A stretch of 64,000 nucleotides of DNA from NCBI GenBank assembly GCA_963787835.1, contig CAWBEI010000005.1, forward strand, positions 224,001 to 288,000. Reading direction: 5' to 3'. The notes beneath the pieces are model-generated. The model worked only from the letters and a program-made list of their open reading frames with translations. It did not search any database and was not told where the DNA came from. The position numbers were made by a program, and so were the translations under genes. The DNA is from Ignavibacteriota bacterium (GTDB lineage: Bacteria; Bacteroidota; Ignavibacteria; Palsa-1295). The stretch's first letter is position 1, and each line of letters opens with the position of its first letter. This document shows, one piece after another, positions 1 through 64,000 of the stretch.

Positions 1-959
1 GTAAAATTCCTCATCTCCTTCATCGCCCGGTGATACAGTAACCCCGTCGCATCCTCGATGCGAACAACACTATGGGAGATCGCTTTGAAATCGCTGATCG
101 TTGCTTTTGTGGGGCCTTCGTCGAACTCCCTCTTTCGCGGGGTGGTCGTTTGTGAGTCTTCGAGAACAGCGATCACCATGTCATTACGCTTTTCTAAACC
201 GCGTACCGTTTCCGACGCATCGACATGGACGGGGAATGCCAAACCCTGCGCAACATTAAGGTTCACATCCGAACCGCTACGCCAGGTCGTATCCTGAATA
301 AGAGGCCGTGTAGGGCTATGCACCAGCACGCGCGAGATATAGGCATCCGCGAGATCCTCAGCCTGCTGTGTTGCTGCCTGCCGAATCTGTGGGCTGTTGC
401 GCAGCGAATCGGGAACGGTGGCAAGCATGGCATTCGCAATGCTGGATACATCCGTAATAGAATCGAGATCTCCATACTTACTGGTTGTTGCGGAAAAATC
501 CTTTCCGATGAGAATGTTGAATTCTTCGAACTCTGGGTTCATCCGGTCCTTGAGATCGTTGCTGGAGTATTTTGTTTTCGTTGTATCCCGGTTAGAGCTC
601 AGGGAAATGGAATCGACGCGAAAGGTGAGCGTGATCGAGCTATCGCGGCGAGAGTCCTTCACCGTTTGACGCAGAAAGATCTCGGTCATATTGGTAGCGG
701 TGTGTTTCGTGGCTGCTGCACCAGGAGGCGTGTCGCTTGAGCTCATCGTTACCCGATCCACAATATGGTACCGCTGAACCGAACCAGGTTTGGGTCTAAA
801 GAACAGATGGTGGCTGGTGTCGTTAATAGCAACATGCTCTGCTTTTTTTGTGGTGTCGAACGCTGGGTTTATTGCGCCGGGAGAGGCTGTATCATTTTTG
901 CCGCAGGAAGCAAACGCAGCACACACGAGGCAAAGGAGACTAAGGCGAAGGGTATTCAT
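1..959 (-). CDS. Lipoprotein, DUF6263-like; 3' end runs off the window
   Basis: Not in the ORF track. Read manually from ATG at 959: MNTLRLSLLCLVCAAFASCGKNDTASPG (lipobox FAS-C), open to the window edge. Resembles the neighbouring gene (LFFRPKPG...RQTVKDSRRDSSITLTFRVDS). Confidence 0.75.
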   Translation of the reverse strand, partial: MNTLRLSLLCLVCAAFASCGKNDTASPGAINPAFDTTKKAEHVAINDTSHHLFFRPKPGSVQRYHIVDRVTMSSSDTPPGAAATKHTATNMTEIFLRQTVKDSRRDSSITLTFRVDSISLSSNRDTTKTKYSSNDLKDRMNPEFEEFNILIGKDFSATTSKYGDLDSITDVSSIANAMLATVPDSLRNSPQIRQAATQQAEDLADAYISRVLVHSPTRPLIQDTTWRSGSDVNLNVAQGLAFPVHVDASETVRGLEKRNDMVIAVLEDSQTTTPRKREFDEGPTKATISDFKAISHSVVRIEDATGLLYHRAMKEMRNF

Positions 960-1007
960 GTAAGAAGGAGGATCTATTTAAATTTGAGGAGGATAATGTA
1001 TCAAAAA

Positions 1008-2237
1008 CTATTGCGGGCCGGAATTGGTGTTATCTTTTACAGGCGGTATCTCTGGCTTGCCAGGATCAGACATTTTACCTTGTTCCGGATCAAGCGAATT
1101 CGGAGCATTGCTTTTCGTAGAATCTTGCTCAGAGCCGCTATGGATCTTAAGTTCCTTGATGGAGACGTTTCGCCCATGCAGTACGGTGATTGGGAACACA
1201 TCGGTGCTGACCGAGCGCGTAATTTCCTCCGGAACGGTATCGATATCTACGTGCAAGATCAGTTTTGCAGTATCCTTGTATTCAGAATGTTTGAGATAGC
1301 CCTTTTCCATGGTCAGGCTTCCATTTCCCCAACCTTGATACTTTAGAATTCCAAGTGGCATGGCAATGCCTTCCAGATACTCGATGCGTTGCGGTGGGTT
1401 GGAATATTTGACATCAATAGTAAGCGACCCAGGAGCGGTCCGCTGGGTAGATACTGTTCGTGTAATGGGTATTTCAGTTGTCGTTGACGATGAGACATAA
1501 GGCTTCTGCGATCCCGCTAAACCTCCATATCCAAACTCCAGCAATTGACCCATACGCAATGAATCGCTGAGCGAGATCATCGCATGCACAAGATCATAAT
1601 CATAGCCGCGACCGATCGCAACCTGATAAAAATCCTGCAAGTTCAGAAAATTGGCAATCGTACCATCCGGGCGAAGAATATATCGGATAGTTTGGCCGAG
1701 AAATTGCGCACGCGGCAACACCTTAATATCATGCAATTCATGGGTGATATCCCATTCGCCGGCAGAATTGAAGCGGAAAAAGTTCTCTGCATGTTTGCCC
1801 TCGCCAAAATCTATTCCGGTCTTGAAGGAATCCAGAGAAGTTGACATCACCGCTGAGCCATCAGCCAGAATACTATCTACCCGCTCCGTAAAAGAATAGA
1901 CTGAAGTGCGAATACTTGGTTTTGCATCATGCTCATCGACTTGCGGAAAATGGAATGCAAGGCGCAATACCTCCGTCGTGACCACTCGGCGGAGATCGCC
2001 AACGCGGAAATGCAGGCGGAAATCTGAATTTTGGGCGTGAGCAGGAATTATCGATCCCCCAAGCATCAGTCCCGCCATCGCAGTCATCCTGAGTGCAGCA
2101 GACCGACGCGACAGCGACGGTCTGCGGAGTCGAAGGATCTTTTGCCTGAAACGCCAGAGATCCTTCGACTTCGCAATTCGAGCTTCGCTCGAATTGCTCC
2201 GCTCAGGATGACAAATGAAAGAGTTGATTTTATTCAT
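1008..2237 (-). CDS. Secreted hypothetical protein, DUF6263-like paralog, with an in-frame palindromic insert in the signal peptide
   Basis: 409 aa ORF; signal peptide ends PAHA-Q; FRLHFRVG...TERVDSILADGS...SLDS parallels the adjacent lipoprotein. Confidence 0.7.
   Translation of the reverse strand: MNKINSFICHPERSNSSEARIAKSKDLWRFRQKILRLRRPSLSRRSAALRMTAMAGLMLGGSIIPAHAQNSDFRLHFRVGDLRRVVTTEVLRLAFHFPQVDEHDAKPSIRTSVYSFTERVDSILADGSAVMSTSLDSFKTGIDFGEGKHAENFFRFNSAGEWDITHELHDIKVLPRAQFLGQTIRYILRPDGTIANFLNLQDFYQVAIGRGYDYDLVHAMISLSDSLRMGQLLEFGYGGLAGSQKPYVSSSTTTEIPITRTVSTQRTAPGSLTIDVKYSNPPQRIEYLEGIAMPLGILKYQGWGNGSLTMEKGYLKHSEYKDTAKLILHVDIDTVPEEITRSVSTDVFPITVLHGRNVSIKELKIHSGSEQDSTKSNAPNSLDPEQGKMSDPGKPEIPPVKDNTNSGPQ
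2082..2213. repeat. Palindromic element GTCATCCTGAG...CTCAGGATGAC (RPE-like), inside a CDS
   Basis: Terminal inverted repeats 2083-2093 and 2202-2212 with internal GTCGAAGGATCT/AGATCCTTCGAC pair; a half copy lies at 53625. Confidence 0.9.
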
Positions 2238-2285
2238 CTTAATTTCCGATCAACGAGAGAGATTTCGATTCGGATGATCGCTTGT

Positions 2286-2819
2286 TCAATGTTCGTTCAT
2301 CCGATAAAGCGCGTAGGCTGCCAGCGTCATCCCATCCCAAATTTCGCCTTTTCTAATCAATGCGTCGAGTTCGGCTGGCGTGACCATCACCGGTTCGAAC
2401 TCTTCACTGGATTCGGGGTGGGCGCTGGCCGCAGTCAGCCCGCGCGCCAAGAACACGTAACACTCCTCATCCGTAGCTCCGTTCATTGGATTGAACCAGC
2501 CGATCGGAATTAGCTCTTTGGCCTGAAAACCAGCCTCTTCAAGGAGTTCTGCCCGTGCCGCTTCTTCGGGCGTCTGACCCTCCTTCACACCGCCGCCCAC
2601 AAACTCCAAACTTTCCCGCTGATTCAAGTAGCGAAATTGTCCAAGCATGAGCAATCGCCCATCCTCGAACTCCGGAATAACGAACGCCGCCCCCCGTGTA
2701 TGAGCATAATAGAATTCTCCTTTCGAGTCATCGGGATGCAGGTATTCATCCCGCCGGTATTCCCACCAGGGATTTTTATGCAGGATCTCCGTTGAAAGAC
2801 TGCGCAGACGTTTGAGCAT
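2286..2819 (-). CDS. NUDIX hydrolase (ADP-ribose pyrophosphatase-like)
   Basis: Nudix box GGVKEGQTPEEAARAELLEEAG; QFRY; IWDGMT. Confidence 0.9.
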   Translation of the reverse strand: MLKRLRSLSTEILHKNPWWEYRRDEYLHPDDSKGEFYYAHTRGAAFVIPEFEDGRLLMLGQFRYLNQRESLEFVGGGVKEGQTPEEAARAELLEEAGFQAKELIPIGWFNPMNGATDEECYVFLARGLTAASAHPESSEEFEPVMVTPAELDALIRKGEIWDGMTLAAYALYRMNEH

Positions 2820-3575
2820 TTAGAAATTGTAGCAAATGCCGAGGGAAGCTAAAAAATAAGGGTTATCGGCTTTCGAAAGAGAACCAGGGAGCATTTCTGA
2901 AATAGAAGCGATAAGTTTGACATGTTCAAATCCAAATCGGGCTTCGAGACCTGGAGTGAGAAGAAGGAGATAGCTGGATCGTACGAAAGTGGTATCGTAG
3001 TGCGACGGAGTTTCAAATAGTCCAGAGAATGATTCCATGTTCACATCGTGGTAAGTATTGACATAGGAAAGTCGGGTTAGAATCATGAATGAAAAATTCT
3101 CTCTTGAGTACCCCATTGCTCCTTGTATCCATGCATTCCAAAAATGAACACTCTCTTCATTCGTCACTGTTTCGAGAAAATTGTTGAATAGGTCTCCGTC
3201 GTCAATTACCGCATTATCATGCGCCGATCCCCAGCCAACAGCCCCATATACTTCGTGTACAATGTGGCCTTTTGTTGCAGTATCGAAATACCCGACACCA
3301 ATATCTCCCGAATATTGATTCCCATTTGGATCACCAGTTTTATGTAACGCAAGCGAACCATCGGCAAGCAGACCAAGATGAGGCGTCAGGGCATACGCAC
3401 CCATAAATGTTTCACCACCCGTGGAGACAGATCCGATTGCCTCGATTTCTCCCTGATATGTCAACAATACCGCGCTGGGATTCGATGGGTAGTAAGGCGG
3501 GGTAGAAATTGGGTTGGTTGTTGCACAACCGGCAAGGGAAATCGCTGCAAGCACAAGAAGCATTTCTCGTCTCAT
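2820..3575 (-). CDS. Hypothetical lipoprotein with outer-membrane beta-strand character
   Basis: Lipobox LAGC; alternating beta pattern; C-terminal ICYNF. Confidence 0.65.
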   Translation of the reverse strand: MRREMLLVLAAISLAGCATTNPISTPPYYPSNPSAVLLTYQGEIEAIGSVSTGGETFMGAYALTPHLGLLADGSLALHKTGDPNGNQYSGDIGVGYFDTATKGHIVHEVYGAVGWGSAHDNAVIDDGDLFNNFLETVTNEESVHFWNAWIQGAMGYSRENFSFMILTRLSYVNTYHDVNMESFSGLFETPSHYDTTFVRSSYLLLLTPGLEARFGFEHVKLIASISEMLPGSLSKADNPYFLASLGICYNF

Positions 3576-3621
3576 ACTTGATGAACACGAAGCGCGACTA
3601 AAAGAAGCGTATATCCTTTGC

Positions 3622-3645
3622 TACACCGGGTTGAAACCCGGTGTA
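3622..3645. repeat. REP-like hairpin TACACCGGGTTGAAACCCGGTGTA downstream of ndk
   Basis: Near-perfect inverted repeat without a U-tract; could also act as a terminator or mRNA stabiliser. Confidence 0.55.
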
Positions 3646-3656
3646 CACCTCAGAAC

Positions 3657-4085
3657 TTACGAAAGATCCGCCAGCTCGCCTTCGGTAAAGAAGAACGCGA
3701 TCTCGCGCAAGCCATTCTCGATGGAGTCCGAGCCATGCACTGCATTCTCGCCTTTGTTCTTCGCGTAGAGCTTGCGGATGGTTCCATCGGCGGCTTCGGC
3801 GGGGTCGGTAGCACCGATCACGCGGCGCCATTCGGCAATGGCATTCTCGCGTTCGAGTGCAATGGGCACGCACGCCCCGCTGGACATGAAATCAACTAAT
3901 CCTGAATAAAACGGACGCTCTTTATGAACTTCGTAGAATTTTGCTGCCGCTTTATTCGAAATCGTCGTCATTCGCATTGCGAGAATGCGAAATCCTTCTT
4001 TTTGGATGTGCGCGATGATGTTTCCGGTATTGCCGGCAGCGACGGCGTCGGGCTTGATGATGCAGAGAGTACGTTCGATTGACAT
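3657..4085 (-). CDS. ndk: Nucleoside diphosphate kinase
   Basis: ERTLCIIKPDAV, FYEVHKERPF, GATDP, NAVHGSDS catalytic His motif. Confidence 0.98.
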   Translation of the reverse strand: MSIERTLCIIKPDAVAAGNTGNIIAHIQKEGFRILAMRMTTISNKAAAKFYEVHKERPFYSGLVDFMSSGACVPIALERENAIAEWRRVIGATDPAEAADGTIRKLYAKNKGENAVHGSDSIENGLREIAFFFTEGELADLS

Positions 4086-4094
4086 TTTCTGTAG

Positions 4095-4178
4095 TGGATG
4101 GGTAATGAGGAATGAGTAACGAGTCGCCCCTAACGCTTTTCGTACGATACTCGTTACCCGTTACTCATTACTCGTTAC
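4095..4178. repeat. Inverted pair of heptamer tandem repeats (GTAATGA/GTAACGA units)
   Basis: gtaatgaggaatgagtaacgagt ... actcgttacccgttactcattactcgttac; the right arm supplies the last codons and stop of the 4161-4760 gene. Confidence 0.7.
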
Positions 4179-4760
4179 TTTCGGCAAGGGGGTATCTACT
4201 GCTTTTCGTGCATCTTCTGGACGTCGGCGTTCAGGCGTACTGGTAATCCAAGTGGGCCAATTCTTTGTGGGGTAGCGGATGGAATGCGGTTCAATATCTG
4301 GGGTTGGTATCTGCCACTTCTCGACGAGGTCTTCGTTCCGTTCTGAAATGGTGTGTCGAATATCGGCAAGCTCTGAGAATTTAAGCCCAAAGTAACCAGC
4401 AATTCCGCCAACAAGCATTCCGATATTAAGACCCAGGTAGGGCTTACCCTCAATGAGGCGCACTGCGCCGACCACACCCACGCCGACTGCGATAACCCGT
4501 CCGGCAAAATATGCAATACCTGCACCCTCTTTATCGACATAAGATTCCCCAACGATAGGGAGTACACCGAGGGTCATGCCAAGGTCATAGCTATATAATT
4601 CTTGCTGATAGGATTGAAGCCTTTCCTCATAAGTCAGCACTGAATCGCGCCACGGTTTGCTACGGTAATTCGTGGAATCCTGAGCGAACAATTTCCCTAA
4701 TGGGACTAATACGACCAATAGGACGAGTGTGACGATCTTGCGATAATGTGTGGCTTGCAT
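4161..4760 (-). CDS. Hypothetical exported/membrane protein
   Basis: Signal peptide (LFA-Q) plus two hydrophobic segments. Confidence 0.65.
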   Translation of the reverse strand: MQATHYRKIVTLVLLVVLVPLGKLFAQDSTNYRSKPWRDSVLTYEERLQSYQQELYSYDLGMTLGVLPIVGESYVDKEGAGIAYFAGRVIAVGVGVVGAVRLIEGKPYLGLNIGMLVGGIAGYFGLKFSELADIRHTISERNEDLVEKWQIPTPDIEPHSIRYPTKNWPTWITSTPERRRPEDARKAVDTPLPKVTSNE

Positions 4761-4768
4761 CGCCAGAT

Positions 4769-5899
4769 TTAACGACGTGTGCGCTTCTTCGGTTTTGACT
4801 TTGAAGCAGTCTTCCTCTTGGCTACGGGCTTCGTCGGCTTGGCAGCGTTTTTTACAGGCTTTATAGACTTCTTTACAGGCTTAACTGCTTTTTTCAAAGG
4901 TCTTACGGCTTTTTTTGAAACCTTTGGTTTAGCAGGCTTTAACATAATAACGTTTGCCTTTTTGCCTTCTTTTGAGATAGCAATTTTCTCAATTTTTAAG
5001 CCACGAATGGCAACAGATTTTCTTCCCTTATTGCCAAGCGCTTTCAGAACCGTTTCTCCCATCAAAGCAGGACTATCAACAACGGTAATTCCATTTTCGC
5101 GCATGACCTTGATCTTCTCATCTGCCGTGCCTTTGCCACCGGAGATGATCGCCCCAGCATGACCCATCCTACGACCAGGAGGAGCAGTGCGGCCAGCGAT
5201 AAAGCCAACGACAGGCTTTCCGAAATGCTTGCCGATCCACGCGGCGGCTTCTTCTTCGGCAGTACCGCCGATCTCGCCGATCATCACAACAGCATCGGTT
5301 TCATCATCATTTGCAAATAATTTGATGGCATCGATAAAGCGTGTACCAACGATGGGATCGCCGCCGATGCCGATGGCTGTCGATTGACCGAGCCCCGCAT
5401 CGGTAAGTTGCTTTACCGCTTCGTACGTCAGTGTTCCAGAGCGAGAGATGATCCCGATGCGGCCTTCCTTATGGATAAATCCCGGCATAATGCCTATCTT
5501 TGCTTTGCCGGGGGAGATCACTCCAGGGCAATTAGGGCCGATAAGCCGCGTTTTGGAATGACGGATCTTGTCATAGACTTGGATCATGTCGCGCACTGGA
5601 ATTCCTTCGGTGATGCAAATTACGAGTGGAAGCTCGCTCGCTTCAGATTCTAAAATTGCATCAGCGGCAAACGGCGGGGGTACAAAAATGCACGCAGCGT
5701 TTGCGCCAGTCTCACGGACAGCATCCGCTACGGTGTTGAACACCGGTACGCCTTCATACGTCGTCCCACCCTTGCCAGGCGTCACTCCGGCGACGACCTT
5801 CGTGCCATATTCCAGCATCTGCTTTGTATGGAATCCACCTTCACTGCCGGTAATGCCTTGCACGACGAGCCGCGTTTTCTTATCTACCAGAACACTCAT
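4769..5899 (-). CDS. sucD: Succinyl-CoA synthetase alpha subunit with a Lys-rich C-terminal tail
   Basis: [38 protein letters not shown] phospho-His motif. Confidence 0.97.
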
Positions 5900-5939
5900 A
5901 AAATTTTATAACTTAGAATAGTAAATGTTATTTGCGCTG

Positions 5940-5947
5940 CAAAAATA
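5940..5947 (-). promoter_or_regulatory. Bacteroidota-type -7 promoter box (TATTTTTG) for sucD
   Basis: Matches the TAnnTTTG consensus ~40 nt upstream of the ATG. Confidence 0.55.
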
Positions 5948-6010
5948 CGAACGAAGTGACTAAGATTTTTGCAATAGGGTATTAATGGTCTCAAATCAAT
6001 CGTCTTATGA

Positions 6011-6138
6011 TGTCATTGCGAGGAGAACGAATCGACCGAAGGGAGATTCGTTTGACGAAGCAATCTCCTTCTCGAAGTGAAGAGATTTCTTCGTCGCATT
6101 CGGCTCCCTTCGGTCGCCGAATGCTCCTCGCAATGACA
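6011..6138. repeat. Palindromic element TGTCATTGCGAGGAG...CTCCTCGCAATGACA (RPE-like)
   Basis: 15-bp terminal inverted repeats with internal GACGAAGCAATCT/AGATTTCTTCGTC pair; second copy at 19282. Confidence 0.92.
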
Positions 6139-6186
6139 TATTTATTAACAAATCAGTGTTAGAAGTTACACTCGAAAATATATTTT

Positions 6187-7128
6187 ATGAAGAAAATTCT
6201 TCTCGTCTCGCTATTCCTGCACTTTTCCCTTGCCGCATTTGCCGGCCCCATTTTTCCGACGCGGGGATTCCTGCTCGATCCAAAATGGACCGGTAAAACC
6301 GATACCACCTCCATCTTCGATCACGCCAGTTATTGGGCGGAAGTTCAGCATGGGTTTAACAGCGATAGCGACCGCTGGGCGTGGTCCGTTTCTATGGGTG
6401 GCATCTGGGAATTTGCGAGATGGAGCGGTGAGAGATCCCTTTTCGCCTTTACTGGTATGGAACTTACTGCTAATAATCATAATGACATCGACTTCAAGCC
6501 ACGGGGTGCGATGTGGGAAGAGGGGTTGGTCTATGCCGTGCATGAAAGCTCGGAATTTGATTGGCAGATCGGCACGATCTACCGATGCCGGCACGACATT
6601 GATAATATCGATCCGCAGGGTTATTCCGACATCAACCAGCAGCGGACACTCATTTATTGCTCGCTTTCCGGCAAAGCCATTTGGAACAGCAATAAGCTGA
6701 TGGGGATGAACATGCCAACGACGGCATGGCTGCATGGCGATGCGTATCTCGTTCGCGAGGATTACCGCATTCCTTCAACCGATTACGGAATGGGAACAAG
6801 TTTTCAGGATCTCGCATGGTCGGTTGGTCCGGCATTTCAATCGAAGCTGGTGCAATGGAATACCAGTTCACTTTATCTGATGGCGAACGTCAATTTCACC
6901 GCGTTCGGCAACGACAGTGGATTTATCAGTCGGTTCGGTGCTGTTTCAAAACTCACGGTCGATACCCACGCCGAAATTGGTTATGAGTTCCACGGTCGCG
7001 AAGGCCGCATGCAGATCTACGCCGGATGGGAAGCGTGGGAAGACGATGGCCAAACACCTATCCCACGCAATACGCAATATGCACTGCTTGGCATTCGAGT
7101 TACAGGTTCGGAGTTAGTATCGTTTTAA
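6187..7128 (+). CDS. Hypothetical outer-membrane beta-barrel-like protein
   Basis: Signal peptide AFA-G, Trp/Tyr-rich amphipathic strands, terminal Phe. Confidence 0.65.
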   Translation: MKKILLVSLFLHFSLAAFAGPIFPTRGFLLDPKWTGKTDTTSIFDHASYWAEVQHGFNSDSDRWAWSVSMGGIWEFARWSGERSLFAFTGMELTANNHNDIDFKPRGAMWEEGLVYAVHESSEFDWQIGTIYRCRHDIDNIDPQGYSDINQQRTLIYCSLSGKAIWNSNKLMGMNMPTTAWLHGDAYLVREDYRIPSTDYGMGTSFQDLAWSVGPAFQSKLVQWNTSSLYLMANVNFTAFGNDSGFISRFGAVSKLTVDTHAEIGYEFHGREGRMQIYAGWEAWEDDGQTPIPRNTQYALLGIRVTGSELVSF

Positions 7129-7140
7129 GGAATGTCTGAA

Positions 7141-9327
7141 CTATCTCAAATGGGAAATAGGTATTCGCTGAACATTCCCATCCACACTTACCACACACTC
7201 ATACATTCCCGGTGATAAGGCACTTGCGCCCCATACGAAAGAATGTTGACCGGCATCAAGCTCGCCCGAAAATATTCTGGCAACGGTTGTGCCAAGAATA
7301 TTCACTACACTCACTTCCGCAGTGCCGCTCTCTGGAGAAGTGAAGCTAATGGTCGTGGATTGGGAGAATGGGTTGGGATAGCAATTGAAAGTAGTAAGAA
7401 TTGGGATTGATCTATTAACATTGTTTTCACCATTATCGCCGAGAATATCGTGAATATCACATTTCCAAACACCGTCTTCCCATGTGCCTGCGATTACATA
7501 ATTGTTGTATATGCATAGGCTTGTGACGTTTGCGGAATCAACTCCTAATCCTACGCTAACCGAATTCCATGTCAGACCACTGTCCCACGAGACGGAGACA
7601 TTAGAAAACCCAGGCACGCCAATGGAAGCTACTAAAGCGTTGTCATTTGAAGCAATAGCAAAAATAACGGAACTGTCGTTTAGCCCAATGGAGCTCCAAG
7701 TCGATCCGCAATCGGTGGAACGGTAAATCCCATGATTATAGGCATTGGCAAATAATAAACCTCCAGCATGTGATATCCCTTCAAACTCTTTCCCGACAGT
7801 CCCTGTATCCGACACCTCCCATGAAGTTCCATAATCCGTAGATTTTAACAGCCCCATCGGAGTTCCTGATCTGTCATATACTGAGGCAAGAATAGTCTTA
7901 CCTATTACAGCCATATCAAGGACACCGAAAAATGTCACTCCTGAATCCTGTACTATTGACCACGATCTCCCATGGTCAACTGAAAGGTAAATTCCATCAT
8001 CCGTTCCCACGAAAAACGTGGAATCGATATTGGCTAAACAGTATATGTTGGCATCTTCCAGACCGCCGCTGAGTGTGAAGGTTCTTCCATTATCCAGTGA
8101 ATAATAGACTCTGTGCATTCCCAGGTCGAGGCTATCGGATTCATCATAGATTACTACCGTAGAATCGTACGCTACCACCTGTTTCACGAGGTAATCTCCA
8201 AACGAAGACATGCTAGAGCTTTGCCACTGTTCCCCATCGTTGGAGCTATATCGCATTCCTCCTACGATCGCTGAAAAAATGGTGGAATCACTTGCTGCAA
8301 GTGAATATACATCCGTCTTCGAAATTCCAACATTGCTGAAATTCCAAGTTTGTGCGCTATCGTCAGAACGATATATTCCAAAACCGCTCACGTCAGAGGT
8401 TATTGCAACGGTATAAACTTTTGCAATGAATAGTTTGCCTCCAAACCCGAACAAGGAGCTGATACCACCAAGAAACTCCTCATGAGACGCCCAGGTGTCT
8501 CCATCATCGGTAGTAGTATAGATTGTATTGGAATATGTAGAACCGCCATACAGAGTATTGCCTATCGCGGTAAACCCGGCAGAGACATCTATGGCGTTTA
8601 TCAAAGCTATTTTCCAGCTTACACCACGATCAGTTGAACGATAGATATCAATTCCACCTACCACATCTCCAAAAGCAGCTAAGATCACTCCATCATGTTC
8701 GAACGGGATACCGGAGCCAATACCGTATGTTGTATATATTCCGGAATCTGAGAGGTTCCAAGTATTACCATTGTCGGTGGATCGAAACAACCCACCAGAT
8801 GTTGCATAAAATAATACGGAATCACACCATAAAATCCCTCCAGTGTATTCTGTTGAAGGTATTGGTGAAGAAGTCCACGTCACACCTTGATCCGTGGAGC
8901 AATATAAGCATAAAGTATATGCACCTAGTATAGCACCTATTGCATAGATTGTGGAATCGTGTGCATATAAGTTCGCAATTCCACCAAAGTGCCAAGCAGT
9001 GGGAACCCAAGTGGCTCCATGATCCAGGGAATATGAGATATTGCTATCGGATGCTGCAAACAACTCGGTTCCCATGGTTACCAGATATTGTGTCAGAACG
9101 CTAGGCAATCCCTCACTTCTATCTGTCCAGGTAGCGCCCGTGTCACTGGACAAGAATATTCCCTCTTCTGTTGCTACGAACAGGGTTGAGTCTAAAGAAG
9201 CGAAAGCATTGACATCTGATCCAAACGGTCCATTCGTTTGCGCCCACTGGGCGTTTGCGTTCGGGATGGCTGAAAAGGTAAGCGCAATCACCAGTGCAAC
9301 GAGAGCGAGATTCTGTTTCATATTCAT
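7141..9327 (-). CDS. T9SS-secreted BNR/Asp-box repeat beta-propeller protein
   Basis: Signal peptide, many SxDxGxTW Asp-boxes, CTD YPNPFSQSTTI...PGMYECVV. Confidence 0.88.
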   Translation of the reverse strand: MNMKQNLALVALVIALTFSAIPNANAQWAQTNGPFGSDVNAFASLDSTLFVATEEGIFLSSDTGATWTDRSEGLPSVLTQYLVTMGTELFAASDSNISYSLDHGATWVPTAWHFGGIANLYAHDSTIYAIGAILGAYTLCLYCSTDQGVTWTSSPIPSTEYTGGILWCDSVLFYATSGGLFRSTDNGNTWNLSDSGIYTTYGIGSGIPFEHDGVILAAFGDVVGGIDIYRSTDRGVSWKIALINAIDVSAGFTAIGNTLYGGSTYSNTIYTTTDDGDTWASHEEFLGGISSLFGFGGKLFIAKVYTVAITSDVSGFGIYRSDDSAQTWNFSNVGISKTDVYSLAASDSTIFSAIVGGMRYSSNDGEQWQSSSMSSFGDYLVKQVVAYDSTVVIYDESDSLDLGMHRVYYSLDNGRTFTLSGGLEDANIYCLANIDSTFFVGTDDGIYLSVDHGRSWSIVQDSGVTFFGVLDMAVIGKTILASVYDRSGTPMGLLKSTDYGTSWEVSDTGTVGKEFEGISHAGGLLFANAYNHGIYRSTDCGSTWSSIGLNDSSVIFAIASNDNALVASIGVPGFSNVSVSWDSGLTWNSVSVGLGVDSANVTSLCIYNNYVIAGTWEDGVWKCDIHDILGDNGENNVNRSIPILTTFNCYPNPFSQSTTISFTSPESGTAEVSVVNILGTTVARIFSGELDAGQHSFVWGASALSPGMYECVVSVDGNVQRIPISHLR

Positions 9328-9368
9328 AGTAACACTTCAATTTGCATTCAGTAGCGGAACATTACTTA

Positions 9369-11015
9369 TTATCTCCCGATCACCTGAAATGGTGCGGCTA
9401 CCGAAAACCCCGCCCCGGAGATGGTAACAAAATAGCATCCAGGCATCCAGCCGGAGAGATCGAGTTGGGCTTGGTGATCGCCGGCAATGGTAACGTTCTG
9501 TTCCATCTGTGCCACGGTAACTCCGAGCACATTGCGAACCTCGATCTTCATTGTTCCAGGAGCGATCGGGGCGTTGTATTCGACGGTAAGAGAAGTTGAT
9601 GGCGGCTGGGGATAGAGGGAGATTCCATTGGATAGTGGGAAGGGGTTATCGGTGACCGACGCATTGTTGCTAAGGGTGGCCACCAGCATATCTTCGTTCC
9701 CATGGTAGTTCGGAATATCGCCATCGGCAGATTCGGTTTCGCCGATGAAGGCAAAATCGCCATTCGTCAATGGAATAATATTGAAGGCGGCATCCAGTCC
9801 GGAACCGCCGACGCACTTCTGCCACTCGATGTTCCCGGCGGGACCGAGCTTGACGATCCATGCGTCGCCCGCGCCATGATTGCCGGTAACATCGCCATCG
9901 GTGGACATTGCCATACAACCCACGATATATCCGCCGTCGGACGTTTGCGTCACCGACCACCCTTTATCTAGCGCAGAACCTCCAAGACACTGTTGCCATT
10001 GAAGATCCCCAATGGAACTTAGCTTTACGACCCAGGCATCGGCGCTGCCATGATTCCCAGACACGTCGCCATCGTTGGAATACGTTCCGCCCGCGATGAT
10101 GAAGCCGCTATCGGATGTCAGGGCAATGGAGCTGGCCCAGTCGGTACTATCGCCGCCAAGACACTTGCCCCACAGGAAATTGCCGAGGGAATCGATCTTG
10201 ACGATCCACGCATCTTGAATTCCGCCATGGTAACCATAGACCTCACCGCCATTCATGGAGGTGAAGCCGGCAAAGCAATACCCGTGATCGGGCGTTTGCA
10301 CAATAGATACGGCCCAGTCAGTTCCCACATTGCCATAGCACTTCGACCACTGCACCTTGCCCGAACCGTCGAGCTTTGTGATCCAGGCATCGTCGTTCTG
10401 AACAGTATCGCCGCCGAAATGACCGGTGACGCACCCATCGTTCGAGGCCGTATAACCAGCTACGGCATACCCGCCATCATCGGTTTGGATGATCGAATAG
10501 ATATCATCCCAATTGGTGCCGCCAATAACCGTGCCCCACTCTATTTGATGGCCGGGTGAGAGTTTGACAACCCATCCATCGCTGCCTCCGCCGTAGTCAC
10601 TATCAATTTCAACGACATCGCCATCTTGAGATTCCGTTCGAACGGCAACGCAATATCCACCATCCTTCGTTTGGACGATCGAGTTCGCCTCTTCCTGTAG
10701 GGTTCCACCGAGGCATTTTTCCCAGAGGAGATTCCCCGAATTATTAAGCTTCAGAATCCAGGCATCTTCGAAGCCGCCGTGGTAATCGGGAAGGCCGGGC
10801 TCCACGGTATCACCCGTATATCCGGCCACAACAAAGCCGCTATCGCCCGTTTGAACAATGTGATAGCCTTCGTCAGGCCGAAGTCCGCCATACGTTTGAA
10901 CCCATCCGATATGCGGAGCAGTTTGGGCGTGTGAAACGCTCGGAACGATTGCCAGAAAAAAGTATATCGTTCCTAAAAGGACGAATCCGCGTTGTCGGTC
11001 TAGAAATATAAACAT
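9369..11015 (-). CDS. T9SS-secreted beta-propeller repeat protein
   Basis: Repeats GGxxxDxAxSIxQTxDGGY...DAWIVKL; CTD LYPQP...GCYFVTI. Confidence 0.85.
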   Translation of the reverse strand: MFIFLDRQRGFVLLGTIYFFLAIVPSVSHAQTAPHIGWVQTYGGLRPDEGYHIVQTGDSGFVVAGYTGDTVEPGLPDYHGGFEDAWILKLNNSGNLLWEKCLGGTLQEEANSIVQTKDGGYCVAVRTESQDGDVVEIDSDYGGGSDGWVVKLSPGHQIEWGTVIGGTNWDDIYSIIQTDDGGYAVAGYTASNDGCVTGHFGGDTVQNDDAWITKLDGSGKVQWSKCYGNVGTDWAVSIVQTPDHGYCFAGFTSMNGGEVYGYHGGIQDAWIVKIDSLGNFLWGKCLGGDSTDWASSIALTSDSGFIIAGGTYSNDGDVSGNHGSADAWVVKLSSIGDLQWQQCLGGSALDKGWSVTQTSDGGYIVGCMAMSTDGDVTGNHGAGDAWIVKLGPAGNIEWQKCVGGSGLDAAFNIIPLTNGDFAFIGETESADGDIPNYHGNEDMLVATLSNNASVTDNPFPLSNGISLYPQPPSTSLTVEYNAPIAPGTMKIEVRNVLGVTVAQMEQNVTIAGDHQAQLDLSGWMPGCYFVTISGAGFSVAAPFQVIGR

Positions 11016-11080
11016 CGGAACAGCTTGACTGACGGAATACGAGTGCAGAACCGAAAGAAGCCCCGAAATAATTCTACTCG

Positions 11081-11758
11081 CTATCTCGCTCCGAGTTTCT
11101 TCAAGGTAGTAATGTAATGGCTGTGGGGATACTCGTTTCGAAGTCGTTCATAATAAAGGTTTGCGTCTTGCTTATTCCCGAGATGCAAGGCTGCTCGTGA
11201 AAGTTTGAAATACGCCATTTCTCGTTTATGCTGAGGCCCAACGCGAGTCACATATTCAAAATACGGCATGGACTCTGCATACCGATCCTGTGCATAGAAG
11301 GATTCACCCATCCAATAATAGGCGTTCGGAACTAACTCCGGAGGACGGCCCTTCGTAACGATTTGTGAGAACAGGGCGATGGCTTCATCGTAACGTCTGC
11401 CATTATAGGAGCCAAGCGCAGCCTCGTAGAGGCCATACTCGGTCAAATTCGGTTGTGGCACATAGGGCGCACCCCACGGAGTTCGCTGCTGGGAGAAATT
11501 AGGTTGACCGGATTGGTCACCAGAAGGCGCCGCTTCACGGTCTTCAGCCGAAAGCTGATTTACGCGGGCAAGCGCGCTATCGGCATTTGTGAGAACAGCC
11601 TGCGCGCTGGGCGTTGTAGAATTTGCCTCAGTTGCCGGAGCGGCTGGTTTGTTGCGCGCCGCACTTGATTTATTCGATCTCGAAGATCGGCATGAGATAA
11701 GCGTCGAGCCAACTGCGAGAAAACCTACGAGTACTAAGCTTGTTTTAATGGATGACAT
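11081..11758 (-). CDS. TPR lipoprotein, CpoB/YbgF-like
   Basis: Lipobox LISC; YEAALGSY, PNAYYWMGESFY, LRNEYPHS. Confidence 0.8.
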   Translation of the reverse strand: MSSIKTSLVLVGFLAVGSTLISCRSSRSNKSSAARNKPAAPATEANSTTPSAQAVLTNADSALARVNQLSAEDREAAPSGDQSGQPNFSQQRTPWGAPYVPQPNLTEYGLYEAALGSYNGRRYDEAIALFSQIVTKGRPPELVPNAYYWMGESFYAQDRYAESMPYFEYVTRVGPQHKREMAYFKLSRAALHLGNKQDANLYYERLRNEYPHSHYITTLKKLGAR

Positions 11759-11773
11759 TAGCGCCTCTGGGTC

Positions 11774-12625
11774 TTAATAAAGATTGAATTTGAAGCCAAG
11801 GGACAGTGCTACGTTCGAAGCAGAACGTGATTCGTCTTTCGGATAAAGCAGCGTAGGATCGGTGAGGGGTCCATTGGTTGCCGGTTGCCCTCCGCCACTG
11901 ATGTTATAAGTATAAATATTACATGTCATTTCCGTAAGACGAACTTCAGCAAAAATGTCGAACATGCTATTGCCGGCATCGGGGTCGTACATCATAGGCA
12001 GTTCGAATCCGATCGCTCCATATAATCCAAAGGGAATGGGAGGTGCCATCTTCCGAGTGAAGCTTCCGGAAGGATCGTTCGAGTAACTCACATCTTCTTC
12101 GTAGTCTCCGACAAGCCATACGCCTCCGCCAGCGCCAATATAGACAGAAGGCAATCCGCCGCCGAAATTGGAACGGACATTCAATCCGAGTGTAACGGGA
12201 ATAAAGGAAGTGGTTCGGGTGGTCGTTTGAATAGTGCCATTGGCAAGGGCATCGTTCGTGGTCCCGCCAGTTGACAGATCGTACCCAGAAGCAGCTTCGA
12301 GTTCCAAGCCAACAACAGGAACAGTTCCGCTGTTACTTCCGAGCGAATCGACGACATCGATAGGCAGAATTGGAAGATCCAGCGCCAAATTCAACTTCGC
12401 GCCCTGGCCGGTGCTCCACCACACTTGAGAGTTACCATCGAAGCCATAGAGTTGGTTTGCGCGTCCCAAGCCATATCCCGCGCTTGCTTTTACACTAAAT
12501 AGCGTGGGAAGCTCTCCGGTAGGTTGGTCGGCATCCTGTGCATGGAGCACGGGTGCAACGACTACGACGCTCAGGCCGAAAATATAACGGGCAATTCGTT
12601 TCATGGGTCGAATGGATCTCATCAT
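11774..12625 (-). CDS. Outer-membrane beta-barrel protein
   Basis: Signal peptide LHA-Q; IPVTLGL, VYIGAGGG; terminal LGFKFNLY. Confidence 0.75.
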   Translation of the reverse strand: MMRSIRPMKRIARYIFGLSVVVVAPVLHAQDADQPTGELPTLFSVKASAGYGLGRANQLYGFDGNSQVWWSTGQGAKLNLALDLPILPIDVVDSLGSNSGTVPVVGLELEAASGYDLSTGGTTNDALANGTIQTTTRTTSFIPVTLGLNVRSNFGGGLPSVYIGAGGGVWLVGDYEEDVSYSNDPSGSFTRKMAPPIPFGLYGAIGFELPMMYDPDAGNSMFDIFAEVRLTEMTCNIYTYNISGGGQPATNGPLTDPTLLYPKDESRSASNVALSLGFKFNLY

Positions 12626-12635
12626 AAAAAAATAG

Positions 12636-13523
12636 TTAATGACTTAGGGCTTTCAACCGTGCAAGTGCGCGTGATCGGAACTCCGAGCTCGGATAATCAG
12701 CAATAACACGCTCATAGGCTGCTCGCGCACTTTGAGTATCTTTTAGCCGCTCGTAACACTCTCCGGTCTTGAAAAGCGATGCCGCTACTTTCGTGGAATT
12801 CGGATATTGTTCCAACACAGTTCCGAACGTTTCCAGCGCTTTGTTATACCGCTTCTCGCCGTAATAACATTCCGCTTCCCAATACCGGTAATTGCTCGCA
12901 TATACCCCATTGGGATCGTCTCGTTCGAGCGCTTTAAATTGGTCGAGCGCCGCATCGAAATTATTGTCGTTAAAGAGACCCAGCGCGGCGGTGTACTTCT
13001 GTTGAAACGATGGTTGAGCATCATCGCTGGGCTGGGTGCTTGGGACTGGCACCGGTGTATTATCCGGAGGCGTTGCCGGAGGGTTTGCGGGAGTTGTTGG
13101 TGGTGGGCTATACGAAGGAGGGGTGTAAGAAGGCGCAGTATAAGATGGTGCGTTATATGGAGCAGGTGTACTCGGCGGCGGAGCGGTCATGTAAGAACCA
13201 TTCGAGCGGCTTCCATTATTGGGAGGCATAGCCGGTTGGCTATTATAGGATTGCCCTTGCAACGCCTGCACCTCCTGTTCAAGTGCGCGAATGCGTGCAT
13301 GATCCGCATCCACCAAACTTGCCAACGAGTCGATCACTTCTGTCAGTTTTGCCTCGATCAAAAGCAATGAATCCATCTGTCGCGAGGTAGCTGGAGAGGC
13401 ATTGGCAGCGCTATGCGTAGCGTTTGAACGCCGCGCCTGTTGTGCCGTTCGGCAGGAGGCAATGGCGAACAGACCCAAAGAAAAAAGTATGGCAAATACA
13501 GGGATTCGGCGTAATGTGGTCAT
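12636..13523 (-). CDS. cpoB: Tol-Pal associated protein CpoB/YbgF-like lipoprotein
   Basis: Lipobox IASC, coiled coil, Pro-rich linker, TPR (YWEAECYY, QYPNSTK, ADYPSS). Confidence 0.78.
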   Translation of the reverse strand: MTTLRRIPVFAILFSLGLFAIASCRTAQQARRSNATHSAANASPATSRQMDSLLLIEAKLTEVIDSLASLVDADHARIRALEQEVQALQGQSYNSQPAMPPNNGSRSNGSYMTAPPPSTPAPYNAPSYTAPSYTPPSYSPPPTTPANPPATPPDNTPVPVPSTQPSDDAQPSFQQKYTAALGLFNDNNFDAALDQFKALERDDPNGVYASNYRYWEAECYYGEKRYNKALETFGTVLEQYPNSTKVAASLFKTGECYERLKDTQSARAAYERVIADYPSSEFRSRALARLKALSH

Positions 13524-13544
13524 TTAATAATTCCTATAACCTCA

Positions 13545-13552
13545 CAAATATA
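13545..13552 (-). promoter_or_regulatory. -7 promoter box TATATTTG for the cpoB-like operon
   Basis: Matches TAnnTTTG in the divergent intergenic region. Confidence 0.5.
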
Positions 13553-13665
13553 CAAATTATTGGTAGAAATTCCAAAAAAACGTATTCTTTTCTTTAAGGC
13601 AACACATCAGAATTAGTTGAGATGGAAGCGCAGAATTCTTCGTTTGTGTCATCCGATTCAATCGT

Positions 13666-14850
13666 ATGAAGAAGATCACTCCCCCAACACACATCGAAGC
13701 GCTCCATGCATACAAACCAGGCAAACCCATTGCCGAGGTCATGGCAGAATATGGTTTGACCGATGTGATCAAACTTGCATCGAACGAGAATCCGATCGGC
13801 CCATCGCCAAAAGCTGTCGAGGCAGCACGCCATGCGCTCGAAGATATGCACCATTATCCGAATGGCGGCCGATCGCTCAGGGAAGCAATTGCGCGTAAAT
13901 ATCACCTTTCTGTCGATGAAGTGATTGCGGGATCGGGAAGTGAGGGGGTCATGAATACTCTCATGCGTACCTTTCTTGAAAAAGGCGATGAAGTGTTGAC
14001 CAGTGAAGGTACCTTCTCGGGATTTTATGTCCTCGCTAACGCGATGGGCCTTCGTACGGTGATGGCTCCGCTCAGGAATTATGCTTATGATCTGGAAGCG
14101 ATGGCGCGCTGCATTAGCGAGAACACGAAACTTATTTATCTCGCAAACCCGAACAATCCGACGGGCAGTGTTTTTGGCAGAACGGAATTTGAAGCGTTCT
14201 ACCGGCAAGTTCCATCGGACGTCATCGTCTTATTAGATGAAGCTTATTATGACTTTGCCATTTTAGATGTGCCGGATTATTTTAGTTTGCTCGCCGATAT
14301 TCGCCCCAATGTGTTTACCCTTCGGACCTTTTCAAAATCCCATGGGCTGGCAGGCATTCGTATCGGATTTGGTACCGGATCCGAAGAGATGATCGCACCC
14401 ATGTTGAAGGTGAAGCTGCCGTTCGAGCCAAGCACTGCCGCGCAAGCTGCCGGTATCGCGGCATTAGATGACGATGAATTCCTTCATCGCACTATTGAAA
14501 CGAACCAAATTGGCAAACAGTATTTTCAGGAAGCGTTCGAGAAGCTTGGAGTGGAATATGTCGATACGGCCGCGAATTTCTTTTTACTTCCTATCGGCAC
14601 TGCGGCTCAATCGCATCTTTTTGTGATCGAGATGGAACGTCGAGGCATTATTGTTCGCCCGCTCGATGGTTCTGGTATGCATACCGGTGTCCGAATTTCC
14701 ATTGGGACGATGGAAGAGAACGAACGTGCTATTGAGGCAATGAAGAAAATACTTCCAGCGCTTGGTATTTCAACGAATGGGGCTTTGCATTCCTCCGTTG
14801 AAGGTGCTTCATTTCCGGTGATGGTTGGCGAGGGATCAAACCGTGCCTGA
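13666..14850 (+). CDS. hisC: Histidinol-phosphate aminotransferase
   Basis: YKPGKP, KLASNENP, NPNNPTG, DEAY, RTFSKSHGLAGIRIG. Confidence 0.93.
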   Translation: MKKITPPTHIEALHAYKPGKPIAEVMAEYGLTDVIKLASNENPIGPSPKAVEAARHALEDMHHYPNGGRSLREAIARKYHLSVDEVIAGSGSEGVMNTLMRTFLEKGDEVLTSEGTFSGFYVLANAMGLRTVMAPLRNYAYDLEAMARCISENTKLIYLANPNNPTGSVFGRTEFEAFYRQVPSDVIVLLDEAYYDFAILDVPDYFSLLADIRPNVFTLRTFSKSHGLAGIRIGFGTGSEEMIAPMLKVKLPFEPSTAAQAAGIAALDDDEFLHRTIETNQIGKQYFQEAFEKLGVEYVDTAANFFLLPIGTAAQSHLFVIEMERRGIIVRPLDGSGMHTGVRISIGTMEENERAIEAMKKILPALGISTNGALHSSVEGASFPVMVGEGSNRA

Positions 14851-15748
14851 CGAATCTACCGATTATCTCCGCCCGGAGATCGCATCCGGTCTCGGCTCGA
14901 TGGAACTTGTTGCCAAATTCGTGGTGGAGGGATTCATCACCGGTCTGCACAAATCGCCGTATCATGGTTTTTCGGTGGAGTTTGCCGAGCACCGTCCGTA
15001 TTTACCCGGTGATGCCATTCGCAACATTGATTGGAAGCTGTTCGCGCGCACAGACCGCCATTACATCAAGCAATACGAGGAGGAGACCAATCTCAAGGCG
15101 CATATTATCATTGACGCCTCGCGCTCGATGAATTACACGAGCGACCCCAAGCGCATCACGAAATACAAATATGCAACCATGCTCGCTGCGGCACTCGCGT
15201 ATATGCTGATGCGTCAGCAGGATGCGGTTGGTCTTGCTATTTTCGATGAAGAACTTCGTACCTTCATGCCCGCGCGTCTAAAGCAAAGTTATTTGCGCGA
15301 AATGCTGCGGGTGCTGCAAACGACTGAACCATCGCACGCCACGCGAACGGAAACCGCGCTTCGCCGCGTAGCCGAACGCCTAACGCGTCGCGGACTTGTT
15401 ATCGTTATCAGTGATTTCTTAGACGAGCCAGACCAAATAAAGCTCCCGCTTTCGCTCATGCAACATGCGGGGCACGAAGTCATTGCATTCCAAGTACTCG
15501 ATCCCGCCGAGCGGACGCTCGAACTTGACAGCGCCGATGCAACCATTGTTGATATCGAAACCGGCGAGCAAATTCGCACGCAGCCATATCAGATGCAGGC
15601 GAGCTATCAGAAGGCAGTAGAGACATTTCTCGGAACCTTGAAAGATTCACTCATTGCAGAGGGCATTGATTACCTGCTTCTCGAAACGACCACACCCTTC
15701 GACCGAGCACTGCTCGAATATCTGCACAAGCGGCAGTTGATGGGATGA
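14843..15748 (+). CDS. DUF58 domain protein (MoxR/vWA-associated)
   Basis: GLHKSPYHGFSVEFAEHRPY.PGD.IRNIDWK, YEEETN, ISDF; GTG start overlaps the hisC stop (start uncertain). Confidence 0.93.
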   Translation: MPDESTDYLRPEIASGLGSMELVAKFVVEGFITGLHKSPYHGFSVEFAEHRPYLPGDAIRNIDWKLFARTDRHYIKQYEEETNLKAHIIIDASRSMNYTSDPKRITKYKYATMLAAALAYMLMRQQDAVGLAIFDEELRTFMPARLKQSYLREMLRVLQTTEPSHATRTETALRRVAERLTRRGLVIVISDFLDEPDQIKLPLSLMQHAGHEVIAFQVLDPAERTLELDSADATIVDIETGEQIRTQPYQMQASYQKAVETFLGTLKDSLIAEGIDYLLLETTTPFDRALLEYLHKRQLMG

Positions 15749-15752
15749 ATCA

Positions 15753-15806
15753 GAACCAGGATTACGCGGATTTTAGCGGATTACGCGGATGGATTTTGGC
15801 GGATTG
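15753..15806. repeat. GAACCAGGATT-(N4-5GGATT)n nonamer-type repeat
   Basis: ggattacgc ggattttagc ggattacgc ggat ggattttggc ggatt; related array at 53511. Confidence 0.7.
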
Positions 15807-15808
15807 GG

Positions 15809-16171
15809 TCAGAGTTTCATGAGTCCCGTCACAATGGTTAGTGCTGAATCAACTTTGGCCATCGTAGATTCGGTGAGTGAACCATAGTGCCTGAGGATTC
15901 GGCTCTTATCTACAGAACGAATTTGCAAGAGCATGATTCTGGAATCTTTCGTGAGACCGCCTTCGGGCGCTTTGATTTGCACCTCGATCGGAAGGTCAAA
16001 ATCGAGCGGCGTGCTTGTGATTGCCGCTATCATCACCGTATTATAGTTACTATTGATGATCTCTGGCGAGAGGACGAGCGCGGGACGAACTCCGGCTTGT
16101 TCGTGCCCTTTTACTGGGTCGAGGACTACGCGAACGATGTCGCCGCGGCGCAGGCTGGTTGGATTTTTCAT
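15809..16171 (-). CDS. mazF: Type II TA toxin, PemK/MazF family endoribonuclease
   Basis: RRGDIVRVVLDPVKGHEQAGVRPALVLS, QIRSVDKSRI. Confidence 0.95.
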   Translation of the reverse strand: MKNPTSLRRGDIVRVVLDPVKGHEQAGVRPALVLSPEIINSNYNTVMIAAITSTPLDFDLPIEVQIKAPEGGLTKDSRIMLLQIRSVDKSRILRHYGSLTESTMAKVDSALTIVTGLMKL

Positions 16172-16400
16172 AGACTTCTTCTTCTAAAGGATACCATGCT
16201 TTCGATTCCTGGAGATATAAGTCATTCACGAGCGGCGCGCCGGCAATGAGGGCTGCGCGGATTTTTTCCCGAGCACTTTCGGCAAGATAATTCCGCATTA
16301 ACCCTGAAAGTATAAGGCTGCGGCTTCCGGACTCGACCGCATCCTCGAACGCATTTAACGTCCGCTCGTCAATGGAATATGTTCGTTTTTTGAGATGCAT
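16050..16400 (-). CDS. Putative antitoxin (ribbon-helix-helix-like) for MazF
   Basis: Directly upstream of the toxin; KKRTYSID...RS.ILS.LMRNYL RHH pattern; acidic EEEVYE segment. Confidence 0.75.
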   Translation of the reverse strand: MHLKKRTYSIDERTLNAFEDAVESGSRSLILSGLMRNYLAESAREKIRAALIAGAPLVNDLYLQESKAWYPLEEEVYEKSNQPAPRRHRSRSPRPSKRARTSRSSSRARPLARDHQ

Positions 16401-16452
16401 AAGATTCTCCTTTGGGAATACTAACAGGAATACGATGAGTGTTTGTTCCGCC

Positions 16453-16500
16453 AGCCGCGCGCCACTGGCATGTCAGCACAAGTGGCAGTTGATGGGGTAG
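16453..16500 (+). repeat. Displaced copy 2 of the DUF58 3' end (att-like direct repeat)
   Basis: agc cgc gcg cca ctg gca tgt cag cac aag tgg cag ttg atg ggg tag versus gene gac cga gca ctg ctc gaa tat ctg cac aag cgg cag ttg atg gga tga. Confidence 0.8.
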
Positions 16501-16502
16501 AG

Positions 16503-16919
16503 TTATATCGTTCTGAGAAGTGCCTGGAATCCGGCTTGTTCGAAGTGATGGTCGAACGTTAGTGCCTCCGCGATTTTTCGTTCTCGCATGATGACGAATG
16601 AGGCGCAGTCAACAAGAGACCACGATTGGTCCGCTGCTCGCTCATAAAGTGCGATGGCGGCGGAAAGCAGTGTAGAGGTTATAGGAAGGATAGTGACGAA
16701 TGGATTTTGGTGCAGATCCTTCCAAGTTCCAATGGCCTGGCGGCGAGCTATTTCGCCACTGCGAGAAAAATGCGATAAGAATTCGACCAGTACAAGCTCA
16801 GTTGTCACGACTATCGTATCTGAGAGGAGCGATGCGGCATTCATTGCAGCCGGATGAAGCCGGTCGCGGGGAACTTGGAGCGCGACCAGATACGTGGTAT
16901 CCGCAAAAACTTCTTTCAC
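16503..16919 (-). CDS. vapC: Type II TA toxin, PIN/VapC family
   Basis: VFADTTYLVAL, VLVEFL, WSLVDCASF, ALTFDHHFEQAGF; GTG start overlaps the antitoxin TGA. Confidence 0.93.
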   Translation of the reverse strand: MKEVFADTTYLVALQVPRDRLHPAAMNAASLLSDTIVVTTELVLVEFLSHFSRSGEIARRQAIGTWKDLHQNPFVTILPITSTLLSAAIALYERAADQSWSLVDCASFVIMRERKIAEALTFDHHFEQAGFQALLRTI

Positions 16920-17128
16920 TCGTGGCCGAGGGATTCGCTGCCCAAACAATAGTCACTTTCGCGGAGCCTTCTGGAAAGATCGTCTTGTACATCCGGCGGA
17001 ATGAGCCGTCCCCGCTCTGCGATCCGATGAAACAGGTCAACAAGCGATCCTTTGGATTCTTGCTGTCCTGCGCGCTTCGCTGAGGGGCGGCGTGGCATGA
17101 CTTTCTTAGATGCCGTCTTCGTGCTCAT
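16916..17128 (-). CDS. Putative antitoxin for the PIN toxin
   Basis: 70 aa from ATG 17128 (MSTKTASKK...), GTGA-coupled to the PIN gene. Confidence 0.7.
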   Translation of the reverse strand: MSTKTASKKVMPRRPSAKRAGQQESKGSLVDLFHRIAERGRLIPPDVQDDLSRRLRESDYCLGSESLGHE

Positions 17129-17161
17129 AACACATACAACACAACCGCGAAATCTTCGTTT

Positions 17162-17224
17162 CCCTTCGACTGTGCACGCCGCGGCGGGCTGGAATATCTG
17201 CACAAGCGGCAGTGGATGGGGTGA
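17162..17224 (+). repeat. Displaced copy 3 of the DUF58 3' end (att-like direct repeat)
   Basis: cccttcgac...gaatatctgcacaagcggcagtggatggggtga versus gene cccttcgac...gaatatctgcacaagcggcagttgatgggatga. Confidence 0.88.
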
Positions 17225-17274
17225 ACGGGCGTTAATAATTCTCTGTTTAAACTCGATGTCCATTTAACACTCTA

Positions 17275-17532
17275 ATGAAGAAAATGATGAAACAATATTT
17301 GGTTCTCATCTTGGCATCATTCATGTTCCTCACTTCGCCCGCCATTGCAACGAAGCACCCACGCAAAACATCGGAACATCGATCTAAATTACCAAAGGAG
17401 CCTAAGACTCCGCGCCCTAAAAAGTACCATGATCCTGGAAAGTCCGAGGGTGTCCATGGTCATACGGGCCCTGATGGCCGTTGGCATAAAGATTACCATC
17501 GATCTCCTCGTGGAACTGCTCAGCATAATTAG
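17275..17532 (+). CDS. Small secreted basic His/Lys-rich protein
   Basis: Signal peptide AIA-T, then K/R/H-rich mature part with VHGHTGPDGRWHKDYHRSP. Confidence 0.65.
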   Translation: MKKMMKQYLVLILASFMFLTSPAIATKHPRKTSEHRSKLPKEPKTPRPKKYHDPGKSEGVHGHTGPDGRWHKDYHRSPRGTAQHN

Positions 17533-17564
17533 TGACCAACTAAATAGGTACTTTCAATTAAATA

Positions 17565-18098
17565 ATGCCAGATCTAAAAGTAATTGGTTCTAATGTTGAA
17601 GATTATGGAAACTTCAACGAGCGAATCGCTCGATGGGATGCTTATCGCATCAATTTCTTATCCTTTATTATTAATCTAATTTTTACCCTTACTGGAGGAA
17701 GCTTCTGGATTTGGTATCAGGTCCTCAAAGATGACCGAGTTGGAAATTATCATACATACTTTTTCATCTCCAGTATAATGCTTGGGTTATCGTTCATTTT
17801 AGGGATTCTTACAATGCTTAATAGGCTTAGAGATTTTAGGTTAACCGCAAAAACCATTAGGCTTGAGCAAAACCATGATGAAAAGATAAAGTTACGAAAT
17901 CCAGCAAATGATGACAATGTCAAAAATTTGATTGAGTCAAAAATAAAAGAATTAGATACCCTCATAATCCTACATAGGATATGGACAAGGAAAATTGGTA
18001 ACTTTACTTATTGTTTTTTTTACACTCAAGTAGGGTGCTTCGTAATAGGGAATGGGTTTATCGTTTTTGCAGTGATGAAGGCATATAATTTGTTTTAA
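17565..18098 (+). CDS. AT-rich hypothetical membrane protein (about 3 TM)
   Basis: 177 aa ORF with hydrophobic segments; visibly lower GC than the flanking core genes. Confidence 0.65.
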   Translation: MPDLKVIGSNVEDYGNFNERIARWDAYRINFLSFIINLIFTLTGGSFWIWYQVLKDDRVGNYHTYFFISSIMLGLSFILGILTMLNRLRDFRLTAKTIRLEQNHDEKIKLRNPANDDNVKNLIESKIKELDTLIILHRIWTRKIGNFTYCFFYTQVGCFVIGNGFIVFAVMKAYNLF

Positions 18099-18139
18099 TT
18101 ATTGCACTTATATAAAATGCCATTTCTTAGCTCATGTCC

Positions 18140-19261
18140 CTACTCAAACAACCCTACCATCAGCTTCTTGATCTCCTCCTCCGTATTATAAAAATGCGGA
18201 GAAACGCGGAGGCGTCCCTGGCGGAGGGAGATAATAATGTTTTGCTTATGCAATCGCTCGAATACTTTTTCCGCATCGGGAAAATTGAAGGAAACGATTC
18301 CCGCGTGTTCTCGCTCGTCTTTGGGAGTAATAACTTCCAATCCGCGCTGCTCTAATCTATTGATGAGATAGCCAGAAAGATCGAGCACATTGTGCTCAAT
18401 TTCTTTCAGTCCATATTCAAAGAAGAACTTTAGCGAGGCATTTAGCGCAGTGATGCCTGCGAAATTTAGCGTGCCATTTTCGAAGCGGGCAGCGCCGGAG
18501 CGGAGTTCGTCAGGACGCAGTGTGAAATCGAAGGGATTCTCAATGCTCGTCCATCCCAGTGAGGCTTGGTGAATGCGTTCGATGGCGCGGTCGCCGGCGT
18601 ATATGAATGCTACGCCAGTATCTGCCATCATCCATTTATGCGAGCCGTTAGAGAGAAAATCTATGTTGTCGCGCTCGACATCGATCGAGCAATGGGGAAG
18701 TGATTGTATTGTATCGACAGCAAAGAGAATATCGCGTTCGCGACAGAGCTTTCCGATGGATGTGAGGTCAGCTTTGGCTCCCGTCGCAAATTGCACATGG
18801 CTGAGCGCGACAAGCTTAGTTCTTGAGGTCAGATGGTCGGCAACATCTTGCGGGGTGACTTTGAAGTGTTTTGTGGGAATTATGTCAACTTCGACACCCT
18901 GCGTTCGCAGATTCAAGAAAGGATACACGTTTGCAGGAAATTCCAGATCGTTCAGCAACACGCGGTCGCCCTGTTTCCAATCGAGGCCTTGCGCTATAAT
19001 GTTGAGTCCATCGCTGGTATTAAGCACGAACGCCATCTGATCGGCGCGAGCGTGGATCATTTGCGCAAGCAGTTCCCGCGTTTCCTGAACGGTTTTCATG
19101 ATCCACGGATATGGCTCGATGCCTTTGAGAGCTCGTCGCGTTTGGTAGCGATCGACCGCATCGCGCACCCGGAACGAAAGCGGCGCAACTGCGGCATGAT
19201 TCATATAGACCATGCCACTCATGGTGTGCGGGAATTCCCGGCGAGCTTGATCCTTCGTCAT
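18140..19261 (-). CDS. Aminotransferase class V / cysteine desulfurase-like PLP enzyme
   Basis: YMNHAAVAP, NTSDG, EFPANVYP, GSHKW, RFENGT, RVSPHFYN; start reset to MTKDQARREFP. Confidence 0.92.
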   Translation of the reverse strand: MTKDQARREFPHTMSGMVYMNHAAVAPLSFRVRDAVDRYQTRRALKGIEPYPWIMKTVQETRELLAQMIHARADQMAFVLNTSDGLNIIAQGLDWKQGDRVLLNDLEFPANVYPFLNLRTQGVEVDIIPTKHFKVTPQDVADHLTSRTKLVALSHVQFATGAKADLTSIGKLCRERDILFAVDTIQSLPHCSIDVERDNIDFLSNGSHKWMMADTGVAFIYAGDRAIERIHQASLGWTSIENPFDFTLRPDELRSGAARFENGTLNFAGITALNASLKFFFEYGLKEIEHNVLDLSGYLINRLEQRGLEVITPKDEREHAGIVSFNFPDAEKVFERLHKQNIIISLRQGRLRVSPHFYNTEEEIKKLMVGLFE

Positions 19262-19281
19262 ACTGTTGAGCTTAATTTCAG

Positions 19282-19404
19282 TGTCATTGCGAGGAGAATT
19301 CAACGACCGGAGGGAGTTGGATTCGACGAAGCAATCTGTTGGGATATGCAAAGAGATTGCTTCGTCGGAATTGCTCCGCTCCGCAATTCCTCCTCGCAAT
19401 GACA
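19282..19404. repeat. Second TGTCATTGCGAGGAG...CTCCTCGCAATGACA palindromic element
   Basis: Same termini and internal GACGAAGCAATCT as the 6011 copy; intergenic between kdsB and the aminotransferase. Confidence 0.92.
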
Positions 19405-19427
19405 ATGATAACATTGTAGAATCGACA

Positions 19428-20195
19428 TTACAATTCTCTCTGGGAAAGAAGCAACTCAACTTTCTTAACATCCTCCGCAGTATCGACCGCAACCGATTCA
19501 TACTCCACATGCACACACCGGATAGGAATTCCATTTTCGAGCAATCGCAGTTGTTCGAGGCGTTCGGCGCGTTCGAGAGGGCTTTCGCCAAACTCGACAA
19601 ATAATTTCAAAACGTCCGCTCGATACGCATACACGCCAATGTGCTTGTAATACCGATGTTGCTGCGGCCAGTAAAAAACAGAGTCCCAACCAAGCTCACG
19701 ATGAAATGGAATAGGATGCCGCGAAAAATAGAGCGCATCGTCGAATTTATTTTTAGCAACAAAAACCACGTTCGGATTTGTCAATTCTTCCGCGTGTTTG
19801 AGCGTCGTGATCGGAGTTGCGACTTTCAATTCAGGAACGTGTGCCATTTCCCGTGCAAGTGAACTAATGACTTCAGGATCGATCAGAGGTTCATCGCCCT
19901 GCACATTGATGACAATATCATCACTGCTAAGGTCCAGCTTTGCGGCAGCTTGCGCTACGCGATCAGTGCCGGATGGGCAATCGGGCGAAGTCATGATAAC
20001 GCCCCCACCAAACCGGTTGACCTCATCGGCAATATCGGGATGATCGGTCGTAACATAGACGGCATCGATCCCGGTGGCTTTTTTACATTGGCGATAGACC
20101 CGCTCGACCATCGTCATTCCGGAGATCACGGCCAACGGCTTTGCCGGAAGCCGCTGGGATGCGTAGCGGGAGGGTATTATGATGATGGTTTGCAA
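19428..20195 (-). CDS. kdsB: 3-deoxy-manno-octulosonate cytidylyltransferase
   Basis: IPSRYASQRLPAKPL, SGTDR, NVQGDEP, YFSRHPIP, HIGVYAY, ERLEQLRLLE. Confidence 0.97.
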   Translation of the reverse strand: MQTIIIIPSRYASQRLPAKPLAVISGMTMVERVYRQCKKATGIDAVYVTTDHPDIADEVNRFGGGVIMTSPDCPSGTDRVAQAAAKLDLSSDDIVINVQGDEPLIDPEVISSLAREMAHVPELKVATPITTLKHAEELTNPNVVFVAKNKFDDALYFSRHPIPFHRELGWDSVFYWPQQHRYYKHIGVYAYRADVLKLFVEFGESPLERAERLEQLRLLENGIPIRCVHVEYESVAVDTAEDVKKVELLLSQREL

Positions 20196-20199
20196 GTCG

Positions 20200-20207
20200 C
20201 AAAAATA
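20200..20207 (-). promoter_or_regulatory. -7 promoter box TATTTTTG just upstream of the kdsB start
   Basis: Consensus match 4 nt before the TTG start. Confidence 0.5.
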
Positions 20208-20339
20208 CGCAACTTTGATGTAATCGTTTCGAATATGTAATCAATTGAAATTTGCGAAGTGTTATCAGCGTTCATTATATGGCAGACCCAAGTCCAAGTA
20301 AGATCTATCGCCTGACACCAAAGTTTATTCCCAGAACTG

Positions 20340-21050
20340 ATGCTCGAAATTCGTGACCTCCACGTTTCTTACGGTGGGATCAAAGCGCTAAAAGGTATTT
20401 CACTCGATGTCGGGGAAAGTGCTATTGTAACGCTTATTGGCGGTAATGGCGCTGGGAAGACAACGCTGCTTCGCACGATCTCCGGTTTGTTGAAAGCCCG
20501 TCACGGTTCGATCTGCTGGAATACCCATGAGTTGACACACATGAAGCCGCATGATGTGGTGAAGCTCGGGATCGCGCAAGCGCCCGAGGGCCGGATGATC
20601 TTTGCCAACCTGACCGTTCAGGAAAATTTACGCATGGGAGCTTATCTCCGAAAAGACACCGAGGGTATCAAACGCGATCTCGAATTTGCCTTCAACATTT
20701 TTCCCCGCCTTAAAGAACGATTGTGGCAGCCGGGCGGGACGCTTTCCGGTGGCGAACAGCAAATGTTGGCTATTGCTCGCGCGCTGATGTCAAGTCCTAA
20801 GATGCTGCTGCTCGACGAACCCTCGCTCGGAATTGCTCCGAAATTGGTACGTACGATCTTTGAAAAGATCGTCGAGATCAATCGTGAACTTGGCGTGACC
20901 ATCCTTTTGGTCGAGCAGAATGCCAATCTTGCGCTTGCCATTGCGCATACGGCGTACGTGATCGAAACGGGAAAGATCGTGCTCTCAGGTCCGGCAAAAG
21001 AGCTTGCGCAGAACGAGGACGTGAAACGCGCCTATTTGGGAACAGCATGA
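20340..21050 (+). CDS. livF: Branched-chain amino acid ABC transporter ATPase (LivF-like)
   Basis: GGNGAGKTT, PEGRMIF, LSGGEQQMLAIARAL, DEPSLG, VEQNA. Confidence 0.92.
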   Translation: MLEIRDLHVSYGGIKALKGISLDVGESAIVTLIGGNGAGKTTLLRTISGLLKARHGSICWNTHELTHMKPHDVVKLGIAQAPEGRMIFANLTVQENLRMGAYLRKDTEGIKRDLEFAFNIFPRLKERLWQPGGTLSGGEQQMLAIARALMSSPKMLLLDEPSLGIAPKLVRTIFEKIVEINRELGVTILLVEQNANLALAIAHTAYVIETGKIVLSGPAKELAQNEDVKRAYLGTA

Positions 21051-22579
21051 GCGAACCGGTTCCCATTGGCCGGCGAGCCGTCCGTGGTGCTGCACTGCTG
21101 ACCGGCGCAACGTATATCTCGCTGCTGCTTGGCATAGCGGCTCGAAAGGCAACCGCGTTGCTTTTGACGCCGGAGCAAGTTGGCGTGTATCAGGCGGCGC
21201 TCAGTTTTGTCGATCTTGTGGTTAGTTTTGCAGCATTCTCGTTCACCAGCGCCATTATTAATGTTCGGGATAATCTTGTATCGGAACCGCTGCCGAACTT
21301 AAAAGAAAATGTATTTATTCTGACGGTTGCGACGAACGGGTTTTTCACCATACTCGCGATGGCATTGGGTCTTTTTTCGCTCTCGAAAGTGCATGGTGAA
21401 ATACTGGCCTCTCTTGTTGGTATTTACGCCGTTCAAAGGTTCATTTCTTCGCTCGATACCTTCTACACTCAGATCCTCGAAAGGGAACTGTCTTATTCGA
21501 AGGTGTCTCGCGTTACGCTCATTGTCAACATCATTCTACACGCTGCTTCAGTCGCGTTTGCCCTGATGGGCGGCGGAGCCTGGGCCATCCCGCTTGCGAC
21601 GATTCTTTCCACGACAGTTGGCTACCGGCTCGATAGATATTACGTAAAAAAATCAGGACTTGCTACGCTGAAAAAACAACCGTGGAAATATTACGATCGT
21701 GGCACTGCTCGCTGGCTTTGGAGATTTGGGACGAAGGTGCTCTTCAACCGGGTATTCGAAAGCTGGCTTTTCAAGATCGATAATCTTGCGGTTGCGTTTC
21801 TGTTTGGGTCGTTCTATTTGGGATATTATGCGCAGGCATTTACGATAGCGTTGTTGCCATCAACAGCAGTTGCGCCGATCGTTGCCAGGGTTTCGATCGC
21901 AACCTACGCCGGTATCCAACACGACCGTTCCATGCTGGAGCGGGCTTTTGCCATCACCAATTTTTTTCTTGTCCGGCTCATGGTACCAGCTACCATCTTC
22001 CTCGCATTCGAGAGCAAGGACATCGTTCGTGTATTCCTTTCCTCGAATTGGGGTGGCGTCTCCGAGCCTTTAACCGCGCTTGCAGGATTGGTTCTTACCG
22101 TTCCCCTTTTTGAGAATGCCAAGATGATCTTAGGTGCAACGCTAAAGCTAACAGAAATTTCTGTGATTCGCGGACTTCAACTATTGCTACTCGTTATTCT
22201 CATCGCATGTTTTCAATGGGGTGGTATTTTATACATCGCGCTCGCCGTTTCCTTCGTAAATGTTGCGGGTTATATCGGGCTGCTCCTCTACCTAAAGCGC
22301 ATTGTCGATCCGAAATGGCGGGAGAACTTTCTTTTGCCATTGATCACGGGCGTGCTTGTATCGTCGCTGGTCGGATTTGTATTGGAGCCGGCGCTTTCTT
22401 CATCGTTACCGGTAGCCGTCGGGATGGAAACACCAGTGTTCCGTCTTATCATATTTGGTGTAATAATATTGGCAGCGTGTTTATTGCTCGAATATCCGTT
22501 CAACCGTCAACTGTTCCGAGAGCGATTGTCTGAAGTTGCCTCGAAATTCAGTCGCTCTACCAATCCCTCCTCCACATGA
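21047..22579 (+). CDS. Polysaccharide flippase (Wzx/PST family)
   Basis: Multi-TM; LLTPEQVG, IDNLAV...LGYYAQAF. Confidence 0.85.
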   Translation: MSEPVPIGRRAVRGAALLTGATYISLLLGIAARKATALLLTPEQVGVYQAALSFVDLVVSFAAFSFTSAIINVRDNLVSEPLPNLKENVFILTVATNGFFTILAMALGLFSLSKVHGEILASLVGIYAVQRFISSLDTFYTQILERELSYSKVSRVTLIVNIILHAASVAFALMGGGAWAIPLATILSTTVGYRLDRYYVKKSGLATLKKQPWKYYDRGTARWLWRFGTKVLFNRVFESWLFKIDNLAVAFLFGSFYLGYYAQAFTIALLPSTAVAPIVARVSIATYAGIQHDRSMLERAFAITNFFLVRLMVPATIFLAFESKDIVRVFLSSNWGGVSEPLTALAGLVLTVPLFENAKMILGATLKLTEISVIRGLQLLLLVILIACFQWGGILYIALAVSFVNVAGYIGLLLYLKRIVDPKWRENFLLPLITGVLVSSLVGFVLEPALSSSLPVAVGMETPVFRLIIFGVIILAACLLLEYPFNRQLFRERLSEVASKFSRSTNPSST

Positions 22580-23634
22580 GCACACGCCTTTCGGATTACG
22601 ATTATCCGCTGCCGGAGCACCTCATCGCAAAATATCCGCCTGCGGAGCGGGGGGATTCGCGATTGTTGGTAGTGCATCGCAACTCACGTACTTGGGATGA
22701 TAAAAAATTCTCAGATATTTTGGAATATCTGAACCCCGGCGATGTTTTAGTTCTCAATAAAACAAAAGTAATTCCAGCGCGGCTTATCGGAGTTCGAACG
22801 CGAACCGGTGCGAAGATCGAAGTTCTGTTACTTCAAAGGCTTCCCGATGAACAGGAACGCTGGAAAGTTTTGATGGCTCCAGCGCGTAAGGCGCCGCTGG
22901 GGGAGATTATCACATTCGATGGCCTCTCTTGTGAAGTCGAGCAAGAAATTGGGGAAGGCGAAAAGATCGTTCGCTTTGATGAGTCGAGCGCGGACTTTTG
23001 GAAGGCGATCGAGCGTATTGGCGAAGTGCCGCTGCCACCTTATCTGCACCGCGCTCCTGAAGCATCTGACACGGAGCGCTATCAGACCGTTTTTGCATCG
23101 GTTCCCGGTGCCGTTGCAGCCCCAACAGCTGGATTGCATTTTACGAACGAGCTTCTCGATGCTATCCAGCAAGCAGGAGTGAAGATTGCGTACATTACCC
23201 TTCATACCGGCCTCGGTACATTCCGCCCTGTGGAATCCGAAGACATTACTCATCACAAGATGCACGAGGAATATTTTGAATTAGATGACTACAATGCAGA
23301 GATCATCAACAACGCAAAACGAGCAGGGAAGCGATGTATCGCGGTCGGGACTACCAGCGTTCGCGCCCTGGAAACGGTATCCGATGAAGCGGGCATCGTT
23401 CATATCGGTTCCGGGATGAGTGGGATCTTTATTTATCCGCCGTATCAATTCAAGGTTCCGGATGTCATTCTCACCAACTTCCATCTCCCACGCTCCACGT
23501 TGCTCATGATGATATCAGCGTTCATGGATAAGGGTTCATCCGGGGGCCGGGAATTTCTGATGCAATGTTACCAGCACGCGATCGAATCAGGATTCCGGTT
23601 CTTCAGTTATGGAGACGCTATGCTTATTCTTTAG
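22576..23634 (+). CDS. queA: S-adenosylmethionine:tRNA ribosyltransferase-isomerase
   Basis: PLPPYL, YQTVFA, AVAAPTAGLHFT, GTTSVR, TNFHLPRSTL, FFSYGDAMLI. Confidence 0.98.
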   Translation: MSTRLSDYDYPLPEHLIAKYPPAERGDSRLLVVHRNSRTWDDKKFSDILEYLNPGDVLVLNKTKVIPARLIGVRTRTGAKIEVLLLQRLPDEQERWKVLMAPARKAPLGEIITFDGLSCEVEQEIGEGEKIVRFDESSADFWKAIERIGEVPLPPYLHRAPEASDTERYQTVFASVPGAVAAPTAGLHFTNELLDAIQQAGVKIAYITLHTGLGTFRPVESEDITHHKMHEEYFELDDYNAEIINNAKRAGKRCIAVGTTSVRALETVSDEAGIVHIGSGMSGIFIYPPYQFKVPDVILTNFHLPRSTLLMMISAFMDKGSSGGREFLMQCYQHAIESGFRFFSYGDAMLIL

Positions 23635-23648
23635 TCAAGGAAGATCGC

Positions 23649-24260
23649 TCAGGCATTCAGGGCTTTCTTCAAGCGAGCGACTCGTTCGGCTCCAATTGCG
23701 CGTACTAATGGCGATTCGAGAAACTCCAGCAAAGGGATCTTTTCGCGCTTACCTCGGGATCGGCCGCCTTTGCATTCGGGTATTGTTTCATACACGATCT
23801 CGAATGTGTTCTCACCCGTCGGATAGATCCGGATCGGGAAAAGATGGCAACTGATGGGTTTTGGGAATCCTTCGATCTCGTCATTTCGGTAAGCGCGTTC
23901 AATGGCACAGAAGGCTACGCCTGAATTATCATTGTCATACATGACGAAAATGCAATCTCTGCCACGAATGGCAGGGATGGTGTGCGAACCATTCGGCTCT
24001 CGCTGCCAGAGACCGGATTTCTCAATGGCTGCTAACGACTTCTCACTCAGATATTTTTTGACTATAGGGAATACACGCTCCAGTTCCGCGATCTCGCTCT
24101 CTAATATTGGCGCACCGGCATCGGCAGGCATGGTGCAACAGGCTCCTTTGCAGACCGAGAGATCGCACGCGAAATCCGTCGAGCCGAGATTTCGTGCGGC
24201 TTCGAAGCGAACCGTCTCCGGATAAATAGGAAGTTGTAGGGCGTTCGGGTCAGACATCAC
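23649..24260 (-). CDS. DUF3109 family Cys-cluster protein
   Basis: FACDLSVCKGACC, GAP, CAIERAY, KPISCHLFPIR. Confidence 0.88.
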   Translation of the reverse strand: MMSDPNALQLPIYPETVRFEAARNLGSTDFACDLSVCKGACCTMPADAGAPILESEIAELERVFPIVKKYLSEKSLAAIEKSGLWQREPNGSHTIPAIRGRDCIFVMYDNDNSGVAFCAIERAYRNDEIEGFPKPISCHLFPIRIYPTGENTFEIVYETIPECKGGRSRGKREKIPLLEFLESPLVRAIGAERVARLKKALNA

Positions 24261-24271
24261 GAATTCTGACG

Positions 24272-25855
24272 TTACCGAGTGATGTCGATCTTTGCAAAAT
24301 TAACTCCAGATAAAGAAGTCATTTGCACGAAATAAGCGCCACTTGGAACTCCGGTTGGAATAGGAATACGGAATTCACCGGGACCATAAGTTCCATCCAA
24401 CAGCGTAGAGATCTTTCTGCCGAGCGCATCGAAAAGATCGATGGCGACGTGTCCGTGATCGGGAAGCGTAAAATCAATTCCCGGCAGTTTCATGTTGCCG
24501 GTTGATTGGATGCTTGCAGCGCTTATTTGCTGTTCCTCAACTCCGCTGAAAAGTGCATCGGAATCATTTACTAATGCGGTCCAGACGCTTAGCGCGCTGT
24601 CATCCATTCGCATCCATATTGGAAATACTTTGCGGTTGTAGGCAGCGATGTGAATGTAATCGCCAAAGAACACGCCGGAATCCGGCCCGAATGCGCTTTG
24701 GCTGATACGAGTGTTATTGAAGCTCGCTCCGCCATCGGTAGAGCGGGCGAGATACACATCGGTCTCGCTGTCCAGATAATGCCTGCGGTCGTAGAAGGCA
24801 AGAAAGAGATGCCCCGTAACGGGATCGATCGCCATGCTGGGGAAGAAGTGATGATTCAGCGCGCTATCGTTATTGACACGCAGCAGTTTGCTCCAGGTCG
24901 AGCCGCCGTCCGATGAATACATCGAATAGACATCCGTAATGCCTGTGCCTTGCGCCGTGCGGCGGCGTTGATCCGACCACATTACATACAATCTGCCGTA
25001 ATAGGGAGATTGAGGATTGAGATCACTAACGATCATTGGGAACCCATTAGCACGAAAGATTCCGGGAATGACGAACTCCCATCCGCCGGGTTGATCGGCG
25101 ATCGCCCGTTCCTGACCAAAGGTTTTTCCACCATCCGTGGAACGGTTGAAATAAATTTCGTTGTGCCCTGACCAGACAATGTAGATTGTGCCATCCGGTC
25201 CCGATGTGGTGACCGCTCCTTCGACGGTGTTGCTGCTATCGACGCAATCGCCGCCCCAATGATCCACACGTACGCGCGGGCTCCAGTTCGCGCCATGGTC
25301 AGTAGTTTCGGAAAAGAATATCCGGGAGCTATCCTGTGGGCTTCGGCTCCCGTAGAGATCATCCTCGTTCCACGAAGTCATGATGGTGCCATTGGAAGAC
25401 GATTTGGAGCGGTCCAGGCCGAGCCAGGCTTTATCTTGCTGGGTTGGTGTGTCCAGGCCGATCTGTTCGCCGGAATCGAAGCTCATCCCTGCATCGAACG
25501 AACGCTGGACAACAACCCTCCAAAGGAATTCCGGCTGACCCCAAAGGCCAGAGAGATGTTCATAATAAAGAATACCGGAATCATCGAACATCACATTGGG
25601 ATCACCCCAGAAGCCATAGTGTGAACTGAGTCGCGTCCAATTCCATGACAAGCCACCATCGTTGGAGGAAAAGAAGTAATTCAAGTTCGAACCGGCCGCA
25701 AGTTGGTTCGTATTCTTCGGATTAATGGCAATAGTGACTTCCTCCGGATCGGTCAGGCTGGGATCGCTGACGCGAACATTCGTAAACGATTGGGCGCGCA
25801 AACCCTGAGCCGCACAGCAGGCAGCAAAAAACAGGACCAGGCACTTCGTTTGCAT
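24272..25855 (-). CDS. T9SS-secreted sialidase-like BNR repeat protein
   Basis: EVTIAINP, GDP, DKAW, SxDGGxTF repeats, FFGDY, CTD DALGRKI...SGAYFV. Confidence 0.85.
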   Translation of the reverse strand: MQTKCLVLFFAACCAAQGLRAQSFTNVRVSDPSLTDPEEVTIAINPKNTNQLAAGSNLNYFFSSNDGGLSWNWTRLSSHYGFWGDPNVMFDDSGILYYEHLSGLWGQPEFLWRVVVQRSFDAGMSFDSGEQIGLDTPTQQDKAWLGLDRSKSSSNGTIMTSWNEDDLYGSRSPQDSSRIFFSETTDHGANWSPRVRVDHWGGDCVDSSNTVEGAVTTSGPDGTIYIVWSGHNEIYFNRSTDGGKTFGQERAIADQPGGWEFVIPGIFRANGFPMIVSDLNPQSPYYGRLYVMWSDQRRRTAQGTGITDVYSMYSSDGGSTWSKLLRVNNDSALNHHFFPSMAIDPVTGHLFLAFYDRRHYLDSETDVYLARSTDGGASFNNTRISQSAFGPDSGVFFGDYIHIAAYNRKVFPIWMRMDDSALSVWTALVNDSDALFSGVEEQQISAASIQSTGNMKLPGIDFTLPDHGHVAIDLFDALGRKISTLLDGTYGPGEFRIPIPTGVPSGAYFVQMTSLSGVNFAKIDITR

Positions 25856-25868
25856 ACTACCAGAATGA

Positions 25869-25972
25869 TGTTGGGCAAACTTTAGTTTGCCAAAATGCTC
25901 AAATTACTGGACATCTGATACGAGATGGTTCATAAAACATGCCAGTGCTCTCAAACTAAAGTATAAGCAACA
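25869..25972. repeat. Degenerate REP doublet (CAAACTTTAGTTTG family)
   Basis: ggcaaactttagtttgcc ... caaactaaagt, matching the intact doublet at 36267. Confidence 0.6.
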
Positions 25973-26149
25973 TGGTTAAATTTCTCGTGGTGCTTTGACC
26001 GATAGCTTGCCGCCACACGCATGATTGATCGCCGACGATCGATCGCCGACGATCAATCATGTATTAAAGAACGAGCTAAAGCGTCGATGCTTCATAAGAT
26101 TGGAACCCGGAGCGTCGGCCAGAATGGTCGTTTCCGGGTTTTTCGTTTC

Positions 26150-28084
26150 ATGGCTGAAAATAACAATAATATCGTCGTTACCTACGATCCGCTGAAGGAA
26201 TTCCTTGCTCATTATGCTGACGCAAAATCGGTAAAAAGCGAAACGGTCTCCTATGCCGGGATGACGGTGGAGGAGCGGCTAAAGCAGCGCATTATCGATG
26301 GCGATAAACTCGGGCTGGATGACGATCTTCGGGAAGCGCTGCAAACATACTCTGCCCTGGAGATCGTGAACGACATTTTGCTCGGAGGCATGAAGGTTGT
26401 CGGCGACCTCTTCGGAGCAGGGGAGATGCAGCTACCGTTTGTATTGCAATCGGCAGAGACGATGAAGGCCGCAGTGAAATTCCTCGAACCTTTTATGGAA
26501 AAGGTCGAGGGCGAACAGTCGAAGGGTGTCATGGTTCTTGCTACCGTGAAGGGTGATGTGCATGACATAGGGAAGAATTTGGTCGATATAATTCTTACGA
26601 ATAATGGCTATCGTGTTGTGAATTTAGGAATTAAAGTTGCGCTTGAGCCCATGCTCGAAGCGGCTGCGCGCGAACACGCCGATGCGCTTGGAATGTCCGG
26701 CCTGCTTGTGAAATCAACGGCCATCATGAAAGAGAATCTCGAAGTGATGCAATCGCGCAACATTCGCATTCCCGTTGTGCTTGGCGGTGCTGCGCTGACA
26801 CGTAAGTTTGTTGAAAAGGATCTGCGAGCATTGTATGAGGGAACCTTAGCTTATGCCCAGGATGCCTTCGATGGGTTGCATTTTATGGAGCAACTAAAAA
26901 ACCCTGTAGCGCCGGCGTCCTCGCCGGTCCCCAAGCTTGACAAAATGGGAACCGGCGAGGACGCCGGCGCTACAAGTTCACTTGATTTTGAAGAAGAACT
27001 TGATAACGCTACAGGCTCCGATTCTAAAATTTTGATGGCGAACCGCGTTTTGCCCTGGCTGCAGCATCCGCAGAAGACTTCATCCAGCGCAGAGAAAAGC
27101 GTTGAGTTGGAAGCATTGCAGGAACAGATCGCAGATTTCCCGATCGCAGTAAAACGCATTGAAACAGCAGAGGGAACCGAAAAACTGATCCGCACCAGTG
27201 CAACTCCGCACGATAATCCCATTCCAACTCCGCCTTTCTGGGGATCGCGGGTAGTTGAGGATATTAAGTTGGAAAAAGTTTGGGAATATCTGAATGAGGT
27301 CGCACTATTTCGTGGACAGTGGCAAATGAAGCGCGGCAAAAAATCCCCGGAGGAATTCGAGAAGCAGGTCGAAGAAGTTGCCAGACCTAAATTGCAGGAA
27401 ATGAAGCTTCGCGCAAAACGCGACCGGGTGCTTGCGCCCAAAGTAGCCTACGGATATTTCCCATGCTGGTCGGAAGGTGAGGATCTGGTTATTCTAAAGC
27501 CTCGTCAGTTAGGCTCATCGGACTTATATGTCCCATGGGACTTATCGGCGCTGCCTCTTGGTAGTCTTGTGGAATGGGAGCGATTCACGTTTCCACGCCA
27601 GCCGACGGCACGGCGGTTGTGTTTGTCGGATTTCTATCTTCCGAAAGAGGAAGCTATTCGCCGCAACCAACCAGATGTGGTCTCATTTACAGCCGTAACG
27701 GTTGGGCGCGAGGCGAGTATCTACACCAAGCGTCTCTTCGAGGCCAACGACTATGCTGATTATTTATACATGCACGGCCTGTCGGTGGAAACCGCTGAGG
27801 CGCTTGCAGAATATTGGCACAAGATCGTTCGAACCGAGCTTGGGATCGCTGGGAACGATGCGCCGGAAATAACTCGCCTGTTCAGTCAGGGGTATCAGGG
27901 GTCGCGATATTCGTTCGGGTATCCTGCTTGCCCGAACTTGGAAGACCAAACGAAGCTGTTCGATCTCATTCGTCCCGAACGCATCGATATTACATTGACG
28001 GAAGAATATCACCTCGAACCCGAGCAATCGACGACGGCCATTATTGCTCATCATCCGAGCGCGAAGTATTTCTCGATCAAGTAG
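26150..28084 (+). CDS. metH: Methionine synthase C-terminal half (cap, cobalamin-binding and AdoMet reactivation domains only)
   Basis: GMKVVGDLFGAGEMQLPFVLQSAE, ATVKGDVHDIGKNLV, SGLLVKS, GGAAL, RYSFGYPACP, PEQST; Hcy- and folate-binding domains absent. Confidence 0.9.
   Translation: MAENNNNIVVTYDPLKEFLAHYADAKSVKSETVSYAGMTVEERLKQRIIDGDKLGLDDDLREALQTYSALEIVNDILLGGMKVVGDLFGAGEMQLPFVLQSAETMKAAVKFLEPFMEKVEGEQSKGVMVLATVKGDVHDIGKNLVDIILTNNGYRVVNLGIKVALEPMLEAAAREHADALGMSGLLVKSTAIMKENLEVMQSRNIRIPVVLGGAALTRKFVEKDLRALYEGTLAYAQDAFDGLHFMEQLKNPVAPASSPVPKLDKMGTGEDAGATSSLDFEEELDNATGSDSKILMANRVLPWLQHPQKTSSSAEKSVELEALQEQIADFPIAVKRIETAEGTEKLIRTSATPHDNPIPTPPFWGSRVVEDIKLEKVWEYLNEVALFRGQWQMKRGKKSPEEFEKQVEEVARPKLQEMKLRAKRDRVLAPKVAYGYFPCWSEGEDLVILKPRQLGSSDLYVPWDLSALPLGSLVEWERFTFPRQPTARRLCLSDFYLPKEEAIRRNQPDVVSFTAVTVGREASIYTKRLFEANDYADYLYMHGLSVETAEALAEYWHKIVRTELGIAGNDAPEITRLFSQGYQGSRYSFGYPACPNLEDQTKLFDLIRPERIDITLTEEYHLEPEQSTTAIIAHHPSAKYFSIK
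26905..26974. repeat. GTAG-type REP doublet inside the metH CDS
   Basis: TGTAGCGCCGGCGTCCTCGCCGGT...ACCGGCGAGGACGCCGGCGCTACA perfect inverted arms. Confidence 0.9.
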
Positions 28085-28181
28085 GGATTGTACGTAGCGT
28101 GGCACTCTTCACAGTGCGCCTCCGTTCGCGTTCCGAATAACATTGATGCTGGTTTCCCTTCACACTTAAATTATTATTTAC

Positions 28182-28862
28182 ATGAAACATTTTGCACGGT
28201 TTGTCATCGCTCTCGGATTCCTATTTTCGCTCCCGATCCTTAATGCGTATGCCCAATCCGGATTTGAAGGGACGCTCACCTGGAGCATGGCCCTGCCGTC
28301 GATGAAACAATTCGACGAAATCATCAATGTGAAGGGTGACAAAAGTGAGATCGAGATGAACATGGGGGCCTATGGAACCTCGCAAATGTGGGGGGACCGA
28401 ACGACGGGGAAGATATATATGTATCTAAGCTCGCTAAAGAAGGGGATGATCCTGGATATGAACGATCTTACAAATACGAAAATGGATTCGCTCGATATTA
28501 CGCCAACGGGCCGTAAGGAAACCATTTCCGGGTATGCTGCCGAAGAATACCTTCAGAAAACCTCCAAAGGCGAGATTTACATTTGGTTCACAACGGGCCT
28601 CCCCAAGGATGTCCAGTATGCCTGCCTATCGTTGTTCAGGAATAGCGCGCGCCAGGATCCGAAACTTGCTGCATTCGTTATGCGGTTTATGGACAAAGGG
28701 CTTGCACCCGTTCGCATCGAAATGATAAATGATGGCAAGAGTGCCATGAGGATGCAATTCGAAATATTCGAACGCAAAAGCCTCGCGGATGCGCTGTTTG
28801 TTCCGCCATCAAATCTTTCATTCGAGGCACCGCCTTCGGGGGTAGGAAGTGGGTTGAAATAA
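28182..28862 (+). CDS. DUF4412-like secreted protein
   Basis: Signal peptide AYA-Q, FEGTLTW, TGRKETISGY, LADALFVPP. Confidence 0.8.
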   Translation: MKHFARFVIALGFLFSLPILNAYAQSGFEGTLTWSMALPSMKQFDEIINVKGDKSEIEMNMGAYGTSQMWGDRTTGKIYMYLSSLKKGMILDMNDLTNTKMDSLDITPTGRKETISGYAAEEYLQKTSKGEIYIWFTTGLPKDVQYACLSLFRNSARQDPKLAAFVMRFMDKGLAPVRIEMINDGKSAMRMQFEIFERKSLADALFVPPSNLSFEAPPSGVGSGLK

Positions 28863-28993
28863 GTAAGTTTTGCTATAGTCAGCGATCCAGTGACGGTCTG
28901 CTATGAAATCAGGCACTCTTCAAACAGGAGTGCGGTTCGATATTTATTGCATTTTTGAATGTCATAACAGCCATTATTAACTAATTTCATCTC

Positions 28994-29713
28994 ATGAAAA
29001 AGCTTCTCGGTTCGTTTCTTGTTTTCGGATGTGTACTTGCATTCCCATTGCTTAATGCCCACGCACAAAAATCCTTTGAAGGGACTCTGACCTGGACAAC
29101 GTCAATGCCAATCATGGGCGATGACGATCAACACTCAATGATCATCAACATGAAAGGCCAGAAGTCTGAGATGGAGATGGATATGGGCCCAATGGGCACA
29201 GTGAGAACCTACACGGATTACGATTCGAAGAAGATATACTCGGTTACCGGTACGCAGAAGACGGGTTATGTCATGGACCTTTCGGATTCCAGCTTCAAGA
29301 AGATGGCTCAAAAGCAACTCGACTCTCTTGACTTAAAGCCAACCGGCAAGAAAGAGACTATTGCCGGTCATCCAGCCGAAGAGTACCTTCTTTCGGGCAT
29401 TAAGATGATGGGAACCAGCGTTCAATTGTCCATCTGGGCAGCATCCGGGTTTCCAAAGGAATTGCAAGAAAGTCTATCTCACTCTCTGAGCAATAGTCCG
29501 GGACAGGATCCAAAACAAACGAAGGCGTTAAGGCAGCTTGCTGATAAAGGGCTTGTGCCCGTTCGTACCGTTATTTCGAAAGATGGTGAGGTTGCGATGA
29601 CAATGGAATTTGTCAAGTATGAAGCAAAGAGTTTGGATGACTCGATCTTTGTACCACCAGCGGATGTCAAGTTCTCTGCTCCGCCAAGACAAATGGGCGG
29701 TGGCATGAACTGA
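28994..29713 (+). CDS. DUF4412-like secreted protein (tandem paralog)
   Basis: FEGTLTW, TGKKETIAGH, LDDSIFVPP. Confidence 0.8.
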   Translation: MKKLLGSFLVFGCVLAFPLLNAHAQKSFEGTLTWTTSMPIMGDDDQHSMIINMKGQKSEMEMDMGPMGTVRTYTDYDSKKIYSVTGTQKTGYVMDLSDSSFKKMAQKQLDSLDLKPTGKKETIAGHPAEEYLLSGIKMMGTSVQLSIWAASGFPKELQESLSHSLSNSPGQDPKQTKALRQLADKGLVPVRTVISKDGEVAMTMEFVKYEAKSLDDSIFVPPADVKFSAPPRQMGGGMN

Positions 29714-29767
29714 GTTCCAGATACTCTGTCAAGTTACGGCGCAGAGTGCCGCTATAGTTTTTCTTTG

Positions 29768-32700
29768 ATGAAAGGGAATATGTACCCAATGTTATACGCT
29801 CGTTTATTATTTCGGTTAGCAATAGTCGCTGCTTTTTTTAGTATCTGGTCTTCGATCGCCGCAGCACAGCAAACGGATGATTCCGTGCAGGTTGGGCTGC
29901 CATTGAGCGCCATGCCAAAAGTGGAGCATGTCAAGGTCAATCCAGGAACGCAAATTCATGCTGCCGGAGGGTATTTGTTCGAGGAAACATTCCCACTGCC
30001 AGGCGATCCGCTGAACATGCACATGTACGAGCTGAAGAATGGCCTTAAGGTCTATCTGAGCGTGAACAAATCCGAGCCGCGCGTCCAGACCATGATCGCG
30101 GTACGTGCCGGAAGCAAATACGATCCGGAAGATGCCACGGGGCTTGCGCATTATCTCGAACATCTATTATTCAAAGGTACCGATAAATTCGGAACCATTA
30201 ATTATGCCAAAGAAAAGCCATATCTCGATACCATCGAGAACCTTTATGAAGTATATCGCGGGACGACGGATACGAATGCACGGAAGATCATCTACCATGA
30301 GATAGATTCTGTAAGCGGACTGGCAGCGAAATGGGCCATCGCGAACGAGTACGATAAAATGGTCTCGGATCTTGGCGCGCAGGGGACTAACGCATTTACT
30401 TCCGATGAAGAGACGGTCTATGTCAACGATATTCCTTCGAACGAGATCGGGAAGTGGCTGAAGATCGAGGCCGAACGGTATCGCAATCCCGTGCTGCGCT
30501 TATTCCACACCGAACTGGAAGCGGTGTATGAAGAAAAGAATCGCGGACTCGATAATGACGCTAACCAGGCCTGGGAAGCGCTGATGGCTGCGCTTTTTCA
30601 AAAACATCCTTATGGCCAGCACACGACCATCGGAACCATCCATGACCTGAAAAATCCTTCCATCAAGAAGATCAAGGAATTTTATGCGAAGTGGTACATT
30701 CCCAACAACATGGCGATCGTGATGTCAGGCGATTTTGATCCCGATTCGGTGATACGCAAGATCGTGCCGCTTTTTTCGCCTCTTCATCCCAAGCCTATTC
30801 CCGCCTGGGTGGCGCCTGTTGAAGAGACTATCGCCAAACCTGTAGTGCGTGAGGTCTATGGCCCGGATGCAGAGTTCATACAAATGGCATGGCGCTTTCC
30901 GGGAGTCAACACACATGAGGCGAAAGTTCTCAGAATGCTGGATCTCTTGCTCTCGAATTCGACTGCCGGACTGATCGATCTGAATCTCAACCAGAAACAA
31001 AAACTCCTCGAAGCCTCGACGGATGTCGAGCTTAATAACGATTACTCCGAACATATCCTCGAAGGGAAACCAAAAGAGGGGCAATCTCTCGATGAAGTTC
31101 GCGACCTTTTACTTTCACAGATCACACTGGTGAAAAAAGGCGATTTCGATGCCAGTTTGCTTCCGGCGATCATTAATAATTTGACGATCCAGCAACTGCA
31201 ATCGTATGAAAGTAATAGTGGCCGTGCCGATGTGATGATGAATGCATTTATTCATCACACGGATTGGAAATATCAGGTGGCCGATCTCGATTCACTTTCG
31301 AAGATCACAAAGGCGGAGATCGTCGCATTTGCGAATCAGTATTACGATGATAACTATGCCATCGTGTATAAACGGACCGGCGAGCGCCGCGACGTTGTAA
31401 AGGTTACCAAACCGCCGATCACTCCGGTCGAAGTAAATCGTTCGGCACAATCGGATTTCCTCAAGGCTGTCGATTCCATGCAGGTTTCGCCCATCGAACC
31501 ACATTTTGTGGATTACAAACATGATATTACCCAGTCAAAACTGAAGAGCGGGATACCGCTCTATTACCGGGATAATGATGAGAACACTCGTTTCATGCTT
31601 TCCTACGTCATTGAAATGGGGAAGCGAAATGACAAAGATCTGAAATACGCGCTTGATTATATCGACTATATTGGCACGGACAAATTATCACCTTCGGAGC
31701 TAAAGACGAAGTTGTTCTCCCTCGGAGCAAGCCTAAGCACATCCACATCGGATGACGAAGCACACATTTCGATCAGTGGCCTTCAGAAGAACTTTAAGCA
31801 GAGTGTTAAACTGCTCGAAAGTGTTTTGGCGTCTCCGAAATCGGACGATCAGACCCTCCAGCAATTTATCGATCGAACCATCAAAGAGCGCGAAGACAGT
31901 AAGAAGGATCGGCGCGCAATCCTTTTCACCGCATTGCGTGATTATGCAGAATATGGGAAGGTCAATCCGCAGACATACGATCTGACGAATGTGGAACTTC
32001 AACATCTTTCGCTTGCCGACCTGACAGGGCGCATTCATTCGCTGTGCGACTATCCGCATCATGTTCTCTATTATGGCCCATCCAAGGTTCACGATGTAGT
32101 AGCATCTCTTAATGGTCTGCATGTAGTAGGGAAACCTCAGGCCGTTCCGGCTCCTGTGGATTATGTGCATCAGGAAACGAATAGGAATAAGGTCTATTTC
32201 GTCGATTACGACATGGCCCAAGCAGAAGTCATCATGCTTTCCAAAGGGCTGCCACAGTACGATGCGTCGAAAGCTCCGATGATCGCGCTGTACAATGAAT
32301 ATTATGGTGGGTCCATGGCATCGGTAACGTTCCAAACGCTTCGGGAATCGAAGGCGCTTGCGTACGCAGTTTATAGCCGCTATGCAGCAGGACAAAAGAA
32401 AGATGACCCCTATTACATCTTCTCCTATATTGGTTCACAGGCCGATAAAACACCTGAGTCCATGAAGAGCATGTTCGAGATATTAGATACCATGCCGCTT
32501 GCCACCAAGCTATTTGATAATTCGAAACAATCGATCCTGAACACGATCGCAAGTGATCGAACGACACGGGAGGGCGTTCTCTGGTCTTATGAAAGCGCGA
32601 AAAAACTTGGACTCGATCATGATATTCGTGCCGATGTTTATCACAATGTGCCAGCCCTGACGTTGGATCAGCTTGCCGATTTCCAAAAGCAAAATATTGC

Positions 32701-32815
32701 CGGCCATCAATATGCCATTGCGGTGATCGGTTCCAAGAGCAAGGTAGATATGGATGCCCTTAAGCACTACGGCGACGTGCAGGAGCTCTCGCTGGATGAG
32801 ATCTTCGGCTATTAG
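29768..32815 (+). CDS. M16 family zinc peptidase (insulinase-like), secreted
   Basis: GLAHYLEHLLFKGT inverted zinc motif, NAFTS, ELEAVYEE, LRESKALAY; start uncertain. Confidence 0.93.
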   Translation: MKGNMYPMLYARLLFRLAIVAAFFSIWSSIAAAQQTDDSVQVGLPLSAMPKVEHVKVNPGTQIHAAGGYLFEETFPLPGDPLNMHMYELKNGLKVYLSVNKSEPRVQTMIAVRAGSKYDPEDATGLAHYLEHLLFKGTDKFGTINYAKEKPYLDTIENLYEVYRGTTDTNARKIIYHEIDSVSGLAAKWAIANEYDKMVSDLGAQGTNAFTSDEETVYVNDIPSNEIGKWLKIEAERYRNPVLRLFHTELEAVYEEKNRGLDNDANQAWEALMAALFQKHPYGQHTTIGTIHDLKNPSIKKIKEFYAKWYIPNNMAIVMSGDFDPDSVIRKIVPLFSPLHPKPIPAWVAPVEETIAKPVVREVYGPDAEFIQMAWRFPGVNTHEAKVLRMLDLLLSNSTAGLIDLNLNQKQKLLEASTDVELNNDYSEHILEGKPKEGQSLDEVRDLLLSQITLVKKGDFDASLLPAIINNLTIQQLQSYESNSGRADVMMNAFIHHTDWKYQVADLDSLSKITKAEIVAFANQYYDDNYAIVYKRTGERRDVVKVTKPPITPVEVNRSAQSDFLKAVDSMQVSPIEPHFVDYKHDITQSKLKSGIPLYYRDNDENTRFMLSYVIEMGKRNDKDLKYALDYIDYIGTDKLSPSELKTKLFSLGASLSTSTSDDEAHISISGLQKNFKQSVKLLESVLASPKSDDQTLQQFIDRTIKEREDSKKDRRAILFTALRDYAEYGKVNPQTYDLTNVELQHLSLADLTGRIHSLCDYPHHVLYYGPSKVHDVVASLNGLHVVGKPQAVPAPVDYVHQETNRNKVYFVDYDMAQAEVIMLSKGLPQYDASKAPMIALYNEYYGGSMASVTFQTLRESKALAYAVYSRYAAGQKKDDPYYIFSYIGSQADKTPESMKSMFEILDTMPLATKLFDNSKQSILNTIASDRTTREGVLWSYESAKKLGLDHDIRADVYHNVPALTLDQLADFQKQNIAGHQYAIAVIGSKSKVDMDALKHYGDVQELSLDEIFGY

Positions 32816-32824
32816 GCCGCGAAC

Positions 32825-32915
32825 GGATAGTTTCAGAAGTGGAGAACGGATAGTGGATAGCGAATAGTTATTAATAAAACTATCCACTATCCACTTTTTC
32901 ACTATCCACTACTCA
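32825..32915. repeat. Inverted heptamer tandem repeats (GGATAGT / ACTATCC)
   Basis: ggatagtggatagcgaatagt ... actatccactatccact...actatccact upstream of cysS. Confidence 0.75.
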
Positions 32916-32917
32916 CG

Positions 32918-34396
32918 GTGCCGCTTCAGATCTATAACACCCTCACCCGAAAGAAAGAACTCTTCACGCCCGTTCACGAAGGACGTGTGGGTATGTATTT
33001 TTGCGGACCGACCGTTTATGGCGATTCTCACGTCGGTCACGCAAAGGCGTACATCACAGCCGATATTGTAAACCGGTATCTCCGATTTCTTGGCTATGAT
33101 GTAACATACGTCCAGAACATCACCGATGTAGGTCACCTTACGGACGATGCCGATGAGGGCGATGACAAGTTGGAAGTTCAGAGCCGCAAGGAGAAAAAGC
33201 ATCCCATGGCTATCGCCGAGTATTACACGCGGCGATATTACGAGGACATGGACGCACTGAATATTCAGCGCCCGGATATTGCACCACGCGCTACAGGACA
33301 CATTATCGAGCAGATCGAGCTTATCAGAGAGCTAATTACAAAAGGATTTGCGTACAAGGTGGATGGGAGTGTTTATTTCGATGTCTCCAAAGATAAAGAA
33401 TACGGCAAGCTCTCTGGTAGGAAAGTAGAAGATCAGGAATCGAGCGGGCGCGTGGAAGAACGCACCGATAAACGCTCGCCGCAGGATTTCGCGCTTTGGA
33501 AACGTGCAGAAAAGGGGCACATTCTGCAATGGCCATCACCGTGGGGCATGGGATTTCCAGGCTGGCATATCGAGTGCTCGGCCATGTCCATGAAATATCT
33601 CGGCGAAACATTCGATATTCACGGCGGCGGACTCGAAAACCAGTTCCCGCACCACGAATGCGAAATAGCGCAATCCGAATGCGCCACCGGACATACATTT
33701 GCACGTTATTGGATGCACAACAACATGGTCACCACCGGCGGCGTGAAGATGGGGAAGTCGCTGGGGAATTCGGCGTATCTACGGGATCTGTATAAGCAGT
33801 ACGATCCGCTCTCGCTGCGGTTTACCATTTTGCAATCGCATTATCGTGGGACTACGGAGTTTACAGAGGATGCGATTGGTGCTGCGAATACAGGCTATAA
33901 GAAGTTAATCAACACATATCAACGCCTTATCGCAGCTGTAGGTGACGCAACATCACCAGAAATTGATCAGTATGCAAGTAAAATAGTTGAAGTATTTGGA
34001 GAAGATTTTCGTGAGGCTATGGACGATGATTTCAATACACCAAAAGCCCTTGCAGTTTTGTACAAGTTGGCGACAGAGACGAATAATATGATGGCAGCTG
34101 GCAATCCGAGGGCACCTGCATATTTACCCGTATGGAAACAGTTTGCTGGAGATGTATTAGGGATCCTTCCTAGTGAAGAGAGTGCGAAAGCTGGAGCTGC
34201 TACTCTCATTTCAGAGGATGCCGCGTTAATGCAATCCAACAAATTTAAGAATCTCGTGTGGTTTCTTGTCGGAATGCGCAAGGATGTTCGCGACCGCCGC
34301 GATTTTGCCACCAGCGACAGCATCCGTAAAGAATTGGAAGACGCCGGCATTATCCTCGAAGATACAAAAGATGGCACAACCTGGCGCCTGAAATGA
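32918..34396 (+). CDS. cysS: Cysteine--tRNA ligase
   Basis: CGPTVY, HVGH, DFALWK, GWHIECSAM, FPHHECE, KMGKS. Confidence 0.98.
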   Translation: MPLQIYNTLTRKKELFTPVHEGRVGMYFCGPTVYGDSHVGHAKAYITADIVNRYLRFLGYDVTYVQNITDVGHLTDDADEGDDKLEVQSRKEKKHPMAIAEYYTRRYYEDMDALNIQRPDIAPRATGHIIEQIELIRELITKGFAYKVDGSVYFDVSKDKEYGKLSGRKVEDQESSGRVEERTDKRSPQDFALWKRAEKGHILQWPSPWGMGFPGWHIECSAMSMKYLGETFDIHGGGLENQFPHHECEIAQSECATGHTFARYWMHNNMVTTGGVKMGKSLGNSAYLRDLYKQYDPLSLRFTILQSHYRGTTEFTEDAIGAANTGYKKLINTYQRLIAAVGDATSPEIDQYASKIVEVFGEDFREAMDDDFNTPKALAVLYKLATETNNMMAAGNPRAPAYLPVWKQFAGDVLGILPSEESAKAGAATLISEDAALMQSNKFKNLVWFLVGMRKDVRDRRDFATSDSIRKELEDAGIILEDTKDGTTWRLK

Positions 34397-34415
34397 TTTC
34401 ATCCAAAAGAATGTA

Positions 34416-34649
34416 ATGGGTATGATGAAAGTCAATAAATACACCGCAGTGATCAATGAAGAGAACGGAGGGTATGTCTCTCTCTGTCCCGAACTTGATA
34501 TTGCAAGCCAGGGCGATACGGTCGAAGAGGCACTTCACAATTTGAAAGAGGCGGTCGAAATGTTTTTAGAGTGCGCGCCAGAGGAAGAAATACTTCGACG
34601 GGAGCATCAGAATGTGTTCGTGACCCAATTCGAAGCAGTTCATGCCTAA
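34416..34649 (+). CDS. hicB: HicB-family antitoxin (short form)
   Basis: GYVSLCPELDIASQGDTVEEALHNLKEAVEMFLE. Confidence 0.9.
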   Translation: MGMMKVNKYTAVINEENGGYVSLCPELDIASQGDTVEEALHNLKEAVEMFLECAPEEEILRREHQNVFVTQFEAVHA

Positions 34650-34866
34650 ACTTGGAGTCTCTTCCGGCTCTGAAATTTGTGAAATTTTGGAATCCAATGG
34701 CTTCACGAAAGTTCGTCATCGCCGAACAAGCGATGCGATCATGCAGAAGAGTGAGTCTGGCAGAACAATTACTGTCCCTGTTCCACAGCATAAGTTTGTC
34801 AAGATTGGGACGCTCCAATCGATCATTCGGCAATCGGAATTGCGTAAAGAATTATTTCTAAAATGA
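34642..34866 (+). CDS. hicA: HicA-family toxin
   Basis: SGSEICEILESNGF, TVPVPQH, IGTLQSIIRQS; the usual GSH motif reads TSD. Confidence 0.88.
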   Translation: MPKLGVSSGSEICEILESNGFTKVRHRRTSDAIMQKSESGRTITVPVPQHKFVKIGTLQSIIRQSELRKELFLK

Positions 34867-35438
34867 TGGACGAGCTCGCACCACTCGATCTTTCTCGCTT
34901 TTTCGAGCAACATCCGGTGCTCGAAACCGAGCGGATGATTCTTCGTCCCCTAACCATGGACGACGCAGAGGCCACTTACGCCTATGCACGCGATCCGGTC
35001 AGCAGTGAATTCATGCCCTGGGAAGTACCCCGATCGATGGCCGACACGATCGCCTATCTTGAAACGATCCCCAAGAATTATGCCGCACGCGAACGGATAA
35101 ATTTTGCAATGACGCTTAAATCGGACGGGAAGTTTATCGGCAGTTGTGGATTCCATAACATTTCTCCCGAACATCATAAGATCATGATGGGGTATCTTCT
35201 TATCCCTTCAGCGTGGGGTAACGGCTACATGACGGAAGCCGTCCGCGAAATGATCCGGTTTGCCTTCGAGGAGATGGGGATGCATCGTGTTGCGGCAACC
35301 TGTGATTATGAGAACATTCGCTCTGCGAACGTAATGGAGCGTTGCGGCATGAATCTTGAAGGCGTTTTCCGCGATCATGAGGTGCGGCGAGGAAAGTTTG
35401 TTTCAACAAAGACTTATGCCATTATAAAGGGGAATTAA
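34863..35438 (+). CDS. GNAT N-acetyltransferase, RimJ/RimL family
   Basis: LETERMILRP, WGNGYMTEA, NIRSANVMERCGM.EG. Confidence 0.9.
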   Translation: MMDELAPLDLSRFFEQHPVLETERMILRPLTMDDAEATYAYARDPVSSEFMPWEVPRSMADTIAYLETIPKNYAARERINFAMTLKSDGKFIGSCGFHNISPEHHKIMMGYLLIPSAWGNGYMTEAVREMIRFAFEEMGMHRVAATCDYENIRSANVMERCGMNLEGVFRDHEVRRGKFVSTKTYAIIKGN

Positions 35439-35465
35439 TGGGGGGTATTCTTGCTTTCCATAAGC

Positions 35466-35867
35466 ATGAAAAAGTTCAGCATTCTACTTCTCTTCTTCAC
35501 GCTTTGCATTTCGTGTGCTTCCATCGTTTTGGGTCAGCCGAGCCGGAAATTAATTAACGTTGATAGTCTTGTGAAACTGGGAACAGTTTCTATCAAAAAT
35601 GATGGAATTACGACCCTTAATGGTGATACCATTTCCGGAACGATTGGCCCGATAATCGTTGGTGGCGGGAAAAGTCCCACTCTTAATGCCTTTCCGAACG
35701 GAAGGATTTCGATTTCTGGCGAGCTGACAAAACCAACCCGACATTATTATGAAAAAGACGGCGAACGATATTACATTGAGAGCGTCCCGCCAACGCAAAA
35801 GGGCAAGCGAGCAGATGATTCAAATGTGTGGCTGTTACATAACGAGGTCGCCCAGGCATGGCACTGA
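35466..35867 (+). CDS. Hypothetical secreted protein
   Basis: MKKFSILLLFF signal peptide; co-oriented with neighbours. Confidence 0.55.
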   Translation: MKKFSILLLFFTLCISCASIVLGQPSRKLINVDSLVKLGTVSIKNDGITTLNGDTISGTIGPIIVGGGKSPTLNAFPNGRISISGELTKPTRHYYEKDGERYYIESVPPTQKGKRADDSNVWLLHNEVAQAWH

Positions 35868-36271
35868 GGTTCCGGCGCAGAGTCAAGTTGCTGCCGGGTG
35901 TTCACCTGAATATTAGCCGATCTGGAATTAGCACTTCAGTAGGCGTTCCGGGAGCGAGTTTGACCTTTGGTAAGCGCGGTACTTACATGAATACCGGCCT
36001 TCCTGGAACCGGAATATCATGGCGTGGAAGAGTTGGGGATAAGGTTCCTGCGAGGGGTGACGTACTCTCCGATTCCAAGCCGATCCAGGGCAATCCAAAA
36101 ACGCATCATCTCCACTGGTGGACTATCACGCTATTTTTTGTAGCGATGGTTGGTGCTGGAGCAACCAAATCCGATCTTGTGATCGGCCTGTTTTGGGGCG
36201 GTTGGATCGGGTATTGGATTTATCTCGTCGTTCGATCGATCATGCGCAAGAACGATAGGGCGACTGTGTAG
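35858..36271 (+). CDS. DUF4236 domain membrane protein
   Basis: LRFRRRVKLLPGVHLNISRSGISTSVG...GLPGTGISWR plus two C-terminal TM segments. Confidence 0.88.
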   Translation: MALRFRRRVKLLPGVHLNISRSGISTSVGVPGASLTFGKRGTYMNTGLPGTGISWRGRVGDKVPARGDVLSDSKPIQGNPKTHHLHWWTITLFFVAMVGAGATKSDLVIGLFWGGWIGYWIYLVVRSIMRKNDRATV

Positions 36272-36332
36272 CGCAAACTTTAGTTTGCGACCCCACTAAC
36301 GACATGGGTCGCAAACTAAAGTTTGCGCTACA
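36267..36332. repeat. GTAG-type REP doublet
   Basis: TGTAGCGCAAACTTTAGTTTGCGACCC...GGGTCGCAAACTAAAGTTTGCGCTACA; its TAG is the DUF4236 stop codon. Confidence 0.92.
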
Positions 36333-36355
36333 TTTGCGATACATTTACGTTACAG

Positions 36356-38152
36356 TTAAAATGCCGCCTTTATTCCACCGCCAGCTCCGCGAATCTTCCA
36401 GGTTGCTGCGTTGTAACCGGGACGGTATGCGTTCCACGATACATTATCGAATCGATCGACCCATGCTGTTGTATTGAGTGGTTCCCAAAGAAAAAGACTG
36501 GCCTGATCGTCATACATGATCTTTTGCAGTTCTTTTTCCATATCCACTCTCTTGGAGGGATCTAACTCCAGCCGAATATCTTCCATCAGCTTATCCGCTT
36601 TGGGGTTGTTGTAGTTGTCGTAATTGGAGCCGCGATTCTTCGCCTGGGAGGAGTGATACAGTTGGTAACTATCCGTTTCGAATGGATCGTTGATCCACCC
36701 GCCTAAGTGTGCTTCGAGCAAATGATCGCGCAGGCGTTCGAGATACACGCTCCACTCCAGTGTATTGACACCTGCATCGATGCCGATCTTCCTCAAGGCC
36801 TCTGCGATGACCAGCAATTCTTTCTTTCGCGTTTCGTTACCCGCGTTCACGGTGAAGGTGAATCGGAATGGAATCCGCTTTCCGTCAATCACTTTGTCAC
36901 GGATCCCATCGCCATCGTGGTCTTTCCAATCGAGCGAATCGAGGATGTGGGACGTCATGGCGGGATCGTAGGGAATGATCGGCAAATCGTGATTTGCTTC
37001 TGGATGCGTTGAGGTCACCGAGGTTTGCGTCAGCTTGGCCATGCCAAAAAGAAGCTTGTCAATAATAGTTTTACGATCGACCATGTAGGCCATAGCCCAT
37101 CGCACACCGGGGTCACGGAAGATGGGACTTTTTTCACTAAAACCAATATACGCAAATTGTCCGAGAGGGAATGCCGTGCGTTTCAGTCCATTTTGGTTTG
37201 TATCGATACCAGCCCAGAATTGCGCAGGGATTTCTCCGATGAGATCGACATCATGTGATTTCAGCGCAGTTGTTGCAGCATTGAAATCATTGATGGTTTT
37301 GTAGATCATGGTATCGGGATTTGCTTCGCCTTGCGGACCCCAATGGTTCACATAATAGGGATTGCGCACAAACCGGGTATATTGGTTGGTCACCCATTCA
37401 TCGAGTTTATAGGGTCCGCTTCCCTGAATATATTTGGGGTCGCGATTTCGTTCCGCATTGGTGAACCATGTTGCATATTCAAGCATTATCGGGTTTTGGT
37501 GCTTCGCCAGCGTCACGCTATCGATCTCTTTATTCCCAGCCGTTTCCACGATGGACGCAATGTCATCCCATGAATATTTATCAGTCATTCCATTCGGATC
37601 GAGGATATGTTTTGGCAAAATATACAACGCATCCCCAAAGCCAGCCTGCATGATAAGAAAATAGGGTTTCCATAATTTAAATCGCACACGATAAGGGTCG
37701 CCATCAATAAGCTCCGCGCTATGAATAGCATCAATATAGACGCGTTTCTGTCCGGACATTACATTGAAGGGATTCTTCAGCGATTTAAGACTGTAGATCA
37801 CATCCTCACCAGTCAAGGGCTTGCCATCCGGCCATTTCACATCATTGCGAAGCGTAAAATCGAATTGAAGATGATCCGGTGATTCCACAGGTAGCGCCGT
37901 GGCAAGAATGGGCACGGTATATTTCATAGTGGCGGGATCGATCGTAATAAGCCGCTGATAAATCTGCTCCTCCATGTACGTGGCGTTTGCATCGGTGGAA
38001 TTAAAGGGATTCAGTGACTGAGCATCCGAAAGCTCCCACTCGATCACCCGGTTATCACTCGAAACGGGCTTGATGCCAGATTTGGTGCAGCCAAAAAGGA
38101 TGAGTGGGAGCAGAAAAAGGAATGAAGAAGGTTTTGTCATGAAGTATCGCAT
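36356..38152 (-). CDS. ABC transporter substrate-binding lipoprotein, family 5 (peptide/nickel)
   Basis: Lipobox LFGC, SLNP, FTLRNDVKWPDG, GSGPY, VRWAMAYMVDR, DHDGDGIRDK. Confidence 0.92.
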   Translation of the reverse strand: MRYFMTKPSSFLFLLPLILFGCTKSGIKPVSSDNRVIEWELSDAQSLNPFNSTDANATYMEEQIYQRLITIDPATMKYTVPILATALPVESPDHLQFDFTLRNDVKWPDGKPLTGEDVIYSLKSLKNPFNVMSGQKRVYIDAIHSAELIDGDPYRVRFKLWKPYFLIMQAGFGDALYILPKHILDPNGMTDKYSWDDIASIVETAGNKEIDSVTLAKHQNPIMLEYATWFTNAERNRDPKYIQGSGPYKLDEWVTNQYTRFVRNPYYVNHWGPQGEANPDTMIYKTINDFNAATTALKSHDVDLIGEIPAQFWAGIDTNQNGLKRTAFPLGQFAYIGFSEKSPIFRDPGVRWAMAYMVDRKTIIDKLLFGMAKLTQTSVTSTHPEANHDLPIIPYDPAMTSHILDSLDWKDHDGDGIRDKVIDGKRIPFRFTFTVNAGNETRKKELLVIAEALRKIGIDAGVNTLEWSVYLERLRDHLLEAHLGGWINDPFETDSYQLYHSSQAKNRGSNYDNYNNPKADKLMEDIRLELDPSKRVDMEKELQKIMYDDQASLFLWEPLNTTAWVDRFDNVSWNAYRPGYNAATWKIRGAGGGIKAAF

Positions 38153-38186
38153 AAGCTATAATGTCAACAAATTGAATCCACGGGGA

Positions 38187-39833
38187 TCATCTATCACCGG
38201 ACGTGTCTTCACTAGCATGGGAGATATCGAGTATTCGTGTAACCCACAGCGAAGCAGAATCAGCAGAAGTTAGACTCTGACCGACCGGTGCAGGAAAACG
38301 AAACACTTCCGGAGCATAAAACCGTCCATGCATTGCCGGCGCCCACGGCTGCACTTGCTGTTTGTGAGGCTCGAAAATATCCCAGTGCCAATTCTGCTCG
38401 TGAAATTCGCGGAGCGGGTAGGAAACGATGTAGTACTGCACTCCATATTTTCTTAGGACATGAAGAAGGTCGGCCTGCGCCCCAATGGAATCCACCATTG
38501 CCTGATCGGCAGCAAGTCCCTCGAGTTGTAAGATTGGTTGTCCTGTAATGAACGCCGTGAGGCCCGCACGATCACCCATTGCATATCGTCCCGGATGGGC
38601 ATCGGTAAATGGCTTTATTCCAAGTGCATGAATGTAAATATTAGGCTGAGCACGAGTCTGAGATTCAACGAGATTGAGCTTTGACGTAAGGCCAACAATA
38701 TCTCTGTACAGGATGAAAGACGCAATCGTGATAACAGCGATCAAGGCAATGGGGGCAAGCCTGTCAACAACATTTCTAAAATTGTCTGAAATGAGAGATC
38801 GAATTTCAAAAAGCGCCGCTGCAGCAGAGATAGGATAGGGATAAAAATACCAATAATACGAACTCCACGAAAGCTTTGAGGCGAGAACAATTGCAAACAG
38901 GAGCGGAAATCCGAATATGACGATTCGAACCCCAGCGTCTCTGTGATATTTGCGAAATGAGCGAATTGAAAACACCAACCCTGCGACGGTGAGCAAAAAA
39001 TAGATCGAACCTCGTGGGCTACCGATGGCATCGATCGCTCGCCAGGAAAAATGCCAGCCAAGGGCTAACTGTTTGGCTTCTGCGCTTACCGGTTCCCACG
39101 ATCCGAATACCGCATGATTCCATATAAAATATGCAACAACCGGAGTAAGACCTAAAAGAAACACACCTAATTCTTGCCATCCAACTTTATTGAAGATAAG
39201 AAGCGCAAAGGCGATAGAAATAGCCAGCGCTGTATCGAGCCGAGCCAGAATCATTAGCGAGGCAGCTAAGCCACTCAGCAGAAATGACGTAAGATGGTGA
39301 GTGTCTCCTAAAACGGAAAGAAAAGTCAAAATGAAAAGCACATAGCATGGAATCACAACCGCCGTTTCCATTCCCGAAAAAATAAGGACCGTAAGAAGCA
39401 AGGACGTAACCAGAACGATTGGAGCGAGCCAAGTTTGTTTCCCATATACCCGATCGAACAGGCGCCATAAAAGTAACGCGCTCACGGTGGCTGAAACGAT
39501 CTGAACGACGGATAATAATTGAAAGAACGTGTGGTCATTCCCGCCGGTGATCGCTACAAGTCCAGTTAGGCACCACAGCCAGAGCGGGTGGTAACCATTC
39601 GTAGGCACAATGCCATCGAACGAAGAAAAGCCGTGAAGGGCAATATGCTTTGCTGTGAGATAGTAATAGTAGAAATCATCCTGCGGGATGATCGAGTAAG
39701 CAAGTGATCCGCGCCAAAGGTGGTACAGCGATTCATACGCAAGCCCGCACGCAAAAAGGAACGTGCCAATAAGAACCGTGTACCGACCGCCTAAAGAAGG
39801 ACTATGAGACTTCATGCACTTTACACTCGGCAC
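38187..39833 (-). CDS. Multi-pass membrane protein, GT-C glycosyltransferase-like
   Basis: DDFYYY, TNGYHPLW, SGMET, ARLD motifs with many TM helices. Confidence 0.7.
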   Translation of the reverse strand: MPSVKCMKSHSPSLGGRYTVLIGTFLFACGLAYESLYHLWRGSLAYSIIPQDDFYYYYLTAKHIALHGFSSFDGIVPTNGYHPLWLWCLTGLVAITGGNDHTFFQLLSVVQIVSATVSALLLWRLFDRVYGKQTWLAPIVLVTSLLLTVLIFSGMETAVVIPCYVLFILTFLSVLGDTHHLTSFLLSGLAASLMILARLDTALAISIAFALLIFNKVGWQELGVFLLGLTPVVAYFIWNHAVFGSWEPVSAEAKQLALGWHFSWRAIDAIGSPRGSIYFLLTVAGLVFSIRSFRKYHRDAGVRIVIFGFPLLFAIVLASKLSWSSYYWYFYPYPISAAAALFEIRSLISDNFRNVVDRLAPIALIAVITIASFILYRDIVGLTSKLNLVESQTRAQPNIYIHALGIKPFTDAHPGRYAMGDRAGLTAFITGQPILQLEGLAADQAMVDSIGAQADLLHVLRKYGVQYYIVSYPLREFHEQNWHWDIFEPHKQQVQPWAPAMHGRFYAPEVFRFPAPVGQSLTSADSASLWVTRILDISHASEDTSGDR

Positions 39834-39865
39834 ACAAGCGGCTTAAGTCTAACAAAAGCTTGAGA

Positions 39866-40630
39866 TTACGCCTCGCCCAAATACGCCTCGATCACTTTAC
39901 GATCGTTGCGAATTTCTTTCGGCGTGCCTTCCGCTATCTTCAAGCCATAATCAAGCACATAGATTCGTTCACAGATACCCATCACAAGCGACATATCATG
40001 CTCGATCAGCAGCACCGCGATCTTGAATTGCTCGCGCACTTCCTGGATCAGGCGCATAAGCGCGTGTTTTTCAGCGGGATTCATTCCAGCAGCCGGTTCA
40101 TCCAGAAGTAGAAGCTTGGGATTGGTTGCCAGTGCCCGCACGATCTCTAATCGCCGCTGATCACCATACGGAAGGCTTGTTGCATGCTCGTCGCGTGCTT
40201 CACGCAGATGAAAAAGATCGAGGAGTTCTTCGATCTTTACAGCGAGTTTTTTTTCGTTCTGATAAAAACCCTTAAACCGAAGGACAGACCCCCAGGGCCC
40301 GTATGTTGTTTGGGATGTCAAAGAAACACGGATGTTATCAAAGACTGTCATGCCCTTAAAGAGGCGAATATTCTGGAATGTTCGCGCAATACCTCTATGG
40401 CTGATCTGATTTGGGCGCAGACCATTTAACTCCTCACCTTGAAATTGGATATGCCCGACGGTAGGTGAATACACGCCGGTGATAACATTGAACACCGTTG
40501 TTTTACCCGCTCCATTTGGGCCTATCAGACCCACGAGGTCGTGCGGGCCGACTTCAGCCTCAAGCTCTCCGACGGCCGTAATGCCGCCAAAGCGCATGGT
40601 AACGTTATTAAGAGTTAAACCTTCGGTCAT
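39866..40630 (-). CDS. livG: Branched-chain amino acid ABC transporter ATPase (LivG-like)
   Basis: GPNGAGKTT, ARTFQNIRLF, LPYGDQRRLEI, DEPAAG, IEHDM. Confidence 0.92.
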   Translation of the reverse strand: MTEGLTLNNVTMRFGGITAVGELEAEVGPHDLVGLIGPNGAGKTTVFNVITGVYSPTVGHIQFQGEELNGLRPNQISHRGIARTFQNIRLFKGMTVFDNIRVSLTSQTTYGPWGSVLRFKGFYQNEKKLAVKIEELLDLFHLREARDEHATSLPYGDQRRLEIVRALATNPKLLLLDEPAAGMNPAEKHALMRLIQEVREQFKIAVLLIEHDMSLVMGICERIYVLDYGLKIAEGTPKEIRNDRKVIEAYLGEA

Positions 40631-40635
40631 GAGCT

Positions 40636-40729
40636 GTAGCCGTGGGCTTTAGCCCACGGTGTATTGTAATTCATTTCTCCAAAATCGCATTTCATTGCTT
40701 CGCCACCGTGACCTGAAGGTCACGGCTAC
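40636..40729. repeat. GTAG-type REP doublet (CCGTG family)
   Basis: GTAGCCGTGGGCTTTAGCCCACGGTG...CACCGTGACCTGAAGGTCACGGCTAC; sibling at 53704. Confidence 0.9.
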
Positions 40730-40730
40730 G

Positions 40731-41864
40731 TTATTTCACATCCGTTTTGATAAACGGCGGCTTTTGCACGATAGCTTTAACGCGCTTGCCGGGACGCACT
40801 TCAACGAGTATTTCAGTTCCATCTTTCGAAAGCTCTGTCGGTACATAACCCAGCGCGATAGATTTATTCAGCATCGGCGATAAATTCCCGCTCGTTACTT
40901 CGCCAATTTGTGCGCCATTGGCATCGACGATCTTATGCCCGTGCCGCATGATCGCGCCTTTTTCATCGGTGTAAAATCCAACCAGCTTGCGGGTGAGCCC
41001 CTTTTCTTTAATGGCACGAAGAGCAGGGAAGGCCAGGCATTCCGGCGTTTTATTCAGCTTTGTGATCCAGCCGAGACCCGCTTCGAGAGGATTTGTATCT
41101 TCCGTTATATCATTCCCATAAAGGCAGTAGCCCATTTCTAACCGGAGGGTATCGCGCGCGCCGAGACCGATGGCTTGCAATCCCGCTTTTGCACCGGCGG
41201 CAAAGAGTGCATCCCACACTTTATTAGCGGTTGGCTGTTCGCTGGTAAAAAAGATCTCGAAACCAGGCTCGCCGGTATAGCCGGTGCGAGCGATCGTCAT
41301 ATCCACGCCCGCGAGCGTGCCTGTGGTGAAATGATAATACTCGATCGCATTGAGATCGACGCTCGTAAGCGTCTGCAAAATACCTTTTGCGGATTTCCCC
41401 TGCACGGCAAGCAGCGCGGTCGCATCGGAATCATTCCTGAGCGTGACGTTAAAGTTTGCGGATTGCTTTAAAAACCACGCCCAATCTTTATCGAGCGTCG
41501 CGCCGTTGACGACGATCATATAATGCTCCGGCTCGCGCATATAGACTATCAGATCGTCTAACAGGGTGCCGCGCTCGTTCGGGAGGCTGCTATATTGCGC
41601 GCGGCCGGGAATGAGCGCGCTGACATCGTTCGTGGTGATGGTCTGCAGGAACCGGAGCGCATCCGGGCCGGCGACATCGAACTCGCCCATGTGCGAGACG
41701 TCGAACACGCCCCCGCCCGTCGTATCTGTGGACTCGCGGACGGCCTTGTGCTCGGCGATAATGCCCTTGGTGTACTGCACCGGCATCTCATACCCGGCAA
41801 ACTCGACCATCTTGCCACCTAAGGCAACATGCTTATCGTAAAATGGTGTGCGTTTGAGTGACAA
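40731..41864 (-). CDS. gcvT: Glycine cleavage system aminomethyltransferase T
   Basis: FDVSHMG, ARTGYTGEPGFE, GLGARDTLRLEMGYCLYG. Confidence 0.97.
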   Translation of the reverse strand: MSLKRTPFYDKHVALGGKMVEFAGYEMPVQYTKGIIAEHKAVRESTDTTGGGVFDVSHMGEFDVAGPDALRFLQTITTNDVSALIPGRAQYSSLPNERGTLLDDLIVYMREPEHYMIVVNGATLDKDWAWFLKQSANFNVTLRNDSDATALLAVQGKSAKGILQTLTSVDLNAIEYYHFTTGTLAGVDMTIARTGYTGEPGFEIFFTSEQPTANKVWDALFAAGAKAGLQAIGLGARDTLRLEMGYCLYGNDITEDTNPLEAGLGWITKLNKTPECLAFPALRAIKEKGLTRKLVGFYTDEKGAIMRHGHKIVDANGAQIGEVTSGNLSPMLNKSIALGYVPTELSKDGTEILVEVRPGKRVKAIVQKPPFIKTDVK

Positions 41865-41962
41865 TGATGAATGAGGAATTATGAATGATGAAATGGGGAT
41901 AAAAAAGAAAGGAAATCTAAAGAATGAGGACTAAAGTTGCATTGGAATTGACTTGCTCGGCT

Positions 41963-43174
41963 TTATTCCTTTTTGATAACTAGTCTTTCAATTCCTTCGG
42001 CGAAGGTGTCCCAGGAGTATTTTTTCTTCTCCTGCTTGACGCCTTCGGTGAGCCGGGGTTCGAGCGCCAACTGGAAATAGCGGAGTACGGCCTCGGCAAT
42101 GGCTTCGGGCGTGGCATCCTTGGCAATGATTCCGCTGATGCCATCGATGACGATCTCGGCCAGTCCGCCGACATTGGTGGCAATGACGGGGACATCGAAA
42201 TTGTAAGCGATCTGCACAATTCCGGATTGCGTCGCGGACCGGTAGGGCAGCACGGCCACATTCGCCGCGCTGAAATAGAGGGCCACGTCGTCGTTGGGAA
42301 TGTAGTCGGTGGCGAGCACAAGGTTCTTCGCAGGGATGCGGAGTTCTTGAATGAGAGAACGATATTCCTTCTCATCGCCATAGAACTCGCCGGCAACGAT
42401 GAGGCGAATTTCCGGCAGGGATTCGATAATACGCGGCATGGCTCGGAGCAGGATGTCGAGTCCCTTGTATTTTCGGATGTATCCGAAAAAGAGAATGGCT
42501 GGGGCGTCATCGGGGATCGAAAGTTTTTTGCGGGCTTCGGAGCGGTTGATGCGCTCGCCGAAGATCTCGTAAATGGGATGATCGAGCCGAATGAATTTTG
42601 CATTTGGAACGAGAGATTTCAGATCTTGCTCGACGGCTTCCGATTGGACGATAAAGCGATCGACCGCTCGGAACGCAAATTTGGTGAGCAGAATGTCACC
42701 CGGCCGCTTTTCATGCGGCAGGACGTTATCGGCAATGAATGCAATTTTGCATAGCTTGCCCTGTTTTCGGGTAAGCCGTTTGGCAGTGCGAGCGATCACT
42801 CCATAGGCTGGAGCGAAGAATGGGATCCAATATTTGAAGAGGATTAGATCGGGCTTGAACTTCGCGGCTTCTATTCCAGCGTTTCTCCAGGTGAGGGGAT
42901 CGATGGAGTCGATTATTATGTCGGTGGTCACAGCCCCCTCACCCAGCGCACCTTCGGTGCGCGTCCCTCTCCCCACTTCGTGGGGCGAGGGTTTGGTGGC
43001 GGCGGATGATTCTTCCTGAGATTTTCCGGGGAACAGGAACTTTGGATATTGGCGCTTGAACGTAATAATCTTTACATCATGACCACGCTTTACCAGCGTT
43101 TGACTCAGCAGCGAAACATAATGCGCGATACCACCGCGCAGGGGATAGGCCGTTCCAACGATAACGATCCTCAT
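41963..43174 (-). CDS. Glycosyltransferase family 4 with an in-frame repeat insert
   Basis: AYPLRGGIA, FFGYIRKYKG, LPYRSATQSG, TNVGGLAE. Confidence 0.92.
   Translation of the reverse strand: MRIVIVGTAYPLRGGIAHYVSLLSQTLVKRGHDVKIITFKRQYPKFLFPGKSQEESSAATKPSPHEVGRGTRTEGALGEGAVTTDIIIDSIDPLTWRNAGIEAAKFKPDLILFKYWIPFFAPAYGVIARTAKRLTRKQGKLCKIAFIADNVLPHEKRPGDILLTKFAFRAVDRFIVQSEAVEQDLKSLVPNAKFIRLDHPIYEIFGERINRSEARKKLSIPDDAPAILFFGYIRKYKGLDILLRAMPRIIESLPEIRLIVAGEFYGDEKEYRSLIQELRIPAKNLVLATDYIPNDDVALYFSAANVAVLPYRSATQSGIVQIAYNFDVPVIATNVGGLAEIVIDGISGIIAKDATPEAIAEAVLRYFQLALEPRLTEGVKQEKKKYSWDTFAEGIERLVIKKE
42934..42991. repeat. CCCCTCACCC...CCCTCTCCC...GGGGCGAGGG repeat element inside a CDS
   Basis: Two hairpins (gcgcacc-ttc-ggtgcgc and ccccac-ttc-gtgggg) between CCCCTCACCC and GAGGG ends. 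Confidence 0.8.
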
Positions 43175-43177
43175 GGT

Positions 43178-43978
43178 TTACGAAACGCTTTCGGCGCTGT
43201 ACCGCGCAATGAGGCCGGTCCTGACAGCGTGGTAGTATTGAATCCGGAAGAACCATGCTGCGAGCAGCACATAGACGATGGCCAGCGAGCAGCCGATCAG
43301 GACGGAATCCGTTGGAACCTGCTGACCATGAACGACGGCTCGCAGCGCTTCGAAGATGTAGGAAGCAGGAAGTATTCGGGCTACAGGTTGCAGCCACATC
43401 GGAAGCGCTGAAACAGGATAAAATACTGCCGCGACGGGAGCCAGCACTGCCGGCATGGGCCAGATGAACCACTCGGCAGCGGGACCAAGCCGGAGGACAA
43501 TACCAATGGCAAAAATTCCAAATGCAATACCGAAGAGAAACAAGCCGAGAACAAGAATTAGGACGATGAAACCATACGAAAAGATCCAAAGGCCAAAGAC
43601 GAGACCAGCGAGAAGCAGCATGATGACAAGGCCGAAAATGCTTGTCAGCATGCTGGCGGCGATGAGTCCACCGAGATATTCTGAAATTCGAAGCGGGGTT
43701 GCGAACATATTCAGGAAATTACGCGACCAGACATCTTCGAAAAATGAGGTGGAAATACCGAACATAGCTCTGGTGAAAAAATCCCAAAGCAAAACGGCGC
43801 CGAGCATCGTCGAAACGAAATTAAAGCTGGACTGGACGGTATCTAAATACCTCGTGATAAAACCCCAGAGGATAATATCAATGGCAGCCCATGCGAAGAG
43901 TGGAAAAATGCGAGTAAAACTACCACGCATCAAATAGAAAATGCGAAGAACAATGGCTGAAGCACGGCGGAAATTCAT
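43178..43978 (-). CDS. ABC-2 type transporter permease
   Basis: Six TM segments; DVWSRNFLNMFATPL, VFYPVSALP.WLQ. Confidence 0.9.
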   Translation of the reverse strand: MNFRRASAIVLRIFYLMRGSFTRIFPLFAWAAIDIILWGFITRYLDTVQSSFNFVSTMLGAVLLWDFFTRAMFGISTSFFEDVWSRNFLNMFATPLRISEYLGGLIAASMLTSIFGLVIMLLLAGLVFGLWIFSYGFIVLILVLGLFLFGIAFGIFAIGIVLRLGPAAEWFIWPMPAVLAPVAAVFYPVSALPMWLQPVARILPASYIFEALRAVVHGQQVPTDSVLIGCSLAIVYVLLAAWFFRIQYYHAVRTGLIARYSAESVS

Positions 43979-44739
43979 ACAACCACCCCCGGTTCTAAGG
44001 AAAGAGGTTCGCGGGCCACGGTTACGAAGAGATCTTCGAGGGAGCTTTTGCCATGCTCGGCTGGGAGCTTCTTTGGATCGCCTTCAAGTAATATTTTACC
44101 TTTGGAGAGGAATAGGACTCGATCGCAAACATCGGTCACTTCGTACATATTGTGGGATGTCCACAGAGCTCCGACAGGATTCCGATGCACGAATTCAACG
44201 ATGGTTTCGCGGATATACCGGGCTGCGGATGGATCGAGCGAAGCGGTTGGTTCATCGAGAAGCAGCAGAGGAGGTTTGTTCAACAGGGCTTTTGCAAGTC
44301 CGGCGCGGGTTTGTTCGCCAGAAGAAAGCACCCCGCATTTCGTCTTCCGAAAATTCTTCAGATCAAAGGCTTCTAACATTTCCTCAATGCGCTGCGAAAG
44401 ATTTGGAACTCCGTAGAGCATTCCGAAAATGCGAAGATTTTCCACGACGGTTAAATTCCCAGGCAGCGGTGCATACACAGCCGCAAAATTCGTATTCTGT
44501 AGAGCGAGAGACCGATGCTTCGCAAGATCGATGCCATCTATAGTAACCGTTCCAGATGTCGGCTCAAGCACGCCAAGGATGACACTGATCGTCGTTGTCT
44601 TTCCAGCGCCATTGGGGCCGAGAAGTCCGACGATCTCATTTGGATTTACATCAAAGGAGATACCATCGACTGCTAACGTTTCGCCATACATCTTCCGAAG
44701 TTCATGGACGGCAAGCACCGGTGAGATATTGGAGGTCAT
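43975..44739 (-). CDS. ABC-2 type transporter ATP-binding protein
   Basis: GPNGAGKTT, LSSGE, LLDEPTASLD, SHNM. Confidence 0.93.
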   Translation of the reverse strand: MTSNISPVLAVHELRKMYGETLAVDGISFDVNPNEIVGLLGPNGAGKTTTISVILGVLEPTSGTVTIDGIDLAKHRSLALQNTNFAAVYAPLPGNLTVVENLRIFGMLYGVPNLSQRIEEMLEAFDLKNFRKTKCGVLSSGEQTRAGLAKALLNKPPLLLLDEPTASLDPSAARYIRETIVEFVHRNPVGALWTSHNMYEVTDVCDRVLFLSKGKILLEGDPKKLPAEHGKSSLEDLFVTVAREPLSLEPGVVV

Positions 44740-45938
44740 CTTATGCGCTTTACATTTTTATGACCCTTCGCTGTCTTCTGTTTGCGCTTGATAGAGGGTT
44801 TGTTCAGTACTTGCTCATAAACTGCCTCATAGATTGGCACGATACGCTCTTTGGCGAATTCTTTTGTTGCTCGATCGTACGCTGCTTTTGAAACACGAGT
44901 GTGGAGCTTTTTATCGGTCAGGAGGTCGATAGTTCGCTCAGCGAGTGCTTCCGTATCGCCTACAGGAACCACAAATCCTGTTCTGCCATCGACATTGAGT
45001 TCCGGCAGTCCACCAACATCGCTGGAAACCACTGGAAGGCCGCAGGCCATTGCCTCAAGGGCGGACAGACCGAAGCTTTCATTACCGGAAGGCATCAGGA
45101 ATACGTCGCTTGCTGAAAGTACGGATGCGAGTTCGCTTTGCTTACCGAGAAATCTGGTTTGCTGCCAAATTCCCAGTTCCCGAGCAAGGGCCTGGCACTC
45201 GCCACGGTCAGGGCCATCGCCAATGAGAAGCAATTTAGCTTTCACGCCGCGCTCGAGAATGATCTTTAGCGCAAGGATGGTATCCTTTACCCGCTTTACC
45301 TCCCGGAAGTTGGAAGTATGCACAAGAAGCTTCTCTCCGTTGGGAGCAAGCAATCGTTTGAGATTTTTAGAATCGACAGGTCGAAACACTTCGGTATCGA
45401 TAAAATTTGGAATGACTTCGATCTCTTTTTCAACATCGTAATTATTGATGGTCTCATCGCGCAGGAATTTGGAGACGGCGGTAACCGCATCGGAACATTC
45501 GATCGAAAATTTCATCAATGGTTCGAAGCTGGGCTCGAGTCCGACAAGCGTGATGTCCGTTCCATGCAACGTGGTAACGATCTTGATGTCATTCTTCAGA
45601 ATTTGCTTGGCGAGAACAGCGGCTGTCGCATGTGGAATGGCATAATGCGCGTGAATCAAATCGAGCTTTTCGAAACGGGCAACTTCCACCATCGCACTTG
45701 TGAGCGCCATCGAGTACAATGGAAATTCGAAAAGGGGATACGTGGACATCTCGACTTCGTGGTAAAAAATATTATCGAGATAGCGAGCATCCTCATGGCC
45801 CGCGCCGGTGAGCCGCATGGGCAAGGCATACGTGATGAAATGTACGTGGTGTCCGCGCTCCGCGAGCGATTTTCCGAGTTCTGTTGCTATGACGCCCGAA
45901 CCGCCATAGGTGGGGTAACAAGTAATGCCGATATTCAT
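44736..45938 (-). CDS. bshA: N-acetyl-alpha-D-glucosaminyl L-malate synthase
   Basis: IGITCYPTYGGSG..ATELG, HAHYAIPHA, TTLHGTDITLVG, SNFR.VKR, ESFGLSALEAM. Confidence 0.95.
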   Translation of the reverse strand: MNIGITCYPTYGGSGVIATELGKSLAERGHHVHFITYALPMRLTGAGHEDARYLDNIFYHEVEMSTYPLFEFPLYSMALTSAMVEVARFEKLDLIHAHYAIPHATAAVLAKQILKNDIKIVTTLHGTDITLVGLEPSFEPLMKFSIECSDAVTAVSKFLRDETINNYDVEKEIEVIPNFIDTEVFRPVDSKNLKRLLAPNGEKLLVHTSNFREVKRVKDTILALKIILERGVKAKLLLIGDGPDRGECQALARELGIWQQTRFLGKQSELASVLSASDVFLMPSGNESFGLSALEAMACGLPVVSSDVGGLPELNVDGRTGFVVPVGDTEALAERTIDLLTDKKLHTRVSKAAYDRATKEFAKERIVPIYEAVYEQVLNKPSIKRKQKTAKGHKNVKRIR

Positions 45939-46000
45939 AAAGTTGAAAGAAAACAAAGGCTATCCGCACTTCGTCCCTTCCAAAACTGTTGGGACGCTCA

Positions 46001-46636
46001 ATGCCTGCTGAGGATTTTTATTATACCATTGAATCGCATGTTCGCGCGCCTGACTTTAAAGTAAAAGGCTCGCGATTCATTGCCGATCTGCTGCCTGTTT
46101 CGACAAAGGCGGAGGTCGATCATGCGCTTGTAAAGATTCGTAAGGAATTTCACGATGCTTCGCATCATTCATTTGCGTATCGCCTTGGGCCGGAAGCATT
46201 GCTGGTTCGTGCGGCTGACGATGGCGAACCAACCGGCACTGCTGGTAAGCCAATTCTGCTTGTGCTGACGTCTCGGAAAATAACGAACGTGCTCCTTGTC
46301 GTCACTCGCTTTTTTGGAGGTACAAAGCTTGGTACGGGTGGACTTGCGCGTGCCTATGCCGAAGCAGCGCAACAGACTGTTTCAATGTCGAAGGTTGTGA
46401 AAGTGTACCTGACCAAAACGGTGTCACTGGAAGTGCATTATGAAGATCTGCCTGCTATGGAGCGGCTAATTCATTTATTCGAAGGGGAAATCCGAGAAAC
46501 AACGTATCTTTCGAGTGTCTCGCTTACTGTTGCGGTTCGGTTATTTAAGCTAGAACCATTCCTTGCGGCAGTTATGGATTCCTTTCATGGCCGGGTTAGG
46601 CTGGGCTCGATCGAAGGAATTGCCACTCCGCAGTGA
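46001..46636 (+). CDS. YigZ/IMPACT family protein
   Basis: KGSRFIA, ASHHSFAY, DDGEPTGTAGKP, RFFGGTKLGTGGL. Confidence 0.93.
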   Translation: MPAEDFYYTIESHVRAPDFKVKGSRFIADLLPVSTKAEVDHALVKIRKEFHDASHHSFAYRLGPEALLVRAADDGEPTGTAGKPILLVLTSRKITNVLLVVTRFFGGTKLGTGGLARAYAEAAQQTVSMSKVVKVYLTKTVSLEVHYEDLPAMERLIHLFEGEIRETTYLSSVSLTVAVRLFKLEPFLAAVMDSFHGRVRLGSIEGIATPQ

Positions 46637-46676
46637 GTTAATGATTGACCAATGGGTCATAATTTATATGAATCCG

Positions 46677-48966
46677 TTACGGATACGTTCCATGAGTCGG
46701 TAGTGGTCCAAATGCAGAATGGAGAAGTAGTTCAAAGCGGAGTTCGCCAACTTGCATCTCGACTGTTTCCCTGCAAATGGAGGGAGCATAGTCAGTGGCA
46801 AACATTAAGTCATTACTTATGCGAGAATATCCTTCTGGCAATGAAGCAAAGTGAATTGCCATGAGTGAGATGCCAAGAGAGTCCTTCTGAGTTAATAGCC
46901 TTGTATTCAAACTCCTAATTCGTCCATGTTCGACCATGAAGTTTGGGTTACTAAACGGATCACATCCAGCAGCGGAAGTAAGCTCCCCCTTTCGTTCGAG
47001 TAGCACTCCTTGCATAAAGTCGAGGGCAAAAACTGTGCGATCGAATCCTGTATCGAGGTGGTGTTTACTTAATATTTTGAGAAGTGAATCAATGCTATCT
47101 CCAGGAGCTCTGTTTTTTAGATATTCATTACGCAACCAGAAAAATCCAGTCTGGCCCGACGTCTGAATGCAGAAGAAGTTTATGCGCATAAGCAGAGAGA
47201 AATGTTCCACTGCTGACTTTTACAGCAAGCGCAACAGTATATAGACTATCGGCGGAAAGTGTGTTGCCTGTAAGAGCCTGAAGATCCGCGCGGCGAAGAT
47301 CGAGCACTACATTCTGTTTCCGAACGATGGGGTTGTGTGTTGTATCAAGAATCGAAATGGCTTGGCTCAGATCGTTCTGTCTGAGAAACGTATTTGAAAG
47401 TCCTATAAGCGACTCGATACCGCCCCCGGCATTCAAAGCAGAGCGATAATAAGCCTGCGCTGTGCTATAGTTTCCATTGAGGTATGCATTATGCCCTTGA
47501 CGATTGAGTTTCCCGATTCTTCGCAGGCAGGGATTGTAAATTATGGAAGCCCGGTCATAATAATATCGAAAGTGCTCCGAATCGTCGGCATCCATTGGCG
47601 TCATCATAGGCGCGAGCCAGCGTTGCCATTCAGATTCAAGCGAATCGAGCGGCTTGCGATATTCTTTCTTCCAATCAAGCGAAGCATAGACATGGTTGAA
47701 CTGGGTGGGTCCATACGTACTCAGGAGATAGCGCGAAAACGATCCAGCAAGTACATAGCTCTTCTGGGAAGCATTTGCTGCAAAGCCAGTAAATGACATT
47801 ACCTCCTTCACGCCGTTCGCATAGTGCATTTGGAGAATTCGAGCGGCATGCTCATCGAGCGTGTAGATGCCATCGTATTCCGGTTCGACGGACATGGCAG
47901 CGCCTTCGGTCAGCCCCGTTGACCAACTTACATAAAAGGGGAATACACCTTTCTCCCGAAGTAGGACATGGGTAAGTTCGTGCTTCAAGGATTCTAAATT
48001 CTCTTTAGCAATATGTACTTCGCCAAGCCAGGGTTTTGAGATGGAAGCAGTTCGGGTTCCTATGAGCGAGAACATCGCATCACTTGAAGGATAGATATAG
48101 ATTCTGATCGGATCCTTTGGAGGTTGAAGTTCAAATCGACCTTTAATAGCATCCAGATACCAGCGAACATCTCGCTCGATCTTTTCGAGTTCATCACTTG
48201 AAAGTGAGCCGGGGGCATAATAGATGGTGCAATTTGAAACTGGTCGTACAATATTCTTTAGATTTTTTTCAACGGCATTGTGTGATGTTGTAATGTGAAA
48301 CTCATCGTTAAAAAAGAAGAGTGAAGTGGTAATGATGCTAAGAATAAGGACCCACCAATTTGCTCGCCTTTTACTATGAAATCCGTAAGCGAGCAGAAGT
48401 ACTAAGATTACCCAAGTAATATTCTCGATTCGAAAGATGAGATAGGAATTCGTTAATTCGAGGGATTCATCCCAAACAATTCCCGGGAAAAATCCATATT
48501 GCCAGCCGTACGTATAAAGCTGTGGGTTAAGATAGCCAGGTAAAAAAGAGAGAAAAAGTGTGATGATCCAAAAACCAATAAAAAGAAAAACTGCCTTTGA
48601 TCGTTTTTTCAAAAGCCATGAACATGCAAGTCCAAACAGTCCGCCGAGAAGGGCACTGGGGTACCCGATCTCTAAATAAAAGACAAGACCATCCCAGAAT
48701 GAGCAGTTAGGAATGAATGGGAGTGAAAGGATGGAAATGACTAATGGGACCGAAGCAACCAGAAGACAATCGAGAATAACCTCCCGAATTTCAGCCCACT
48801 GAGTCGATTTTGTCTTTTTAGGAATGGTAGCTGAAATCCCACATACCAGGCTCAAGGCCAATGCCATGATGGTAGAATACTCGAACCCCAGAATGGCAAA
48901 GAGCGGGCTTGAAAAGCTGATAACAAGCAGCGAAAGGAGGGCGATAATGCTGGCCAGGAAAATCAT
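46677..48966 (-). CDS. Membrane-anchored gluzincin (peptidase MA-like)/TPR protein, probably frameshifted near 47140
   Basis: N-terminal TM bundle, HELTH...EGAA motif, TPR-like helices; a second frame (46677-47210) continues past an A5 run. Confidence 0.65.
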
Positions 48967-49024
48967 GGAGACGAAAATACTCTATTTTTTGACGGATTCA
49001 GCACATACGTGGCATTTTTTTTCG

Positions 49025-49032
49025 TAACTTTG
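49025..49032 (+). promoter_or_regulatory. -7 promoter box TAACTTTG
   Basis: Consensus match ~40 nt upstream of ATG 49072. Confidence 0.55.
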
Positions 49033-49071
49033 TAGGAAAGTTAGGTTTTTAGTCATCCGAAGACACATAAC

Positions 49072-49377
49072 ATGGCATCCAGCACCCTCGTAACAATTAC
49101 TTACCGCGTCGCCGACGCAAAACGGTTCGAACTTGAAGCAATTCTACTTCCGCTTGTGGAGAAAATTAACTCTCTCCAGCAAACTGTCCGCTTTTCTGTC
49201 TATCAGGAGGAAGATGAACCCTCGGAGTTCGTTGAAGTCTATGAATGCGATTCTCCGGATGACTACGACGCGCTCGAAGACGATCTCGATGAAGAGACTC
49301 GCGAGCAGATCCGTCGTATAGCGACCGATTTTGCGCAAACACGGCAAGCCGTGATGAGCCTCCGGAAACTTGCTTAA
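49072..49377 (+). CDS. Small acidic hypothetical protein (possible dimeric alpha-beta barrel fold)
   Basis: 101 aa; VTITYRV...EFVEVYE pattern; promoter box upstream. Confidence 0.7.
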   Translation: MASSTLVTITYRVADAKRFELEAILLPLVEKINSLQQTVRFSVYQEEDEPSEFVEVYECDSPDDYDALEDDLDEETREQIRRIATDFAQTRQAVMSLRKLA

Positions 49378-49411
49378 GCTCTGCTAGGAATTAGTGTATT
49401 TGATCTCGCCG

Positions 49412-52400
49412 CTAAAAATCTTCACCAAGGGAAATGATATAAACCGGTGGGGACCATGTTTCGATGTTCGTGGTCCAGGCGAGATCGAAGTGAATATAGA
49501 ATCCAAATAGGTAGGTTCGAATTCCCGTGCCGGTCGAAAGCAATAACTGCCGTGTTTCCCAATTGCCGGTGGCAACGTCCTTTTGAAAGAAATAAATGTC
49601 GTGGTCCCACGCCGCGCCGGCATCGATGAACGAATCTCCGAAAAAGGCTATTGGAAACCCACCTATCGTGATAGGAAATGGGTAGCGTAACTCGAGATTT
49701 CCAATAGTGTAATGTGTCCCGATCTCGGCATCATAGGCAAATCCTCGGAGTGGTAAACCCGGAGTGAAGAATGCAAAATCCTGCGGTGACGTGATAGGAA
49801 TTCCTTGTGTCTGATAAAATGGATTGATCCAGCTATCGACGCCGCCAATAAAGAAATTTTGAGGAGTAGGTCCGAAACTGGCAGCACCGGTAATACGAGC
49901 TGCTAATGAAAATTGTCCGACGATCTTAAAATATTGCCGAAGATCGAACTGAGGAGTGACGAAGCCAAGCCAATTCGATGAGATCATAGGAGCTGCTGAG
50001 ACGCTCAGATTGATTCGACTTCCATCGATGGGATAAAAATAGCTTTCTAAGGCATCGTCATGCACATAGGAGATCTGTGGAAAAATCGCGTACGCCGTTT
50101 TCGTGGGAACATTTTGGCTCACAATGAGATCCTTTTGAAAGATAGATCCTGTGAGTGAGAGATCGATCCTTGAAAATCTCGAGAGCGGATATGCCGCAAC
50201 GCCGGCAATTCCGGTAGAGGTAAAACGCGCAATAGGGTAGGCTACGTTGGGGGCATCGGGATCGGAAACCTCTTCAACGAACGCCGCGCTATGGTATCCT
50301 TGTATGCCCCAGTTAATACGATTAGTAAGGTTGTAATAGGCGCCCAGATAGTCAGAATTTTTCAGATCAATAATAAGATTTGTGGCAAAGAAAAGTTGTT
50401 GATTGCCAAGTTCGTCTGAAAATAACATTTGCGTAGTTCCCTGCAAGCCATAGAACCCCGTATATCCGGCAGATCCAATGATAACATCGGGTGAAAAGAC
50501 AGTCCGGTATTGATGAGCAATGTATTGCCCGGAGGTGTCCTTGTAGTTCGTTACAACTTCCGCAGGGAGCTTATGCTCGTTTTGCATGATCGTTCCGCGG
50601 TTCTCAGTCGGGTTATTGCTATACACGTAATTGTGAAGATCCACGCCGACGTTGCCGTAGCCTTTGGCGGTGTCCTGATTAACCGTTCGGTTAGACGTAT
50701 CCAATCTTGCGACCAGGCGTCCGCCATCATTCTTTCGGAACTCGGTTAATGGGAGCGAATCGACATGCAGCGAAGAGGGATTTCGAATCAAACATAGATC
50801 GTACGCTCCTTTGTGCATTGTAGAGAAGCAGAGCTTTGTCCCATCATACGAGAGTGAAATTTGATCTATTTTTGAAACGGAATTTGTGAGAGGGCGGGAA
50901 TGGGAACCGTCCGAATCTGCAATATAGATATTATTGATGCCATTGGCATCGCTAATGTAATAGAGTTTATTATCCTGGGCCATGATCGGATAATATTCAT
51001 TCGCGATCGGTGATGACGTGATCCGAGAGATGGTGTTCTTTGTGAGGTCATAGCGATAAATATCGCGGTTCGGGCTTTCGAAAAATACATCGCTTGGGTA
51101 GGATATAGGATACTGACCGGGGATTATATTATTTTCGCGTTCGCTTGTGAAGTAGATCGCCTTCGAATCAGGCGACCACGATGGTTCGTGATCGGAAAAA
51201 GCATCGTTCGTAAGATTTCGAGCCTGCTCCTTATCCAGATCGTAAAGATAAATATCAGACTGTCCGCCTTTAGTAGCAACGAACGTAAGGAACTTGCCAT
51301 CCGGTGACCATTTGAGTCCACCAATCCCATCGACATCGATATTTGGTAATTTCCTTTGCGGCTCATTCCCATTGACGTCAAGAATGAATATGGCGTCCGT
51401 CTCGCCAGCTTTCGAGGCCAGTGCAACATGTTTGGCATCCGGAGCCCAGCTTAGCCCCGGCGAAAGTAAATGAAGTTCTTCAAAATTAGTACTCGCACCG
51501 CCACCTCCCAGGATCTTCTTGATCTTCCCTTGTTGGGTAAGGCTCTGAACATACACATCATAGTAGCCATTTCTGTCGCTAATAAAAGCCACGACATCTC
51601 CTTGCGGAGAGACCGATGGCGAGACGTTCATATAGCCTCCGACCTTCTTGTGATCGGCAAGCACCTCGGCATAATCGCTGGGGTCTTCGAACCGCGAAAT
51701 GTCCGGGAAGTAAAGAACTTTAAGTGCCGCAAGGAACTTATCGCCGAACTCACTGACCGACATCCCGAACGTCGATCGAAAACCGGATTCTACACTGTGG
51801 CTGAACTGGATCCTGTGGAGTAGCTCGCCAACTTTTTCAGGTCCATATTTTTGAGAAATATACCAATACATCGTTTGTCCAACGCGGTATTGTACATATC
51901 CACCCAATCGCGCAAGTGGGGGAACGGCATCGTTCAGCGTGGCATCGCGCATAAACATATCTGTTTCGATGTCGAGGCCATGTAACGAGTTAAATTCAGC
52001 AAGACCTTCATTCATCCAACTCGGAATTTCCATTCCGCCGCCGGTCAGCAACGATTGATATGTTCCGCCAATGAACATATCGTTAACCACGGCATGCGTT
52101 AGTTCGTGATGAATGACGTGACGAAACAGCTCATAATCGCCCTCGAACGGGATCACAACCCGGTTTTTCAATAGCTCGGTTACGCCACCAACACCTTCCG
52201 GCAGAAATTCCCCGACCGCATTGGTTTGCTGAAAATCGTTATGGGAATCATAAACAAGGATCGCTACCCGATTCGTGATGTCGTATTGCATAACGCGCTC
52301 GATTGAATCGAGGGCGCGTTCGGCATGATCGGCAACAAACTCTGCGAGTATCTTTCCGCCCTGATAAAAATAGACATCGAAATGTGGCGACTGGATAAAT

Positions 52401-52576
52401 TGCCAGTTAAAATCCTTGTATTCAACTTTATTCTTACCATAGATCGCACCGACCTGCGCTCTTGCTGGCGCGGAAAAGATGAAAGATGAAAGATGAAAGA
52501 TGAACAGAACAGCGAATAAGTTCAGCCACTTAATCGCGAGTAAAAAAGGAAGGTTTTTAGAGAAATTTAATTTCAT
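49412..52576 (-). CDS. Omp85/BamA-TamA family barrel fused to a peptidase MA-like domain and PD40/TolB propeller
   Basis: YGKNKVEY, HHELTH, WMNEGLAE, WSPDG repeats, LRGFAY, NLELRYP, terminal LGEDF. Confidence 0.88.
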   Translation of the reverse strand: MKLNFSKNLPFLLAIKWLNLFAVLFIFHLSSFIFSAPARAQVGAIYGKNKVEYKDFNWQFIQSPHFDVYFYQGGKILAEFVADHAERALDSIERVMQYDITNRVAILVYDSHNDFQQTNAVGEFLPEGVGGVTELLKNRVVIPFEGDYELFRHVIHHELTHAVVNDMFIGGTYQSLLTGGGMEIPSWMNEGLAEFNSLHGLDIETDMFMRDATLNDAVPPLARLGGYVQYRVGQTMYWYISQKYGPEKVGELLHRIQFSHSVESGFRSTFGMSVSEFGDKFLAALKVLYFPDISRFEDPSDYAEVLADHKKVGGYMNVSPSVSPQGDVVAFISDRNGYYDVYVQSLTQQGKIKKILGGGGASTNFEELHLLSPGLSWAPDAKHVALASKAGETDAIFILDVNGNEPQRKLPNIDVDGIGGLKWSPDGKFLTFVATKGGQSDIYLYDLDKEQARNLTNDAFSDHEPSWSPDSKAIYFTSERENNIIPGQYPISYPSDVFFESPNRDIYRYDLTKNTISRITSSPIANEYYPIMAQDNKLYYISDANGINNIYIADSDGSHSRPLTNSVSKIDQISLSYDGTKLCFSTMHKGAYDLCLIRNPSSLHVDSLPLTEFRKNDGGRLVARLDTSNRTVNQDTAKGYGNVGVDLHNYVYSNNPTENRGTIMQNEHKLPAEVVTNYKDTSGQYIAHQYRTVFSPDVIIGSAGYTGFYGLQGTTQMLFSDELGNQQLFFATNLIIDLKNSDYLGAYYNLTNRINWGIQGYHSAAFVEEVSDPDAPNVAYPIARFTSTGIAGVAAYPLSRFSRIDLSLTGSIFQKDLIVSQNVPTKTAYAIFPQISYVHDDALESYFYPIDGSRINLSVSAAPMISSNWLGFVTPQFDLRQYFKIVGQFSLAARITGAASFGPTPQNFFIGGVDSWINPFYQTQGIPITSPQDFAFFTPGLPLRGFAYDAEIGTHYTIGNLELRYPFPITIGGFPIAFFGDSFIDAGAAWDHDIYFFQKDVATGNWETRQLLLSTGTGIRTYLFGFYIHFDLAWTTNIETWSPPVYIISLGEDF
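52475..52504. repeat. (AAAGATG)4 heptamer repeat inside a signal-peptide coding region
   Basis: Read directly; encodes FIFHLSSFIF on the minus strand. Confidence 0.85.
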
Positions 52577-52579
52577 CTT

Positions 52580-53581
52580 TTATATTTCAAACCTCATACT
52601 TGTCCTGACCTGGGCAATGATGACTCCGAGAATAATAAGCCCTGCTCCTAACACCTCGGCAAAACCAATTTGTTCGGTGAGCAAAAATTCAGCGATCACC
52701 ATGGCCACGACCGGCTCCAACATATAGATAACCGCAGCCGTGGCCGGCGTCACAACATTTTGATAACGCGCTTGTAAATAGCTGGTCGCTCCGGTGCAGA
52801 TCAGGGCCGTAAATACAAGCGCACCAATAGCATACGGCGTCAAAGTAAAATGCTCCTGCCCCATCACAGGAAGAAAGCCAAGCATGATCACGGAGGCGGC
52901 GACGAGTTGCGTAGAGGCGACCATCATTGCGGCGGAATGATCGTCCCCGGTTATATTAGCGGCGGTATGAAGCGCTTTATCGACCCATACGATGTACACT
53001 CCGAACACGGCTGCGCAGCTAAGCGTCAGAAAATCGCCGAGGCTGACCCCTTTGCCCTCAAACGGATGTGTCATAAAAAAGATACCGGCGAAGGTGCACA
53101 GTACGGCGATCCCAAGCTTCAGCGTCAGCTTTTCGCGTCCCGTTAGGATCGAGATGAGCGGAGTCCAGATGACGGCCGTAGAAGTAAGAAATGCCGATTT
53201 CGATGTCGTCGTTGTGAGCAACCCGACGGTCTGCAAGATATATCCTACGCCGATGGTCACACCAAGCACCAGCACATTCCGCCGAAATGCTCGCTCGGCA
53301 GGCGTCTTTGGAACAAAGAGCAATTTAGCTCCCAACCGTGCATCGCGAGAGAACGCAAGGAACACAATGCTCACGAGCGAAAACCGTGCAACGACGAACG
53401 CCGTCGGCGATGCATCCGCAAGCGCGCGCTGCACGACCGCGAACGTCGATCCCCAAATAATGGGGATGGAAATGATCGAGATCAGCCCCGTCGCGCGCCG
53501 ATTATGCTCTGAACCGTGATTAATGGGATTAATGAGATTTATAGGATAATGATTTATGAGCTTGAATGGGCTATGCAACAC
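52580..53581 (-). CDS. EamA/DMT family transporter
   Basis: IWGSTF, LQTVGLLTTTTSKSAFLT, GDFLTL, IYMLEPV; start uncertain. Confidence 0.9.
   Translation of the reverse strand: MLHSPFKLINHYPINLINPINHGSEHNRRATGLISIISIPIIWGSTFAVVQRALADASPTAFVVARFSLVSIVFLAFSRDARLGAKLLFVPKTPAERAFRRNVLVLGVTIGVGYILQTVGLLTTTTSKSAFLTSTAVIWTPLISILTGREKLTLKLGIAVLCTFAGIFFMTHPFEGKGVSLGDFLTLSCAAVFGVYIVWVDKALHTAANITGDDHSAAMMVASTQLVAASVIMLGFLPVMGQEHFTLTPYAIGALVFTALICTGATSYLQARYQNVVTPATAAVIYMLEPVVAMVIAEFLLTEQIGFAEVLGAGLIILGVIIAQVRTSMRFEI
53511..53555. repeat. GAACCGTGATT-(N4GGATT)n nonamer repeat at the EamA 5' end
   Basis: gaaccgtgatt aatgggatt aatgagatt tataggat; same family as 15753. Confidence 0.65.
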
Positions 53582-53624
53582 TCAATCGCGAAAATCATTT
53601 TAGCAAACCAAGCTAAATTTAAGA

Positions 53625-53683
53625 TGTCATCCTGAGCGGAGTTCGACGTAGCGAAGCGGAGACGAACGGAGTCGAAGGATCTC
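53625..53683. repeat. Half copy of the GTCATCCTGAG palindromic element
   Basis: TGTCATCCTGAGCGGAG-hairpin-GTCGAAGGATCTC, matching one arm of 2082-2213. Confidence 0.85.
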
Positions 53684-53703
53684 CGGTGGTTAACCGTGAC
53701 TTT

Positions 53704-53780
53704 GTAGCCGTGACTTTTAAGTCACGGTGAGATGGCTGAAATCGATTGCTCCGACACCGTGACCTAAAGGTCACGGCTAC
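53704..53780. repeat. GTAG-type REP doublet (CCGTG family)
   Basis: GTAGCCGTGACTTTTAAGTCACGGTG...CACCGTGACCTAAAGGTCACGGCTAC. Confidence 0.9.
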
Positions 53781-53801
53781 CAATGCCTAAGCAAATCCCA
53801 G

Positions 53802-55913
53802 TTACCTGGTCACCACCATCGGCACCCGCTGCACCTGCCCATTTACTCGGACAATGCACTCATACATCCCCGGCGCCATTCCGCTTGCATCCCAGGTAAA
53901 TGAATGATTCCCCGCCGAAAGCGCGCCCGAAAATAGTTGCGCCACTTGCGCGCCGAGGAGATTCACGACCATCACCTCCGCGAAGCCCACATCTTGCGAC
54001 GAGAAGGTTACCGTCGTGGATCGCGAGAAGGGATTAGGGTAGGATTGAATTTGGGGTGGGGATGAAGCGGTTTGCGCGACGGTGCTTATGGGGATCATTT
54101 CTGAAAGAGCTCGCCGCCAAACGCCGCCGCTATACCCACTTGTAAAAAGATTATCGTGTAAGGATGCGAGTGAATATACAAAAATGAGGGGTAGGCCAGA
54201 ATCCACGGCTGACCATGAAAGGCCTTTATTAGTAGTGAGAAAAACAGTATTACTTCCTTCCTCTGTGCCAGCAAATAAACTCGAGCCGCTTACTTCAAAA
54301 CAAGTGACGTAAGGATCAAATAGATCGCTGTCAGAAGGCCCCCATGTTACACCCTCATTTGTCGATTGAAAGATACCATCTTGATACGTTCCAGCGAACA
54401 AAATTGACTCGCACAGGGTCAACGCGCGAACACCAAGTTGTTGAGGTAATGTAAAACCTGTTTTATGCCAATCTACTCCCATGTCTGTGGAAATGAAAAT
54501 ATCATTGACACCGCCTGCAATGACAAGCGAGTCTAAGCTGAAAAGAGAAAGTATATAAGGATCGGTTAACCCATTGCTACAGATTGTCCAGCTTATGCCA
54601 TAATCTGTTGAGCTATATAAGGTTTGAGTATTCAATTCGCATGCAAAAAGAGTGTGGCCAGCAAATGTGATTGGAGGGCTGAAATTCACATTTAGAAGAG
54701 TCCAACTTTTCCCGTTGTCGCTGGATTTGAATAATCCAGCATCTGTCGCTCCGAAGAAGTTACTATCGCGCATAGCAATAGATTGAGGGTGAGAAAGCGA
54801 TAGGTTTGTCAATCCGTTATTTAAGGCAGTCCAGCTCGTACCATCATCAGAAGAGACAAAAATGCCCGTGCCATTCGTTGTAGCATACAAGTTCGAGCCA
54901 GTGGTTATTATGGAAGTTACCTCACTTGCTATGATTCCAACGTTGTCAGGATTCCAACTCTCTCCACTATCAGTTGAGACGAAGACACCTCCAGATGTTC
55001 CAGCAAATATTCGATTGCTATCTATTAAAAGTGTTTGAACATCAGCCGTTGATGAAAGACCTTGATTGACTGGAGTCCAGAAATTACCATTATCATCGGA
55101 ACGGAAGATACCATTGGAGTTTGTGGCGACAAAAAGGTATTGACCAATTACCCCAAAAGCATTAATGGTGTTAGCTCTCAGGCCTGAATCTGCATGCACC
55201 CAATTTGCACCACTATCAGTGGAGCGAAATATTCCTTCACTGTAAGTTCCAGCAAAAAGAGTGGTACTGTTCACGCCAAGTGCAGAAACATTCACGCCTG
55301 TTAAATCAAAGGTCACTAAGCCATTATTAACCCCTGTCCAGCTTTGGCCATAGTTTGTCGAAAGAAAGACGCCTTCCCCATTTGTTCCCGCAAAAAGATT
55401 CGTGCCAACCGAAGCTAGGGCAACGATGTCAGGTTTGTCCTCTGGTAATCCAGAATCTACAGCTATCCAACTTATTCCATTATCGTTGGATCTGAAAACC
55501 TCTATACCAAGAGCCGCAAAAATATTGTTGTTAATAGTTGCCACCGAATATAGCGGGCCGTAAGAAATCCCATTTGTATCTGCTTTCCAATCAATGCCGC
55601 CATCAGTCGAAATGTAGAGTCCGCGGACGTAGATTCCAGCCAAAATGTTTGAGCCGGAGATAAAAAAGGCATTTGGAAGTATTGCTCCTATATTCAAGCT
55701 GCTCTTCATGGATTCCCAGGTTGAGCCGTCATCAGTAGAAGTGAAAATTCCATTTTCAAATGTTGCAGCAAAAATAGTTGAGGCACTTTTAGCTAGAGCC
55801 GTAATGTCTCCTCCATACGGTCCATTCGTTTGCACCCACTGCGCGTATGCGTTCGGGATTGCACCGAAAGCAAGAGCAAAAATCGAAGCAATGTGAATGA
55901 GATTGCGTTTCAT
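53802..55913 (-). CDS. T9SS-secreted BNR/Asp-box repeat protein
   Basis: MKRNLIH signal, QWVQTNGPYGG, STDxGxSW repeats, CTD YPNPFSRSTT...PGMYECIV. Confidence 0.88.
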   Translation of the reverse strand: MKRNLIHIASIFALAFGAIPNAYAQWVQTNGPYGGDITALAKSASTIFAATFENGIFTSTDDGSTWESMKSSLNIGAILPNAFFISGSNILAGIYVRGLYISTDGGIDWKADTNGISYGPLYSVATINNNIFAALGIEVFRSNDNGISWIAVDSGLPEDKPDIVALASVGTNLFAGTNGEGVFLSTNYGQSWTGVNNGLVTFDLTGVNVSALGVNSTTLFAGTYSEGIFRSTDSGANWVHADSGLRANTINAFGVIGQYLFVATNSNGIFRSDDNGNFWTPVNQGLSSTADVQTLLIDSNRIFAGTSGGVFVSTDSGESWNPDNVGIIASEVTSIITTGSNLYATTNGTGIFVSSDDGTSWTALNNGLTNLSLSHPQSIAMRDSNFFGATDAGLFKSSDNGKSWTLLNVNFSPPITFAGHTLFACELNTQTLYSSTDYGISWTICSNGLTDPYILSLFSLDSLVIAGGVNDIFISTDMGVDWHKTGFTLPQQLGVRALTLCESILFAGTYQDGIFQSTNEGVTWGPSDSDLFDPYVTCFEVSGSSLFAGTEEGSNTVFLTTNKGLSWSAVDSGLPLIFVYSLASLHDNLFTSGYSGGVWRRALSEMIPISTVAQTASSPPQIQSYPNPFSRSTTVTFSSQDVGFAEVMVVNLLGAQVAQLFSGALSAGNHSFTWDASGMAPGMYECIVRVNGQVQRVPMVVTR

Positions 55914-56045
55914 GGTTAGTTGAGTTAGTCGGGGATCATCTCTCATTGTTTAAAACGCGCAGGGTCGCTCGGGTTACAAAAAAATCTTTGCTTTTCTGAA
56001 AATAAATTTAGCCATCATTCAAATTAGCTCAAAATCACCATTTAT

Positions 56046-57392
56046 TTATCCTCGCCCCGGCCATCTCCTCCTTCGCCCATGATTTGCTTTCTGCTTTTGG
56101 TTGGAGTGCTGGGCGGGGTTCTGCTGTTGCCGCTGCTGGTTTCCATCCTGCCGAGGCTCAAGCTTTGTTTTCGCGTGCTGCGGTTTCGAATGCTGTTGTG
56201 GCTTCGCAATATTGAGTTGTGGAGCGGGGCCGCGATCGTCATGAGCGTGGGACCTATCGCTATGACCGAACGGATTATCGTGCGCGACGGGAATTTTCTT
56301 TCCGGTCAGCTTTTCGATGTCGCGGATGTAGGGTTTTTCGTCCGGTTGGCAGAAGGAGATCGCGTTCCCGGATGCACCGGCGCGCCCCGTGCGTCCGATG
56401 CGATGCACATAGGTTTCGGGGATATTCGGAATTTCGTAGTTGATGACGTATTGCAGTTCATCAATATCAATTCCGCGCGCGGCGATGTCGGTTGCGACAA
56501 GCACGCGCGTTTTCTGCAACTTGAAATTATTGAGTGCGCGCTGCCGGGCATTCTGCGCTTTGTTGCCGTGAATGGCTTCGGCGCTGATACGATTTTTCTC
56601 TAATGTTCTGGCCACAACATCTGCGCCGCGTTTGGTGCGTGTAAAAACGAGTGCGCTCTTGATGTTTCTGTCATCTAAGATGTGAAGCAATAGATCGGGC
56701 TTCTTTGCTTTCTCGACAAAATACACCGATTGCTGTATCAGATCGACCGTGCTTGCCGGTGGCGTGACGGTAACTTTTACCGGATGATTAAGAATATCAG
56801 CCGCAAGCGATACGATCGCAGGTGGCATTGTAGCAGAAAAGAAAAGCGTCTGACGTTTCTCGGGCAGATCTGAGATAATATCTTTTACGTCATGCACGAA
56901 ACCCATATCGAGCATACGGTCGGCTTCATCGAGCACGAAGATCTCGACATGCCGCAGATCAACGTATCCCTGATCCATCAGATCGAGCAGGCGCCCCGGC
57001 GTGGCGACGACAATATCCACTCCTCGGTGCAATGCGTTCGTCTGCGCGCCTTGCTTTACACCTCCGAAGATAACAATGCTCGAAAGCCCCATGTAGCGGC
57101 CGTACGCTTCGAAGCTTTCCTCGATCTGCACGGCGAGCTCGCGCGTGGGTGTTAGGATGAGGCATCGAATATGCTTTTTCTTCCCGTGAGCTTTATTTGC
57201 TCCGAGCAATTGAAGAATCGGCACAGCAAACGCGGCTGTCTTGCCCGTTCCAGTTTGGGCAACTCCGAGCAGGTCCTTTCTTTGCAGGACGATCGGGATG
57301 GCTTGCTGCTGAATCGGTGTGGGAGTGCGATAGCCCTCATCGTGCAATGCGCGAAGAATTGGCTCGATAATACCTAATGGTTGGAATGACAT
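56046..57392 (-). CDS. rhlE: DEAD-box RNA helicase (RhlE-like)
   Basis: [36 protein letters not shown]. Confidence 0.93.
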
Positions 57393-57431
57393 AAGCGCTG
57401 TAACGCTCAGCGGGCAAGTATCGTCAACAGC

Positions 57432-58760
57432 TTATTTAGCGAGTATCACCGGAATCTGCTTCTTCTGCCCATTTATTTGCATCGCGACCTCGTATATTCC
57501 GGGCTCCATTCCGTTGGCATTCCATGTGAAGGAATGCTCGCCGGCGGTAAGCTCGCCAGAAAATATATTCGCCACGTTCGAGCCAAGGAGATTCACGATG
57601 GTTACCACAGCATAACCTTCTTCGTTTGTTGAGAACACGATTGTTGCTGATTGTGACAGGGGATCAGGATAGCATTCAAGTTGTACTGGAATGGATGGGT
57701 TTTTCGTAACAGTGCTCGAAGCGAGCAGCTCCGAAAGCGGTGTTCGCCAGACGCCGGAACCATACGTTCCGGCGAAAACAATAGCGGATGATGAATTCGA
57801 ACCAGTCCACGCAAAAGAATAGGTGGCACCATCCGTCAAGTTTCCATTGGCCGCACTCCAGGTTACCCCGCTGTCGAGTGAAAGAAAAATGCCGCCGCCA
57901 TCGGTACCGGCCAAAAGAATAACTGCTGATGAAGGAATTGCCAGCGAAGCAAGAGAAAGAACATCAACATCCGACATGCCATCACTCATTTCGGTCCAAT
58001 TCTCACCATTATTTATGGAACGAAATACGCCCCCTCCATACGTCCCTGCAAGGATAATCGGTGAAGAGCTATCGGGATCGATCGTTGCAATTGCAGAAAT
58101 ATATGGCGCCCATAACCCGCTATTTATCGCTGACCAACTTACGCCATTGTTCGATGAAAGATACATGCCGCTATCCGTCCCAGCAAAGATCAACGGACGT
58201 GATGAAGTCGCTCCTGTGACTGTGAGTGAAAGAATATCAGAATCATTCAGGCCAGTATTCGTTGGAGTCCAGAGTGTACCGTTGTTAGTAGAGACATAAA
58301 TTCCATTCCCTCCTGAGCCGGCAAATATCACTGGAGCAGTTGAATTGATGTTCGTAACGGCAAGCGCTTGGATATCGGTATTTATTGCGTTGGTATCTGT
58401 GATCTTCCAACTTGCGGCACTATCCGTGGAGATGAAAACACCACCATCGGTCGCGGCAAGAAACATAGATGTCTTACTTACACCACCCACATCATTGGCT
58501 GGGATAACGGCAAGTGTCTCAATTTGTATATCTGATAGACCGGAATCGGCCACATTCCAGTTGGAACCATTATCAGTCGAAAGAAAAAGTCCGGAAACCG
58601 TACCGGCAAAAAGCTTTGGTGACATTGAATTCGAGTCGGCCACCAAGAAGGCATCGACCGTTTGTGTAGAAGGGCCATTCGTTGGCACCCATTGCGCGCG
58701 CGCGCGATCGCTTTGTGCAGCGAGCAACATGACGAGACAGATAATTGCGAGAGATCGCAT
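57432..58760 (-). CDS. T9SS-secreted BNR/Asp-box repeat protein (shorter paralog)
   Basis: QWVPTNGP, STDNGSNW repeats, CTD YPDPLSQS...PGIYEV. Confidence 0.85.
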   Translation of the reverse strand: MRSLAIICLVMLLAAQSDRARAQWVPTNGPSTQTVDAFLVADSNSMSPKLFAGTVSGLFLSTDNGSNWNVADSGLSDIQIETLAVIPANDVGGVSKTSMFLAATDGGVFISTDSAASWKITDTNAINTDIQALAVTNINSTAPVIFAGSGGNGIYVSTNNGTLWTPTNTGLNDSDILSLTVTGATSSRPLIFAGTDSGMYLSSNNGVSWSAINSGLWAPYISAIATIDPDSSSPIILAGTYGGGVFRSINNGENWTEMSDGMSDVDVLSLASLAIPSSAVILLAGTDGGGIFLSLDSGVTWSAANGNLTDGATYSFAWTGSNSSSAIVFAGTYGSGVWRTPLSELLASSTVTKNPSIPVQLECYPDPLSQSATIVFSTNEEGYAVVTIVNLLGSNVANIFSGELTAGEHSFTWNANGMEPGIYEVAMQINGQKKQIPVILAK

Positions 58761-58954
58761 TTAGAAGTGGAATCAGATCATATTTTGAAAGCAGCGGATG
58801 CCGAAAATAGTGCCTGATTTCGAGAAAACAACTAACGATTCCTGGTTTTTGGTGTTCCTAAATGTCAGAGGCAGCTATTTGAAATTGCTTCGTGGAATGA
58901 TGGTTCAAACAGTGACATCATTCTATCAGCGATCACATTATTATTATACGTCCC

Positions 58955-60535
58955 ATGTTCTCCCGCTGCTACACGGCTACCACCCAAGGAATCGAAGCTT
59001 ACACCGTCGAGATCGAGACGCATGTCGAGGCGCATGTGCCGAATTTTGCCATTGTCGGATTACCGGATTCGGCGGTGCGCGAAAGCAAGGAACGCGTGCT
59101 CTCCGCGATGAAGAACAGCGCCATTCCGTTCGATACCAACCGGAAAATCACGATCAATCTTGCGCCGGCGGATATTCGCAAGGAGGGGAGTTCCTTCGAT
59201 CTTCCGATCGCGCTTGGAATGCTCGCGACGGGCGGAGTTGTCGATGCTGATAAATTGAAAGAATATGTGGTGCTTGGCGAGCTTGCGCTCGATGGCGCGA
59301 TCCGACCGGTTCGCGGCGCTCTGAATGTGGCACTTCATGCCAGGAAGATGCGCGAGAAATATCCGAGCATCAAGGGAATGATACTTCCTGCCGCCAATGC
59401 AGGCGAAGCAGGACTCGTGAAAGAGTTGGAGGTGTATGGACTTGATACGCTTCGTGAAGCTGTCGATTTTTTAAATGGATTGCTTACGCCAGAGCCAGTT
59501 CACATTGATATAGAAAAAATATTCCGCGAAGACGCCCAGCATACGCATTTCGATTTTGCAGAAGTGAAGGGACAAGAAGCCGTAAAGCGCGCATTGGAAG
59601 TCGCTGCGGCGGGCGGACACAATCTCATTATGGTTGGCTCGCCGGGTTCCGGAAAGAGCATGTTGGCGAAGCGGTTCCCATCAATTCTACCGCCGCTCAC
59701 GTTCGATGAAGCGTTGGAGACGACGAAAATTCATTCCGTCGCCGGTACGCTTCCGCCAAGCACGCCATTACTTACAACCCGCCCATTTCGCTCGCCGCAC
59801 CATACAATATCTGACGCTGCGCTTGTTGGTGGAGGAATGGTGAATATTCGCCCGGGGGAAATATCACTCGCGCATCATGGAGTGCTATTTATGGATGAAT
59901 TGCCGGAATTCCAGCGGAATGTGCTGGAAGTATTGCGTCAGCCGTTGGAAGATGGCGCAATAACCATTTCTCGCACCCGGATGACCGTTGAGTATCCCGC
60001 GAACTTCATGCTCATCTGTGCTATGAACCCATGCCCATGCGGGAACTTCGGCTCGACGGTTCACTCCTGCTCCTGCGCGGAGGGTTCGATTCAGCGATAT
60101 ATGAGCAAAGTATCCGGCCCGTTATTGGACCGCATTGACATACACATCGAAGTGCCGAGCGTGAAGATAGAAGAGTTGGGAAAGAAATCATCCGGTGAAT
60201 CCTCTGTGAAGATTCGCGAGCGGGTGCTTCAGGCGCGTGAACGTCAGCAGGAGCGATATAAAGGACTAATGGTTCCTGGCGGCAAGCGCAGAATTTTCAA
60301 AAATGCCGATCTTCCACCGAAACTGCTTCACGAATATTGCGAGATCGGTGATGAAGGCCGCAATATTCTGAAGATGGCGATGTCGCGGATGGGTTATTCA
60401 GCGCGCGCGTATGATAGAATTCTGAAAGTCTCCCGCACCATCGCCGATCTTGCGGGAGCGGAGGCAATCACGCCGGCGCATTTGAGTGAAGCGATACAAT
60501 ACCGAAGTTTGGATCGGCAGTTTTGGAATGCGTAG
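58955..60535 (+). CDS. comM: YifB/ComM family Mg-chelatase-like AAA+ ATPase
   Basis: IVGLPD, NLAPAD.RKEG, GSPGSGKS, FRSPHH, DELPEF, NPCPCG, RTIADL. Confidence 0.95.
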   Translation: MFSRCYTATTQGIEAYTVEIETHVEAHVPNFAIVGLPDSAVRESKERVLSAMKNSAIPFDTNRKITINLAPADIRKEGSSFDLPIALGMLATGGVVDADKLKEYVVLGELALDGAIRPVRGALNVALHARKMREKYPSIKGMILPAANAGEAGLVKELEVYGLDTLREAVDFLNGLLTPEPVHIDIEKIFREDAQHTHFDFAEVKGQEAVKRALEVAAAGGHNLIMVGSPGSGKSMLAKRFPSILPPLTFDEALETTKIHSVAGTLPPSTPLLTTRPFRSPHHTISDAALVGGGMVNIRPGEISLAHHGVLFMDELPEFQRNVLEVLRQPLEDGAITISRTRMTVEYPANFMLICAMNPCPCGNFGSTVHSCSCAEGSIQRYMSKVSGPLLDRIDIHIEVPSVKIEELGKKSSGESSVKIRERVLQARERQQERYKGLMVPGGKRRIFKNADLPPKLLHEYCEIGDEGRNILKMAMSRMGYSARAYDRILKVSRTIADLAGAEAITPAHLSEAIQYRSLDRQFWNA

Positions 60536-60564
60536 TCCAGAACCTCTTGTTGTTTGGGACTTGC

Positions 60565-61324
60565 ATGACACTTCTCTTTCTATGTTTAGCCGCTTTTGCC
60601 GCCGGTTTTGTGGACGCAGTGGTCGGCGGCGGCGGGCTGCATACAAATACCGGCTATCCTGATCCTGCTTCCGGGCGTACCTGTCGCCACCGCGATCGGA
60701 ACCACTAAAATTCCCTCATTCTTCGGTACGAGCCTTGCGGCCCACCAATATTCCCGGAAGGTGCAGCTTGTGCCAAAACGCGTTCTTCTCATGATGGCCA
60801 TCGCGAGCCCATTGGCGTTTTTCGGTTCGCACATGCTCACACTCGTGAACAATGCGTTTATGAAGCCGATGCTGCTCGTTATCCTGATCGGGGTCGCGCT
60901 CTACACCTACACAAAGAAGAACTTCGGGTCACATACGGAGCAAGAGCATACGGAGCTGGCGCACATGGTCTATGCCATCGCGATCAGCGCTGTCATTGGG
61001 TTTTACGATGGGTTCGTGGGGCCCGGCTCGGGAAGTATTCTTATCCTCGCGTTCATTACGTTCCTCGGCTACGATTTTCTTCGAGCGAGCGCGTATGCAA
61101 AATTCGTGAACCTCGCGACGAACATTGGCTCGATCATTCTGTTCGCGCTGGCGGGCCGCATCCTGTATGCGTATGCACTTCCGATGGCTGCGGCGAATGC
61201 GGTGGGCGGAGTGCTCGGCGCGCGGCTTGCGATCCTGCGGGGCAACCGGTTCATCCGCATCTTTTTTCTTGCGATCGTGGGGCTGATGATCGTGCGGTTC
61301 GCGTACGACGTTTTTCTGAAGTGA
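60565..61324 (+). pseudogene. TSUP/TauE-SafE sulfite exporter family gene with a +1 frameshift at ~60640
   Basis: AGFVDAVVGGGGL in one frame continues as IQIPAILILL...GFYDGFVGPGSG in another. Confidence 0.8.
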
Positions 61325-61376
61325 GGGTTTCTCGCACAGATACACTAACTTGAGCAGTTCGTTGTTGTGCGCGAAT

Positions 61377-63278
61377 ATGCCCGTATTCACCGCACTCAAC
61401 CTTAGCAAGGATTTCCGCAATAAGCCACTATTCTCTCAAGTCACATTTGGGATTGATTGGACCGATCGCGTTGGCCTGATAGGAGTCAATGGCTCCGGCA
61501 AGACAACGCTCATGCGCATTCTGGCCGGGGAAATTGCTTCGGATTCCGGCGAGGTTATCGTTTCCGATGGCGCTCAGATCGGCTACTTGCCGCAGCATCC
61601 GAAGTTTGACGAACATCTTTCTGTTCTCGATGCGCTCTTTTCCAAAAGCAGCACGACGATGCAGCTTATTCATGATTACGAGGCCGCTTGCGCTGCCGTT
61701 GCGCACGATCATGATAACATGAAGCTCCTGACACGGATGACGGAACTATCGCAACAATTGGATGCGGCCGGTGCCTGGGAACTGGAAACGAACGCGAAAT
61801 CTATTCTTGCGCAACTTGGAATTACCGATACGGAGCAGCGGATCAGCACGCTTTCCGGTGGTCAGCGAAAGCGGGTTGCGCTGGCACATGCGCTCATTAC
61901 GCGGCCAGATCTGCTTATTCTCGATGAACCCACCAATCATCTCGACGCTGAGACCATCCAGTGGCTCGAAGATTATTTGGAACGATATTCTGGCGCGCTC
62001 TTTCTCGTTACGCACGACAGATATTTTCTCGATAGAGTAACCAACATGATCGTGGAGATCGATCGGGGAACAACGCAGACATTTTCCGGTAATTATTCTT
62101 ACTACTTAGAAAAGAAAGCCGATCAGGAAGCCCGCCGCGATGCGGAACACCAAAAACTGAAGCAGCTTATGAAGGCTGAACTTGCTTGGTTGCGCCGAGG
62201 TGCGAAAGCAAGAACGACTAAGCAGAAGGCGCGTGTTGATCGAGCGGAAGAAATGCTCTCGGCTCCGCGCGAGGGACCGAAGAAGGAAATAGAGATCGGT
62301 GCGGTTGGAAGGCGGCTCGGCACCAAGGTGATCGAGTTTGAAAAAGTCTCCAAGCGTTACGGCGATCTTGTGCTCGTCAAAGATTTTACCTATATTGTTC
62401 AGCGAACCGACCGGTTGGGAATTATCGGCGCAAATGGCACGGGCAAAACGACGCTACTCGATATGATCGTTGGGCGCATTAAGCCGGATAATGGATATAT
62501 CAGTCTTGGCCCAACTGTGTCGATTGGCTACTACGATCAGGAGAATCGTAGAATGAATGAAGATCAGCGATTGATCGAATATGTAAAAGAAGCTGGAGAG
62601 AATCTCAAGACCGCCGATGGTTCGACGATCAGCGCAAGCCAAATGGCGGAGCGATTTCTCTTCCCGCCAGCCATGCAATTTGCGCCGATCTCCAAACTTT
62701 CCGGCGGAGAACGTAGGAGGCTATATCTTCTGCGTCTGTTGATGGAAGCGCCGAACGTGCTTTTGCTCGATTAGCCGACGAACGATCTTGATATTCCCAC
62801 GCTGGTTGCTTTGGAAGAATATCTCGATACATTCACCGGCGCTGTGATCGTGGTAAGCCACGACCGGTATTTTCTCGACCGTGTGGTAGATCGTGTTTTT
62901 CGATTCGAAGGCGAAGGACGAATTCGGGAATACCCCGGTAATTACAGCGCGTTCCTGGAAATCAGAGACAGGGAAGCGCGGGAGGCTCAGCAGGCGTCTG
63001 ATACAATGTTGAAGAAAGGGAAACCCATTCCTAATTCTGGTGTGGTACCGCAATCGGTCACAAAATCGCGAAAGCTTTCTTACAAAGAGAAACAGGAATT
63101 GGAACGATTAGAAGTGCAAATACCAAAAGATGAGTTCCGCAAGAAGGAAATTGAATCAGCATTGAACGCATCTGCAACGGATTTCGGAACTATAAATGCA
63201 CTCATTCAAGAAATGACAGAATTGAATAAACGGCTGGATCAAGCGATCATCCGTTGGACGGAGTTGGCGGAAGTGTGA
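61377..63278 (+). pseudogene. ABC-F family ATPase (Uup-like) interrupted by an in-frame TAG at 62772-62774
   Basis: Two ABC domains, WLRRGAKARTTKQKAR linker, LLLD*PTNDLD, C-terminal KLSYKEKQELE. Confidence 0.85.
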
Positions 63279-63396
63279 AATTATCAATACCATTTGCCTT
63301 GAAAAGAACCCACGAGATAGATTGTATTGTTACTCCGTCGCAACATTTATTTAAACTTTAACAACGTCACTCTTTTAATTTTTCATAAATAAAACT

Positions 63397-64000
63397 ATGT
63401 CACTACGACTTGGCGATGAAGCACCTAATTTCACAGCAACCACAACGGAAGGCGAGATCAATTTTCACGATTGGATGTCCGACAAATGGGCTATTCTGTT
63501 TTCGCATCCTGCGGACTATACGCCCGTTTGCACAACCGAGCTTGGCACTGCAGCTAAGTTGAAAAGCGAATTTGATAAACGAAATGTGAAGATGATCGCG
63601 GTCAGTGTGGATCCGATCGAAAAACATCATGGGTGGATCAACGATATTAATGAGACGCAAAGCACGACAATGAATTTTCCGATCATCGCCGATCCAAGCC
63701 GGAACGTAAGTATGCTTTATGATATGATACATCCGAATGCCGATGCTACCGCGACAGTTCGTTCGGTTTTCATCATCGGGCCAGATAAGAAAGTCAAACT
63801 TACTCTGACTTACCCGGCTTCGACAGGCCGTAATTTCAACGAACTGCTTCGCGTGGTCGATTCGCTGCAACTGACATCGAAATTCAGCGTTGCGACGCCG
63901 GCTAACTGGAATAATGGGGAAGACTGCATAATCGTTACTGCGGTGACGAACGAGCAGGCTGCGGAGAAATTCCCGAAGGGCTTTACGCAGATCAAGCCCT
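63397..64000 (+). CDS. 1-Cys peroxiredoxin (Prx6), truncated by the window end
   Basis: Not in the ORF track. Manual read MSLRLGDEAPNF...FSHPADYTPVCTTELG...YPASTGRNF...ATPANW. Confidence 0.95.
   Translation, partial: MSLRLGDEAPNFTATTTEGEINFHDWMSDKWAILFSHPADYTPVCTTELGTAAKLKSEFDKRNVKMIAVSVDPIEKHHGWINDINETQSTTMNFPIIADPSRNVSMLYDMIHPNADATATVRSVFIIGPDKKVKLTLTYPASTGRNFNELLRVVDSLQLTSKFSVATPANWNNGEDCIIVTAVTNEQAAEKFPKGFTQIKP

Follow-up and report, generated by a model that had tools for sequence, protein, structure and literature searches.

The window analysed here comprises 64,000 nt of contig CAWBEI010000005.1 from an uncultured soil bacterium (Ignavibacteriota). Within it lies a DUF58/VWA gene on the plus strand (14843..15748; 301 aa from a GTG at 14843; Pfam DUF58, E 1.8e-52), the anchor whose 3' end is duplicated downstream. 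DUF58 matches were present in 61 of the 61 genomes searched, and the proteins of relatives start with MPDE. The functional tail of the gene, delimited by alignment with its downstream copies, spans 15695..15748 (plus strand) and is followed by a copy of a dispersed intergenic repeat (15749..15805, plus strand) with blastn matches on most contigs. This repeat has dozens of copies in the genome, is not specific to toxin-antitoxin (TA) units, and also trails DUF58 in relatives, both with and without units.

Two small gene pairs follow on the minus strand. The first (unit 1) contains an intact MazF/PemK toxin gene of 120 aa (15809..16171; Pfam PF02452 positions 1-108 of 109, E 7e-30) and, overlapping the mazF start, a 116-aa ORF (16050..16400) predicted to encode an RHH/CopG-type antitoxin. 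For its first 89 aa, the part that was scanned, Pfam gave no match and the ESM Atlas pointed to CopG/YdcD (0.93-0.94); a homologue precedes MazF in G005 and G012. The unit is closed by relic 1, a displaced and partly decayed DUF58 tail identified by alignment to the gene end (16455..16500, plus strand). The second pair (unit 2) consists of an intact PIN (VapC-like) toxin gene of 139 aa (16503..16922; Pfam PF01850, E 4e-10) and a 70-aa ORF (16916..17128) which obtained no name from Pfam or the ESM Atlas and is predicted to be the antitoxin from its position. Alignment to the gene end likewise identified relic 2 (17162..17224, plus strand), a displaced DUF58 tail beginning at -54, inside which lies a 16-nt GC-rich palindrome (17174..17189, plus strand). 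Over 122 nt, the start region of the 70-aa ORF plus relic 2 shares 82% identity with its counterpart in G009. Both toxins, PemK and PIN, exceed the Pfam cut-offs and have small co-oriented partners upstream that overlap them. The two units are predicted to be MazEF-like and VapBC-like type II TA pairs, in agreement with the original prediction of one antisense pair in each interval.

Beyond relic 2, two accessory ORFs of 85 and 177 aa occupy a stretch (17275..18098, plus strand; from the ORF list) that no further relic closes and that differs in each relative. The convergent neighbour is a cysteine-desulfurase-like gene (18140..19261, minus strand; Pfam Aminotran_5). It lies downstream of DUF58 in most genomes of the same genus, where it forms the conserved border of the variable region, and it abuts DUF58 directly in several genomes of the same family. 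Rfam gave no match at E<=1 over 15500-18300, and scans for sigma-70 promoters and terminators remained at chance level (4 vs 3.6 and 2 vs 2.5, respectively).

In-register alignment revealed the DUF58 end in three same-strand copies, at 15712-15749, 16464-16501 and 17188-17225, spaced 752 and 724 nt apart. The last ~55 nt of the gene recur after the 752-bp MazEF-like unit and again after the 724-bp VapBC-like unit, and the relics match the gene end at 76% and 92% identity. A genome-wide 37-mer scan recovered the three copies at 0, 3 and 9 mismatches, with the next-best place at 12. The recurrence was thus confirmed, and an origin of the motif as a dispersed repeat was rejected, since it occurs nowhere else in the genome. 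Misassembly is also unlikely: short-read contigs from low-depth soil runs span all three junctions with no other letters, though these runs come from one study, possibly from the source sample, and are not independent.

The extra 'RRGG' codons of relic 2 are not allele sequence: they correspond to the 16-nt palindrome, which belongs to a dispersed genomic family and takes the place of 7 nt of gene sequence (+9 nt). Full or half palindromes were found in relics of G009, G006, G014, G005 and G003 and in metagenome loci. The palindrome is missing from some DUF58 relics (that of G007 and the second relic of L146) and did not appear in any further protein-gene relic that was aligned. In four DUF58 relics the left half of the palindrome is joined to gene-type sequence; in our interpretation these may have arisen when a donor relic crossed over with a functional tail. 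Although their cargos differ, most DUF58 relics have the -54 start and the palindrome in common. Microhomology of the -54 start with a dispersed element whose first letters resemble the PFD codons was not supported, as this element has only 6 genomic copies and its flanks are unlike those of the relics. One metagenome relic, L140, abuts such a PFD-like element.

Several differences between the copies had been described as synonymous, as expected of gene ends from other alleles. In the two window relics, 4/9 and 3/6 mismatches are synonymous, which is a weak bias for these two alone. Eight DUF58 relics hold 11 of 19 mismatches at codon position 3 (p 0.03), and in 25 relics of other genes the figure rises to 70/98 (binomial p 1.6e-14, an overstated value given that some relics are common to several genomes). 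The bias is clear only once sites are pooled. Because mismatches concentrate at codon position 3, the relics are displaced former gene ends that were once coding alleles of their anchor genes.

At the same sites, relatives are empty, filled, or carry other units or arrays, with 0, 1, 2 or 3 different units. The order of arrival can be read where the relic of one genome matches an end still functional in another. At purB, the first relic of G002 and the unit after it match the functional end of G000 and its RelE/ParE unit (score 149 against the G000 end; <=64 against G002's own end). At DUF58, the first relic of G009 matches the functional end of G014 and the sequence that follows (score 132), and at an LPG-synthase-like gene a head relic of G002 resembles the functional head allele of G000, with different cargo. 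These two tails and one head show that new units enter beside the gene and that the earlier gene end is pushed outward, so the accretion of units as an array was borne out. Following the displacement seen at purB and at DUF58 in G009/G014, the functional DUF58 tail of the window would have come in together with unit 1.

DUF58 relics were found in none of 15 same-family loci outside the genus and in none of 69 distant loci, and G012 has a MazEF pair at the DUF58 site with no relic. All 4 close MazF relatives (34 genomes) sit at the DUF58 end. The similarities among these MazF proteins do not follow the host tree (G009-G003, 91%; G009-G000, 63%), but this could also reflect differential loss from an ancestral array, since the identity of the G009-G003 unit (79%) equals that of the gene body (78%). 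Tethering of unit 2 to DUF58 was not supported: close relatives of its PIN (48-53%) sit at other sites, and the PIN at the DUF58 site of G009 is only 38% identical. Low G002 values in the identity table (an offset from an in-frame insertion) and, in alignment A1, the wrong-reference row G009_mid were disregarded.

A search of the genome for duplicated gene ends at TA pairs found them at 11/55 TA-family loci vs 13/595 other small ORFs (10/54 without the PIN of the window, which was missing from the TA list and was put on it by hand). In our reading, seven of these 13 ORFs are TA genes of other families. The terminal ~75 kb of contig C2 (70% GC) was excluded from the 595-ORF control, a gene-end repeat scan and the palindrome survey. 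No flanking repeat was present at 35/55 TA loci, and of 18 further PIN loci retrieved from relatives, 3 have a gene-end duplication. Neither DUF58 nor 3' ends proved special, because about 20 unrelated genes (e.g. purB, prs, holA, nrdJ and mcmC) are affected, at their tails and also at their heads. The description of the units as TA-only was overstated as well. Four of 20 gene-end sites fetched hold other cargo (the sites were hand-picked from the repeat scans after their ORFs were known, so 16/20 is not an unbiased share of TA), and at a tRNA site a GIY-YIG gene lies between the tRNA and its duplicated 3' part, a relic that also contains the palindrome. This tRNA site is the exception, as no endonuclease was seen in the two window units or in 38 cargo ORFs scanned from the 20 sites.

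The positions of the joints vary within one gene: -51/-60/-66 in purB, -60/-77 in prs, about -30 to -60 in nrdJ, about -36/-109/-111 in mcmC and about -36/-50/-54 in DUF58, although most DUF58 relics start near -54. Many relics start in A-rich words, and inspection by eye gave no consistent motif across genes. The relic ends do not form an inverted repeat or attC-like hairpin, as judged from folding z-scores rather than a dedicated attC model: DNA folding was no better than that of shuffles, with z from -1.08 to +1.36 for 10 DUF58 relics and a mean of 0.24 for 16 relics of other genes, compared with -0.03 for 60 randomly drawn gene tails. Together with the ORF list and profile searches, this upholds the earlier statement that the units contain neither recombinase nor attC. 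Of the proposed modes of mobilisation, in trans or by short homology, the latter fits the data; a fixed boundary or att core read by a recombinase in trans was not supported.

Since joints vary within one gene, we favour a homology-based model over a fixed att site. We consider it probable that the units were inserted by the cell's own homologous recombination, without an integrase, the insertion being anchored by homology and the second joint being short or illegitimate. At the origin of a site, donor DNA from a relative would bring the gene body, its end and a small neighbouring cargo. Pairing would take place through the gene body, and the far, non-homologous end would be rejoined to the resident gene 30-110 nt before its stop, so that the gene acquires the donor end and the resident end is stranded. 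This would be homology-facilitated illegitimate recombination in a duplicating, not a deleting, form. Recombination of this kind is reported to be rare; in the V. cholerae model it replaces resident DNA (PMC5361080), and the duplicating form proposed here would be our own extension of that model. Once filled, a site would offer two homology arms, body and relic, toward any allele of the same gene. Insertion would then occur in front of the existing downstream material, and arrays could grow without loss. Short relics would make loop-out rare, and addiction would select against loss; we propose this as the reason for the excess of TA pairs in the cargo, and any small gene could still ride along. 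The addiction step is weakened by the several toxins in relic-closed units that are broken by stops or splits, and by the absence of the toxin in G006.

Several observations sit uneasily with this model. No event has been observed, no donor was found whose cassette end is still unjoined, and both the 35 TA loci that have no flanking repeat and the relic-free MazEF of G012 stand against it. As random joints do not predict the common -54 start and palindrome, either a hot spot or a promoter-plus-relic end kept during cargo exchange must be assumed. The genes comEC and dprA are present in the genome, but they are near-universal (10 and 11 of 14 controls) and do not demonstrate competence.

That common start point and palindrome lend some credit to another explanation, which we regard as unlikely, yet with a real chance of being correct. 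In this scenario, a trans-acting nuclease or HUH transposase cuts near gene ends or dispersed hairpins, and repair copies in the donor end with its cargo. The units would then be a bacterial equivalent of the mobile ORFs of fungal mitochondria, whose gene hybrids, as described in PMC3630166, have the same anatomy. Proteins that might supply such an activity in trans are encoded in the genome, with 10 Y1-transposase (Y1_Tnp) matches and five small GIY-YIG proteins, and a GIY-YIG gene does lie beside the palindrome-bearing relic of the tRNA site, but no nuclease occurs in any TA unit examined. Neither the position nor the sequence of the joints is constant, shuffled sequence folds as well as the relics do, and the palindrome is absent from the G007 relic, the second L146 relic and the other protein-gene relics aligned.

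We think it improbable that the units leave as small circles, each a tail plus a TA pair, through recombination between their tail copies and re-enter the gene end of another cell by a single RecA-type crossover. This would yield the same product as the homology model, from which it differs in the travelling form alone. A relic's left part travels with the cargo before it and its right part with the cargo after it, as a circle with one tail copy would have it; against this, the homology amounts to just 30-110 nt and is mismatched, and the origin of the first joint is not explained. Self-mobility of the units found no support either: none of four low-depth contig sets listed a joint of a circle or an empty site, a weak and uninformative result as contigs drop rare forms, and the MazEF of G012 lacks a relic.

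It is less probable still that the units are CIMEs, cis-mobilisable remnants left when integrative elements that recombine site-specifically into gene 3' ends decayed to their TA pair. Tandem arrays at a 3' end with a restored gene are a known ICE/IME/CIME pattern according to PMC7563491, and many DUF58 relics have one common start point. However, about 20 targets would need many integrases, and no recombinase gene was found in either window unit or locally at the affected sites. The genome has three tyrosine recombinases (PF00589), namely XerD, which is over the cut-off, a XerC-like protein and an island integrase, along with one split resolvase, none of them at an affected site; the best integron-integrase score, 128 bits against a cut-off of 265, falls on XerD. 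One gene can have several joint positions, duplication affects heads as well, and no larger parent or integrase-coding element was found at seven genes in 15 genus genomes (flanks of 1.5 kb; up to 7 kb for DUF58). This explanation is largely refuted. The last, namely that the gene end was duplicated in tandem on the spot and a TA pair later landed in the dead spacer, or else that the region was misassembled, has next to no chance of being correct: several relics (e.g. those of prs, holA and mcmC) do score best against their own genome's functional end, but duplication is contradicted by a third-position bias that demands coding selection on both copies and by relics that match functional alleles of other genomes, and misassembly by the recurrence of the same units in independent assemblies and the contigs that bridge the junctions.

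Returning to insertion by homologous recombination, we tentatively suggest a wider reading, in which core-gene ends might act as a genome-wide, integrase-free landing system for TA cassettes. The relic would make each cassette a self-perpetuating two-armed unit able to enter any allele of the same gene before earlier units. Integron-like arrays would then require no more than RecA, or else a single dedicated nuclease acting in trans, and this might be a general route for solitary chromosomal TA pairs. About one fifth of the TA loci (11/55) in this TA-rich genome retain a footprint that names the anchor, the arrival order and the joint, and the arrival order of units is readable across species. 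The last codons of essential genes such as purB and prs are swapped as a by-product of cargo acquisition. A copy of a gene end, 30-110 nt long, synonymously diverged and 0.5-1 kb away, is suggested as a searchable signature. Interest in the finding is tempered, since the insertion route resembles published displacement models and the mechanism itself is one that we infer.

Within the open-licence literature, searched by titles and abstract starts, we found no publication on TA pairs with displaced gene ends, but several known systems invite comparison. Integron arrays consist of small cassettes, often reversed TA pairs, with the newest first, and depend on the IntI integrase and attC sites. 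The units described here are likewise small and often TA, with the newest in first position (purB in G002/G000; DUF58 in G009/G014), but they have no IntI and no attC fold, and their repeat is the end of a protein-coding gene. Streptococcal CIMEs and tandem ICE/IME accretions, which derive from ICEs/IMEs with att sites read by an integrase, are, as described in PMC7563491, also integrase-less, arranged in tandem at a chromosomal target and flanked by direct repeats; the present units differ in their varying boundaries, their many targets and the lack of any cognate integrase element among the genomes searched. In the fungal mitochondrial mobile-ORF hybrids (Allomyces atp6; Glomus atp6, atp9, cox2 and nad3) described in PMC3630166, a foreign end is likewise joined in frame and the native end is stranded beyond the cargo. 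That cargo is an endonuclease, reported there as shown to cause mobility, whereas our units encode none, apart from the GIY-YIG gene at the one tRNA site.

Sequential displacement of V. cholerae T6SS effector-immunity modules, proposed to occur by homology-facilitated illegitimate recombination (PMC5361080), has much in common with our units: as described there, no integrase is involved, the upstream anchor is conserved, and a new module enters in front while the older one is shifted outward. At the sites studied here we likewise found a one-sided conserved anchor, the new module in front, a variable joint and no module recombinase. In the T6SS case, the anchor lies in a polymorphic toxin locus, the old effector is replaced and immunity genes are stranded (PMC5361080). 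Our units, in contrast, are anchored by ordinary core genes (purB, prs, holA, nrdJ, DUF58), and no resident material disappears. What becomes stranded is an end of the anchor gene itself, 30-110 nt long, and gene heads serve as sites as well; most of the cargo is made up of type II TA pairs, with about 20 such sites in a genome. Solitary chromosomal type II TA pairs are described in PMC7167474 as single insertions at plastic loci beside conserved genes. Unlike the insertions described there, the TA loci reported here retain a readable footprint of their insertion and, if the insertion reading is true, would provide a testable explanation for the entry of TA pairs into chromosomes.

The final ~55 nt of the DUF58 gene (14843-15748, forward strand) recur twice more on the same strand, at spacings of 752 and 724 nt. 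A scan of the 3.57-Mb genome with the 37-nt core of this end found three sites, at 0, 3 and 9 mismatches, and no further copy with fewer than 12. The original prediction that a repeated DUF58 end closes two toxin-antitoxin (TA) units is confirmed. Unit 1, next to the gene, contains an antisense PemK/MazF gene and an overlapping small ORF upstream, putatively CopG/YdcD-like; unit 2 contains an antisense PIN gene and an upstream 70-aa ORF, to which the family search gave no name. Misassembly was ruled out as the cause, since contigs from low-depth soil runs of a single study span all three junctions without differences and equivalent units are present in independent assemblies. The named relatives (DUF58 identity 89-97%) are metagenome-assembled genomes labelled Candidatus Kapaibacterium, Ignavibacteriae or Bacteroidetes.

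Positions 15749-15805 hold a copy of a dispersed ~50-nt intergenic repeat built of imperfect short units, which occupies dozens of other sites in the genome. Its copies often follow a stop codon directly, and many are paired in inverted orientation at distances of 100-600 nt. Two AT-rich accessory ORFs with no significant Pfam match fill the remainder of the variable gap (17275-18098), a stretch different in each relative examined. Nested inverted repeats (19266-19420) lie upstream of a cysteine-desulfurase-like gene; in one relative (G010, locus L042) a PIN gene is inserted between this gene and its upstream neighbour, in the matching gap. The DUF58 match of relative G002 (L005/L037) is 21 nt longer than in the other relatives with the frame still open, possibly an in-frame mini-repeat insertion.

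A genome-wide survey for such displaced ends (relics) took 3169 mechanically called ORFs, reduced in number by edge and length filters, and aligned the terminal 60 nt of each to the 2 kb that follow. It yielded 19 copies with scores of at least 40 outside long same-strand ORFs, against control values of 3 for tails versus upstream and 2 for gene middles versus downstream; heads versus upstream gave 8, some of them genuine head duplications. The affected genes, identified by reading their sequences, include holA, prs, purB, nrdJ, a DEAD-box helicase, a B12-binding mutase subunit (mcmC), an ABC permease, a glycosyltransferase, msrB and ruvX, and most units measure 500-1100 nt. TA-family Pfam hits, some below the curated cut-off, were obtained at 16 of 20 hand-picked sites (ParE/RelE, HicAB, HigB, PIN, PIN_3, PemK, BrnT, DUF433/DUF5615, DUF2283 and Gp49/antidote). 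The prediction that the units are TA-only mobile cassettes accreting through displaced gene ends holds in part: former alleles, gene-proximal stacking and the lack of a recombinase in the units bear it out, and the four sites without a TA hit do not.

Viewed from the TA side and without bias of direction, 55 loci (six TA families plus the PIN gene of the window, added by hand) had a duplicated gene end around 11, another direct repeat around 9 and neither around 35. Among 595 other small ORFs the counts were 13 and 31, and 7 of those 13 were TA genes of families outside the six. Part of the 35 unmarked loci may be explained by hypothetical deleting, not duplicating, events that leave no relic. 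Of 18 further PIN loci fetched from relatives, duplicated gene ends flank three (two of them tails, the third a head), and a terminator-like hairpin, likewise duplicated, flanks one.

Several other arrangements were seen. Head duplications that take in the ribosome-binding region and have their TA cargo on the upstream side of the intact gene occur at C2:1764301-1765112, C3:173403-174207 and C3:48961-49390 of the source genome and at loci L237 and L275. The repeat-bounded TA loci (9/55 versus 31/595 controls) lie between direct copies of dispersed repeats, as at C4:405142-405848, C2:920612-921430, C5:149537-150474 and C2:1772621-1773666; these repeats may serve as anchors under the same insertion logic as gene ends. 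The nrdJ end of G014 (L110) has a gene-less 121-nt unit whose relic, 8 nt past the stop codon, contains the GC palindrome described below. Contig C2 ends in ~75 kb (1843500-1918476) of ~70% GC against 50% elsewhere, probably contamination or a chimeric join; the msrB relic is close to the boundary of this stretch. C2:1215586-1216330 carries a CRISPR-like array of 47-nt repeats spaced ~77 nt.

At the DUF58 gene, 7 of 14 genomes bear relics, G009 having three. Within 1.5-kb flanks, relics were found at purB (3/14), prs (2/14), holA (1/15), nrdJ (5/14), mcmC (3/14), the helicase (3/14) and an LPG-synthase-like head (2/15, one of the 15 being almost without flank). At purB, G002 has an additional unit adjoining the gene; its first relic has the same distinctive extension as the functional end of the source genome, followed by the same RelE/ParE unit. 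Likewise, the first DUF58 relic of G009 and the DNA following it match the functional end and downstream DNA of G014. At the LPG-synthase-like head, the G002 relic resembles the current allele of the source genome, with different cargo. These cases establish, as judged from sequence, that entry is gene-proximal, the incoming unit bringing its own gene end and shifting the resident one outward. Eleven metagenome DUF58 loci on nine contigs, four of which (on two contigs) duplicate G005 sequence, gave further units and one two-unit array; three of the 11 had no relic. DUF58 relics were absent from 15 same-family and 69 distant loci. The four close MazF relatives among 34 same-family genomes all lie at the DUF58 end; the PIN family of unit 2 is dispersed over many sites. 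The G009 MazF is 91% identical to that of G003 and 63% to that of the source genome, yet G009 and the source genome form one well-supported clade. Either replacement or differential loss has therefore taken place at one site, and the data do not separate the two because the G009-G003 unit identity equals the gene identity.

We consider it fairly probable that the units arrive by homologous pairing. Incoming DNA would pair through the gene body, a second, illegitimate or short-homology joint would form 30-110 nt inside the gene, the relic could later serve as second homology arm, and addiction would help to retain the unit; several toxins in relic-bearing units are broken or gone, which counts against this last step. 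A nuclease or transposase acting in trans is unlikely, although the genome encodes five small GIY-YIG proteins and has 10 Y1_Tnp matches. One GIY-YIG gene (C5:66869-67310) is flanked by a tRNA on one side and a duplicate of that tRNA's 3' part on the other. The dead tRNA copy there is interrupted by the dispersed 12-nt palindrome core where the D-loop would be, and of the sites described here this one most resembles a mobile-ORF element. That circles are the travelling form is very doubtful.

Decayed att-flanked elements are highly improbable, since junctions vary within single genes: -51, -60 and -66 nt from the stop codon in purB, -60 and -77 in prs, about -30 to -60 in nrdJ, about -36, -109 and -111 in mcmC and about -36, -50 and -54 in DUF58. 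The units are free of recombinases; the three tyrosine recombinases of the genome (XerD, one XerC-like, one island integrase) and its one split resolvase lie away from all of these sites, and IntI is absent from the genome. Relics fold no better than shuffles. Together with the duplicated heads, this counts against site-specific recombination. Local duplication of the gene end has a negligible chance of being correct, since a dead duplicate would drift evenly over codon positions, whereas 25 non-DUF58 relics, compared over strict ungapped segments, differ from their functional ends at positions 1/2/3 by 15/13/70 (68 synonymous, 30 non-synonymous) and the eight DUF58 relics by 5/3/11; some relics are common to several genomes, so p-values for this bias are overstated. 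The third-position excess marks the relics, on sequence evidence, as former working alleles of their anchor genes. The window's own two are decayed, with little such signal individually.

The majority of DUF58 relics, behind different cargos, begin near -54 and contain a 16-nt GC palindrome, complete or halved, that replaces 7 nt of the gene. It belongs to a dispersed, mostly intergenic family, with 21 matches for one order of the arms and 2 for the other. The half palindromes run on into gene-type sequence, and we read them as crossovers between a donor relic and a recipient functional tail; alternatively, they may stem from palindrome correction or decay. The promoter-plus-relic end of unit 2 is common to the source genome and G009 (82% over 122 nt) despite only 38% identity between their PIN genes at this site, a hint that cargo may have been exchanged behind a retained end.

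No description of TA pairs with displaced gene ends was found in the open-licence literature at the level of titles and abstract openings. The units lack defining features of integrons. They also lack defining features of cis-mobilisable remnants of integrative elements (CIMEs; PMC7563491). TA integration is called unelucidated in a review (PMC7167474). The system works in the manner of the sequential displacement proposed for T6SS arrays in V. cholerae (PMC5361080), and its anatomy equals that of the mobile-ORF hybrids of fungal mitochondria (PMC3630166).
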